DNA of 64,000 nt from assembly GCF_002854065.1 (NCBI RefSeq), contig NZ_CP024147.1; one strand, 5' to 3'. The DNA comes from Escherichia coli (GTDB taxonomy: Bacteria > Pseudomonadota > Gammaproteobacteria > Enterobacterales > Enterobacteriaceae). Positions 1 to 64,000 of the stretch are shown here, one piece after another. How positions within the stretch are numbered: the stretch's first letter is position 1; each line of letters begins with the position of its first letter. The position numbers and the translations under genes are program-made. The notes beneath the pieces were generated by a model, which was given only the letters and a program-made list of their open reading frames with translations, ran no database searches and had not been told where the DNA came from.

Positions 1-2
1 CC

Positions 3-431
3 GTGGTTGGCTTATTATCGCTGGCTTATTTGACCGGTACATGGAGCTCACCCAAAGCCGGAACCATGACCACCCGCTATGGGCGTGGTCCAGTGATGTT
101 GTTTTCGACGGGGGTTATGCTGTTTGGTTTACTGATGACCTTATTCAGCTCGCTGTGGCTGATCTTTGCCGGAATGTTACTCTTCTCAGCCGGATTCTTC
201 GCAGCCCACTCAGTAGCCAGCAGCTGGATCGGCCCCCGCGCAAAACGCGCTAAAGGCCAGGCCTCCTCGCTGTATCTGTTCAGTTACTATCTGGGGTCGA
301 GTATTGCCGGGACGCTGGGTGGTTTTTTCTGGCATAACTATGGCTGGAACGGCGTCGGCGCATTTATTGCTCTGATGCTGGTCATTGCTCTGCTGGTCGG
401 GACGCGTTTGCATCGTCGTCTGCACGCCTGA
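3..431 (+). CDS. ynfM: MFS-family inner-membrane transporter, 3' portion (start lies upstream of window)
   Basis: Open frame from window edge; 142 aa hydrophobic C-terminal transporter segment; sits immediately upstream of asr as in E. coli. Confidence 0.8.
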   Translation: MVGLLSLAYLTGTWSSPKAGTMTTRYGRGPVMLFSTGVMLFGLLMTLFSSLWLIFAGMLLFSAGFFAAHSVASSWIGPRAKRAKGQASSLYLFSYYLGSSIAGTLGGFFWHNYGWNGVGAFIALMLVIALLVGTRLHRRLHA

Positions 432-434
432 AAA

Positions 435-474
435 ATAAGTCCGGACTGCGGTAAATACCCGTCCGGACTTATTG
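435..474. terminator. Inverted repeat (13-bp stem AATAAGTCCGGAC / GTCCGGACTTATT, about 14-nt loop) just after the ynfM stop; possible terminator or structured element
   Basis: Perfect complementarity read directly from sequence; no strong T-run follows, so terminator function is uncertain. Confidence 0.3.
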
Positions 475-737
475 CCTGCTCAAACCAACGTTAATAGCCA
501 TCCTAAAATAGACGAAGCGCCAGCCAATTCCCGCAGCGCGTCTAGCGTCATCAGGATTATAAGTACCCAAATAAACGGATTCATTTTGCTGTGTGTCATT
601 TATTACTGATGCGCAGTTATTCTACCGCTTTGTAAGTAGTAAAATAGTTAACCCGATCAAGACTACTATTATTGGTAGCTAAATTTCCCTTAAGTCACAA
701 TACGTTATTATCAATGCTGTAATTTATTCAGCGTTTG

Positions 738-751
738 TACATATCGTTACA
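738..751 (+). promoter_or_regulatory. RstA-box-like motif TACATATCGTTACA about 100 bp upstream of asr
   Basis: Matches the TACAtntnGTTACA motif as I recall it for RstA; asr is a reported RstAB/PhoBR target. Functional binding is inferred, not shown. Confidence 0.4.
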
Positions 752-854
752 CGCTGAAACCAACCACTCACGGAAGTCTGCCATTCCCAGGGATATAGTT
801 ATTTCAACGGCCCCGCAGTGGGGTTAAATGAAAAAACAAATTGAGGGTATGACA

Positions 855-1163
855 ATGAAAAAAGTATTAGCTCTGGTTGTTGCCGCTGCTATGGGTCTGT
901 CTTCTGCCGCCTTTGCTGCAGAGACTGCGACCACACCTGCTCCGACTGCGACGACCACCAAAGCAGCGCCGGCGAAAACTACACATCATAAAAAACAGCA
1001 TAAAGCAGCACCTGCCCAGAAAGCGCAGGCGGCTAAAAAGCATCATAAAAATACGAAAGCTGAACAGAAAGCCCCTGAACAAAAAGCGCAGGCAGCGAAG
1101 AAACACGCCGGGAAACACAGCCATCAGCAACCGGCAAAACCTGCTGCACAACCCGCAGCGTAA
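855..1163 (+). CDS. asr: Acid shock protein (periplasmic, low-complexity Ala/Lys/His/Gln-rich)
   Basis: ORF-track frame 828..1163; start moved to the ATG at 855 (MKKVLALVV signal peptide, GAGGG ribosome-binding site upstream), giving 102 aa. Characteristic repeated [16 protein letters not shown] segments. Confidence 0.9.
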
Positions 1164-1255
1164 GTTTTCAACAGTAATGCTGGCGCGCCCCCTCGCGCCT
1201 GAAAATTACGGTGCTAAGCGGGTAACGTTTAGCACCGTCTTTAGCGGAGGGTAGT

Positions 1256-1339
1256 ATGGTGGGCCGTTATCGCTTTGAGTTCATTCTTATCATCCTTATT
1301 TTATGCGCACTGATTGCCGCTCGTTTTTATCTTTCCTGA
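1256..1339 (+). CDS. ydgU: Small hydrophobic protein, 27 aa (MVGRYRFEFILIILILCALIAARFYLS)
   Basis: Hand-translated ATG..TGA; below ORF-track size cutoff; position between asr and ydgD matches the known small-protein gene. Confidence 0.6.
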   Translation: MVGRYRFEFILIILILCALIAARFYLS

Positions 1340-1438
1340 CTGTAGTTATCTGATTTTACTCCCACTTTCATCCCGTCCCGTCTATAGTATTTATGAGGGT
1401 TTGCTTTTAATAATCATAATTACCCACCAGAGTGTGAT

Positions 1439-2260
1439 ATGCGTACAACCATTGCTGTAGTGTTGGGTGCAATTAGTTTGACGTCTGCTTTTGTGTTTGC
1501 AGATAAACCAGACGTTGCCAAATCGGCAAACGATGAGGTCAGCACCCTGTTTTTTGGTCATGATGATCGTGTGCCAGTGAATGACACGACCCAATCACCG
1601 TGGGATGCGGTTGGGCAACTGGAAACGGCCAGCGGCAATTTATGTACGGCGACGCTGATTGCACCCAATCTGGCATTAACGGCAGGACACTGTTTATTGA
1701 CACCTCCAAAGGGTAAAGCCGATAAAGCAGTGGCGCTGCGTTTTGTGTCAAATAAAGGTCTTTGGCGCTATGACATCCACGACATAGAAGGCCGCGTTGA
1801 TCCGACACTGGGAAAGCGGTTAAAAGCAGATGGGGATGGTTGGATTGTACCTCCCGCAGCCGCGCCGTGGGACTTCGGATTGATTGTGCTACGTAATCCC
1901 CCTTCTGGCATTACGCCGTTGCCGTTATTTGAGGGAGATAAAGCCGCGCTTACCGCCGCATTAAAAGCGGCAGGTCGTAAAGTGACTCAGGCAGGATACC
2001 CTGAAGATCATCTCGATACGTTGTACAGTCATCAAAACTGTGAAGTGACTGGCTGGGCGCAAACGTCGGTGATGTCACATCAGTGCGATACCTTGCCGGG
2101 TGACAGCGGTTCGCCTCTGATGTTGCATACCGATGACGGCTGGCAATTAATTGGGGTGCAAAGTTCGGCTCCTGCCGCGAAAGATCGCTGGCGCGCCGAT
2201 AACCGGGCCATTTCTGTTACCGGTTTTCGCGACAAGCTGGATCAACTGTCGCAAAAATAA
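1439..2260 (+). CDS. ydgD: Secreted trypsin-like serine protease
   Basis: 273 aa; N-terminal signal peptide; catalytic motifs LTAGHC (His) and GDSGSP (Ser) visible in the translation. Confidence 0.9.
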
Positions 2261-2268
2261 TGTTCAAA

Positions 2269-2292
2269 CGCTGCCCGACAGCGCGGGCAGCG
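2269..2292. terminator. Hairpin (CGCTGCCCG / CGGGCAGCG) between convergent ydgD and mdtI; candidate bidirectional terminator
   Basis: 9-bp perfect stem, 6-nt loop, in the 38-bp gap between convergent stop codons. Confidence 0.45.
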
Positions 2293-2298
2293 TCTTCA

Positions 2299-2628
2299 TC
2301 AGGCAAGTTTCACCATGATCATTCCAGCCAACAGCAAGACCAGGCCAATCCAGCCTTTACGATTTAACCGTTGACCAAACAAGATCCAACCTGCGGCTAA
2401 CGTGGCGGCAATACCAAACCCGCCCCACAATGCATAAGCGACAGACAAGTCGATCCCTTTAACGGCCTGAGAAAGCGCACTAAAGGCAGCCAGCACCGCC
2501 GCAAGGGAGAGCAAGCCAAATATTTTGCGACGAAAGCCGTCAGAAAATTTCAAAAAGACGTTAGCAACGATTTCCAGCACGATTGCCAATGCCAGCCAGG
2601 CGGCGTGAACCCATTCAAACTGCGCCAT
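2299..2628 (-). CDS. mdtI: SMR-family spermidine exporter subunit
   Basis: 109 aa, four-helix small multidrug resistance-like hydrophobic protein; overlaps mdtJ 3' end as in the mdtJI operon. Confidence 0.9.
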
Positions 2629-2980
2629 GGTTCACCTCCAGTTCAGGTTTACGCGCTTTACGGGTACCTGATTTTATCAACACAATCCCGGCGACCAGGG
2701 TGGTTAACCCGGCAATTTTCATCAGCGATAAACTTTCGTCGAATAACAAAACGCTAAACAAGGTAATAAATAAAATACCGATACCTTCCCACAGCGCATA
2801 AGCTACGCCTAAGGCGATTTTTTTAACGGCGAAAGAGAGAAATATATACGACAGAGAAATCATCACCAGCATTAAAATAAAGCCGCCATTTCCCTCACTG
2901 ACGCTCGCCCATTTCATGGACAGCGTACCGGTAATTTCTGTAGCAATAGCCAGACCTAATAAAATCCAATAAATATACAC
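2615..2980 (-). CDS. mdtJ: SMR-family spermidine exporter subunit
   Basis: 121 aa SMR-like protein directly upstream of and overlapping mdtI. Confidence 0.9.
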
Positions 2981-3391
2981 TGTCCTTCTCCTGCAAGAGA
3001 ATTATTTTAATTTTCGCTTAATTCAGCGAAACCAAAGTAAAGTGGTCAAGCCCCGCGCTTAGCGCAAGCTTTGGCAGAAGAAAGGACTAAAGCGCGTTGC
3101 GCCAGTGCTGCTCACCTACGAGCAAGATAGTGGATGAGGTACGAAGATGGGTAAATGTAGAAAATAACGTCCTGAACAAATTGTCCATAATATTACAATT
3201 ATCCGCAGTGTTGCTTCTCGTCATCGCGGATGATAATTGTCCTCGGTAGTTGAACACGCCTGATTTGTATCATAGCTTAAGAATTAACTCAAAATATTTT
3301 CACTTCTTTACCTGAGCGGTTTGATTTTCGTTATGATGACGGAGCGAAAAAGACATTATTATTAGCAAAGGAAGAAAAAACGGGGACAAGC

Positions 3392-4426
3392 ATGGCAAAG
3401 CCGATCATCACGCTCAATGGCCTAAAAATCGTCATTATGTTGGGAATGCTGGTCATTATTCTCTGCGGTATCCGTTTTGCCGCCGAGATCATCGTGCCGT
3501 TTATTCTCGCATTATTTATTGCTGTTATTCTTAACCCGCTGGTGCAACACATGGTCCGCTGGCGAGTGCCGCGTGTACTGGCGGTGTCGATTTTGATGAC
3601 CATCATCGTGATGGCGATGGTGTTGCTGTTAGCTTATCTGGGTTCCGCGCTCAACGAGTTGACGCGGACGTTACCGCAATATCGCAACTCTATTATGACG
3701 CCGCTGCAAGCTCTTGAACCGTTGTTGCAACGCGTAGGGATTGACGTCTCAGTTGACCAACTGGCGCATTACATTGATCCGAACGCGGCGATGACGTTGC
3801 TCACCAACTTATTGACGCAGTTATCTAATGCCATGTCATCAATATTTTTATTGCTGCTGACGGTGCTGTTTATGCTGCTCGAAGTGCCACAATTGCCCGG
3901 AAAATTTCAGCAAATGATGGCGCGTCCGGTTGAAGGGATGGCGGCGATTCAGCGTGCGATTGACAGTGTGTCTCATTATCTGGTGCTGAAAACAGCCATC
4001 AGCATCATCACCGGCCTGGTCGCATGGGCGATGCTCGCCGCCCTCGATGTTCGCTTCGCTTTTGTCTGGGGATTGCTGGCCTTTGCGCTTAATTACATCC
4101 CTAATATTGGTTCAGTTCTCGCAGCAATTCCCCCTATCGCTCAGGTACTGGTGTTTAATGGCTTCTACGAAGCGTTGTTGGTGCTGGCGGGATATCTGCT
4201 GATTAATCTGGTCTTCGGCAATATTCTGGAGCCACGCATCATGGGGCGTGGGCTGGGACTTTCCACATTGGTGGTATTTTTGTCGTTGATTTTTTGGGGA
4301 TGGTTGTTAGGACCGGTGGGTATGCTGCTTTCCGTGCCGTTAACAATTATTGTCAAAATTGCGCTTGAACAAACAGCGGGAGGTCAAAGCATCGCCGTTC
4401 TGTTAAGCGATCTCAATAAAGAGTGA
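3392..4426 (+). CDS. tqsA: Autoinducer-2 exporter (AI-2E/PerM family membrane protein)
   Basis: 344 aa polytopic membrane protein; sequence and position match tqsA (ydgG). Confidence 0.9.
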
Positions 4427-4446
4427 CGGCCTCCGCAGAGGCCGTC
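4425..4446. terminator. Hairpin (GACGGCCTC / GAGGCCGTC, loop CGCA) between convergent tqsA and pntB
   Basis: 9-bp perfect stem overlapping the tqsA stop codon; lies in the 24-bp convergent intergenic gap. Confidence 0.5.
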
Positions 4447-4450
4447 AGGG

Positions 4451-5842
<1,392 letters not shown>

Positions 5843-5849
5843 TTACCCC

Positions 5850-7445
<1,596 letters not shown>

Positions 7446-7905
7446 TCATGTACGAGCTAAATGTTACTCCGTTAAAATAAATTAGTAACAAACGCCCTAT
7501 AACGTACTGAAAATTATGCCTGTGATCTAGCGCCAAAAATCAGTATTTCGGCGTGAACTCGCAAAATATTAACGATTCAGCCGTGATAGTGGGATAAACA
7601 CCTTAGAACGCCGGATAAAGACTGATAATTGTCTTCGACGGTCGGGTAAAACGAGACAACGCCCCGGCACGAATCACTACTTAACATTAAATTAACTTAT
7701 ACAATTCAGTTGCTTCAGTAGTATTGATGCTGATACGGCTGTTTTTTAAGCATAGACGGTCATTTGAGCAGGATTAAAATTGGTTTAAGGAATGTGATAT
7801 GAAAAATGACGCAGACAGTTACACCGTTTAAATGCAATAATCAGCCACGTTTCTCGTTAATAACAATACCAGTACCTGGTTTGCGCAAGGCGAAGGATTA
7901 TTTTT

Positions 7906-8850
7906 ATGAAGCTTAAGAACACCCTCCTGGCGTCGGCACTGCTTTCTGCTACGGCATTCTCCGTTAACGCAGCAACAGAACTGACACCGGAGCAAGCGGC
8001 AGCGGTTAAACCTTTTGACCGTGTAGTGGTTACCGGTCGTTTTAATGCTATTGGCGAAGCGGTGAAAGCCGTTTCTCGTCGCGCAGATAAAGAAGGTGCC
8101 GCCTCTTTTTATGTTGTCGACACTTCTGATTTTGGTAACAGCGGTAACTGGCGTGTGGTCGCTGACCTCTATAAAGCCGATGCTGAAAAAGCAGAAGAAA
8201 CAAGTAATCGCGTAATTAACGGTGTTGTCGAACTGCCGAAAGATCAGGCTGTTCTGATTGAACCGTTTGACACGGTCACCGTCCAGGGCTTCTATCGTAG
8301 CCAGCCAGAAGTCAATGATGCCATCACCAAAGCGGCAAAAGCGAAAGGTGCCTACTCTTTCTACATTGTTCGTCAAATCGATGCCAACCAGGGCGGCAAC
8401 CAGCGTATTACTGCATTCATCTATAAAAAAGATGCTAAGAAACGTATCGTCCAGAGCCCGGATGTGATCCCGGCAGATTCCGAAGCAGGACGTGCAGCTC
8501 TGGCTGCCGGTGGCGAAGCCGCGAAGAAAGTTGAGATCCCGGGTGTTGCGACTACCGCATCACCAAGTTCTGAAGTCGGTCGCTTCTTTGAAACCCAGTC
8601 ATCAAAAGGCGGGCGTTACACCGTCACGCTCCCGGATGGCACTAAAGTCGAAGAACTGAACAAAGCGACCGCAGCGATGATGGTCCCGTTCGACAGCATC
8701 AAATTCTCTGGCAACTACGGCAACATGACCGAAGTCTCCTATCAGGTTGCGAAACGTGCCGCGAAGAAAGGTGCTAAGTATTACCACATCACCCGCCAGT
8801 GGCAGGAACGTGGTAATAACCTGACCGTCAGCGCAGATCTGTATAAATAA
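7906..8850 (+). CDS. ydgH: Periplasmic protein with three tandem DUF1471 (YdgH/BhsA/McbA-like) repeats
   Basis: 314 aa with signal peptide; three internally similar segments of about 90 aa, each ending in an ADLYK-like motif. Confidence 0.9.
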   Translation: MKLKNTLLASALLSATAFSVNAATELTPEQAAAVKPFDRVVVTGRFNAIGEAVKAVSRRADKEGAASFYVVDTSDFGNSGNWRVVADLYKADAEKAEETSNRVINGVVELPKDQAVLIEPFDTVTVQGFYRSQPEVNDAITKAAKAKGAYSFYIVRQIDANQGGNQRITAFIYKKDAKKRIVQSPDVIPADSEAGRAALAAGGEAAKKVEIPGVATTASPSSEVGRFFETQSSKGGRYTVTLPDGTKVEELNKATAAMMVPFDSIKFSGNYGNMTEVSYQVAKRAAKKGAKYYHITRQWQERGNNLTVSADLYK

Positions 8851-8868
8851 CTATTCAGTTACTCCTAT

Positions 8869-8899
8869 AAGGCGGCTTGATGCCGCCTTTCGCATTTTT
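8869..8899 (+). terminator. Rho-independent terminator downstream of ydgH
   Basis: Stem AAGGCGGC / GCCGCCTT, 5-nt loop, followed by TCGCATTTTT. Confidence 0.6.
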
Positions 8900-9035
8900 A
8901 GTCACAAATTTCCCCGCGACCATTGCATGCAGACACATCTCTTCGTAAAATCCCGCGCTTCAGTGGCAAACTCCATTTTTATGCGTTTTGCCCTAATATT
9001 TATTCTTCTTATCACGTTTTAATCACTGGATATCG

Positions 9036-10418
9036 ATGGAAAAGAAACTGGGACTGAGCGCACTCACCGCGCTGGTATTAAGCTCAATGCTGGGCGCGGG
9101 TGTTTTCAGTCTGCCGCAAAATATGGCGGCAGTTGCCAGCCCGGCAGCACTGCTCATCGGCTGGGGTATTACTGGCGCTGGCATTTTATTGCTGGCCTTT
9201 GCCATGCTGATCCTCACGCGCATTCGTCCCGAACTTGACGGCGGTATCTTTACCTACGCCCGCGAAGGGTTTGGCGAGCTAATCGGCTTTTGTTCCGCAT
9301 GGGGATACTGGCTGTGCGCAGTCATCGCCAACGTCTCCTATCTGGTGATCGTTTTTTCCGCGTTAAGCTTTTTTACGGACACGCCGGAATTGCGCCTGTT
9401 TGGCGATGGTAATACCTGGCAATCGATAGTCGGTGCATCGGCTTTATTGTGGATTGTTCACTTTTTGATCCTGCGCGGGGTGCAAACCGCTGCCAGCATT
9501 AACCTGGTGGCGACACTGGCAAAATTGTTGCCGCTGGGTCTGTTTGTTGTGCTGGCGATGATGATGTTCAAACTGGATACCTTCAAGCTCGACTTCACCG
9601 GACTTGCACTTGGCGTACCTGTTTGGGAACAGGTGAAAAACACCATGCTGATCACCCTGTGGGTTTTCATTGGTGTGGAAGGTGCCGTGGTTGTTTCTGC
9701 GCGTGCGCGTAATAAACGTGATGTTGGCAAAGCGACACTGCTGGCGGTTCTCTCCGCTCTGGGCGTTTACTTGCTGGTAACGCTGCTTTCGCTGGGTGTG
9801 GTGGCACGTCCTGAACTGGCTGAAATTCGTAACCCATCAATGGCCGGTCTGATGGTGGAAATGATGGGACCATGGGGCGAAATCATCATCGCTGCCGGTT
9901 TGATCGTTTCCGTTTGCGGCGCGTACTTAAGCTGGACCATCATGGCGGCAGAAGTTCCGTTCCTGGCTGCCACTCATAAAGCATTCCCACGCATTTTTGC
10001 GCGCCAGAACGCACAAGCTGCGCCATCCGCCTCACTGTGGTTGACCAACATCTGCGTGCAAATTTGTCTGGTACTCATCTGGCTGACCGGTTCCGATTAC
10101 AACACGTTGCTGACCATCGCCTCAGAAATGATTCTGGTGCCCTATTTCCTGGTCGGCGCGTTCTTGCTGAAAATCGCAACCCGTCCACTGCATAAAGCGG
10201 TAGGTGTCGGTGCCTGCATTTATGGCTTATGGTTATTGTACGCCTCTGGTCCAATGCACTTGCTGTTATCCGTTGTTCTGTATGCACCGGGGCTGCTGGT
10301 TTTCCTGTATGCGCGCAAAACGCATACACATGATAATGTACTGAACCGTCAGGAAATGGTGCTGATTGGCATGCTGTTAATTGCCTCAGTTCCGGCGACC
10401 TGGATGCTGGTGGGATAA
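9036..10418 (+). CDS. ydgI: APC-family amino acid antiporter (putative arginine:ornithine antiporter)
   Basis: 460 aa, about 12 predicted transmembrane segments; matches ydgI (arcD-like). Confidence 0.9.
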   Translation: MEKKLGLSALTALVLSSMLGAGVFSLPQNMAAVASPAALLIGWGITGAGILLLAFAMLILTRIRPELDGGIFTYAREGFGELIGFCSAWGYWLCAVIANVSYLVIVFSALSFFTDTPELRLFGDGNTWQSIVGASALLWIVHFLILRGVQTAASINLVATLAKLLPLGLFVVLAMMMFKLDTFKLDFTGLALGVPVWEQVKNTMLITLWVFIGVEGAVVVSARARNKRDVGKATLLAVLSALGVYLLVTLLSLGVVARPELAEIRNPSMAGLMVEMMGPWGEIIIAAGLIVSVCGAYLSWTIMAAEVPFLAATHKAFPRIFARQNAQAAPSASLWLTNICVQICLVLIWLTGSDYNTLLTIASEMILVPYFLVGAFLLKIATRPLHKAVGVGACIYGLWLLYASGPMHLLLSVVLYAPGLLVFLYARKTHTHDNVLNRQEMVLIGMLLIASVPATWMLVG

Positions 10419-10454
10419 CGTTCATCCCATCGTTGGATAGTAAAGGAGATAACG

Positions 10455-11177
10455 ATGGGTAAAACCCAGCCCTTGCCAATATTAATTACTGGCGGAGGTC
10501 GTCGCATCGGCCTCGCCCTTGCATGGCATTTCATTAATCAAAAGCAACCGGTGATTGTCAGCTATCGGACACACTATCCAGCCATTGATGGACTGATTAA
10601 TGCAGGTGCGCAGTGTATTCAGGCTGATTTTTCGACCAACGACGGTGTGATGGCGTTTGCCGATGAAGTACTAAAAAGCACCCATGGTCTGCGTGCTATT
10701 TTGCATAACGCCAGTGCGTGGATGGCGGAAAAACCGGGTGCGCCACTGGCCGACGTACTGGCTTGCATGATGCAGATCCACGTTAATACCCCATACCTGC
10801 TCAACCATGCGCTGGAAAGATTACTGCGTGGGCACGGACACGCCGCCAGCGATATCATTCACTTTACCGATTATGTGGTGGAGCGCGGTAGCGACAAGCA
10901 TATTGCGTATGCTGCAAGCAAAGCGGCACTGGATAATATGACCCGCTCGTTTGCCCGCAAGCTGGCACCGGAAGTGAAAGTGAATTCTATTGCGCCATCG
11001 CTGATCCTGTTTAATGAACATGATGATGCCGAATATCGACAACAGGCGCTGAATAAATCACTGATGAAAACCGCGCCTGGCGAGAAAGAAGTGATCGACC
11101 TGGTCGATTACTTACTTACCAGTTGCTTTGTCACCGGACGCAGTTTCCCACTTGATGGCGGTCGTCATCTGCGTTAA
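10455..11177 (+). CDS. folM: Dihydromonapterin / dihydrofolate reductase (short-chain dehydrogenase family)
   Basis: 240 aa; N-terminal TGGGRRIG Rossmann motif; matches folM (ydgB). Confidence 0.9.
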   Translation: MGKTQPLPILITGGGRRIGLALAWHFINQKQPVIVSYRTHYPAIDGLINAGAQCIQADFSTNDGVMAFADEVLKSTHGLRAILHNASAWMAEKPGAPLADVLACMMQIHVNTPYLLNHALERLLRGHGHAASDIIHFTDYVVERGSDKHIAYAASKAALDNMTRSFARKLAPEVKVNSIAPSLILFNEHDDAEYRQQALNKSLMKTAPGEKEVIDLVDYLLTSCFVTGRSFPLDGGRHLR

Positions 11178-11509
11178 TGCAGCTTTATCCAGCATATAAT
11201 CAACACCCATGCGCTTATCCCCCAACACGCAACAGAACCAACAAAAGCAGCGGGTAAGCGCATCATTCCGGTGAAATACCACAGTGACACCAGGTAAACA
11301 AAATAGGGAATAATCGACCACATGCTAAAAATGATGGTTGCACGCAAGGCTTCGATGCCACGTTCGCTGGCAACAATATAATGCGCGATGAGCGCAAAGG
11401 TCGGGAAAAGTGGAATCAGCCCGGCGATATAATAATTTTTCGTTTTTGCTAAAACACCAATCAACAGCACTACCAGCGCACCGAGCGCGGCTTTGATTAC
11501 CAGCCCCAT
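11174..11509 (-). CDS. ydgC: GlpM-family inner-membrane protein
   Basis: 111 aa hydrophobic protein, convergent with folM; the two stop codons overlap in TTAA at 11174..11177. Confidence 0.85.
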   Translation of the reverse strand: MGLVIKAALGALVVLLIGVLAKTKNYYIAGLIPLFPTFALIAHYIVASERGIEALRATIIFSMWSIIPYFVYLVSLWYFTGMMRLPAAFVGSVACWGISAWVLIICWIKLH

Positions 11510-11637
11510 CTTTTTACCTTAACACTTCCATAACAAGTCATCAGTAGAATACCTGATGAAAACTTGTTTAGAAACGATTGATAGTAAGTAAAAACAGCGC
11601 GGTGTATTGTGACGTTTTTATATCTACCGTGAATGTT

Positions 11638-12357
11638 ATGAACACTATCGTATTTGTGGAAGATGATGCGGAAGTCGGTTCACTGATTGCCGCGTACCTG
11701 GCAAAACATGATATGCAGGTTACCGTAGAGCCGCGCGGCGACCAGGCCGAAGAAACCATTTTGCGAGAAAATCCGGATTTGGTGTTACTCGACATCATGC
11801 TACCAGGCAAGGACGGCATGACCATTTGTCGTGATTTACGCGCAAAGTGGTCCGGACCGATTGTTCTTCTAACCTCTCTCGATAGCGATATGAACCACAT
11901 CCTGGCACTGGAAATGGGTGCCTGCGACTATATTCTCAAAACGACGCCCCCTGCTGTTTTGTTAGCGCGTTTACGTTTGCATTTGCGTCAGAATGAGCAA
12001 GCCACACTGACCAAAGGTCTTCAGGAAACGTCTCTGACTCCCTACAAAGCCCTGCATTTCGGCACGTTGACCATCGATCCCATCAACCGCGTAGTCACCC
12101 TGGCTAACACTGAAATCTCGCTCTCGACAGCTGATTTCGAATTATTGTGGGAATTAGCTACCCATGCCGGGCAAATCATGGACCGCGATGCATTGCTGAA
12201 AAATTTACGCGGCGTCAGTTATGACGGACTGGATCGTAGCGTGGACGTGGCTATTTCGCGGTTAAGAAAAAAACTGCTCGATAACGCCGCAGAACCTTAT
12301 CGCATTAAAACTGTGCGTAACAAAGGCTATCTTTTTGCGCCTCATGCATGGGAATAA
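11638..12357 (+). CDS. rstA: Two-component response regulator (OmpR family)
   Basis: ORF-track frame 11578..12357; start moved to the ATG at 11638 (MNTIVFVEDD), giving 239 aa with receiver and winged-helix domains. Confidence 0.9.
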   Translation: MNTIVFVEDDAEVGSLIAAYLAKHDMQVTVEPRGDQAEETILRENPDLVLLDIMLPGKDGMTICRDLRAKWSGPIVLLTSLDSDMNHILALEMGACDYILKTTPPAVLLARLRLHLRQNEQATLTKGLQETSLTPYKALHFGTLTIDPINRVVTLANTEISLSTADFELLWELATHAGQIMDRDALLKNLRGVSYDGLDRSVDVAISRLRKKLLDNAAEPYRIKTVRNKGYLFAPHAWE

Positions 12358-12360
12358 GCG

Positions 12361-13662
12361 ATGAAAAAACTGTTTATCCAGTTTTACCTGTTATTGTTTG
12401 TCTGCTTCCTTGTGATGTCTCTGCTGGTTGGGCTGGTGTACAAATTTACCGCCGAACGCGCGGGCAAACAGTCGCTGGATGATTTGATGAACAGTTCGCT
12501 GTATCTGATGCGCAGCGAATTGCGTGAGATCCCCCCACACGACTGGGGTAAGACGCTGAAAGAGATGGATTTAAATCTCTCTTTCGATCTGCGTGTCGAG
12601 CCACTGAGTAAATACCATCTTGATGATATTTCCATGCACCGACTGCGTGGCGGCGAAATTGTCGCCCTGGACGATCAGTACACGTTTTTGCAGCGTATCC
12701 CGCGCAGCCACTACGTGCTGGCAGTTGGTCCTGTTCCTTATCTTTATTATCTCCATCAGATGCGATTGCTGGATATCGCCCTGATCGCTTTTATTGCTAT
12801 TTCCCTCGCCTTTCCGGTGTTTATCTGGATGCGTCCGCACTGGCAGGATATGTTAAAACTGGAAGCAGCGGCGCAACGATTTGGCGATGGGCATCTCAAT
12901 GAACGTATCCACTTTGATGAGGGTTCGAGCTTTGAACGACTTGGTATCGCATTTAACCAGATGGCGGACAATATCAACGCCTTGATTGCCAGCAAAAAAC
13001 AGCTTATTGACGGTATCGCTCACGAACTGCGAACACCGTTAGTGCGCCTGCGTTATCGACTGGAGATGAGCGATAACCTGAGCGCCGCCGAATCCCAGGC
13101 GTTGAATCGTGATATCAGTCAACTTGAAGCTTTAATTGAAGAGCTGCTGACTTATGCCCGACTCGATCGCCCACAAAACGAGCTTCATCTTAGCGAACCA
13201 GACCTGCCGTTGTGGCTATCAACGCATCTGGCAGATATTCAGGCAGTAACGCCCGATAAAACGGTACGGATAAAAACGCTCATGCAAGGCCATTATGCGG
13301 CGTTGGATATGCGCTTAATGGAGCGCGTGCTGGATAATTTGCTCAATAACGCCCTGCGCTACTGCCATTCAACGGTTGAAACCAGCCTGCTACTGTCGGG
13401 GAATAGAGCGACATTAATTGTTGAGGATGATGGCCCAGGGATTGCCCCAGAAAACCGCGAACATATCTTTGAACCTTTTGTTCGCCTCGATCCCAGCCGG
13501 GATCGCTCAACCGGCGGCTGCGGGCTGGGGCTGGCAATTGTCCACTCTATAGCACTGGCAATGGGCGGTACGGTTAATTGTGACACCAGCGAACTGGGTG
13601 GTGCCCGCTTCTCGTTTAGCTGGCCGTTATGGCATAACATCCCGCAATTTACCTCTGCTTGA
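12361..13662 (+). CDS. rstB: Two-component sensor histidine kinase
   Basis: 433 aa; two transmembrane segments, HAMP, H-box (HELRTP) and ATPase motifs; immediately downstream of rstA. Confidence 0.9.
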   Translation: MKKLFIQFYLLLFVCFLVMSLLVGLVYKFTAERAGKQSLDDLMNSSLYLMRSELREIPPHDWGKTLKEMDLNLSFDLRVEPLSKYHLDDISMHRLRGGEIVALDDQYTFLQRIPRSHYVLAVGPVPYLYYLHQMRLLDIALIAFIAISLAFPVFIWMRPHWQDMLKLEAAAQRFGDGHLNERIHFDEGSSFERLGIAFNQMADNINALIASKKQLIDGIAHELRTPLVRLRYRLEMSDNLSAAESQALNRDISQLEALIEELLTYARLDRPQNELHLSEPDLPLWLSTHLADIQAVTPDKTVRIKTLMQGHYAALDMRLMERVLDNLLNNALRYCHSTVETSLLLSGNRATLIVEDDGPGIAPENREHIFEPFVRLDPSRDRSTGGCGLGLAIVHSIALAMGGTVNCDTSELGGARFSFSWPLWHNIPQFTSA

Positions 13663-13704
13663 CACTACGCGCACGGTGGTCAAGTCACCACCACTGTGCT
13701 ATAA

Positions 13705-16067
<2,363 letters not shown>

Positions 16068-16180
16068 GGCCTGCTCCTCACCTGATTAATTTTTTCTTTC
16101 TGCTTTGCTTTCGTTAAGCAACTTTTAGCTCACTCATTATTTACCATTTGATAACAAATGTTTGGTCTTTCGTGCCATAT

Positions 16181-16202
16181 AAAAAAAACGCCCCGAAGGG
16201 CG
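16181..16202 (-). terminator. Rho-independent terminator downstream of fumA (reads on minus strand)
   Basis: Hairpin CGCCC / GGGCG with loop CGAA; the plus-strand A8 run gives a U-tract on the minus strand directly after the stem. Confidence 0.55.
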
Positions 16203-16209
16203 GCTCTGT

Positions 16210-17856
16210 TTATTTCACACAGCGGGTGCATTGTGTGAGTTGTATCTGCTGGAAGAAGTCATTTCCTTTATCATCCACAAGGATAAACGCCGGGAAATCT
16301 TCCACTTCAATTTTCCAGATGGCTTCCATTCCCAGTTCCGGATATTCAACACATTCCAGGCTCTTAATACTTCCCTGCGCCAATACAGCGGCCGGACCAC
16401 CGATACTGCCAAGGTAGAAGCCGCCGTGTTTTTTACAGGCATCCGTCACCTGCTGGCTGCGGTTGCCTTTCGCCAGCATGATCATACTTCCGCCCTGCGC
16501 TTGCAGTTGATCGACATAAGAATCCATCCGTCCGGCGGTCGTTGGGCCAAGAGAACCGGAGGCATAACCTTCCGGCGTTTTGGCCGGACCCGCGTAGTAA
16601 ATCGGATGATCTTTAATGTACTGCGGCAGCCCTTCACCGTTATCCATCCGCTCTTTCAGTTTGGCGTGAGCAATATCACGACCGACGATAATCGTGCCGT
16701 TAAGCGATAAGCGTGTAGAAACGGGATACTGCGACAACTGTGCGAGGATCTCTTTCATCGGACGGTTAAGGTCAACGCGCACCGCTTCGCCTTCTCCCGC
16801 TTTGCGCAGCTCTTCCGGGATATATTTGCCTGGATTATGTTCCAGTTTTTCGATCCAGATCCCCTGACGGTTGATCTTCGCTTTGATATTACGGTCAGCA
16901 GAGCAGGAGACGCCCATACCGACCGGGCAGGATGCGCCGTGACGTGGCAGGCGAATCACGCGGATGTCGTGAGCGAAGTATTTACCACCAAACTGCGCAC
17001 CCAGACCAAGATTTTGCGCTTCGATCAGCAATTCTTTTTCCAGTTCCACATCGCGGAACGCCTGACCGTGCTCATTCCCTTCCGTTGGCAGTTCATCATA
17101 GTATTTCGCGGAAGCCAGTTTCACCGTTTTAAGGTTCGTTTCTGCAGAAGTTCCACCAATAACGAACGCAATATGATACGGAGGACAGGCCGCCGTACCC
17201 AGCGTGCGCATCTTCTCAACCAGGTAATTTTTCAGTTTCCCCGGCGTCAGTAACGCTTTGGTTTCCTGATAGAGATACGTCTTGTTTGCCGAACCACCAC
17301 CTTTGGCGATACAGAGGAATTTGTATTCGTCGCCATCAACGGCATAAAGATCGATCTGCGCTGGCAGATTGGTGCCGGTATTCACTTCTTTATACATATC
17401 CAGCGGCGCGTTTTGCGAGTAGCGCAGATTATCTTCGATATAAGTGTTATAGACACCGCGCGCCAGCGCCGCTTCATCACCACCACCGGTCCATACACGC
17501 TGCCCTTTTTTACCAACAATAATCGCGGTGCCGGTATCCTGACAGGTTGGCAGAACGCCTTTCGCCGCGATGTCGGAGTTACGCAGGAATTGCAGCGCCA
17601 CATATTTATCATTTTCGCTGGCCTCCGGGTCACGCAGAATGTCGGCCACCTGTTGTTGGTGAGCCGGACGCAGCATAAACGACGCATCATGAAACGCCTG
17701 ACGCGCCAACAGAGTTAACGCTTCGGGTGCGACTTTCAAAATCTCCTGCCCTTCAAATTCAGATACGCTAACGTGTTCGCTGGTTAGCAGGTAATACTCA
17801 GTATCATCTTTTTTGAGTGGAAAAGGAGCCTGATAATGAAAGGGTTTGTTTGACAT
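16210..17856 (-). CDS. fumA: Fumarate hydratase class I (Fe-S dependent, aerobic)
   Basis: 548 aa; class I fumarase family; sits upstream of fumC on the same strand. Confidence 0.95.
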
Positions 17857-18054
17857 TGTTCTCTCACTTACTGCCTGGTTTGGTTATGCTCTGGGCGGGT
17901 GTTCCGTTGCCCTGTTAAAAGCGAGTAACAATATCCTACACACTTTTTTAACAAAAACTGAGACTAGTACGACTTTTTGCGGCTCCAGGTTACTTCCCGT
18001 AGGATTCTTGCTTTAATAGCGGGATTAATTTCCACATTAAAACAGGGATTGATC

Positions 18055-19230
18055 ATGCAAAAACTCATTAACTCAGTGCAAAACTATGCCTGGGGCAGCA
18101 AAACGGCGTTGACTGAACTTTATGGTATGGATAATCCGTCCAGCCAGCCGATGGCCGAGCTGTGGATGGGCGCACATCCGAAAAGCAGTTCACGAGTGCA
18201 GAATGCCGCCGGAGATATCGTTTCACTGCGTGATGTGATTGAGAGTGATAAATCGACTCTGCTCGGAGAGGCCGTTGCCAAACGCTTTGGCGAACTGCCT
18301 TTCCTGTTCAAAGTATTATGCGCAGCACAGCCACTCTCCATTCAGGTTCATCCAAACAAACACAATTCTGAAATCGGTTTTGCCAAAGAAAATGCCGCAG
18401 GTATCCCGATGGATGCCGCCGAGCGTAACTATAAAGATCCTAACCACAAGCCGGAGCTGGTTTTTGCGCTGACGCCTTTCCTTGCGATGAACGCGTTTCG
18501 TGAATTTTCCGAGATTGTCTCCCTACTCCAGCCAGTCGCAGGTGCACATCCGGCAATTGCTCACTTTTTACAACAGCCACATGCCGAACGTTTAAGCGAA
18601 CTGTTCGCCAGCCTGTTGAATATGCAGGGTGAAGAAAAATCCCGCGCGCTGGCGATTTTAAAATCGGCGCTCGACAGTCAGCAGGGTGAACCGTGGCAAA
18701 CGATTCGTTTAATTTCTGAATTTTACCCGGATGACAGCGGCCTGTTCTCTCCGCTGTTGCTGAATGTGGTGAAATTGAATCCTGGCGAAGCGATGTTCCT
18801 GTTCGCTGAAACACCGCACGCTTACCTGCAAGGCGTGGCGCTGGAAGTGATGGCAAACTCCGATAACGTGCTGCGTGCGGGTCTGACGCCTAAATACATT
18901 GATATTCCGGAACTGGTTGCCAATGTGAAGTTCGAAGCCAAACCGGCTAACCAGTTGTTGACCCAGCCGGTGAAACAAGGTGCAGAACTGGACTTCCCGA
19001 TTCCTGTTGATGATTTTGCCTTCTCGCTGCATGACCTTAGTGATAAAGAAACCACCATTAGCCAGCAGAGTGCCGCCATTTTGTTCTGTGTCGAAGGCGA
19101 TGCAACGCTGTGTAAAGGTTCTCAGCAGTTACAGCTTAAACCGGGTGAATCAGCGTTTATTGCCGCCAACGAATCACCGGTGACTGTTAAAGGCCACGGC
19201 CGTTTAGCGCGTGTTTACAACAAGCTGTAA
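18055..19230 (+). CDS. manA: Mannose-6-phosphate isomerase
   Basis: ORF-track frame 17977..19230; start moved to the ATG at 18055 (MQKLINSVQNYAWGSK), giving 391 aa. Confidence 0.95.
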   Translation: MQKLINSVQNYAWGSKTALTELYGMDNPSSQPMAELWMGAHPKSSSRVQNAAGDIVSLRDVIESDKSTLLGEAVAKRFGELPFLFKVLCAAQPLSIQVHPNKHNSEIGFAKENAAGIPMDAAERNYKDPNHKPELVFALTPFLAMNAFREFSEIVSLLQPVAGAHPAIAHFLQQPHAERLSELFASLLNMQGEEKSRALAILKSALDSQQGEPWQTIRLISEFYPDDSGLFSPLLLNVVKLNPGEAMFLFAETPHAYLQGVALEVMANSDNVLRAGLTPKYIDIPELVANVKFEAKPANQLLTQPVKQGAELDFPIPVDDFAFSLHDLSDKETTISQQSAAILFCVEGDATLCKGSQQLQLKPGESAFIAANESPVTVKGHGRLARVYNKL

Positions 19231-19330
19231 GAGCTTACTGAAAAAATTAACATCTCTTGCTAAGCTTATTAAAGGCTTATAACACCTTCAGGCGGCCAGT
19301 CCGCCTGATTTCATTTTATGGATAATCATT

Positions 19331-20839
19331 ATGAATAAATCGCTGGTAGCGGTAGGCGTCATTGTTGCGCTAGGCGTAGTCTGGACAGGCGGCGCATGGT
19401 ATACAGGCAAGAAGATTGAAACCCATCTCGAAGACATGGTCGCGCAGGCGAACGCGCAACTCAAACTGACCGCTCCTGAATCCAACCTGGAAGTGAGTTA
19501 TCAAAACTATCATCGCGGCGTATTCAGCAGTCAGCTGCAACTGTTGGTGAAACCCATTGCCGGGAAAGAAAATCCGTGGATTAAAAGCGGTCAGAGCGTC
19601 ATCTTCAACGAATCGGTTGATCATGGTCCCTTCCCCCTTGCCCAGCTTAAAAAACTGAACCTGATCCCATCGATGGCATCAATTCAAACCACGCTGGTCA
19701 ATAACGAAGTAAGCAAACCACTGTTTGATATGGCAAAAGGTGAAACGCCTTTTGAGATTAACTCCCGCATTGGTTACAGCGGTGATTCCAGTTCCGATAT
19801 TTCGCTCAATCCGCTGAATTACGAGCAAAAGGATGAAAAAGTCGCCTTTAGCGGCGGCGAGTTCCAGTTAAATGCGGACAGAGACGGCAAAGCTATCTCC
19901 CTTTCCGGGGAGGCGCAAAGTGGTCGGATAGACGCAGTTAACGAATACAACCAGAAAGTGCAGTTGACCTTTAATAATCTGAAAACTGACGGTTCCAGCA
20001 CGCTGGCAAGTTTTGGTGAGCGCGTAGGAAACCAAAAACTGTCACTGGAAAAAATGACCATTTCAGTGGAAGGCAAAGAACTGGCACTGCTGGAAGGCAT
20101 GGAGATCAGCGGTAAATCGGATCTGGTCAATGACGGTAAAACGATCAATAGCCAACTGGATTACTCGCTAAACAGCCTGAAGGTACAGAATCAGGATCTG
20201 GGCAGCGGCAAGCTGACTTTAAAAGTCGGCCAAATTGATGGCGAAGCCTGGCATCAGTTTAGCCAGCAATATAACGCGCAAACTCAGGCGCTGCTGGCAC
20301 AGCCAGAAATTGCCAACAATCCCGAACTTTATCAGGAGAAAGTGACGGAAGCCTTCTTTAGCGCCCTGCCGCTGATGTTGAAAGGCGATCCGGTGATTAC
20401 TATCGCGCCACTAAGCTGGAAAAACAGTCAGGGTGAAAGTGCACTGAATCTGTCGCTGTTCCTGAAAGATCCGGCAACGACTAAAGAAGCGCCGCAAACG
20501 CTGGCGCAGGAAGTAGATCGTTCGGTTAAATCTCTGGATGCGAAACTGACCATTCCGGTGGATATGGCAACTGAGTTGATGACTCAGGTAGCGAAGCTGG
20601 AAGGTTATCAGGAAGATCAAGCGAAAAAACTGGCGAAACAGCAAGTTGAAGGTGCATCAGCAATGGGGCAGATGTTCCGTCTGACCACCTTGCAGGACAA
20701 TACCATCACCACCAGCCTGCAATATGCTAACGGTCAGATAACGTTAAATGGGCAGAAAATGCCACTGGAAGATTTCGTTGGTATGTTTGCAATGCCGGCA
20801 TTAAACGTTCCGGTCGTACCCGCTATTCCGCAGCAGTAA
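19331..20839 (+). CDS. ydgA: DUF945-family protein with N-terminal membrane anchor or signal peptide
   Basis: 502 aa; hydrophobic N-terminus then hydrophilic body; matches ydgA. Confidence 0.9.
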   Translation: MNKSLVAVGVIVALGVVWTGGAWYTGKKIETHLEDMVAQANAQLKLTAPESNLEVSYQNYHRGVFSSQLQLLVKPIAGKENPWIKSGQSVIFNESVDHGPFPLAQLKKLNLIPSMASIQTTLVNNEVSKPLFDMAKGETPFEINSRIGYSGDSSSDISLNPLNYEQKDEKVAFSGGEFQLNADRDGKAISLSGEAQSGRIDAVNEYNQKVQLTFNNLKTDGSSTLASFGERVGNQKLSLEKMTISVEGKELALLEGMEISGKSDLVNDGKTINSQLDYSLNSLKVQNQDLGSGKLTLKVGQIDGEAWHQFSQQYNAQTQALLAQPEIANNPELYQEKVTEAFFSALPLMLKGDPVITIAPLSWKNSQGESALNLSLFLKDPATTKEAPQTLAQEVDRSVKSLDAKLTIPVDMATELMTQVAKLEGYQEDQAKKLAKQQVEGASAMGQMFRLTTLQDNTITTSLQYANGQITLNGQKMPLEDFVGMFAMPALNVPVVPAIPQQ

Positions 20840-20850
20840 TTCACAGCCAA

Positions 20851-20878
20851 AACGCCGGAGGTTTTTCTCTCCGGCGTT
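20851..20878. terminator. Bidirectional terminator between convergent ydgA and uidC
   Basis: Stem AACGCCGGAG / CTCCGGCGTT with T-rich loop, followed by ATTTCTTACTT. Confidence 0.55.
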
Positions 20879-20883
20879 ATTTC

Positions 20884-22149
20884 TTACTTCAGCATAAAGT
20901 CATACTGAATACTCATTTTCACATCCCAGTAATTCAGGCGATCGCCCAGCACACTGCCATCGCGCTTTTCCCCCCCTTTATCGGCAGCAAGAAAGAAATT
21001 CATCCCTTGTAACGGCCCTTCGCTGACCCGATAGTTCATACCACCTAAGATACCCGCGCCTTCAATCCGCACATCTCGTTTACTGGATTCATAGCCGCGA
21101 GTCACAATCGGTGCAAATGTCAGTGTAAATTGCGGCGTTAAACGATAGTTGACGCCCAATTGCCAGGACTGCATTCCTTCACGGTTACGATAAAGACTTA
21201 ATGAAAAGGGATAGCCAATGTCGGTATCCACCACGGCACCATTCATTGCATGGCGCAAATAACCACCACTGCCAAATACGCTTCCCCACGGCGCATTCCA
21301 GGTCAATTGTCCACTAACCAACGCCGTTTCATTGGGCTGACTGGTATTACGACTTAAACCTTCGAGCTGCGCGTAAAAGCCGAGCAACTCCCCTTTCAAC
21401 GTATAATTCGGGTCGAGCGGTATGCTTTTCTCGAGAATACTTTGTATCTGATTGGAAACATCTTTCTGTACCGATGCCCCCAGAGAATAGCGACTGGTAT
21501 CATCATGCCAACTGGCGGCTAAAAAAGAACGTGCGCGATGTTTATCGTATTTTCCCGTCTGGCTGTTATAAACCCCTTCATCACGAATACCGGTTGTTGA
21601 ATCGGTCCATAAAAATACTCGTGAACGCCACATTCCCCACAGATCAATATTTGGCGTTAACGCCCAATAACCTAATGCTCCTTCAGAAACTGTCGGTAAT
21701 GTACGTTGCGAACTGCCAGCCATTAACGGAATACGATAAGGTAAGCTACCATAACTATAATCCGTCCCGAAGCGACCTAATTTAAGCTGGCTATTTTCAC
21801 TGGGTTTTATTTTTACTGCCCCCAGGGCAAAGCCAAAACTTTTATCACCATCAAGATACCACCGGGTACTCATATCAGCACGAGCACCTAATTTATAAAC
21901 ATAATACGCTCCGCCTTCAACGCCAATAATATTGGAATAATAACCACTATTGAAATCGAGCAATCCTCCCTGTACCCATGCGTAAATATCTCTTCCCGCG
22001 CCAGCACTGGGCTTATCCGCCCTGCGCAATTCGTTTTTCAGTCTGATGCGTAGTCCCGCTTCATCGTCAGCCAGTTGCGCCGCGTAAGCAGAGGTAAGGC
22101 CAGAGGCAGCCGTCAGGCAAATAACGGCCATGGCCACTATTTTTCTCAT
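20884..22149 (-). CDS. uidC: Outer-membrane beta-barrel protein of the glucuronide utilisation operon
   Basis: 421 aa with signal peptide and terminal aromatic residue pattern typical of porins; now separated from uidB/uidA by IS1. Confidence 0.9.
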   Translation of the reverse strand: MRKIVAMAVICLTAASGLTSAYAAQLADDEAGLRIRLKNELRRADKPSAGAGRDIYAWVQGGLLDFNSGYYSNIIGVEGGAYYVYKLGARADMSTRWYLDGDKSFGFALGAVKIKPSENSQLKLGRFGTDYSYGSLPYRIPLMAGSSQRTLPTVSEGALGYWALTPNIDLWGMWRSRVFLWTDSTTGIRDEGVYNSQTGKYDKHRARSFLAASWHDDTSRYSLGASVQKDVSNQIQSILEKSIPLDPNYTLKGELLGFYAQLEGLSRNTSQPNETALVSGQLTWNAPWGSVFGSGGYLRHAMNGAVVDTDIGYPFSLSLYRNREGMQSWQLGVNYRLTPQFTLTFAPIVTRGYESSKRDVRIEGAGILGGMNYRVSEGPLQGMNFFLAADKGGEKRDGSVLGDRLNYWDVKMSIQYDFMLK

Positions 22150-22187
22150 AGTTGCACCTTTGATGTTCTGATTATTTTTATTGAATA

Positions 22188-22323
22188 TTAATTAGTGATA
22201 TCGCTGATTAATTGCTGCTGCACTTTTTTACGATTATCAATTTCAACCACGATTTCTTTGAATTTTTTATCCGTGAGCGGATAAAACCAGATAATGACGA
22301 ATGCCAGTAACATAAATCCGCAA
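22188..22323 (-). pseudogene. uidB: 3' fragment of uidB (last 42 codons plus stop), detached by the IS1 insertion
   Basis: Hand translation of the minus strand across the target duplication continues the uidB frame ([42 protein letters not shown], then stop at 22188..22190); 415 + 42 = 457 codons. Confidence 0.8.
22315..22323. repeat. IS1 target-site duplication, copy 1 (AATCCGCAA)
   Basis: 9-bp sequence immediately flanking the IS1 end, identical to 23092..23100. Confidence 0.9.
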
Positions 22324-22338
22324 GGTAATGACTCCAAC

Positions 22339-22842
22339 TTATTGATAGTGTTTTATGTTCAGATAATGCCCGATGACTTTGTCATGCAGCTCCACCGATT
22401 TTGAGAACGACAGCGACTTCCGTCCCAGCCGTGCCAGGTGCTGCCTCAGATTCAGGTTATGCCGCTCAATTCGCTGCGTATATCGCTTGCTGATTACGTG
22501 CAGCTTTCCCTTCAGGCGGGATTCATACAGCGGCCAGCCATCCGTCATCCATATCACCACGTCAAAGGGTGACAGCAGGCTCATAAGACGCCCCAGCGTC
22601 GCCATAGTGCGTTCACCGAATACGTGCGCAACAACCGTCTTCCGGAGCCTGTCATACGCGTAAAACAGCCAGCGCTGGCGCGATTTAGCCCCGACGTATC
22701 CCCACTGTTCGTCCATTTCCGCGCAGACGATGACGTCACTGCCCGGCTGTATGCGCGAGGTTACCGACTGCGGCCTGAGTTTTTTAAATGGCGGAAAATC
22801 GTGTTGAGGCCAACGCCCATAATGCGGGCGGTTGCCCGGCAT
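22339..22842 (-). CDS. insB: IS1 transposase InsB (expressed as InsAB' fusion by -1 frameshift)
   Basis: 167-aa ORF with the canonical IS1 InsB sequence as I recognise it. Confidence 0.9.
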
Positions 22843-23036
22843 CCAACGCCATTCATGGCCATATCAATGATTTTCTGGTGCGTACCGGGTTGAGAAGCGG
22901 TGTAAGTGAACTGCAGTTGCCATGTTTTACGGCAGTGAGAGCAGAGATAGCGCTGATGTCCGGCAGTGCTTTTGCCGTTACGCACCACCCCGTCAGTAGC
23001 TGAACAGGAGGGACAGCTGATAGAAACAGAAGCCAC
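22761..23036 (-). CDS. insA: IS1 repressor/transposition inhibitor InsA
   Basis: 91 aa with zinc-finger-like CxxC...CxxC N-terminus; overlaps insB across the A6C slippery site. Confidence 0.9.
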
Positions 23037-23091
23037 TGGAGCACCTCAAAAACACCATCATACACTAAATCAGTAAGTTGGCAGCATCACC

Positions 23092-26208
<3,117 letters not shown>

Positions 26209-26536
26209 TGTGTTGCACACAGTTATCTGTGAGAAACCCATGGAAGAGAAATGGAAATAAAAAGAACTGACACCGCGATCAAAAAACCAAAAACTGCAAT
26301 ACCCACAGCGTGATATAGATCGCATTAATCTTTAAAACAGCGTTGACAGAAGCCATAAAACAAGCAATCGAACGTTCGTTCTATCGTATTGGGAACGATA
26401 AACTCTCATGACATATGGCTACGGTGAATATTTTAGGGAGGAATTCCCCGCTCCGGCGAGATTGTATTTTGTACAGGGAAATTAAAGTATGAAACGCGGG
26501 CTCAGTTGTCACCAGCCCGCGGAAAGAGAGAGAGAA

Positions 26537-27127
26537 TCAGGATGCGGTTAAGATACCGCCAATCATCGCGCGTAATCCCTGAGCAAACGACACTTCACGC
26601 GCCAGGTCTTCCGCTTCGATATCGGCCAGTACACCGTAGGTCAGATCCAGCAGTAAACGTGAAGTCATTGCCGTGTTGATGTCTGGGCTTATCTCGCCTT
26701 TTTGCTGGGCATCACGCATCCGCTGAGCAACAAATTCAGTGATCGTCATATGCTTATTTTTAAGCATGGCGGCGACCTGTGGGTTACGCATCCCTTCCGC
26801 CATAATTTCGACCACCAGCGCCCGTTGCCCAAAGGCTTCATGGGTGAGAGAGACAATAGACTCGACCATATAGTCAACAAAATGAATCCCTTCAATCGGT
26901 TCCCGGAAACGAGCCAGCGCCCTCTCCTGATCCTGTAAGATAATCGCCTGAATCAAGGCTTCTTTGGAGATGAAATGGTGATAGAGCGTCCCGGGACTAA
27001 TGGCGCAAGATTTACAGATGGCTTTCATCGAGGCACTGTGAAATCCATTTTCTGAAAAAATCTCTCTGGCAGCATTGAGGATCCGGGTCCGTGTCGGTTG
27101 TGCTTCAGTCTGCATGTTATCCATCAT
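26537..27127 (-). CDS. uidR: TetR-family transcriptional repressor of the glucuronide operon
   Basis: 196 aa; N-terminal helix-turn-helix of TetR type; located upstream of uidA. Confidence 0.9.
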   Translation of the reverse strand: MMDNMQTEAQPTRTRILNAAREIFSENGFHSASMKAICKSCAISPGTLYHHFISKEALIQAIILQDQERALARFREPIEGIHFVDYMVESIVSLTHEAFGQRALVVEIMAEGMRNPQVAAMLKNKHMTITEFVAQRMRDAQQKGEISPDINTAMTSRLLLDLTYGVLADIEAEDLAREVSFAQGLRAMIGGILTAS

Positions 27128-27237
27128 TAAACCATTATAGTTAGCGTGAATAACTAGTTTACCGCGTTGTCAGGTGAGCGCCTATCATTGCTGTTGAATA
27201 GTGCGAAGGCACACTCTATTCGTATGCTTTTCATCCA

Positions 27238-27257
27238 GCTATTGGTTAACCAATAGC
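27238..27257. promoter_or_regulatory. Perfect 20-bp palindrome GCTATTGGTTAACCAATAGC upstream of uidR (candidate operator)
   Basis: Exact dyad symmetry read from sequence; TGGT..ACCA arms resemble GntR-family (UxuR/ExuR-type) operators. Which regulator binds it is inferred. Confidence 0.4.
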
Positions 27258-27355
27258 CGTGATTTGGCTGCCAGTTGTTTAGCAGAGACGTTGATGAATT
27301 GCACACGCTATCCCGGTAAACAACACATACGGCTGTTTACCGGTTCGTTAGTGTA

Positions 27356-28123
27356 TTAATTGAGCTCTTGTACCCCACCACCGGAGACGGTGAGAATTTG
27401 TCCGCTTACCCAGCTGGCTGCAGGCGAGCAAAGGAACAGCGCTGCGTTAGCAATATCTTGCGGTTGGCCCAGACGTCTGATCGGCGTGTGCTGTAACATT
27501 TTTTGTTCAATTTCTGGTGTAATAACGGATTTCAGGGCATCGGTTAATATTGCCCCCGGCGCAATGCCATTTACCCGAATATTTTTTTCACCCAGGTCAA
27601 ACGCCATATTTCTGACCAGATGACTGGCCGCAGCTTTAGATGATGCATAGGAAGTCATGTTTATATTTTTATTTTCTGCCGCCATAGAAGTGATGGTCAG
27701 AATAACGCCACCGCCATTTTTTTCCATTTCTGGCGCAACAAGTTGTGACAGATGGAAAAAAGAAAACACATTCAGTTCATAAGCACGGCGAAAATCCGCC
27801 ATTGGCATATCAAACGGTTTAGGTCCACCGCCACCGGCGTTGTTAACCAGAATATCAACTTTACCCAGCTTACTGATAGCAAAGTCTGCCAGTGCAGAGA
27901 GTTCCTGTTCGGAAGTAATATCACAACGGCAGGCAAATGCCTGACCACCCAGTTGTTGAATTTCGTCTACAACATGGTTAGCTGCGTCGGCGTTAATATC
28001 ACTGACCACCACAGATGCGCCAGCTGTCGCGAATGTAATGGCGATTTCTTTACCAATACCTGCACCCGCACCTGTGATGATGGCGCATTTTCCGTCGAGT
28101 CTCAGGTTGTCAGAATTAAACAC
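27356..28123 (-). CDS. hdhA: 7-alpha-hydroxysteroid dehydrogenase (SDR family)
   Basis: 255 aa; TGAGAGIG cofactor motif and SDR catalytic YxxxK (YASSK) present. Confidence 0.9.
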   Translation of the reverse strand: MFNSDNLRLDGKCAIITGAGAGIGKEIAITFATAGASVVVSDINADAANHVVDEIQQLGGQAFACRCDITSEQELSALADFAISKLGKVDILVNNAGGGGPKPFDMPMADFRRAYELNVFSFFHLSQLVAPEMEKNGGGVILTITSMAAENKNINMTSYASSKAAASHLVRNMAFDLGEKNIRVNGIAPGAILTDALKSVITPEIEQKMLQHTPIRRLGQPQDIANAALFLCSPAASWVSGQILTVSGGGVQELN

Positions 28124-28156
28124 ATAAACCTCCTGTGAACTTCAGTAAAAATAAAA

Positions 28157-28173
28157 GGCACCGCCTGTGTGCC
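28157..28173. terminator. Short hairpin flanked by A/T runs between hdhA start and malI stop; candidate malI terminator
   Basis: GGCAC / GTGCC stem with T-rich flank on both strands; stem is only 5 bp. Confidence 0.35.
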
Positions 28174-28234
28174 ACATTTTTTATCATTAACCTTGAGGAA
28201 AGGACACTACCAGGTATAGCAGATAAAGAGAGGA

Positions 28235-31030
<2,796 letters not shown>

Positions 31031-31039
31031 GGATAAGAT

Positions 31040-32212
31040 ATGTTCGATTTTTCAAAGGTCGTGGATCGTCATGGCACATGGTGTACGCAGTGGGATTATG
31101 TCGCTGACCGTTTCGGCACTGCTGACCTGTTACCGTTCACGATTTCAGACATGGATTTTGCCACTGCCCCCTGCATTATCGAGGCGCTGAATCAGCGCCT
31201 GATGCACGGCGTGTTTGGCTACAGCCGCTGGAAGAACGATGAGTTTCTCGCGGCTATTGCCCACTGGTTTTCCACCCAGCATTACACCGCCATCGATCCT
31301 CAGTCGGTGGTGTATGGCCCTTCTGTTATCTATATGGTCTCAGAACTGATTCGTCAGTGGTCTGAAACAGGTGAAGGCGTGGTGATCCACACACCCGCCT
31401 ATGACGCATTTTACAAGGCCATTGATGGTAATCAGCGCACAGTAATGCCCGTTGCTTTAGAGAAGCAGGCTGACGGCTGGTTTTGCGATATGGGCAAGCT
31501 GGAAGCCGTGTTGGCGAAACCAGAATGTAAAATTATGCTCCTGTGTAGCCCACAGAATCCTACCGGGAAAGTGTGGACGTGCGATGAGCTGGAGATCATG
31601 GCTGACCTGTGCGAGCGTCATGGTGTGCGGGTTATTTCCGATGAAATCCATATGGATATGGTTTGGGGCGAGCAGCCGCATATTCCCTGGAGTAATGTGG
31701 CTCGCGGAGACTGGGCGTTGCTAACGTCGGGATCGAAAAGTTTCAATATTCCCGCCCTGACCGGTGCTTACGGGATTATAGAAAATAGCAGTAGCCGCGA
31801 TGCCTATTTATCGGCACTGAAAGGCCGTGATGGGCTTTCTTCCCCTTCGGTACTGGCGTTAACTGCCCATATCGCCGCCTATCAGCAAGGCGCGCCGTGG
31901 CTGGATGCCTTACGCATCTATCTGAAAGATAATCTGACGTATATCGCAGATAAAATGAACGCCGCGTTTCCTGAACTCAACTGGCAGATCCCGCAATCCA
32001 CTTATCTGGCCTGGCTTGATCTACGTCCATTGAATATTGACGACAACGCGTTGCAAAAAGCGCTTATCGAGCAAGAAAAGGTCGCGATCATGCCGGGGTA
32101 TACCTACGGTGAAGAAGGTCGTGGTTTTGTCCGTCTCAATGCCGGCTGCCCACGTTCGAAACTGGAAAAAGGTGTGGCTGGATTAATTAACGCCATCCGC
32201 GCTGTTCGTTAA
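31040..32212 (+). CDS. malY: PLP-dependent cystathionine beta-lyase / Mal regulon modulator
   Basis: 390 aa aminotransferase class I/II fold; directly downstream of malX. Confidence 0.9.
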   Translation: MFDFSKVVDRHGTWCTQWDYVADRFGTADLLPFTISDMDFATAPCIIEALNQRLMHGVFGYSRWKNDEFLAAIAHWFSTQHYTAIDPQSVVYGPSVIYMVSELIRQWSETGEGVVIHTPAYDAFYKAIDGNQRTVMPVALEKQADGWFCDMGKLEAVLAKPECKIMLLCSPQNPTGKVWTCDELEIMADLCERHGVRVISDEIHMDMVWGEQPHIPWSNVARGDWALLTSGSKSFNIPALTGAYGIIENSSSRDAYLSALKGRDGLSSPSVLALTAHIAAYQQGAPWLDALRIYLKDNLTYIADKMNAAFPELNWQIPQSTYLAWLDLRPLNIDDNALQKALIEQEKVAIMPGYTYGEEGRGFVRLNAGCPRSKLEKGVAGLINAIRAVR

Positions 32213-32218
32213 CCCCAA

Positions 32219-32246
32219 TTGCGCAACGTAAAAAATCGTTGCGCAA
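32219..32246. terminator. 10-bp perfect inverted repeat (TTGCGCAACG / CGTTGCGCAA) downstream of malY, upstream of add
   Basis: Perfect stem with A-rich 8-nt loop; T-run follows a few bp later. Could alternatively be an operator. Confidence 0.4.
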
Positions 32247-32315
32247 TCGTGGATTTTTACCCTGCTTTGTTTTTATAATGGTGCGCACTTTTATATCCAG
32301 AAAAAGAGTGCGACC

Positions 32316-33317
32316 ATGATTGATACCACCCTGCCATTAACTGATATCCATCGCCACCTTGATGGCAACATTCGTCCCCAGACCATTCTTGAACTTGGCC
32401 GCCAGTATAATATCTCGCTTCCTGCACAATCCCTGGAAACACTGATTCCCCACGTTCAGGTCATTGCCAACGAACCCGATCTGGTGAGCTTTCTGACCAA
32501 ACTTGACTGGGGCGTTAAAGTTCTCGCCTCTCTTGATGCTTGTCGCCGCGTGGCATTTGAAAACATTGAAGATGCAGCCCGTCACGGCCTGCACTATGTC
32601 GAGCTGCGTTTTTCTCCAGGCTACATGGCAATGGCACATCAGCTGCCTGTTGCAGGTGTTGTTGAAGCGGTGATCGATGGCGTACGTGAAGGTTGCCGCA
32701 CCTTTGGTGTGCAGGCGAAGCTTATCGGCATTATGAGCCGAACCTTCGGCGAAGCCGCCTGTCAGCAAGAGCTGGAGGCCTTTTTAGCCCACCGTGACCA
32801 GATTACCGCACTTGATTTAGCCGGTGATGAACTTGGTTTCCCGGGAAGTCTGTTTCTTTCTCACTTCAACCGCGCGCGTGATGCGGGCTGGCATATTACC
32901 GTCCATGCAGGCGAAGCTGCCGGGCCGGAAAGCATCTGGCAGGCGATTCGTGAACTGGGTGCGGAGCGTATTGGACATGGCGTAAAAGCCATTGAAGATC
33001 GGGCGCTGATGGATTTTCTCGCCGAGCAACAAATTGGTATTGAATCCTGTCTGACCTCCAATATTCAGACCAGCACCGTGGCTGAGCTGGCTGCACATCC
33101 GCTGAAAACGTTCCTTGAGCATGGCATTCGTGCCAGCATTAACACTGACGATCCCGGCGTACAGGGAGTGGATATCATTCACGAATATAACGTTGCCGCG
33201 CCAGCTGCTGGGTTATCCCGCGAGCAAATCCGCCAGGCACAGATTAATGGTCTGGAAATGGCTTTCCTCAGCGCTGAGGAAAAACGCGCACTGCGAGAAA
33301 AAGCCGCAGCGAAGTAA
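32316..33317 (+). CDS. add: Adenosine deaminase
   Basis: 333 aa; metal-binding HxH motif near the N-terminus (DIHRHLDG) and conserved SLNTDDP motif near the C-terminus. Confidence 0.95.
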
Positions 33318-33322
33318 CAAAA

Positions 33323-33349
33323 ATGGATGGTGCAAATTGCACCATCCAT
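33323..33349. terminator. Bidirectional rho-independent terminator between convergent add and ydgJ
   Basis: Stem ATGGATGGTGC / GCACCATCCAT, 5-nt loop, with an A-run upstream and T-run downstream so it serves both strands. Confidence 0.6.
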
Positions 33350-33352
33350 TTT

Positions 33353-34393
33353 TCATGCAAGGCACAAAGTCGCGCGATGTTTGGCGGATTCAATGCCCAG
33401 CTCAATCAACTCCATTACCTGGATTGCCTGGCTTGCCGGAACCGGATTTTCACCATCGCCATTTAACGCATCACGAATCGCCGCATAGTAAGCCGGATAA
33501 TTCCCAGGCACCGTCAACAGCGTTTCTTCGACACGTTCCTCACCTACCACGCGGGTAAGTACGCCATCACGCATATCGTAGCCCCAGTCTTCCTGCGGCA
33601 GACGCTCGCCACTTTTCAGACGTTCTTCCTGTGGATCGAGGCCATATTTCACATAACTGCCTCGGGATCCATGCACGATATACCGTGCTGACTCAGCGGC
33701 TGCCAGCATGGTACCGTGTAAAATGACTCGCCGCTGTGGATAGGACAAGATGGCGTGGAAATAATCGGTCGACTGCGCTCCGGGCCGTAACTGTGCCAAA
33801 TCTACCGTCATGCTGACCGGTAAACCAAATAGCGTAATGGCCTGATCAAGAAGATGTGGTGCTAAATCGTACCAGATACCGCTGCCTGGGCCGCCCTGTT
33901 CACGCCAACGATCGCGCACCTGCGGACGGAAGCGGTCAAAATGAGACTCAAAGTAAGCAACTTCACCCAGCACGCCTTCCGCGAGCAAACCTTTTAGCGT
34001 CAAGAAATCGCTATCCCAACGACGGTTATGGAATACAGACAGCACACGCCCCAGGCTTTTTGCCAGCGCATCCAGCTCTCGCGCTTGTGACAGTGTCACG
34101 GTAAAGGGTTTATCAACGACCACATGTTTACCCGCCTCAAGCGCCGCTTTGGCTAACAGGAAATGGGTATCGTTGGGTGTAGGAATGACAATCAGGTCTA
34201 TGTTGGGATCGTTAAACAGATGCTTCGGCTCAGAGACAACCGTAACCGTTGGCCAGTCGGCTTTTACTTTTGTTTCATCACTGCTGGAGATTACCGCCAG
34301 TTCCAGCCCGGGCGTGCCCGCAATCAGGGGCGCATGGAAGGTTTTGCTCGCATAACCATACCCAATCAACCCAACACGGATGTTGTCGCTCAT
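33353..34393 (-). CDS. ydgJ: Gfo/Idh/MocA-family NAD(P)-dependent oxidoreductase
   Basis: ORF-track frame 33353..34432; start moved to the ATG at 34393 (MSDNIRVGLIGYGYASK) with GAGAGG ribosome-binding site, giving 346 aa. Confidence 0.85.
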   Translation of the reverse strand: MSDNIRVGLIGYGYASKTFHAPLIAGTPGLELAVISSSDETKVKADWPTVTVVSEPKHLFNDPNIDLIVIPTPNDTHFLLAKAALEAGKHVVVDKPFTVTLSQARELDALAKSLGRVLSVFHNRRWDSDFLTLKGLLAEGVLGEVAYFESHFDRFRPQVRDRWREQGGPGSGIWYDLAPHLLDQAITLFGLPVSMTVDLAQLRPGAQSTDYFHAILSYPQRRVILHGTMLAAAESARYIVHGSRGSYVKYGLDPQEERLKSGERLPQEDWGYDMRDGVLTRVVGEERVEETLLTVPGNYPAYYAAIRDALNGDGENPVPASQAIQVMELIELGIESAKHRATLCLA

Positions 34394-34634
34394 GTCATTG
34401 CCTCTCATTGAAGTATGATGGCTATTTGACACTATCCTTTACCCTCGCTCAACAGTTTAATAACCTGCCAGCAATAAGGGATGTTGTTTAACTTAAGTCA
34501 AAAAAATAGCGATTTTTCCAACGACAAAAGCTAAATATCGCAAAAACCTCAGTAAAAATCTTGCTGGAGCTATTATTGCTAAGTAACATTTACCCCCTGA
34601 AGTTAATGGATCAATCAACAGAGATGTGAGTTGT

Positions 34635-34760
34635 AATGAATCGTCTTATTGAATTAACAGGTTGGATCGTTCTTGTCGTTTCAGTCATTCTTCTTGGCGT
34701 GGCGAGTCACATTGACAACTATCAGCCACCTGAACAGAGTACTACGGTACAACACAAGTA
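34635..34760 (+). CDS. blr: Small membrane protein, 41 aa (beta-lactam resistance / divisome-associated)
   Basis: Hand-translated MNRLIELTGWIVLVVSVILLGVASHIDNYQPPEQSTTVQHK; below ORF-track cutoff; position between ydgJ and cnu matches blr. Confidence 0.6.
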
Positions 34761-35033
34761 AGCTCTGCGCTTGTAGAGCGACATGCTGCCCGTCCGGGTG
34801 CATGTTTTCACTTGTCGGATATTAAACCAGGAATTTATTATCTTGTTCGGTGTTGTTGGTGATTGTCAGGGATAGTAAAGCGCGTTACTCTTTTCATAGC
34901 AGTTTTTCATCCCTGAATATTTGCCATCAGCGCATTCTTATTATTGTAATAACACAAGCGTTCACTTTTGGTGAAATTTTATCATCACTAATAATACCTA
35001 CCCCTTTGGTATTAATTATTTTATGGACCTTTT

Positions 35034-35249
35034 ATGACTGTTCAGGACTACTTATTAAAATTTCGCAAAATCAGTTCACTCGAAAGTCTGGAAAAACTCT
35101 ACGACCATCTTAATTACACCCTGACGGACGATCAGGAACTGATCAATATGTATCGTGCTGCCGATCACCGTCGCGCAGAGCTGGTTTCTGGCGGGCGTTT
35201 GTTTGACCTTGGCCAGGTACCGAAGTCCGTCTGGCACTATGTCCAATAA
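35034..35249 (+). CDS. cnu: Hha/YmoA-family nucleoid-associated modulator (oriC-binding nucleoid-associated protein)
   Basis: 71 aa; matches Cnu (YdgT), an Hha paralogue. Confidence 0.9.
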
Positions 35250-35334
35250 AGAAAGTAGCGATCGGTTATAAAAGCCTTATAATAACGCCCCTAAAATTAG
35301 ATTTGCCTGTTTGCGTCGCTATTCTGGAGAACCT

Positions 35335-35775
35335 ATGACCACCACAACGCCACAACGTATTGGAGGCTGGTTGCTTGGCCCGTTGGCCTGGCTTTTAGTC
35401 GCTCTGTTAAGTACGACGCTGGCGTTGTTGCTGTATACCGCTGCGTTATCTTCTCCGCAAACATTTCAAACGCTCGGCGCACAAGCACTGACGACACAAA
35501 TCTTATGGGGCGTTTCTTTTATTACCGCTATCGCCATGTGGTATTACACACTGTGGTTGACCATCGCTTTCTTTAAACGTCGGCGTTGTGTTCCTAAACA
35601 CTATATTATCTGGCTGCTTATTTCCGTATTGCTGGCAGTAAAAGCGTTCGCTTTTTCACCCGTGGAAGATGGCATAGCCGTTCGCCAGTTGCTGTTTACT
35701 TTGTTGGCAACCGCATTGATCGTCCCCTATTTCAAACGCTCGTCGCGGGTGAAAGCGACGTTTGTGAATCCGTAA
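35335..35775 (+). CDS. ydgK: DUF2569-family inner-membrane protein
   Basis: ORF-track frame 35311..35775; start moved to the ATG at 35335 (MTTTTPQRIG) with GGAGA ribosome-binding site, giving 146 aa. Confidence 0.8.
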   Translation: MTTTTPQRIGGWLLGPLAWLLVALLSTTLALLLYTAALSSPQTFQTLGAQALTTQILWGVSFITAIAMWYYTLWLTIAFFKRRRCVPKHYIIWLLISVLLAVKAFAFSPVEDGIAVRQLLFTLLATALIVPYFKRSSRVKATFVNP

Positions 35776-35851
35776 TAACCTTACAGTTAACCTGTTGTCG
35801 CCTGCTCTGGATTAACGGATAATAGGCGGCTTTTTTATTTCAGGCCGAAAA

Positions 35852-36432
35852 ATGACTGACTACCTGTTACTGTTTGTTGGAACTGTACTGGTCAATAACT
35901 TTGTACTGGTCAAGTTTCTCGGTCTCTGTCCGTTTATGGGAGTTTCCAAAAAGCTGGAAACCGCGATGGGCATGGGGCTGGCAACAACGTTTGTGATGAC
36001 GCTGGCGTCTATTTGCGCCTGGCTTATCGATACGTGGATTTTGATCCCACTTAATCTGATTTACCTGCGCACCCTGGCATTTATTCTGGTGATTGCTGTG
36101 GTCGTGCAGTTCACCGAGATGGTGGTGCGCAAAACCAGCCCGGTGCTTTACCGTTTGCTGGGGATTTTTTTGCCGCTTATCACCACCAACTGTGCCGTGC
36201 TCGGCGTGGCGTTGCTGAATATCAATCTCGGGCACAATTTCTTGCAGTCGGCGCTGTACGGTTTTTCCGCCGCTGTCGGTTTTTCGCTGGTGATGGTTCT
36301 CTTCGCAGCCATCCGCGAACGCCTTGCTGTGGCTGATGTCCCGGCACCTTTTCGCGGTAATGCCATTGCGTTAATTACCGCAGGTCTTATGTCTCTGGCC
36401 TTTATGGGCTTTAGTGGTTTGGTGAAGTTGTA

Positions 36433-36433
<1 letters not shown>
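35852..36433 (+). CDS. rsxA: Rsx/Rnf electron transport complex subunit A
   Basis: 193 aa polytopic membrane protein; first gene of the rsxABCDGE-nth cluster. Confidence 0.95.
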
Positions 36434-39322
<2,889 letters not shown>

Positions 39323-40381
39323 ATGGTATTCAGAATAGCTAGCTCCCCTTATACCCATAACCAGCGCCAGACATCGCGCATTATGCTGTTGGCGTTGCTC
39401 GCAGCCGTGCCAGGAATCGCAGCGCAACTGTGGTTTTTTGGTTGGGGTACTCTCGTTCAGATCCTGTTGGCGTCGGTCAGTGCTCTGTTAGCCGAAGCTC
39501 TCGTACTCAAACTACGCAAGCAGTCGGTAGCCGCAACGTTGAAAGATAACTCAGCATTGCTGACAGGCTTATTGCTGGCGGTAAGTATTCCCCCCCTCGC
39601 GCCATGGTGGATGGTCGTGCTGGGTACGGTGTTTGCGGTGATCATCGCTAAACAGTTATATGGCGGTCTGGGACAAAACCCGTTTAATCCGGCAATGATT
39701 GGTTATGTGGTCTTACTGATCTCCTTCCCGGTGCAGATGACCAGCTGGTTACCGCCACATGAAATTGCGGTCAACATCCCTGGTTTTATCGACGCCATAC
39801 AGGTTATTTTCAGCGGGCATACCGCCAGTGGTGGTGATATGAACACACTACGCTTAGGTATTGATGGCATTAGTCAGGCGACACCGCTGGATACATTTAA
39901 AACCTCTGTCCGTGCCGGTCATTCGGTTGAACAGATTATGCAATATCCTATCTACAGCGGTATGCTGGCGGGCGCTGGTTGGCAATGGGTAAATCTCGCC
40001 TGGCTGGCTGGCGGCGTGTGGTTGCTATGGCAGAAAGCGATTCGCTGGCATATTCCCCTCAGCTTCTTAGTAACGCTGACGTTATGCGCAACGTTGGGCT
40101 GGTTGTTCTCACCAGAAACACTGGCAGCACCGCAAATTCATCTGCTGTCTGGAGCGACCATGCTCGGCGCATTCTTTATTTTGACTGACCCGGTTACCGC
40201 TTCTACGACCAATCGTGGTCGTCTTATTTTCGGCGCGCTTGCGGGCTTATTAGTCTGGTTGATCCGCAGTTTCGGCGGCTATCCTGACGGCGTGGCTTTT
40301 GCCGTCCTGCTGGCGAACATCACGGTTCCTCTGATCGATTACTACACCCGTCCGCGCGTCTACGGCCATCGCAAAGGGTAA
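39323..40381 (+). CDS. rsxD: Rsx/Rnf electron transport complex subunit D
   Basis: 352 aa polytopic membrane protein. Confidence 0.95.
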
Positions 40382-40384
40382 ACC

Positions 40385-41005
40385 ATGCTGAAAACTATCC
40401 GAAAACACGGCATTACGTTAGCGCTATTTGCAGCGGGTTCAACAGGGTTAACTGCGGCCATCAACCAGATGACCAAAACGACGATTGCTGAACAGGCCAG
40501 TCTGCAACAAAAGGCATTATTTGATCAGGTGCTGCCAGCCGAACGCTATAACAATGCGCTGGCACAGAGTTGCTATCTGGTAACTGCGCCAGAGTTAGGT
40601 AAAGGTGAGCATCGGGTTTACATCGCCAAACAGGATGACAAACCGGTAGCCGCCGTTCTGGAAGCAACCGCACCAGATGGCTATTCCGGTGCGATTCAGC
40701 TGCTGGTGGGAGCCGATTTTAACGGCACGGTACTTGGCACGCGCGTGACAGAGCACCACGAAACGCCAGGTCTTGGCGATAAAATCGAACTGCGCCTTTC
40801 TGACTGGATCACCCATTTTGCGGGTAAAAAAATCAGTGGTGCGGATGATGCGCACTGGGCGGTGAAGAAAGATGGTGGTGATTTCGACCAGTTCACCGGC
40901 GCGACGATTACTCCCCGCGCGGTGGTTAATGCGGTAAAACGCGCCGGATTGTACGCTCAGACGTTACCGGCACAACTTTCTCAACTTCCTGCCTGTGGAG
41001 AATAA
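40385..41005 (+). CDS. rsxG: Rsx/Rnf electron transport complex subunit G (FMN-binding)
   Basis: 206 aa with N-terminal anchor and FMN-binding domain. Confidence 0.95.
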
Positions 41006-41008
41006 AGC

Positions 41009-41704
41009 GTGAGCGAAATTAAAGACGTTATTGTTCAGGGGTTGTGGAAAAACAACTCTGCGCTGGTCCAGTTGCTCGGCCTTTGTCCTCTGTTGGCGGT
41101 CACGTCCACTGCCACTAACGCTCTGGGTTTAGGACTTGCGACTACGCTGGTACTGACGCTGACCAACCTGACCATTTCGACGCTGCGTCACTGGACGCCA
41201 GCCGAGATCCGCATTCCCATTTACGTGATGATCATCGCCTCGGTGGTCAGCGCTGTACAGATGCTGATCAACGCCTACGCCTTTGGCCTGTATCAATCAT
41301 TAGGGATTTTTATTCCGCTGATTGTCACTAACTGTATCGTTGTGGGCCGCGCTGAAGCCTTCGCCGCCAAAAAAGGTCCGGCGCTTTCGGCACTGGACGG
41401 CTTTTCAATTGGTATGGGCGCAACCTGCGCCATGTTCGTGCTGGGTTCACTACGCGAAATTATCGGCAATGGCACATTGTTTGACGGTGCAGATGCGCTG
41501 TTAGGTAGCTGGGCAAAAGTATTACGCGTGGAGATTTTCCACACCGACTCCCCTTTCCTGCTGGCGATGCTGCCACCAGGTGCATTTATTGGCCTGGGAC
41601 TGATGCTGGCAGGAAAATACCTGATTGATGAAAGAATGAAAAAGCGCCGTACTGAAGCAGCTGCCGAACGTGCATTGCCAAACGGTGAAACAGGGAATGT
41701 CTGA
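41009..41704 (+). CDS. rsxE: Rsx/Rnf electron transport complex subunit E
   Basis: 231 aa membrane protein paralogous to RsxA. Confidence 0.95.
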
Positions 41705-42339
41705 TGAACAAAGCAAAACGCCTGGAGATCCTCACTCGCCTGCGTGAGAACAATCCTCATCCCACCACCGAGCTTAATTTCAGTTCGCCTTTTGAATTGC
41801 TGATTGCCGTACTGCTTTCCGCTCAGGCGACCGATGTCAGTGTTAATAAGGCGACGGCGAAACTCTACCCGGTGGCGAATACGCCTGCAGCGATGCTTGA
41901 ACTGGGCGTTGAAGGGGTGAAAACCTATATCAAAACGATTGGGCTTTATAACAGCAAAGCAGAAAATATCATCAAAACCTGCCGTATCTTACTGGAGCAG
42001 CATAATGGCGAGGTTCCGGAAGATCGTGCTGCGCTTGAAGCCCTGCCCGGCGTAGGTCGTAAAACAGCCAACGTCGTATTAAACACTGCATTCGGCTGGC
42101 CGACTATTGCTGTCGACACGCACATTTTCCGCGTTTGTAATCGTACTCAATTTGCGCCGGGGAAAAACGTCGAACAGGTAGAAGAAAAGCTACTGAAAGT
42201 GGTTCCGGCAGAGTTTAAAGTCGACTGCCACCATTGGTTGATCCTGCACGGGCGTTATACCTGCATTGCCCGCAAGCCCCGCTGTGGCTCTTGTATTATT
42301 GAAGATCTTTGTGAATACAAAGAGAAAGTTGACATCTGA
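41704..42339 (+). CDS. nth: Endonuclease III (DNA glycosylase / AP lyase)
   Basis: 211 aa; helix-hairpin-helix and C-terminal 4Fe-4S cluster (Cx6CxxCx5C) motif. Confidence 0.95.
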   Translation: MNKAKRLEILTRLRENNPHPTTELNFSSPFELLIAVLLSAQATDVSVNKATAKLYPVANTPAAMLELGVEGVKTYIKTIGLYNSKAENIIKTCRILLEQHNGEVPEDRAALEALPGVGRKTANVVLNTAFGWPTIAVDTHIFRVCNRTQFAPGKNVEQVEEKLLKVVPAEFKVDCHHWLILHGRYTCIARKPRCGSCIIEDLCEYKEKVDI

Positions 42340-42345
42340 AGAAAA

Positions 42346-42365
42346 GGGGTAACACCGATTACCCC
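42346..42365 (+). terminator. Hairpin (GGGGTAA / TTACCCC) immediately after nth stop; candidate operon terminator
   Basis: 7-bp perfect stem, 6-nt loop, followed by T-rich ATTGATAACCTTTCTTTATCC. Confidence 0.4.
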
Positions 42366-42949
42366 ATTGATAACCTTTCTTTATCCTCTTTTAAAACATC
42401 TTTTTAACGTCAATGATGCCATTGCTTAGCGTTATCATCAGGTAATCCGTTTGCGAATAACCAAAAATGCAGGTTAATTGTTTTTTTAATAGCGAAATTT
42501 TCTATTCATTCGTGATCAAGATCACGATGCTGTGGCAATGTAAAAACATTGCAAGAATCAGGTTAAAATCATTTAAATTTACATACGCAACAAATATTGA
42601 CCTACAAAACATTACACTGGCTATTTTTCAGAAACTGGACTATCTCACTAGGAAAAACGCTAAATAGCAGAACATATCGCCGTCAAGCCATCATCCCCCT
42701 CTCAATGCAGTGAAAAAATCTGCCGTTACGTTTTTTGAAAAATTTAACGCTGGATAACATTTCCCGGAATGGTTGAATTCCCCGCCTCAGTTATATGTAA
42801 CAGATTATTACAAAGGACTTGTCTGAAAGTGCAAGATAGTGAACATTACCTGCCGTTTCCCCTCCCACTATAACAATTGCGCGTATGTTTTTTAGACATA
42901 ACGCGAGAAAGCACCCCCGTTAATATGGGATGTAAAAAAAGAGGTAAAA

Positions 42950-44452
42950 GTGTCCACTGCAAACCAAAAACCAACTGAAAGCGTCAGTTTGAACGCTTTC
43001 AAACAACCGAAGGCGTTCTATCTCATTTTCTCGATTGAGTTATGGGAACGTTTTGGTTATTACGGCCTACAAGGAATTATGGCTGTTTACCTGGTTAAAC
43101 AACTGGGTATGTCTGAAGCGGATTCAATCACCCTTTTCTCTTCCTTTAGTGCCCTGGTTTATGGTCTGGTCGCTATCGGCGGCTGGTTAGGTGACAAGGT
43201 ACTGGGTACTAAACGCGTAATTATGCTTGGCGCTATTGTGCTGGCGATTGGTTATGCTCTGGTTGCCTGGTCTGGTCACGACGCCGGTATCGTTTATATG
43301 GGTATGGCGGCTATTGCGGTCGGTAACGGCCTGTTTAAGGCTAACCCGTCTTCTCTGCTTTCTACATGCTATGAGAAAAACGACCCGCGTCTGGACGGTG
43401 CATTCACCATGTACTACATGTCCGTCAACATCGGCTCTTTCTTCTCTATGATTGCTACGCCGTGGCTGGCCGCGAAATACGGCTGGAGCGTTGCGTTTGC
43501 ATTGAGCGTTGTAGGCCTGCTGATCACTATCGTTAACTTCGCCTTCTGCCAACGCTGGGTTAAACAGTACGGTTCAAAACCAGACTTCGAGCCTATCAAC
43601 TACCGTAACCTGCTGCTGACCATTATTGGTGTTGTGGCACTGATCGCTATCGCCACCTGGCTGCTGCACAATCAGGAAGTTGCGCGTATGGCGCTGGGCG
43701 TTGTTGCCTTTGGTATCGTGGTTATCTTCGGTAAAGAAGCCTTCGCGATGAAAGGTGCTGCGCGTCGTAAAATGATCGTTGCCTTCATCCTGATGCTCGA
43801 AGCCATTATCTTCTTCGTGCTGTACAGCCAGATGCCAACGTCACTGAACTTCTTTGCGATTCGTAACGTTGAACACACCATTCTGGGCCTGGCCGTAGAA
43901 CCTGAGCAGTATCAGGCACTGAACCCGTTCTGGATCATCATTGGTAGCCCGATTCTGGCCGCTATCTATAACAAGATGGGCGATACTCTGCCGATGCCAA
44001 CTAAGTTTGCAATCGGTATGGTGATGTGTTCTGGTGCGTTCCTGATTCTGCCGCTGGGTGCAAAATTCGCGTCTGACGCAGGTATCGTGTCTGTAAGCTG
44101 GCTGGTCGCAAGCTATGGCCTGCAGAGTATCGGGGAACTGATGATCTCTGGTCTGGGTCTGGCAATGGTTGCACAACTCGTTCCGCAGCGTCTGATGGGC
44201 TTCATTATGGGTAGCTGGTTCCTGACCACTGCCGGTGCAAACCTGATTGGTGGTTATGTTGCGGGTATGATGGCTGTGCCGGATAACGTTACCGATCCGC
44301 TGATGTCACTGGAAGTCTATGGTCGCGTATTCTTGCAGATTGGTGTCGCTACTGCCGTTATTGCAGTACTGATGCTGTTTACCGCGCCGAAACTGCACCG
44401 CATGACGCAGGATGACGCTGCTGACAAAGCGGCGAAAGCTGCTGTAGCGTAA
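42950..44452 (+). CDS. dtpA: Proton-dependent di/tripeptide permease (POT family)
   Basis: 500 aa beginning [10 protein letters not shown] from a GTG start with AAGAGG ribosome-binding site; POT-family motifs and about 14 transmembrane segments. Confidence 0.95.
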
Positions 44453-44474
44453 AATTCAGGGAAACTCTTTTACA

Positions 44475-44507
44475 AGCCGCTAACTTTTCGTTAGCGGCTT
44501 TTTTTTT
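44475..44507 (+). terminator. Strong rho-independent terminator downstream of dtpA
   Basis: Stem AGCCGCTAAC / GTTAGCGGCT, loop TTTTC, followed by a run of nine T. Confidence 0.8.
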
Positions 44508-44557
44508 GTTCAGCAACGCACTACCATACTTTAAACCACAGACAAAAGGAGTTACCG

Positions 44558-45163
44558 ATGAAATTGTTCTACAAACCGGGCGCCTGCTCTCTCGCTTCCC
44601 ATATCACCCTGCGTGAGAGCGGAAAGGATTTTACGCTCGTCAGTGTGGATTTAATGAAAAAACGTCTCGAAAACGGTGACGATTACTTTGCCGTTAACCC
44701 TAAGGGACAGGTACCTGCATTGCTGCTGGATGACGGTACTTTGCTGACGGAAGGTGTAGCGATTATGCAGTATCTTGCCGACAGCGTCCCCGACCGCCAG
44801 TTGCTGGCACCGGTAAACAGTATTTCCCGCTATAAAACCATCGAATGGCTGAATTACATCGCCACCGAGCTGCATAAAGGTTTCACACCTCTGTTTCGCC
44901 CTGATACACCGGAAGAGTACAAACCGACAGTTCGCGCGCAACTGGAGAAGAAGCTGCAATATGTGAACGAGGCACTGAAGGATGAGCACTGGATCTGCGG
45001 GCAAAGATTTACAATTGCTGATGCCTATCTGTTTACGGTTCTGCGCTGGGCATACGCGGTGAAACTGAATCTGGAAGGGTTAGAGCACATTGCGGCATTT
45101 ATGCAACGTATGGCTGAACGTCCGGAAGTACAAGACGCGCTGTCAGCGGAAAGCTTAAAGTAA
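44558..45163 (+). CDS. gstA: Glutathione S-transferase
   Basis: 201 aa; GST N-terminal thioredoxin-like and C-terminal helical domains. Confidence 0.95.
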
Positions 45164-45170
45164 TAGCCAT

Positions 45171-45194
45171 CGGCCCACAGGTCGTTGTGGGCCG
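45171..45194. terminator. Hairpin (CGGCCCACA / TGTGGGCCG) between convergent gstA and pdxY
   Basis: 9-bp perfect stem, 6-nt loop in the 43-bp convergent gap. Confidence 0.45.
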
Positions 45195-45206
45195 AAATGA
45201 GATATT

Positions 45207-46070
45207 TCAGAGCTTTGTTGCGCTGAAGTAATGTTCTGGTTTGGCAATACGATCCTGAGCAGCCACCACTTGCAGCTCATATTCCTGCATTGCTTTGGTG
45301 GTCACCATGATTTCGTAGACTGCAGCGGTCACATGTTCCAGGGCCTCCTGCAGCGTTGCCCCCTGAAGCAGTTTCACCAGCAGTAAACCGCTCGTCACAT
45401 CACCAACACCTACCGGCTGGCGCATACCAAAATCCACCAGTGGACGGCTGATATGCCAGGCTTCATCGGCGGTGACCAGCAACATTTCAAAACGGTCACG
45501 GCTGTAGCCAGCTCGCGCCAGGTGTTTAACCAATACAATTTGTGGCCCTTGCGCAATGAGTTCGCGCGCTGCCAGAACCGCTTCTTCGACGTTATTTACC
45601 GGATGCTCACAGAGTATTTCCAGCTCAACAAGATTCGGCGCAATGATATCGCTGGCAGGCAAACCGTGCCGCACATGAAACTCTGCGACACCCGGTGCAA
45701 CGATACAGCCTTTTTCCGGATGACCCATTACCGGATCGCAAAAATATTTCGCCTGCGGATTCGCTGCTTTCACCTGACGGACGATACCGAGGATATGTTC
45801 ACCCTGCTCCGCCGATCCCAGATAGCCACTTAATACGGCATCACAGGTGTGTAATTTATCAATGGCGGCAATGCCTTGCACAATTTCGGTTAAATGGCTG
45901 GGCGGCATCACGCAGCCAGTCCATTTGCCGTATTGGGTGTGATTAGAAAATTGAACGGTGTTCAGCGGCCAGACGTTCGCGCCCAGGCGGCGCATCGGAA
46001 ACTCTGCCGCACTGTTACCCGCATGACCATAAACAACGTGAGACTGGATAGCGAGAATATTTTTCATCAT
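45207..46070 (-). CDS. pdxY: Pyridoxal kinase 2
   Basis: 287 aa ribokinase-superfamily protein; last gene of the pdxH-tyrS-pdxY arrangement. Confidence 0.95.
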
Positions 46071-46128
46071 GTTCCCTGTATAAAAACCAGGGGGAGTGAT
46101 TTCTCACTCCCCCTTTCCACTTAATGCA

Positions 46129-47403
46129 TTATTTCCAGCAAATCAGACAGTAATTCTTTTTGCCGCGACGCAGTAAGGTAAAACGACCAAACAGACGATC
46201 TTCTTCTTTAAAGAAGTATTCAGGATCGGACTGTTTTTCACCGTTAATGGTGATGGCATTGGAGGCGATAGTTTTACGCGCCTGACCACGGGAAGGTTGC
46301 AGTTCAGAATCGACCAGCGCCTGCATCAGGTCTGCGCCCTTTTCCATCTCAACCATCGGTACGCCGTCCTGCGCCAGCTGTTCGAAGTCCGCTTCAGTCA
46401 GCGCACTCAAGGAACCGCTGAACAGGCATTCGGTAATACGTTTTGCCGCCTGCAAACCTTCTTCACCGTGAACCAGACGAGTCACCTGCTCCGCCAGTAC
46501 ATACTGGGCGCGCGGTGCTTTACCGCTATTTTTATCTTCTTCTTCCAGGGCGTTGATCTCTTCAATGCTCATAAAGGTGAAGAACTTCAGGAAGCGGTAA
46601 ACGTCGGCATCCGCAGTGTTGATCCAGAACTGGTAGAATTTGTACGGGCTGGTTTTCTTCGGATCCAACCAGACTGCGCCGCCTTCAGTTTTACCAAATT
46701 TGGTGCCGTCTGCTTTGGTGATCAGCGGAACGGTCAGGCCAAACACCTGATTCTGATGCAGACGACGGGTCAGGTCGATACCAGAAGTGATGTTACCCCA
46801 CTGGTCAGAACCACCAATTTGCAGCACCACACCGTACTGTTTGTTCAGACAGGCGAAGTCATAACCCTGCAACAGGTTGTAGGAAAACTCAGTGAACGAA
46901 ATCCCCTGATCTTCACGGTTGAGACGCTGCTTAACCGCTTCTTTGTTGATCATCTGGTTAACGGAGAAGTGTTTGCCAATATCGCGCAGGAAGGTCAGCA
47001 CATTCATATTGCCGAACCAGTCATAGTTGTTCGCCGCGATAGCAGAGTTTTCTCCACAGTCGAAATCGAGGAACGGGGCAACCTGCTTGCGGATTTTGTC
47101 CACCCACTCCTGAACAGTTTCTTCGGTGTTCAGCTTACGCTCGGCAGCTTTGAAGCTCGGGTCGCCAATCAGACCCGTCGCGCCGCCTACCAGCGCAACC
47201 GGCTTGTGGCCCGCCTGCTGGAAGCGTTTCAGGCATAACAATGGAACAAGATGCCCCAAATGCAAGCTGTCAGCGGTAGGATCGAAGCCGCAATAGAGCG
47301 CGATCGGGCCTTGCGCCAGTCGCTCTGCTAACGCTTCCTCGTCCGTCACCTGGGCTACCAGCCCCCGCTCTTGCAATTGTTTAATCAAGTTACTGCTTGC
47401 CAT
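46129..47403 (-). CDS. tyrS: Tyrosine--tRNA ligase
   Basis: ORF-track frame 46129..47415; start moved to the ATG at 47403 ([14 protein letters not shown]), giving 424 aa; HIGH (HLGH) and KMSKS-like (KFGKT) motifs present. Confidence 0.95.
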
Positions 47404-47531
47404 CAAAATCTCCATGTATATAACGACTGCACCTTTGCCGGTACACGACTTTTCGCCAGATGCGAAAGAGACATAGAATAAAGTGCCAGAATCAGGAGTA
47501 CCAGCGATTAAAGCAAGATTTTTGCATCTTT

Positions 47532-48188
47532 TCAGGGTGCAAGACGATCAATCTTCCACGCATCATTTTCACGCTGGTACAAAAAGCGGTCATGCAGGCG
47601 ATGCTCACCACCCTGCCAGAACTCAATCTGTTCAAGGCTGACGCGAAAACCGCCCCAAAAGCTCGGCAATGGCACTTCGCCCTGTTGAAACTTCTGCTTC
47701 AGCTCCAGGAATTTACTTTCAAGGATACCGCGGGCAGAAATGCGACTGGACTGCTTCGAAACCCATGCACCAATCTGGCTATCACGCGGGCGGCTATGAA
47801 AATATTTCATCACTTCGAGAGTCGAAAGTCGTTCCGCTTTACCGATCACCATCACCTGGCGCTCAAGGGTATGCCACGGGAACAGCAGGCTAACGCGCGG
47901 ATTATTTTCGATTTGATGTGCTTTACGGCTGCCGAGGTTGGTGTAAAACACCATGCCTTTTTCGTCGTAATGTTTGAGTAAAACGATGCGCTGATAAGGC
48001 TGACCATGTTCATCCACGGTAGCGACCACCATCGCGGTAGGGTCCGCCAGTTTGGCTTCACAAGCCTGAGAGAGCCAACGTTCAAAAAGGGTTAATGGAT
48101 CGGCGGGAAGATCGCGGCGGCGTAACCCGCCTTTGGTGTATTCACGGCGCAGATGCGCGATTTGCTGCAATTCGTCGTTATCAGACAT
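47532..48188 (-). CDS. pdxH: Pyridoxine/pyridoxamine 5'-phosphate oxidase
   Basis: 218 aa FMN-dependent oxidase. Confidence 0.95.
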
Positions 48189-48246
48189 GGTTTTCTTTAC
48201 GGATTGTCAGTGGGTGACGCTATTGTGCGCCGCCCCTGGAAAAATC

Positions 48247-48576
48247 TCAACGCTGTGAATTTTGTAACTGACAGTTATTCAAGACGATGCGGTCGCGTTT
48301 ATAGACAGTCGCTTCCTCGCCTTTCGACCAGAAAACATAGATTCCGTCAGTGTAACGTGCACCAGAGGCTGAAATGCCCTGTTTGAGATGCAGTAGTTGA
48401 TTATCGTAAACAAAACTGACTTCCTGGCGCGGATTATTCAGTTTGACCGTCAACGGTTTTTCATCACACTGGTATTCCAGCGTATCGGTTTGCATGCGCT
48501 CAACCAGTTGATTGAACGCGCTACAGCCGGTGAGAAGCACCGGCAAACAGATCAGTAACAGTTTTTTCATAGACAT
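48247..48576 (-). CDS. mliC: Membrane-bound lysozyme inhibitor of C-type lysozyme (lipoprotein)
   Basis: 109 aa with lipoprotein signal (LLTGCSA); matches mliC (ydhA). Confidence 0.9.
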
Positions 48577-48673
48577 TTCCCGAAGACTTTCCTGGTCTGG
48601 AGGGCAATACGCCCTCCCTAACGTTCCAAGTGTAACGGCAGACGCGGTAAGAAAAATTCAGTTAACTCTGATA

Positions 48674-49783
48674 TCACGGGTTAGCGGGGAAAATAGCCCC
48701 CAGTACCGTCTCCTGGCTTGCGCCAGTGACGGAAGGCAGATTTCCTGGTAATCCCGCCAGCGTCCGCCAGGCAAGCCAGGCGAAAGCCAATGCTTCCATG
48801 TCATCGCCACTAATGCCAACGGCATCGGTGGTGGTGACTTCTGTGCCTGGCAGTAATGCCGCCAGACGCGCCATGAGTAGCGGATTACGACTACCTCCAC
48901 CACATACCATCAATCGTTCGCAGCCACCGCTCAACAAAACTTGTTCAGAAATGGTCACGGCGGTGAGTTCTGCCAGTGTGGCCTGCACATCACGGGGATC
49001 AACACCCGGAAAATGGCGTAAATGGCGCTCCAGCCAGCCGTAGTTAAAGTATTCGCGTCCGGTGCTTTTCGGTGCAGGTTGCGAGAAATATGGGTCGCTG
49101 AGCATATTTTGCAGCAGTGGGAGAATAACTTTACCCGCCCGTGCCCACTCGGCATCTTTATCGTAAGGTTTACCGGCCTGACGCCAGATCCAGGCATCCA
49201 TCAGCATGTTACCAGGACCGGTATCGTAGCCGCCAACCGGCTGCCCAGGAATGAGCAGTGACAGATTGGCGATGCCGCCAATATTGAGCACCATTCGTCG
49301 CTCGGTTGGGTGAGCCAGAAAGGCATGATGGAACGCAGGTGCCAGCGGTGCGCCTTGTCCTCCCAAGGCAATATCGCGACGGCGAAAATCACCGACAACC
49401 GTAATTCCGGTGCGTGCCACAATTTGATTGTTATCGCCAATCTGTAAAGTGTGTGGTGCCACGCCCGTCGGTTCATGCCAGACGGTTTGACCGTGACAGC
49501 CGATCGCAACTATATCTCTCGCCTGCAGGTTTTGTTCCTTAAGCAAGGCATTGACCGCATCAGCAAAAAGTCGCCCGAGTTGAGTATCAAGCTGTCCAAA
49601 CTGCGAAAGTGTAAGCTGCTGGCCCTGGCAAATATCCAGTACAGCCTGTTTCAGAGACACCGGGATCGGCCAGCTCAAACTTGCCAGCTGTGCGACCCGG
49701 TGTTCATCAATTGTCGCCAACACAACATCAACACCATCAAGGCTGGTGCCTGACATAACGCCAATAAAGCGGCCCGATTTCAT
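48674..49783 (-). CDS. anmK: Anhydro-N-acetylmuramic acid kinase
   Basis: 369 aa beginning [19 protein letters not shown]. Confidence 0.95.
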
Positions 49784-50056
49784 AGTTCATCCTTTTTCAA
49801 TCTGACGTTTGCGCACCACTCAAACATAAACTTTTCGTGAATACCATGCGGAATGACCGATTTTTACCGTTGGTAGTAAAACATTATCTTCAAATCAATA
49901 ATCATCATGAATGTTTTGTTTATAATTGGTTGATCCTACTTTCATTATGATTTGCTCATATTTGGTAGAACATATAACCATGGATTCACATATGCCATAT
50001 ACTTTGACCATGAGGGATGCTTGCGTGGCGTTTCATGGTGAACAGGAGATTTTTCA

Positions 50057-50524
50057 ATGATTAAACGCGTATTGGTTGTTTCAATGGTAGGTCTGTCTCT
50101 TGTCGGTTGTGTTAATAACGACACCCTGTCAGGGGATGTTTATACCGCTTCTGAAGCGAAACAAGTACAGAATGTCAGCTATGGAACCATCGTTAACGTA
50201 CGTCCGGTACAGATTCAGGGCGGTGATGATTCCAACGTTATCGGTGCAATTGGCGGTGCTGTTCTTGGTGGTTTCCTGGGAAATACTGTTGGTGGCGGAA
50301 CCGGGCGTTCTCTGGCTACTGCAGCAGGCGCTGTTGCAGGTGGCGTAGCTGGTCAGGGCGTACAGAGTGCAATGAACAAAACGCAAGGTGTCGAGCTGGA
50401 AATTCGTAAAGACGATGGTAATACCATCATGGTGGTACAGAAACAAGGCAACACTCGTTTCTCTCCGGGCCAACGTGTCGTACTGGCCAGCAATGGCAGT
50501 CAGGTGACCGTTTCTCCGCGCTAA
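50057..50524 (+). CDS. slyB: Outer-membrane lipoprotein (glycine-zipper)
   Basis: 155 aa with lipobox (LVGCVN) and Gly-rich GAIGGAVLGGFLG segment. Confidence 0.95.
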   Translation: MIKRVLVVSMVGLSLVGCVNNDTLSGDVYTASEAKQVQNVSYGTIVNVRPVQIQGGDDSNVIGAIGGAVLGGFLGNTVGGGTGRSLATAAGAVAGGVAGQGVQSAMNKTQGVELEIRKDDGNTIMVVQKQGNTRFSPGQRVVLASNGSQVTVSPR

Positions 50525-50532
50525 ATAAGTTT

Positions 50533-50560
50533 GCGTGTGGTCAGGTTACTGACCACACGC
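50533..50560. terminator. Bidirectional terminator hairpin between convergent slyB and slyA
   Basis: 12-bp perfect stem GCGTGTGGTCAG / CTGACCACACGC with loop GTTA. Confidence 0.6.
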
Positions 50561-50570
50561 CCCCTTCATT

Positions 50571-51005
50571 TCACCCTTTGGCCTGTAACTCAATGATATT
50601 ATGCTCAAGTTTTGCGATGAGCGTAATCAGTTGTTCCAGTTCCTCTGCGGAGATGCCATGTAAGATTTCCGCGCGGGTTTTGTTAATAACAGCTTCCATT
50701 TCGCTGATCAGTGGCTCTGCCTTTTCCGTCAGTTTAATACGTTTAGCCCGACGATCGCTGGCACAAGTTTGACGCGAAATTAACCCTTTTTCTTCCAGTT
50801 GGTCCAGAGTACGGACCAGTGAGGGCTGCTCGATGCCAATCGCTTTTGCCAGTTGAATTTGCGACTGGTCTGGAGGTAACTGATGGATATTGTGTAACGT
50901 AACCCAATGGGTTTGTGTTAACTCCAGCGGTTTCAGGCGATGGTCTATCAGAGCACGCCATATGCGCACCAACCGTGCCAGATCAGAACCTAGTGGCGAT
51001 TCCAA
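50571..51005 (-). CDS. slyA: MarR-family transcriptional regulator
   Basis: ORF-track entry 50571..51011 (146 aa, MKLESPLG); the shorter 144-aa product from the in-frame TTG two codons downstream is the annotated start as I recall it, so the start is uncertain by 6 nt. Confidence 0.85.
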
Positions 51006-51205
51006 TTTCATCTCCTTATAATTAGCTTGCTAAGATATTATGCGGCTTTTAGAATAGTGTGCAGCAATTGTATTGCTAAAACAAATGTATTGCTGCATTT
51101 GGTTACCGTCAGACATATTTTTCAGAAATTGCGCGTAAATTTTTCGCACTTAAAGAATATTTATTAATCTAACGCAATATATTCGGTCGTAAAGGAATCT
51201 ACTTT

Positions 51206-51442
51206 GTGAAGTTTATGCTCAATGCAACAGGATTGCCCTTACAAGATCTGGTGTTCGGTGCGTCCGTCTATTTTCCTCCGTTTTTCAAAGCCTTCGCGTT
51301 TGGATTCGTCATCTGGCTTGTCGTACACCGCCTGCTTCGTGGCTGGATCTACGCCGGTGACATCTGGCATCCCTTGTTAATGGATTTATCGCTGTTTGCG
51401 ATTTGCGTTTGCCTTGCTCTGGCAATACTGATTGCGTGGTAA
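51206..51442 (+). CDS. ydhI: DUF1656-family small inner-membrane protein (AaeX-like)
   Basis: 78 aa, two hydrophobic helices; first gene of the ydhIJK cluster, divergent from slyA. Confidence 0.85.
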
Positions 51443-51444
51443 CT

Positions 51445-52302
51445 ATGTCAATTAAAACAATTAAGTATTTCTCAACAATCATTGTAGCGGTAGTTGCGGT
51501 TCTTGCCGGATGGTGGCTGTGGAATTATTACATGCAATCTCCGTGGACACGCGACGGGAAAATACGCGCAGAACAGGTTTCTATCACCCCACAGGTGTCG
51601 GGACGTATTGTTGAGCTGAATATAAAAGACAACCAGCTGGTTAATGCGGGGGATCTTATGCTCACGATCGATAAAACGCCCTTTCAGATCGCCGAGCTGA
51701 ACGCACAGGCTCAGCTGGCGAAAGCGCAATCTGACCTCGCAAAAGCCAATAACGAAGCGAATCGTCGTCGTCATCTCTCACAAAATTTTATTTCTGCCGA
51801 AGAACTCGATACCGCTAACCTCAATGTTAAAGCGATGCAGGCCAGTGTTAATGCCGCACAGGCGACGCTGAAACAGGCACAATGGCAACTGGCGCAAACG
51901 GAAATTCGCGCCCCGGTGAGTGGATGGGTGACTAACCTTACTACCCGCATCGGCGATTACGCTGATACCGGGAAACCGCTGTTTGCCCTTGTCGACAGCA
52001 ACTCGTTTTACGTCATTGGTTATTTTGAAGAAACCAAGTTGCGCCATATCCGCGAAGGTGCACCAGCACAAATTACCCTCTATAGTGATAACAAAACGTT
52101 ACAGGGTCACGTTTCCAGTATCGGTCGGGCGATTTATGATCAGAGCGTTGAAAGTGACTCAAGCCTTATTCCGGATGTGAAACCTAACGTCCCCTGGGTT
52201 CGACTCGCCCAACGCGTTCCCGTCCGCTTTGCGCTGGATAAAGTCCCAGGCGATGTCACGCTGGTGTCGGGCACCACCTGTAGCATTGCCGTAGGTCAAT
52301 AA
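51445..52302 (+). CDS. ydhJ: HlyD-family membrane fusion (periplasmic adaptor) protein
   Basis: ORF-track frame 51403..52302; start moved to the ATG at 51445 ([14 protein letters not shown]), giving 285 aa; N-terminal anchor plus coiled-coil region. Confidence 0.85.
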
Positions 52303-54314
52303 TGAACGCATCGTCATGGTCCTTGCGCAATTTGCCCTGGTTCAGGGCCACGCTGGCGCAATGGCGTTATGCGTTACGCAATACCATTGCCATGTGTCTG
52401 GCGCTGACGGTTGCCTATTATTTAAATCTGGATGAACCCTATTGGGCGATGACCTCGGCTGCAGTGGTTAGCTTTCCCACCGTTGGCGGTGTTATCAGCA
52501 AAAGCCTCGGACGCATCGCTGGCAGTTTGCTCGGAGCCATTGCGGCACTGCTTCTTGCCGGACATACACTTAATGAGCCGTGGTTTTTTCTATTGAGCAT
52601 GGCGGCGTGGCTTGGCTTTTGTACCTGGGCCTGTGCGCACTTCACGAATAATGTCGCGTATGCATTTCAACTGGCGGGCTACACGGCTGCCATCATCGCC
52701 TTTCCGATGGTTAATATTACTGAGGCCAGCCAGCTGTGGGATATCGCTCAGGCGCGCGTTTGCGAGGTGATTGTCGGTATTTTGTGCGGCGGCATGATGA
52801 TGATGATCCTGCCTAGCAGTTCCGATGCTACAGCCCTTTTAACCGCATTGAAAAACATGCACGCCCGACTACTTGAACATGCCAGTTTACTCTGGCAGCC
52901 TGAAACAACCGATGCCATTCGTGCAGCACATGAAGGGGTGATTGGGCAGATACTGACCATGAATTTGCTGCGTATCCAGGCTTTCTGGAGCCACTATCGT
53001 TTTCGCCAGCAAAACGCGCGCCTTAATGCGCTGCTCCACCAGCAATTACGTATGACCAGTGTCATCTCCAGCCTGCGACGTATGTTGCTCAACTGGCCCT
53101 CACCGCCAGGTGCCACACGAGAAATTCTCGAACAGTTGCTGACGGCGCTCGCCAGTTCGCAAACAGATGTTTACACCGTCGCACGTATTATCGCCCCGCT
53201 ACGCCCGACCAACGTCGCCGACTATCGGCACGTCGCCTTCTGGCAGCGACTACGTTATTTTTGCCGCCTTTATCTGCAAAGTAGTCAGGAATTACATCGT
53301 CTGCAAAGCGGTGTAGATGATCATACCAGACTCCCACGGACATCCGGCCTGGCTCGTCATACCGATAACGCCGAAGCTATGTGGAGCGGGCTGCGTACAT
53401 TTTGTACGTTGATGATGATTGGCGCATGGAGTATTGCTTCGCAATGGGATGCCGGTGCCAATGCATTAACGCTGGCAGCAATTAGCTGCGTACTCTACTC
53501 CGCCGTCGCAGCACCGTTTAAGTCGTTGTCACTGCTGATGCGCACGCTGGTGTTACTTTCGCTATTCAGCTTTGTGGTCAAATTTGGTCTGATGGTCCAG
53601 ATTAGCGATCTGTGGCAATTTTTACTGTTTCTCTTTCCACTGCTGGCGACAATGCAGCTTCTTAAATTGCAGATGCCCAAATTTGCCGCATTGTGGGGGC
53701 AACTGATTGTTTTTATGGGTTCTTTTATCGCTGTCACTAATCCCCCGGTGTATGATTTTGCTGATTTTCTTAACGATAATCTGGCAAAAATCGTTGGCGT
53801 CGCGTTGGCGTGGTTAGCGTTCGCGATTCTGCGTCCAGGATCGGATGCTCGCAAAAGCCGCCGCCATATTCGCGCGCTGCGCCGGGATTTTGTCGATCAA
53901 CTAAGCCGCCATCCAACACTGAGTGAAAGCGAATTTGAATCGCTCACTTATCATCACGTCAGTCAGTTGAGTAACAGCCAGGATGCGCTGGCTCGCCGTT
54001 GGTTATTACGCTGGGGTGTAGTGCTGCTGAACTGTTCTCATGTTGTCTGGCAATTACGCGACTGGGAATCGCGTTCCGATCCGTTATCGCGAGTACGGGA
54101 TAACTGTATTTCACTGTTGCGGGGAGTGATGAGTGAGCGTGGCGTTCAGCAAAAATCACTGGCGGCCACACTTGAAGAATTACAGCGGATTTGCGACAGC
54201 CTTGCCCGTCATCATCAACCTGCCGCCCGTGAGCTGGCGGCAATTGTCTGGCGGCTGTACTGCTCGCTTTCGCAACTTGAGCAAGCACCACCGCAAGGTA
54301 CGCTGGCCTCTTAA
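52302..54314 (+). CDS. ydhK: FUSC (fusaric acid resistance)-family inner-membrane efflux protein (AaeB-like)
   Basis: 670 aa with two hydrophobic blocks separated by a soluble region. Confidence 0.85.
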
Positions 54315-54836
54315 TTACTTAATTACACCACAGGCATAGCGTTCACCGCCACCGCCCAGCGGTTTAGGTTGATCGGACATATTATCGCCGCCAACGTGGA
54401 CCATCAGCGCTTTGTCTTTGATTTCATCCAGTGATTTCAGACGAGGCGCGATGACGGCATTGGTAGCTTTGCCGTCATTATTGACGACCAGTGCAGGCAG
54501 ATCGCCTAAATGCCCGGCACCTTCTGGCCCTTCATGTTTACCGGTATTTTGTGGATCAAGATGCCCGCCTGCGGATTCCGCGGCGCTGGCTTTGCCATCT
54601 TTGGTGGCTGGCTGGCAGCTTCCTTTGGCATGAATATGGAAGCCATGTTCACCGGGGGGTAATGCTTTCAGATCGGGCGAAAACTCCAGACCTTTATCGG
54701 TTTCAGTAATGGTGACGCTACCAATTGACTGCCCAACCCCTTGCGACGTGACGAGGTTCATCTCGACTTTTTCACTGGCAGCTTGTGCGCCGGTCGCAAC
54801 AACCAGCGCCAGAATGGCCAGACTAAAACGTTTCAT
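54315..54836 (-). CDS. sodC: Periplasmic Cu/Zn superoxide dismutase
   Basis: ORF-track frame 54315..54887; start moved to the ATG at 54836 (MKRFSLAILALVVATGAQA), giving 173 aa; His-rich metal-binding motifs present. Confidence 0.95.
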   Translation of the reverse strand: MKRFSLAILALVVATGAQAASEKVEMNLVTSQGVGQSIGSVTITETDKGLEFSPDLKALPPGEHGFHIHAKGSCQPATKDGKASAAESAGGHLDPQNTGKHEGPEGAGHLGDLPALVVNNDGKATNAVIAPRLKSLDEIKDKALMVHVGGDNMSDQPKPLGGGGERYACGVIK

Positions 54837-54916
54837 AGGACCTCCGTTCATTGTGCATTCCTGAATAAGTGTAAACCAGTGACACATTTTTGAACGGCGG
54901 CTATTCCTAAAAGTGC

Positions 54917-55813
54917 TTACGGTACGTCGTACCCCAGTGCCGCTTTACGGATACGAAACCATTGTTGACGGGTCATTTTCAGTGTTTCTGCTTCGACAGC
55001 TGCCCGTACGCGCTCAATTTTACCTGAGCCGATAATTGGCAGCGGCTGCGACGGTAAACGTAATACCCAGGCGTAAACCACCTGTTCAATCGAGCCCGCG
55101 TTTAACTCCTCCGCCACCACAGCCAGTTCATCACGCAGCGGCTGGAAATAATCATCATTAAACAGACGACCACCACCAAGGCAGGACCACGCCATCGGAC
55201 GAACACGCAGTTGTTGCAGTTGGTCGAGCGTGCCATCCAGCAGTAACGGCTGATGTACCGGGGATATTTCCACCTGATTAGTGGCAAGGGTAAACGGCAG
55301 ACGTGATTGCAACAGGGCAAATTGCGCAGGCGTAAAGTTCGATACGCCAAAATGACGCACTTTGCCGCTCTGATGCAGATGTTTGAACGCGTCCGCCACT
55401 TCATCGGCATCCATTAACGGGTCCGGGCGGTGGATTAACAGCAGATCCAGATGATCGGTCGCAAGATTAATTAGCGACTGTTCGGCGCTCTTAATGATGT
55501 GATCGCGGTCAGTGATGTAATGACCAATGACGTTTTCTTCACGCGCGGTCGTCGCGATACCGCATTTACTGACGATTTCCATCCGCTCACGCAGGTGAGG
55601 TGCCAGTTTCAGCGCCTCGCCAAACGCCGCTTCGCACTGATAGCCACCATAAATATCAGCATGGTCCACGGTGGTCACGCCGAGATCCAGATGCTCTTCA
55701 ATAAAACTGACCAGCTGGCGGGCGGACATATTCCAGTCCATCAATCGCCAGTAGCCCATCACAAAACGGGAAAACTCCGGGCCTTGCGGCGCAATAGTAA
55801 TACGCTGAACCAT
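54917..55813 (-). CDS. ydhF: Aldo-keto reductase family oxidoreductase
   Basis: 298 aa. Confidence 0.9.
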   Translation of the reverse strand: MVQRITIAPQGPEFSRFVMGYWRLMDWNMSARQLVSFIEEHLDLGVTTVDHADIYGGYQCEAAFGEALKLAPHLRERMEIVSKCGIATTAREENVIGHYITDRDHIIKSAEQSLINLATDHLDLLLIHRPDPLMDADEVADAFKHLHQSGKVRHFGVSNFTPAQFALLQSRLPFTLATNQVEISPVHQPLLLDGTLDQLQQLRVRPMAWSCLGGGRLFNDDYFQPLRDELAVVAEELNAGSIEQVVYAWVLRLPSQPLPIIGSGKIERVRAAVEAETLKMTRQQWFRIRKAALGYDVP

Positions 55814-55861
55814 ATTCGCTTCCTCTTATCAGATATGAGAGGAGTATACGCAAGATTAGGC

Positions 55862-56101
55862 TCAAAAGAGTGATGGTTGCTCCGGTTCGTCTGATGACGC
55901 TGGCTTATTTGCACGTAATTTGCGCATTAATCGCTGCCGACAAAGGCGCAGCACCTCTTGTTTTTCGCCATCGCTCATTTTATTCCAGTTAAAACGCTCA
56001 TCCCGGCTTCGAAAACAGCCGCGACAAAACCCGCGTTCGTCAGACTGGCAAATTCCCCGGCACGGGCTCTGGACGGGAAAGAACTCTAATTGCTCCGCCA
56101 C
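55862..56101 (-). CDS. ydhL: DUF1289-family cysteine-rich small protein
   Basis: 79 aa with CRGIC...CRGC pattern suggesting a metal-binding fold. Confidence 0.85.
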   Translation of the reverse strand: MAEQLEFFPVQSPCRGICQSDERGFCRGCFRSRDERFNWNKMSDGEKQEVLRLCRQRLMRKLRANKPASSDEPEQPSLF

Positions 56102-56173
56102 TTAGCCCTCCTCAGATAAGATTATTACCATTATTGAAGCTGTTAATGTCCAAAGTAGCAACTTTGCTTGCAC

Positions 56174-56189
56174 TAGACCGACTGGTCTA
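56174..56189. promoter_or_regulatory. NemR-box-like inverted repeat TAGACCGACTGGTCTA upstream of nemR
   Basis: TAGACC-N4-GGTCTA dyad about 15-30 bp upstream of the nemR start; matches the autoregulatory operator as I recall it. Confidence 0.5.
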
Positions 56190-56203
56190 CTACACTCCAA
56201 CAC

Positions 56204-56803
56204 ATGAACAAACACACCGAACATGATACTCGCGAACATCTCCTGGCGACGGGCGAGCAACTTTGCCTGCAACGTGGATTCACCGGGATGGGGCTAAGCG
56301 AATTACTAAAAACCGCTGAAGTGCCGAAAGGGTCCTTCTATCACTACTTTCGCTCTAAAGAGGCGTTTGGCGTTGCCATGCTTGAGCGCCATTATGCCGC
56401 ATATCACCAGCGACTGACTGAGTTGCTGCAATCCGGCGAAGGTAACTACCGCGACCGCATACTGGCTTATTACCAGCAAACACTGAACCAGTTTTGCCAA
56501 CATGGAACCATCAGTGGTTGCCTGACAGTAAAACTCTCTGCCGAAGTGTGCGATCTTTCAGAAGATATGCGTAGCGCGATGGATAAAGGCGCTCGCGGCG
56601 TGATCGCCCTGCTCTCGCAGGCTCTGGAAAATGGCCGTGAGAACCACTGTTTAACCTTTTGTGGCGAACCGCTGCAACAGGCACAAGTGCTTTACGCACT
56701 ATGGCTGGGTGCGAATCTGCAGGCCAAAATTTCGCGCAGTTTCGAGCCGCTGGAAAACGCGCTGGCACATGTAAAAAACATTATTGCGACGCCTGCCGTT
56801 TAG
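56204..56803 (+). CDS. nemR: TetR-family electrophile-sensing repressor
   Basis: 199 aa. Confidence 0.9.
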   Translation: MNKHTEHDTREHLLATGEQLCLQRGFTGMGLSELLKTAEVPKGSFYHYFRSKEAFGVAMLERHYAAYHQRLTELLQSGEGNYRDRILAYYQQTLNQFCQHGTISGCLTVKLSAEVCDLSEDMRSAMDKGARGVIALLSQALENGRENHCLTFCGEPLQQAQVLYALWLGANLQAKISRSFEPLENALAHVKNIIATPAV

Positions 56804-56839
56804 CAGGCATTTTTTATCACCAGACGACCGGGAGCCTTT

Positions 56840-57937
56840 ATGTCATCTGAAAAACTGTATTCCCCACTGAAAGTGGGCGCAATAACTGCGGCAAACCGTA
56901 TTTTTATGGCACCGCTGACGCGTCTGCGCAGTATTGAACCGGGTGACATCCCTACCCCGTTGATGGCGGAATACTATCGCCAACGTGCCAGTGCCGGTTT
57001 GATTATTAGCGAAGCCACGCAAATTTCTGCCCAGGCAAAAGGGTATGCTGGTGCACCTGGCATCCATAGTCCGGAACAAATTGCCGCATGGAAAAAAATT
57101 ACCGCTGGCGTTCATGCTGAAAATGGACATATGGCCGTACAGCTGTGGCACACCGGACGCATTTCTCACGCCAGCCTGCAACCTGGCGGTCAGGCACCGG
57201 TAGCGCCTTCAGCACTTAGCGCGGGAACACGTACTTCTCTGCGCGATGAAAATGGTCAGGCGATCCGTGTTGAAACATCCATGCCGCGTGCGCTTGAACT
57301 GGAAGAGATTCCAGGTATCGTCAATGATTTCCGTCAGGCCATTGCTAACGCGCGTGAAGCCGGTTTTGATCTGGTAGAGCTCCACTCTGCTCACGGTTAT
57401 TTGCTGCATCAGTTCCTTTCCCCTTCTTCAAACCATCGTACCGATCAGTACGGCGGCAGCGTGGAAAATCGCGCACGTTTGGTACTGGAAGTGGTCGATG
57501 CCGGGATTGAAGAATGGGGTGCCGATCGCATTGGCATTCGCGTTTCGCCAATCGGTACTTTCCAGAACACGGATAACGGCCCGAATGAAGAAGCCGATGC
57601 ACTGTATCTGATTGAACAACTGGGTAAACGCGGCATTGCTTATCTGCATATGTCAGAACCAGATTGGGCGGGGGGTGAACCGTATACTGATGCGTTCCGC
57701 GAAAAAGTACGCGCCCGTTTCCACGGTCCGATTATCGGCGCAGGTGCATACACGGTAGAAAAAGCCGAAACGCTGATTGGCAAAGGGTTAATTGATGCGG
57801 TGGCATTTGGTCGTGACTGGATTGCGAACCCGGATCTGGTCGCCCGCTTGCAGCGCAGAGCTGAGCTTAACCCACAACGTGCCGAAAGTTTCTACGGTGG
57901 CGGCGCGGAAGGCTATACCGATTACCCGACGTTGTAA
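56840..57937 (+). CDS. nemA: N-ethylmaleimide reductase (Old Yellow Enzyme family, FMN)
   Basis: 365 aa TIM-barrel flavoprotein. Confidence 0.95.
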
Positions 57938-58017
57938 TCCAACATTGCGAGCGGCGTAAAGCCGCCGCTATACTAAAACAACATTTTGAATCTGTTAGCC
58001 ATTTTGAGGATAAAAAG

Positions 58018-58425
58018 ATGCGTCTTCTTCATACCATGCTGCGCGTTGGCGATTTGCAACGCTCCATCGATTTTTATACCAAAGTTCTGGGCATGAAACT
58101 GCTGCGTACCAGCGAAAACCCGGAATACAAATACTCACTGGCGTTTGTTGGCTACGGCCCGGAAACCGAAGAAGCGGTGATTGAACTGACCTACAACTGG
58201 GGCGTGGATAAATACGAACTCGGCACTGCTTATGGTCACATCGCGCTTAGCGTAGATAATGCCGCTGAAGCGTGCGAAAAAATCCGTCAAAACGGGGGTA
58301 ACGTGACCCGTGAAGCGGGTCCGGTAAAAGGCGGTACTACGGTTATCGCGTTTGTGGAAGATCCGGACGGTTACAAAATTGAGTTAATCGAAGAGAAAGA
58401 CGCCGGTCGCGGTCTGGGCAACTAA
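58018..58425 (+). CDS. gloA: Glyoxalase I (lactoylglutathione lyase)
   Basis: 135 aa beginning [26 protein letters not shown]. Confidence 0.95.
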
Positions 58426-58527
58426 TCTCCTGCCGGGCGTGAACTCCTCGCGCCCGCATCTTTACTGCATCGACAAGTAATATTTGTCATAATGCGCGCT
58501 GCAATTTATCCGTATTAAGAGAATCAG

Positions 58528-59175
58528 ATGTCCGATAACGCTCAACTTACCGGTCTGTGCGACCGTTTTCGTGGTTTTTATCCTGTTGTGATCGATGTTG
58601 AAACAGCCGGATTTAACGCCAAAACCGATGCGCTGCTTGAGATTGCCGCCATCACCCTGAAAATGGATGAACAAGGCTGGCTGATGCCGGACACCACATT
58701 ACATTTCCACGTCGAACCATTTGTCGGCGCAAATTTGCAACCAGAAGCCCTTGCCTTCAACGGCATTGACCCGAACGATCCCGATCGCGGCGCGGTCAGC
58801 GAATACGAGGCGCTGCACGAAATTTTTAAAGTTGTACGTAAAGGTATTAAAGCGAGCGGCTGTAACCGCGCCATTATGGTGGCGCACAACGCCAATTTCG
58901 ATCACAGCTTTATGATGGCCGCCGCAGAACGCGCCTCACTGAAACGTAACCCGTTCCACCCTTTCGCCACTTTTGACACTGCTGCACTGGCCGGGCTGGC
59001 ACTCGGACAAACCGTATTGTCAAAGGCTTGCCAGACCGCTGGCATGGACTTCGACAGCACCCAGGCGCACTCCGCGCTGTACGACACCGAACGCACTGCG
59101 GTGCTGTTTTGTGAAATCGTCAACCGCTGGAAACGTCTGGGAGGCTGGCCGCTACCTGCCGCCGAAGAGGTGTAA
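58528..59175 (+). CDS. rnt: Ribonuclease T (DEDDh 3'-5' exoribonuclease)
   Basis: 215 aa; DEDD catalytic motifs ([14 protein letters not shown]). Confidence 0.95.
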
Positions 59176-59267
59176 TCGAGTCGATGCCTGATGACATGCA
59201 ATGATTCAGGCATCTATAGTGAGGCTATTCCACGCATCATGCATGATATTCACGGGGAATAGCGTTA

Positions 59268-62200
59268 ATGGCAGATAATCCAAACCCTTCATCGCCCCTG
59301 CCGGACGTGTTTTCACCGGCGACCCGCGACTGGTTTCTTCGCGCCTTTAAACAGCCGACCGCTGTCCAGTCGCAAACCTGGCATGTGGCGGCGCGAGGCG
59401 AACATGCGCTGGTGATTGCACCGACCGGCTCCGGGAAAACGCTGGCAGCATTTCTCTACGCCCTCGATCGGCTCTTCCGCGAAGGCGGCGAAGATACCCG
59501 CGAGGCGCATAAGCGTAAAACCTCACGCATTCTCTATATTTCACCGATAAAAGCCCTGGGCACCGACGTTCAGCGCAACTTGCAGATCCCGTTACAGGGT
59601 ATTGCCGATGAACGGCGGCGGCGCGGCGAAACGGAAGTCAATCTTCGCGTGGGGATCCGTACTGGCGATACGCCTGCACAGGAACGCAGCAAACTCACCC
59701 GTAATCCGCCGGATATTCTGATCACCACACCCGAATCACTCTATCTGATGCTGACCTCCCGCGCGCGCGAAACGCTACGCGGCGTCGAAACGGTAATTAT
59801 TGATGAAGTCCACGCGGTAGCGGGCAGTAAACGTGGTGCGCATCTGGCGTTAAGTCTGGAGCGGCTCGATGCGCTGCTCCACACCTCAGCACAGCGAATT
59901 GGCCTTTCTGCCACTGTGCGCTCAGCCAGCGATGTGGCAGCATTTCTTGGCGGCGATCGCCCGGTTACGGTAGTCAACCCGCCCGCAATGCGCCATCCGC
60001 AGATACGGATTGTCGTACCGGTCGCCAATATGGATGATGTCTCATCGGTCGCCAGCGGCACTAGCGAAGACAGCCATGCCGGCCGGGAAGGCTCCATCTG
60101 GCCATATATTGAAACGGGTATCCTTGATGAAGTGTTGCGCCATCGCTCGACCATTGTCTTTACTAATTCGCGGGGGCTGGCGGAAAAACTGACGGCACGA
60201 TTAAATGAGCTTTACTCCGCACGCTTACAGCGTTCCCCGTCTATCGCCGTTGATGCGGCCCATTTCGAGTCGACCTCCGGCGCAACCTCTAACCGTGTAC
60301 AAAGTAGCGACATTTTTATTGCCCGCTCACACCACGGCTCCGTCTCTAAAGAACAACGAGCAATAACCGAACAGGCGCTGAAATCGGGTGAATTACGCTG
60401 CGTGGTCGCAACTTCCAGTCTCGAACTGGGGATTGATATGGGCGCTGTGGATCTGGTGATTCAGGTGGCAACGCCGCTTTCTGTTGCCAGTGGGTTACAA
60501 CGCATTGGACGTGCCGGACACCAGGTAGGTGGTATCTCCAAAGGGCTTTTTTTCCCCCGAACCAGGCGTGACTTAGTCGATTCCGCAGTCATTGTAGAGT
60601 GTATGTTCGCAGGCAGGCTGGAAAACCTGATACCACCGCATAATCCACTCGACGTCCTTGCGCAGCAAACCGTTGCCGCCGCGGCGATGGATGCATTACA
60701 GGTAGACGAATGGTACTCCCGCGTACGCCGTGCCGCACCGTGGAAAGATCTGACAAGACGTGTTTTTGACGCCACGCTGGATATGCTTTCCGGGCGCTAT
60801 CCCTCTGGCGATTTTTCTGCTTTTCGCCCCAAACTGGTCTGGAACAGGGAGACCGGGATATTGACCGCCCGACCTGGCGCTCAGCTGTTGGCGGTTACCA
60901 GCGGCGGCACCATTCCGGATCGTGGCATGTATAGCGTGTTATTACCCGAAGGGGAAGAACAGGCCGGTTCGCGACGGGTGGGTGAACTGGATGAGGAGAT
61001 GGTATATGAGTCACGGGTGAACGATATTATCACTCTCGGCGCAACCTCATGGCGGATCCAGCAAATCACCCGCGATCAGGTGATTGTGACTCCTGCTCCG
61101 GGTCGTTCTGCCCGGCTCCCCTTCTGGCGTGGTGAAGGTAACGGACGTCCGGCTGAATTAGGCGAGATGATCGGCGATTTTCTTCATTTACTGGCGGATG
61201 GAGCGTTCTTTTCCGGGACTATTCCCCCGTGGCTGGCTGAAGAAAATACGATCGCCAATATTCAGGGGTTGATTGACGAGCAGCGCAACGCGACGGGCAT
61301 CGTTCCGGGGAGTCGTCATCTGGTCCTCGAACGGTGCCGTGATGAAATTGGCGACTGGCGTATTATTTTGCACTCTCCCTATGGAAGACGGGTGCATGAA
61401 CCCTGGGCGCTGGCGATTGCCGGGCGAATACATGCGCTATGGGGCGCTGATGCATCTGTGGTCGCCAGTGATGACGGCATTGTTGCGCGCATTCCTGACA
61501 CTGATGGTAAATTGCCCGACGCCGCGATTTTTTTGTTTGAACCAGAAAAGTTGCTGCAAATTGTCCGCGAGGCGGTAGGCAGTTCGGCACTTTTCGCCGC
61601 CCGTTTTCGCGAATGCGCCGCGCGGGCATTATTAATGCCGGGCCGCACGCCGGGCCATCGCACCCCGCTCTGGCAACAACGGCTGCGCGCCAGTCAGTTG
61701 CTGGAAATCGCTCAGGGATATCCGGATTTTCCGGTCATTCTCGAAACCCTACGCGAATGTCTGCAAGATGTTTATGATCTTCCCGCACTGGAACGTTTGA
61801 TGCGTCGCCTGAACGGTGGCGAAATTCAAATATCCGATGTAACGACTACTACGCCCTCGCCTTTCGCCACAAGTTTATTGTTCGGCTATGTCGCGGAATT
61901 TATGTACCAGAGCGACGCCCCGCTGGCAGAGCGCCGGGCATCCGTACTGTCGCTGGACAGCGAGTTACTGCGCAATCTACTCGGACAGGTCGATCCGGGG
62001 GAATTACTCGACCCGCAGGTCATTCGCCAGGTGGAAGAAGAGTTGCAACGACTGGCTCCTGGCAGAAGAGCGAAAGGTGAAGAAGGATTGTTCGACCTGC
62101 TGCGCGAACTGGGGCCAATGACCGTCGAAGACCTGGCGCAACGGCATACAGGCAGCAGTGAAGAGATTGCGTCGTATCTGGAAAATCTTCTTACAGTAAA

Positions 62201-63884
62201 ACGCATCTTCCCGACGATGATTAGCGGACAGGAGCGTCTTGCCTGTATGGATGATGCCGCCAGGCTGCGCGATGCCCTCGGCGTACAACTACCAGAGTCT
62301 CTGCCAGAGATTTATTTGCATAGAGTCAGTTACCCGCTTCGCGACCTCTTTCTGCGCTATCTCCGGGCTCATGCTCTGGTCACGGCTGAACAACTGGCTC
62401 ATGAGTTTAGTCTCGGTATTGCCATTGTCGAAGAGCAGCTTCAGCAACTGCGCGAACAGGGTCTGGTGATGAATCTGCAACAAGACATCTGGGTGAGCGA
62501 TGAAGTATTTCGTCGTCTGCGTTTGCGCTCGCTGCAAGCCGCCAGAGAAGCGACGCGTCCCGTTGCAGCCACGACCTATGCGCGATTGCTGCTGGAACGT
62601 CAGGGCGTATTACCCGCCACCGATGGTAGCCCGGCGCTCTTTGCCTCAACATCGCCAGGCGTTTATGAGGGCGTGGATGGCGTGATGCGGGTGATCGAAC
62701 AGCTTGCCGGAGTCGGTTTACCCGCCTCACTCTGGGAAAGCCAGATCCTGCCTGCCCGCGTACGCGACTATTCGCCAGAAATGCTCGATGAATTACTGGC
62801 AACCGGAGTGGTTATCTGGTCGGGACAAAAAAAGCTGGGTGAAGATGACGGCCTGGTGGCACTGCATCTACAGGAATATGCCGCAGAATCGTTCACTCCC
62901 GCCGAAGCGGATCAGGCGAATCGTTCGGCGCTGCAGCAAGCGATAGTCGCTGTTCTGGCTGACGGAGGAGCCTGGTTTGCACAACAAATCAGCCAACGGA
63001 TACGCGACAAAATCGGCGAATCGGTTGATCCCTCGGCACTGCAAGAGGCGTTATGGGCGCTGGTCTGGCAAGGCGTCATCACCAGCGATATTTGGGCACC
63101 GTTACGCGCCCTCACCCGCAGCAGTTCCAACGCACGCACCTCAACTCGCCGCAGTCACCGGGCTCGTCGTGGGCGTCCTGTCTATGCACAACCCGTCTCG
63201 CCGCGGGTATCTTACAACACACCAAATCTGGCTGGACGCTGGTCGTTATTGCAGGTGGAGCCACTAAACGATACCGAAAGGATGCTGGCGCTGGCGGAAA
63301 ATATGCTCGACCGCTACGGCATCATCAGTCGTCAGGCGGTGATAGCCGAAAATATCCCTGGCGGGTTTCCATCGATGCAAACGCTTTGTCGAAGTATGGA
63401 AGATTCCGGGCGAATTATGCGAGGTCGTTTTGTAGAAGGTCTGGGTGGCGCGCAATTCGCTGAACGTCTGACTATTGACCGCTTGCGCGACCTGTCGACA
63501 CAAGCCGCGCAAACGCGCCACTATACACCAGTGGCGCTCTCCGCCAACGATCCGGCTAATGTGTGGGGAAATCTTCTGCCCTGGCCTGCACATCCGGCAA
63601 CGCTGGTACCAACGCGTCGGGCGGGTGCGCTGGTGGTCGTTTCTGGCGGCAAATTGTTACTCTATCTGGCGCAAGGTGGCAAAAAAATGCTGGTCTGGCA
63701 GGAAAAAGAGGAATTACTCGCCCCAGAGGTTTTCCACGCGCTGACTACCGCACTGCGTCGCGAACCACGGCTGCGCTTTACGCTAACAGAAGTGAATGAT
63801 CTACCGGTCCGGCAAACGCCGATGTTTACGCTGCTGCGTGAGGCGGGATTTTCAAGTTCGCCACAAGGGCTGGATTGGGGATAG
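59268..63884 (+). CDS. lhr: Large SF2 helicase-related protein Lhr (ATP-dependent)
   Basis: 1538 aa; Walker A APTGSGKT, DEVH box, helicase motif VI and a long C-terminal extension. Confidence 0.95.
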   Translation: MADNPNPSSPLPDVFSPATRDWFLRAFKQPTAVQSQTWHVAARGEHALVIAPTGSGKTLAAFLYALDRLFREGGEDTREAHKRKTSRILYISPIKALGTDVQRNLQIPLQGIADERRRRGETEVNLRVGIRTGDTPAQERSKLTRNPPDILITTPESLYLMLTSRARETLRGVETVIIDEVHAVAGSKRGAHLALSLERLDALLHTSAQRIGLSATVRSASDVAAFLGGDRPVTVVNPPAMRHPQIRIVVPVANMDDVSSVASGTSEDSHAGREGSIWPYIETGILDEVLRHRSTIVFTNSRGLAEKLTARLNELYSARLQRSPSIAVDAAHFESTSGATSNRVQSSDIFIARSHHGSVSKEQRAITEQALKSGELRCVVATSSLELGIDMGAVDLVIQVATPLSVASGLQRIGRAGHQVGGISKGLFFPRTRRDLVDSAVIVECMFAGRLENLIPPHNPLDVLAQQTVAAAAMDALQVDEWYSRVRRAAPWKDLTRRVFDATLDMLSGRYPSGDFSAFRPKLVWNRETGILTARPGAQLLAVTSGGTIPDRGMYSVLLPEGEEQAGSRRVGELDEEMVYESRVNDIITLGATSWRIQQITRDQVIVTPAPGRSARLPFWRGEGNGRPAELGEMIGDFLHLLADGAFFSGTIPPWLAEENTIANIQGLIDEQRNATGIVPGSRHLVLERCRDEIGDWRIILHSPYGRRVHEPWALAIAGRIHALWGADASVVASDDGIVARIPDTDGKLPDAAIFLFEPEKLLQIVREAVGSSALFAARFRECAARALLMPGRTPGHRTPLWQQRLRASQLLEIAQGYPDFPVILETLRECLQDVYDLPALERLMRRLNGGEIQISDVTTTTPSPFATSLLFGYVAEFMYQSDAPLAERRASVLSLDSELLRNLLGQVDPGELLDPQVIRQVEEELQRLAPGRRAKGEEGLFDLLRELGPMTVEDLAQRHTGSSEEIASYLENLLTVKRIFPTMISGQERLACMDDAARLRDALGVQLPESLPEIYLHRVSYPLRDLFLRYLRAHALVTAEQLAHEFSLGIAIVEEQLQQLREQGLVMNLQQDIWVSDEVFRRLRLRSLQAAREATRPVAATTYARLLLERQGVLPATDGSPALFASTSPGVYEGVDGVMRVIEQLAGVGLPASLWESQILPARVRDYSPEMLDELLATGVVIWSGQKKLGEDDGLVALHLQEYAAESFTPAEADQANRSALQQAIVAVLADGGAWFAQQISQRIRDKIGESVDPSALQEALWALVWQGVITSDIWAPLRALTRSSSNARTSTRRSHRARRGRPVYAQPVSPRVSYNTPNLAGRWSLLQVEPLNDTERMLALAENMLDRYGIISRQAVIAENIPGGFPSMQTLCRSMEDSGRIMRGRFVEGLGGAQFAERLTIDRLRDLSTQAAQTRHYTPVALSANDPANVWGNLLPWPAHPATLVPTRRAGALVVVSGGKLLLYLAQGGKKMLVWQEKEELLAPEVFHALTTALRREPRLRFTLTEVNDLPVRQTPMFTLLREAGFSSSPQGLDWG

Positions 63885-63892
63885 AGAAAGGA

Positions 63893-63920
63893 CTGACGGA
63901 TGCCCGTTCGCATCCGTCAG
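63893..63920. terminator. Bidirectional terminator hairpin between convergent lhr and grxD
   Basis: 11-bp perfect stem CTGACGGATGC / GCATCCGTCAG with loop CCGTTC; T-rich flank on the minus strand. Confidence 0.5.
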
Positions 63921-63934
63921 TATTGCAGGACGGA

Positions 63935-64000
63935 TTATTCCGCGTCCGGCTCTTCAGACTTGTATTTAGCGGCAGTTTCTTTGATCAGCTGCTGCAGTTC
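63935..64000 (-). CDS. grxD: Monothiol glutaredoxin Grx4, 3' end only (start lies beyond window)
   Basis: Minus-strand translation ends ELQQLIKETAAKYKSEEPDAE then stop, consistent with the GrxD C-terminus and its position after lhr. Confidence 0.75.
   Translation of the reverse strand, partial: ELQQLIKETAAKYKSEEPDAE

Follow-up and report, generated by a model that had tools for sequence, protein, structure and literature searches.

Assignment of an Escherichia coli locus to the rnt-lhr pair, encoding RNase T and the two-part DNA-repair enzyme Lhr

The locus described here is, with a probability of about 90%, the chromosomal rnt-lhr pair of E. coli, which encodes RNase T and the two-part DNA-repair enzyme Lhr. 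In the window (the whole stretch of 64,000 nucleotides of E. coli DNA that was analysed), the open reading frame list places rnt directly upstream of lhr on the same strand, and the two genes are separated by a gap of 92 bp (59176..59267). The original prediction had given these identities, the length of Lhr and the size of the gap; its coordinates proved to be exact, and the RefSeq labels on the identical stretch of E. coli CUWW06 are also rnt and lhr. At the DNA level, the rnt-lhr stretch is 100% identical to that of CUWW06 and 98.2% identical to that of K-12. The neighbours at the locus are gloA, rnt and grxD, and the gene order, gloA-rnt-lhr-grxD, is as in K-12. The rnt product scored 382.9 bits against the TIGR01298 RNaseT equivalog model, above its cutoff of 246.2. 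The gene pair, the enzyme activities of Lhr, the fold of its C-terminal domain (CTD) and the co-transcription of the two genes have all been published previously, so that the locus matters little as a finding of the scan, and lhr had been filed correctly as a known gene. The present analysis supplies the gene identity, the domain layout, the finding that key residues are intact, and the tail fold; the enzymatic activities and deletion phenotypes come from papers on the K-12 protein. The coding features are as follows.

58528..59175, plus strand: rnt, ribonuclease T, a DEDDh 3'-5' exonuclease of 215 aa (ORF, TIGR01298, Pfam RNase_T, RefSeq annotation of CUWW06)
59268..63884, plus strand: lhr, large helicase-related protein, 1538 aa plus stop (ORF, NF007284)
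59268..61898, plus strand: Lhr-Core, aa 1-877, with RecA1, RecA2, winged helix and domain 4 (Pfam, PDB 5V9X, boundary from PMC8053096)
59418..59441, plus strand: Walker A or motif I, APTGSGKT, aa 51-58 (sequence)
59802..59813, plus strand: motif II, DEVH, aa 179-182 (sequence)
61125..61127, plus strand: codon of Trp620 (sequence; W at residue 620)
61899..63881, plus strand: Lhr-CTD, aa 878-1538, tandem winged helices and a beta-barrel in an AlkZ/YcaQ-like fold (Pfam, AlphaFold, Foldseek)
63873..63875, plus strand: codon GAT of Asp1536, in the C-terminus ...GLDWG (sequence; reported as essential for the uracil-DNA glycosylase, PMC10953399)

The Lhr product matched the NF007284 equivalog model at 3395.3 bits (cutoff 1496), with residues 1-1538 aligned to profile positions 1-1538. 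It differs from K-12 Lhr (b1653, 1538 aa) by 23 substitutions in 1538 residues (98.5% identity), none of which falls in motif I, motif II, Trp620 or Asp1536. Within the core, the boundary of which (aa 877) follows PMC8053096, Pfam identified DEAD at 31-218 and Helicase_C at 350-417, together with two accessory domains, the Lhr winged helix (WH_Lhr, PF19306, 446-616, E 9.4e-48) and domain 4 (DEAD_assoc, PF08494, 679-867, E 2.4e-62). PDB entry 5V9X matched residues 8-876 with an E value of 4.8e-293. Both the Walker A sequence and the DEVH box that had been noticed earlier are present, the latter including D179 and E180, the residues mutated in the ATPase-dead enzyme (PMC8053096). PMC8053096 assigns to Trp620 of EcoLhr the coupling of ATP hydrolysis with translocation. 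In its NF007284 match, its SF2 motifs, the accessory domains of its core and its CTD, Lhr fits the full-length bacterial class bLhr-HTH.

Purified K-12 Lhr is an ATPase, a 3'-to-5' ssDNA translocase and a helicase that prefers RNA:DNA, and it forms a homo-oligomer (PMC8053096). The translocase and helicase activity of the window allele is presumed by carrying these properties over from the K-12 protein, from which it has 23 differences outside the motifs. Lhr-Core would thus act as an ATP-driven motor that moves 3' to 5' on ssDNA and strips the annealed strand, preferentially from RNA:DNA hybrids. [quoted passage not shown] The description of Lhr as a protein of unclear cellular role in the original prediction is therefore out of date with respect to its biochemistry, which is covered by PMC8053096 and PMC10953399, but it holds in that the physiological pathway is only partly defined.

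The C-terminal extension had been put forward as a region in need of annotation, a view that is out of date given the existence of dedicated Pfam models and of the 7LHL structure. The profile and structure search proposed for this part was run, and it recovered these models and 7LHL as well as AlkX/YcaQ and AlkZ. Pfam placed WH2_Lhr at 912-1016, WH3_Lhr at 1130-1206 and WH4_Lhr at 1334-1416. When the AlphaFold model of the CTD (pLDDT 88.1) was used as a Foldseek query, it matched 7LHL (E 1e-36, TM 0.55-0.62), 9ZD6 (E 7.3e-7) and 5UUJ (E 5.5e-5). The 7LHL entry, a cryo-EM structure of a full-length homologue, also matched Lhr residues 8-1479 by sequence and was the sole match of the CTD profile among PDB sequences. 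As modelled, the CTD fold is one of tandem winged helices and a beta-barrel as in 7LHL, and it resembles AlkX/YcaQ and AlkZ. The CTD would oligomerise the protein and, in E. coli, would carry the Asp1536-dependent uracil-DNA glycosylase.

In 48 of 56 aligned homologues, among them the M. smegmatis Lhr of known structure, Arg stands at the position of Asp1536, and in other proteobacterial Lhr proteins the residue varies among D, R, G, T, N, S, A, Y and Q. Asp1536 is thus poorly conserved across the Lhr family. A stricter statement, that Asp1536 is confined to Escherichia, held in the first alignment; wider sampling showed Asp in a few other proteobacterial lineages, and the claim was restated accordingly. 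Because the residue is mostly Arg or variable, the tail is unlikely to have uracil excision as its conserved function. The lack of conservation of the published catalytic Asp also restricts the extension of the uracil-glycosylase model to mycobacterial Lhr.

The following features lie between the two genes and downstream of lhr.

59183..59214, plus strand: hairpin 1, a perfect 9-bp stem with a 14-nt loop, 8 nt past the rnt stop
59191..59220, plus strand: promoter-like site ATGACA-18-TATAGT, overlapping hairpin 1 (consensus match only)
59224..59263, plus strand: hairpin 2, arms GCTATTCCACG / CGGGGAATAGC (11-nt arms, 91% complementary)
63892..63921, no strand assigned: 12-bp GC-rich hairpin between the convergent lhr and grxD genes (-22.0 kcal/mol)

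Hairpin 1, which the original prediction had reported as a 9-bp-stem hairpin, is present with a perfect stem. Its arms are GATGCCTGA (59183-59191) and TCAGGCATC (59206-59214), five of the nine stem pairs are GC, and on its own it folds at -13.2 kcal/mol. Shuffling of a 64-kb window gives an expectation of about 4 perfect hairpins whose stem reaches 9 bp or more and whose loop spans 3-20 nt; the actual window holds about 20, many of them at or near gene ends. The calculated expectation for a 92-bp gap is about 0.006, and hairpin 1 is therefore unlikely to have arisen locally by chance. The whole 92-bp intergenic sequence folded no better than its shuffles (z = -0.91). Two other identities for hairpin 1 were considered and rejected. 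It is not a REP-type or other repeat, since 5425 of 5426 complete E. coli genomes carry the intergenic region as a single copy and the hairpin occurs once in the window; nor is it a LexA box, because its CTG...CAG spacing is 16 nt and LexA needs 10. A search for known RNA families in 57900-64000 returned none at E <= 1.

One possible hypothesis is that hairpin 1 ends the rnt transcript, either by termination or as a stabiliser of the 3' end, and that lhr is transcribed mostly from its own ATGACA-18-TATAGT promoter, so that rnt and lhr are separate units. The position of a stable hairpin immediately past the rnt stop agrees with this proposal, as does the finding that the stems are invariant in nine Escherichia sequences, with the observed changes lying in the loop or beside the stem. 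The promoter-like site has 10 of 12 consensus matches, the best of 9 such sites in the 6.1-kb region. However, 3.5 sites are expected from shuffles, and single matches consequently carry little weight. Hairpin 1 is followed by TATAGTGAGG, without a T-run, and for this reason is not terminator-like; it fell outside the intrinsic-terminator criteria of the terminator scan, which did not report it. Furthermore, E. fergusonii has kept neither the sequence of hairpin 1 nor the promoter-like hexamers, and it has a different 9-bp hairpin at the same place. PMC8301817, citing Reuven 1995, also states that rnt and lhr are co-transcribed. We consider separate units improbable, although the promoter-like site, as a consensus match, would leave room for an lhr-specific promoter.

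Instead, lhr may be transcribed mainly by read-through from rnt. Translation may then be held low by hairpin 2, which would pair the lhr ribosome-binding site: its 3' arm includes the likely Shine-Dalgarno sequence GGGGAA (59254-59259), and the hairpin appears in both the minimum free energy and the consensus folds (-14.6 kcal/mol for 59220-59267). E. fergusonii retains hairpin 2 with one A-U to G-C double change. A covariation test of the intergenic hairpins in E. coli and E. albertii gave no informative changes, and the basis for the putative ribosome-binding-site hairpin is that one compensatory pair from one divergent genome, E. fergusonii. The hairpin at 63892..63921 is probably a terminator shared by lhr and grxD.

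Among the genomes examined, lhr was found between rnt and grxD only in three Escherichia species. In the Salmonella, Cronobacter and Mixta genomes examined, rnt directly faces grxD without lhr, and a terminator composed of an A-run, a GC hairpin and a T-run directly follows rnt. In Escherichia, a hairpin without a U-run would have replaced this canonical bidirectional terminator found after rnt in other enterics.

Alternatively, the adjacency of rnt and lhr might reflect a functional partnership, a repair or R-loop module in which Lhr unwinds RNA:DNA or structured DNA and RNase T trims 3' ends. The co-transcription noted above (PMC8301817) and the preference of Lhr for RNA:DNA hybrids (PMC8053096) would suit such a module; RNase T is implicated in the processing of DNA 3' ends, and nucleases lie next to other Lhr types (PMC7437997). 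Yet among 83 Lhr-related loci examined, rnt adjoins lhr only in those from Escherichia. The Lhr relatives of Rosenbergiella, Pantoea, actinobacteria and metagenomes have other neighbours, and the facing of rnt and grxD in the other enteric genomes likewise speaks against the idea. PMC8301817 found this Lhr class to have neither a conserved gene neighbourhood nor any protein interaction on record, and B2-type strains have kept rnt and lost lhr. A partnership is, in our judgement, quite improbable; the rnt-lhr linkage, which papers cite as a functional clue, did not extend beyond Escherichia in the loci examined.

An identical deletion of 4388 bp in lhr is carried by 1040 of the 5426 complete E. 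coli genomes, leaving 19% without lhr. Its ends lie in a 10-nt microhomology.

59369..59378, plus strand: GTCGCAAACC, 5' copy of the microhomology at the ends of the lhr deletion
63757..63766, plus strand: GTCGCGAACC, 3' copy of the microhomology; the 4388 bp between the copies are removed

A search of the available literature found nothing on this deletion. The absence of lhr from 19% of complete E. coli genomes shows that natural strains can do without it, and the lhr-null strains, a large group that includes Nissle 1917, could serve in comparisons with lhr+ strains of mutation spectra or stress tolerance. The dN/dS of lhr is 0.045 against E. albertii and 0.11 against K-12, which indicates purifying selection. 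On these values, the greater divergence of lhr relative to its flanks was not taken to indicate foreign origin or decay. The dS of lhr is about two-fold above that of the flanks, which fits a weakly expressed gene.

Among 56 genes, lhr has the highest GC and the lowest FYMINK content, and its GC3 is ordinary. A genome scan for relatives with E. coli-derived peptide patterns found, among the matches listed, at least 4 enteric and at least 76 actinobacterial loci. In a distance tree, the enteric Lhr proteins lie beside the actinobacterial sequences, not inside them. A search with the C-terminal part found Stenotrophomonas, Ralstonia and other proteobacterial Lhr proteins about 50% identical over that C-terminal stretch and sharing a GLxW[E/Y]G ending. 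An actinobacterial origin of E. coli lhr, suggested by the scan counts and by the GC and FYMINK values, was considered and dropped in view of the E. coli-derived patterns behind those counts, the tree, the proteobacterial relatives and the ordinary GC3.

A further alternative makes Lhr a stand-alone helicase of anti-phage defence, with DpdJ, BrxHI and SngC as its relatives, and not a housekeeping repair enzyme. PADLOC gave matches over the helicase core (DpdJ 566, BrxHI 256 and SngC 237 bits), and the accessory-like spread of lhr, which 19% of E. coli lack and which does not occupy this site in other enterics, could be read in the same way. These matches are, however, confined to residues 14-632 of the core, and the NCBIfam DpdJ model NF041067 scored 75.3 bits against a cutoff of 800. 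The neighbours are gloA, rnt and grxD, with no dpd, BREX or other defence genes in the vicinity, and the published phenotypes are those of DNA damage (PMC10953399). A defence role is hardly credible on these grounds.

Our tentative reading of the locus, offered as one possibility, is that in Escherichia lhr sits between the convergent rnt and grxD genes, where the other enterics examined carry a bidirectional terminator, and came under the rnt promoter by position, not partnership. The hairpin at its ribosome-binding site would throttle output, and the gene would now be in the course of being lost in nature through the 4388-bp microhomology deletion (about one-fifth of complete genomes). The Asp1536-dependent glycosylase might be a lineage-restricted addition to a tail with another conserved job, such as oligomerisation or crosslink handling.

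Among known systems, K-12 Lhr (b1653; Reuven 1995, Warren 2021, Buckley 2023) has the same length, the same locus and all tested catalytic residues, and the window protein differs from it by allelic substitutions only. DpdJ, BrxHI and SngC share the Lhr-like helicase core, but their C-terminal parts differ and their multi-gene defence context is obligatory, whereas it is absent at E. coli lhr. The same core (RecA1, RecA2, winged helix and domain 4) is found in the Lhr-Core proteins with an MPE nuclease, such as that of Pseudomonas putida, and in archaeal aLhr2; these proteins lack the 660-aa CTD and have a conserved MPE neighbour, and E. coli Lhr scored 577 bits against NF010338 and 429 bits against TIGR04121, below the cutoff in each case. 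M. smegmatis Lhr (5V9X for the core, 7LHL for the full length and CTD) has the same two-part architecture as E. coli Lhr, and actinobacterial and E. coli Lhr are about 50% identical over their full length. In contrast to E. coli, where the operon partner is rnt, M. smegmatis lhr is partnered by nei2; its product ends in ...GLRLR, with Arg in place of Asp1536, and no glycosylase activity has been found for it. The documented role of the M. smegmatis protein is interstrand-crosslink repair, which is tetramer-dependent. AlkZ and YcaQ (AlkX; HTH_42; 5UUJ, 9ZD6) are interstrand-crosslink DNA glycosylases, and three winged helices with a beta-barrel are, in the modelled structure, common to them and to Lhr-CTD. 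Foldseek aligned Lhr-CTD with 9ZD6 and 5UUJ at a target-normalised TM of 0.58-0.60 and a probability of 1.00, with 12-14% sequence identity. PF06224 was not among the Pfam matches of Lhr at E <= 0.01, there was no profile match to AlkZ/YcaQ, and their QxQ/QxD catalytic motif is reported to be absent from Lhr-CTD (PMC10953399, PMC8053096). Unlike AlkZ and YcaQ, Lhr-CTD forms one polypeptide with a helicase and oligomerises.

The rnt-lhr locus is a known gene pair with published experimental characterisation, and the original prediction described it accurately: both open reading frames, the 92-bp gap between them, the APTGSGKT and DEVH motifs of Lhr (residues 51–58 and 179–182) and the perfect 9-bp stem in the gap were each borne out.

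58528–59175, + strand, rnt, encoding RNase T (215 aa)
59268–63884, + strand, lhr (1538 aa)

The segment from 58400 to 64000 is 100% identical to that of E. coli CUWW06 and 98.2% identical to that of K-12 MG1655, and RefSeq calls gloA, rnt, lhr and the convergent grxD within it. RNase T scored 382.9 bits against TIGR01298 (cutoff 246.2), and Lhr matched the NCBIfam equivalog NF007284 end to end (3395 bits). The observations on the spacer, synteny, natural loss and Asp1536 are modest, testable additions.

E. coli Lhr in purified form hydrolyses ATP, translocates 3′ to 5′ along single-stranded DNA and, as a helicase, prefers RNA:DNA hybrids; its motor comprises residues 1–877, and the full-length protein is a homo-oligomer (PMC8053096). 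The same source describes Trp620 as coupling hydrolysis to movement. Uracil is excised from DNA by Lhr and also by its isolated C-terminal domain (CTD, residues 878–1538), the D1536A substitution abolishes excision with DNA binding unaffected, and deletion of lhr leads to H2O2 sensitivity, AZT sensitivity being known from earlier work (PMC10953399). Mycobacteria need Lhr to withstand mitomycin C and cisplatin, a role for which the motor, the CTD and tetramer formation are all required; glycosylase activity was not found in that protein (PMC9841417). Co-transcription of rnt and lhr is stated, with Reuven 1995 as the source, in PMC8301817. Between the Lhr encoded in the window and that of K-12 there are 23 amino-acid differences; Trp620, D179/E180 and Asp1536 are not among them and are all intact. 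Given the published work and these intact residues, the two checks that had been proposed, annotation of the C-terminal region and a co-transcription test, have effectively been done already.

Hairpin 1, the stem noted in the gap, is an inverted repeat of GATGCCTGA (59183–59191) and TCAGGCATC (59206–59214) with a 14-nt loop and a folding energy of −13.2 kcal/mol. About four hairpins of this kind are expected per shuffled 64-kb window, and by our own calculation one would be unlikely to fall by chance in a given 92-bp gap (about 0.006); the window holds about 20, many of them at or close to gene ends. One could envision that an lhr promoter, together with termination at hairpin 1, contributes in part to lhr expression. 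A promoter-like ATGACA-18-TATAGT (59191–59220) does overlap hairpin 1, and is the best of nine such matches in the region, where 3.5 are expected. It is a match to consensus only, and the hairpin, followed by TATAGTGAGG, was not terminator-like in a terminator scan. We think that such a contribution is unlikely. No Rfam family matched the rnt-lhr region, and the whole spacer, which is single-copy and found in 5425 of 5426 complete E. coli genomes, folds no better than its shuffles (z = −0.91). The stems of hairpin 1 are unchanged among nine Escherichia sequences, with a variable loop, and covariation is therefore uninformative for it.

The second hairpin (59224–59263; GCTATTCC paired with GGAATAGC) is predicted to bury the probable Shine-Dalgarno sequence GGGGAA, 8 nt upstream of the lhr ATG. 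In a comparison genome assigned to E. fergusonii on the basis of its NemA protein, a different 9-bp hairpin takes the place of hairpin 1 and the spacer is unalignable apart from hairpin 2, which is retained as CTGTTCC/GGAACAG with a double change from A-U to G-C. This single compensatory pair in one genome hints that hairpin 2, and not hairpin 1, may be the conserved element of the spacer. In E. coli CFSAN004176 (comparison locus L087, 301–377), hairpin 2 has lost its 5′ arm to a 15-nt spacer deletion, and the annotation lists lhr as a truncated pseudogene.

Among the genomes examined, lhr lies between rnt and grxD only in three Escherichia species, E. coli, E. albertii and E. fergusonii. In those of Salmonella enterica, Cronobacter dublinensis and Mixta gaviniae, lhr is absent and convergent grxD comes immediately after rnt, the two being separated by spacers of 68–79 bp that carry a canonical bidirectional terminator (A-run, GC-hairpin, T-run). 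These spacers were compared with window positions 59176–59267 and 63885–63934.

Comparison locus L084, 4658–4725, rnt-grxD spacer
Comparison locus L085, 4670–4737, rnt-grxD spacer
Comparison locus L086, 4682–4760, rnt-grxD spacer

Either lhr was gained at the rnt-grxD junction by an Escherichia ancestor, or it was lost several times elsewhere. The nearest Lhr relatives outside Escherichia among the matches listed (Rosenbergiella, Pantoea, a metagenomic gammaproteobacterium at 69% identity, and actinobacteria) have no rnt nearby. On either history, the pairing was seen only in Escherichia among the loci examined, and it is therefore a weaker functional clue; a dedicated RNase T-Lhr module, disfavoured by this restricted synteny, is quite improbable. 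A conserved gene neighbourhood was not found for the E. coli-type Lhr class (PMC8301817). Comparison of E. fergusonii CP031282 (locus L093) with window 56204–63884 revealed a sharp divergence step, nemR, nemA and gloA being 95–98% identical to E. coli and rnt, lhr, grxD, mepH and sodB 68–88%; many genes of this assembly are split, and the step could reflect either errors or a recombination boundary.

The lhr gene is cut to about 230 bp in 1040 of the 5426 complete E. coli genomes. All 1040 carry an identical 4388-bp deletion (window equivalent 59379–63766), which also shifts the frame. Its ends, GTCGCAAACC (59369–59378) and GTCGCGAACC (63757–63766), are 10-nt near-repeats, GTCGC[A/G]AACC, and deletion between them caused the reduction. 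The carriers include Nissle 1917, a phylogroup B2 strain. A literature search of limited coverage found no paper on this deletion. In the E. albertii NBRC 107761 type-strain assembly (comparison locus L005, 2541–7148), a single in-frame TGA replaces the TGG of lhr codon 595, pointing either to recent pseudogene formation or to an error of assembly. With dN/dS of 0.045 against E. albertii (for the remainder of the gene) and 0.11 against K-12, intact lhr is under purifying selection; its synonymous sites have diverged about twice as much as those of the flanking genes. GC content (56.9%; mean, 51.4%) and the Arg/(Arg+Lys) ratio are higher in lhr than in any other of the window's 56 genes, and FYMINK content is lower; its GC3 is ordinary.

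Elsewhere in the window, an IS1 copy (22339–23036) lies between intact uidC (20884–22149) and uidB, an arrangement that just 37 of 5426 genomes share at a query coverage of at least 80%. CUWW06, near-identical in other respects, has lost 667 bp adjoining IS1, which truncates its uidC. BLAST self-matches in the rsxC coding region (38650–39275) revealed tandem repeats about 88–92% identical, offset by about 96 bp.

Asp1536 (codon 63873–63875) had been picked from inspection of a model, and the sole sequence alignment in that study was with AlkZ (PMC10953399). In our alignment of 56 C-terminal domains, the two E. coli sequences are the only ones with Asp at this position, 48 having Arg; the M. 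smegmatis terminus reads ...TPRGLRLR, with Arg at the equivalent position. A wider C-terminal search also found Asp in E. fergusonii, the metagenomic relative (69% identity) and a few proteins about 53% identical. The residue is Gly or Asn in Stenotrophomonas, Thr in Ralstonia, and Ser, Ala, Tyr, Arg or Gln in other proteobacterial Lhr sequences. Because Asp1536 is variable among Lhr homologues, across which PMC10953399 did not compare it, the uracil-glycosylase mechanism cannot be generalised from this residue to the Lhr family.

Pfam placed seven domains on Lhr.

Lhr 31–218, DEAD
Lhr 350–417, Helicase_C
Lhr 446–616, WH_Lhr
Lhr 679–867, DEAD_assoc
Lhr 912–1016, WH2_Lhr
Lhr 1130–1206, WH3_Lhr
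Lhr 1334–1416, WH4_Lhr

The last three mean that curated models cover what had been described as a long C-terminal extension. Residues 8–1479 match 7LHL, the structure of full-length M. smegmatis Lhr, and residues 8–876 match the core structure 5V9X. Residues 14–632 (window 59268–61165) also score strongly against the defence-helicase models DpdJ (566 bits), BrxHI (256) and SngC (237). That Lhr is itself a defence helicase is nevertheless highly improbable, since the likeness is confined to the core and no partner defence genes lie nearby.

In mycobacterial Lhr, the CTD is tetrameric, consists of five winged-helix modules and a β-barrel, and is AlkZ-like (PMC8053096). With an AlphaFold model of the E. 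coli CTD (mean pLDDT 88.1, pTM 0.76), Foldseek against the PDB returned 7LHL (E = 1e-36), DNA-bound AlkX/YcaQ (9ZD6; E = 7.3e-7) and AlkZ (5UUJ; E = 5.5e-5), in that order, and no further match of similar coverage. The proposed profile and structure search of the C-terminal region thus yielded winged-helix domains and folds that agree with the papers. The sequence profile built from the 56 domains matched 7LHL alone and did not detect AlkZ. Because Foldseek finds AlkZ and the profile finds only 7LHL, detectable sequence likeness between the two proteins is absent, and the kinship of the modelled CTD with AlkZ lies at the level of the fold that they have in common.
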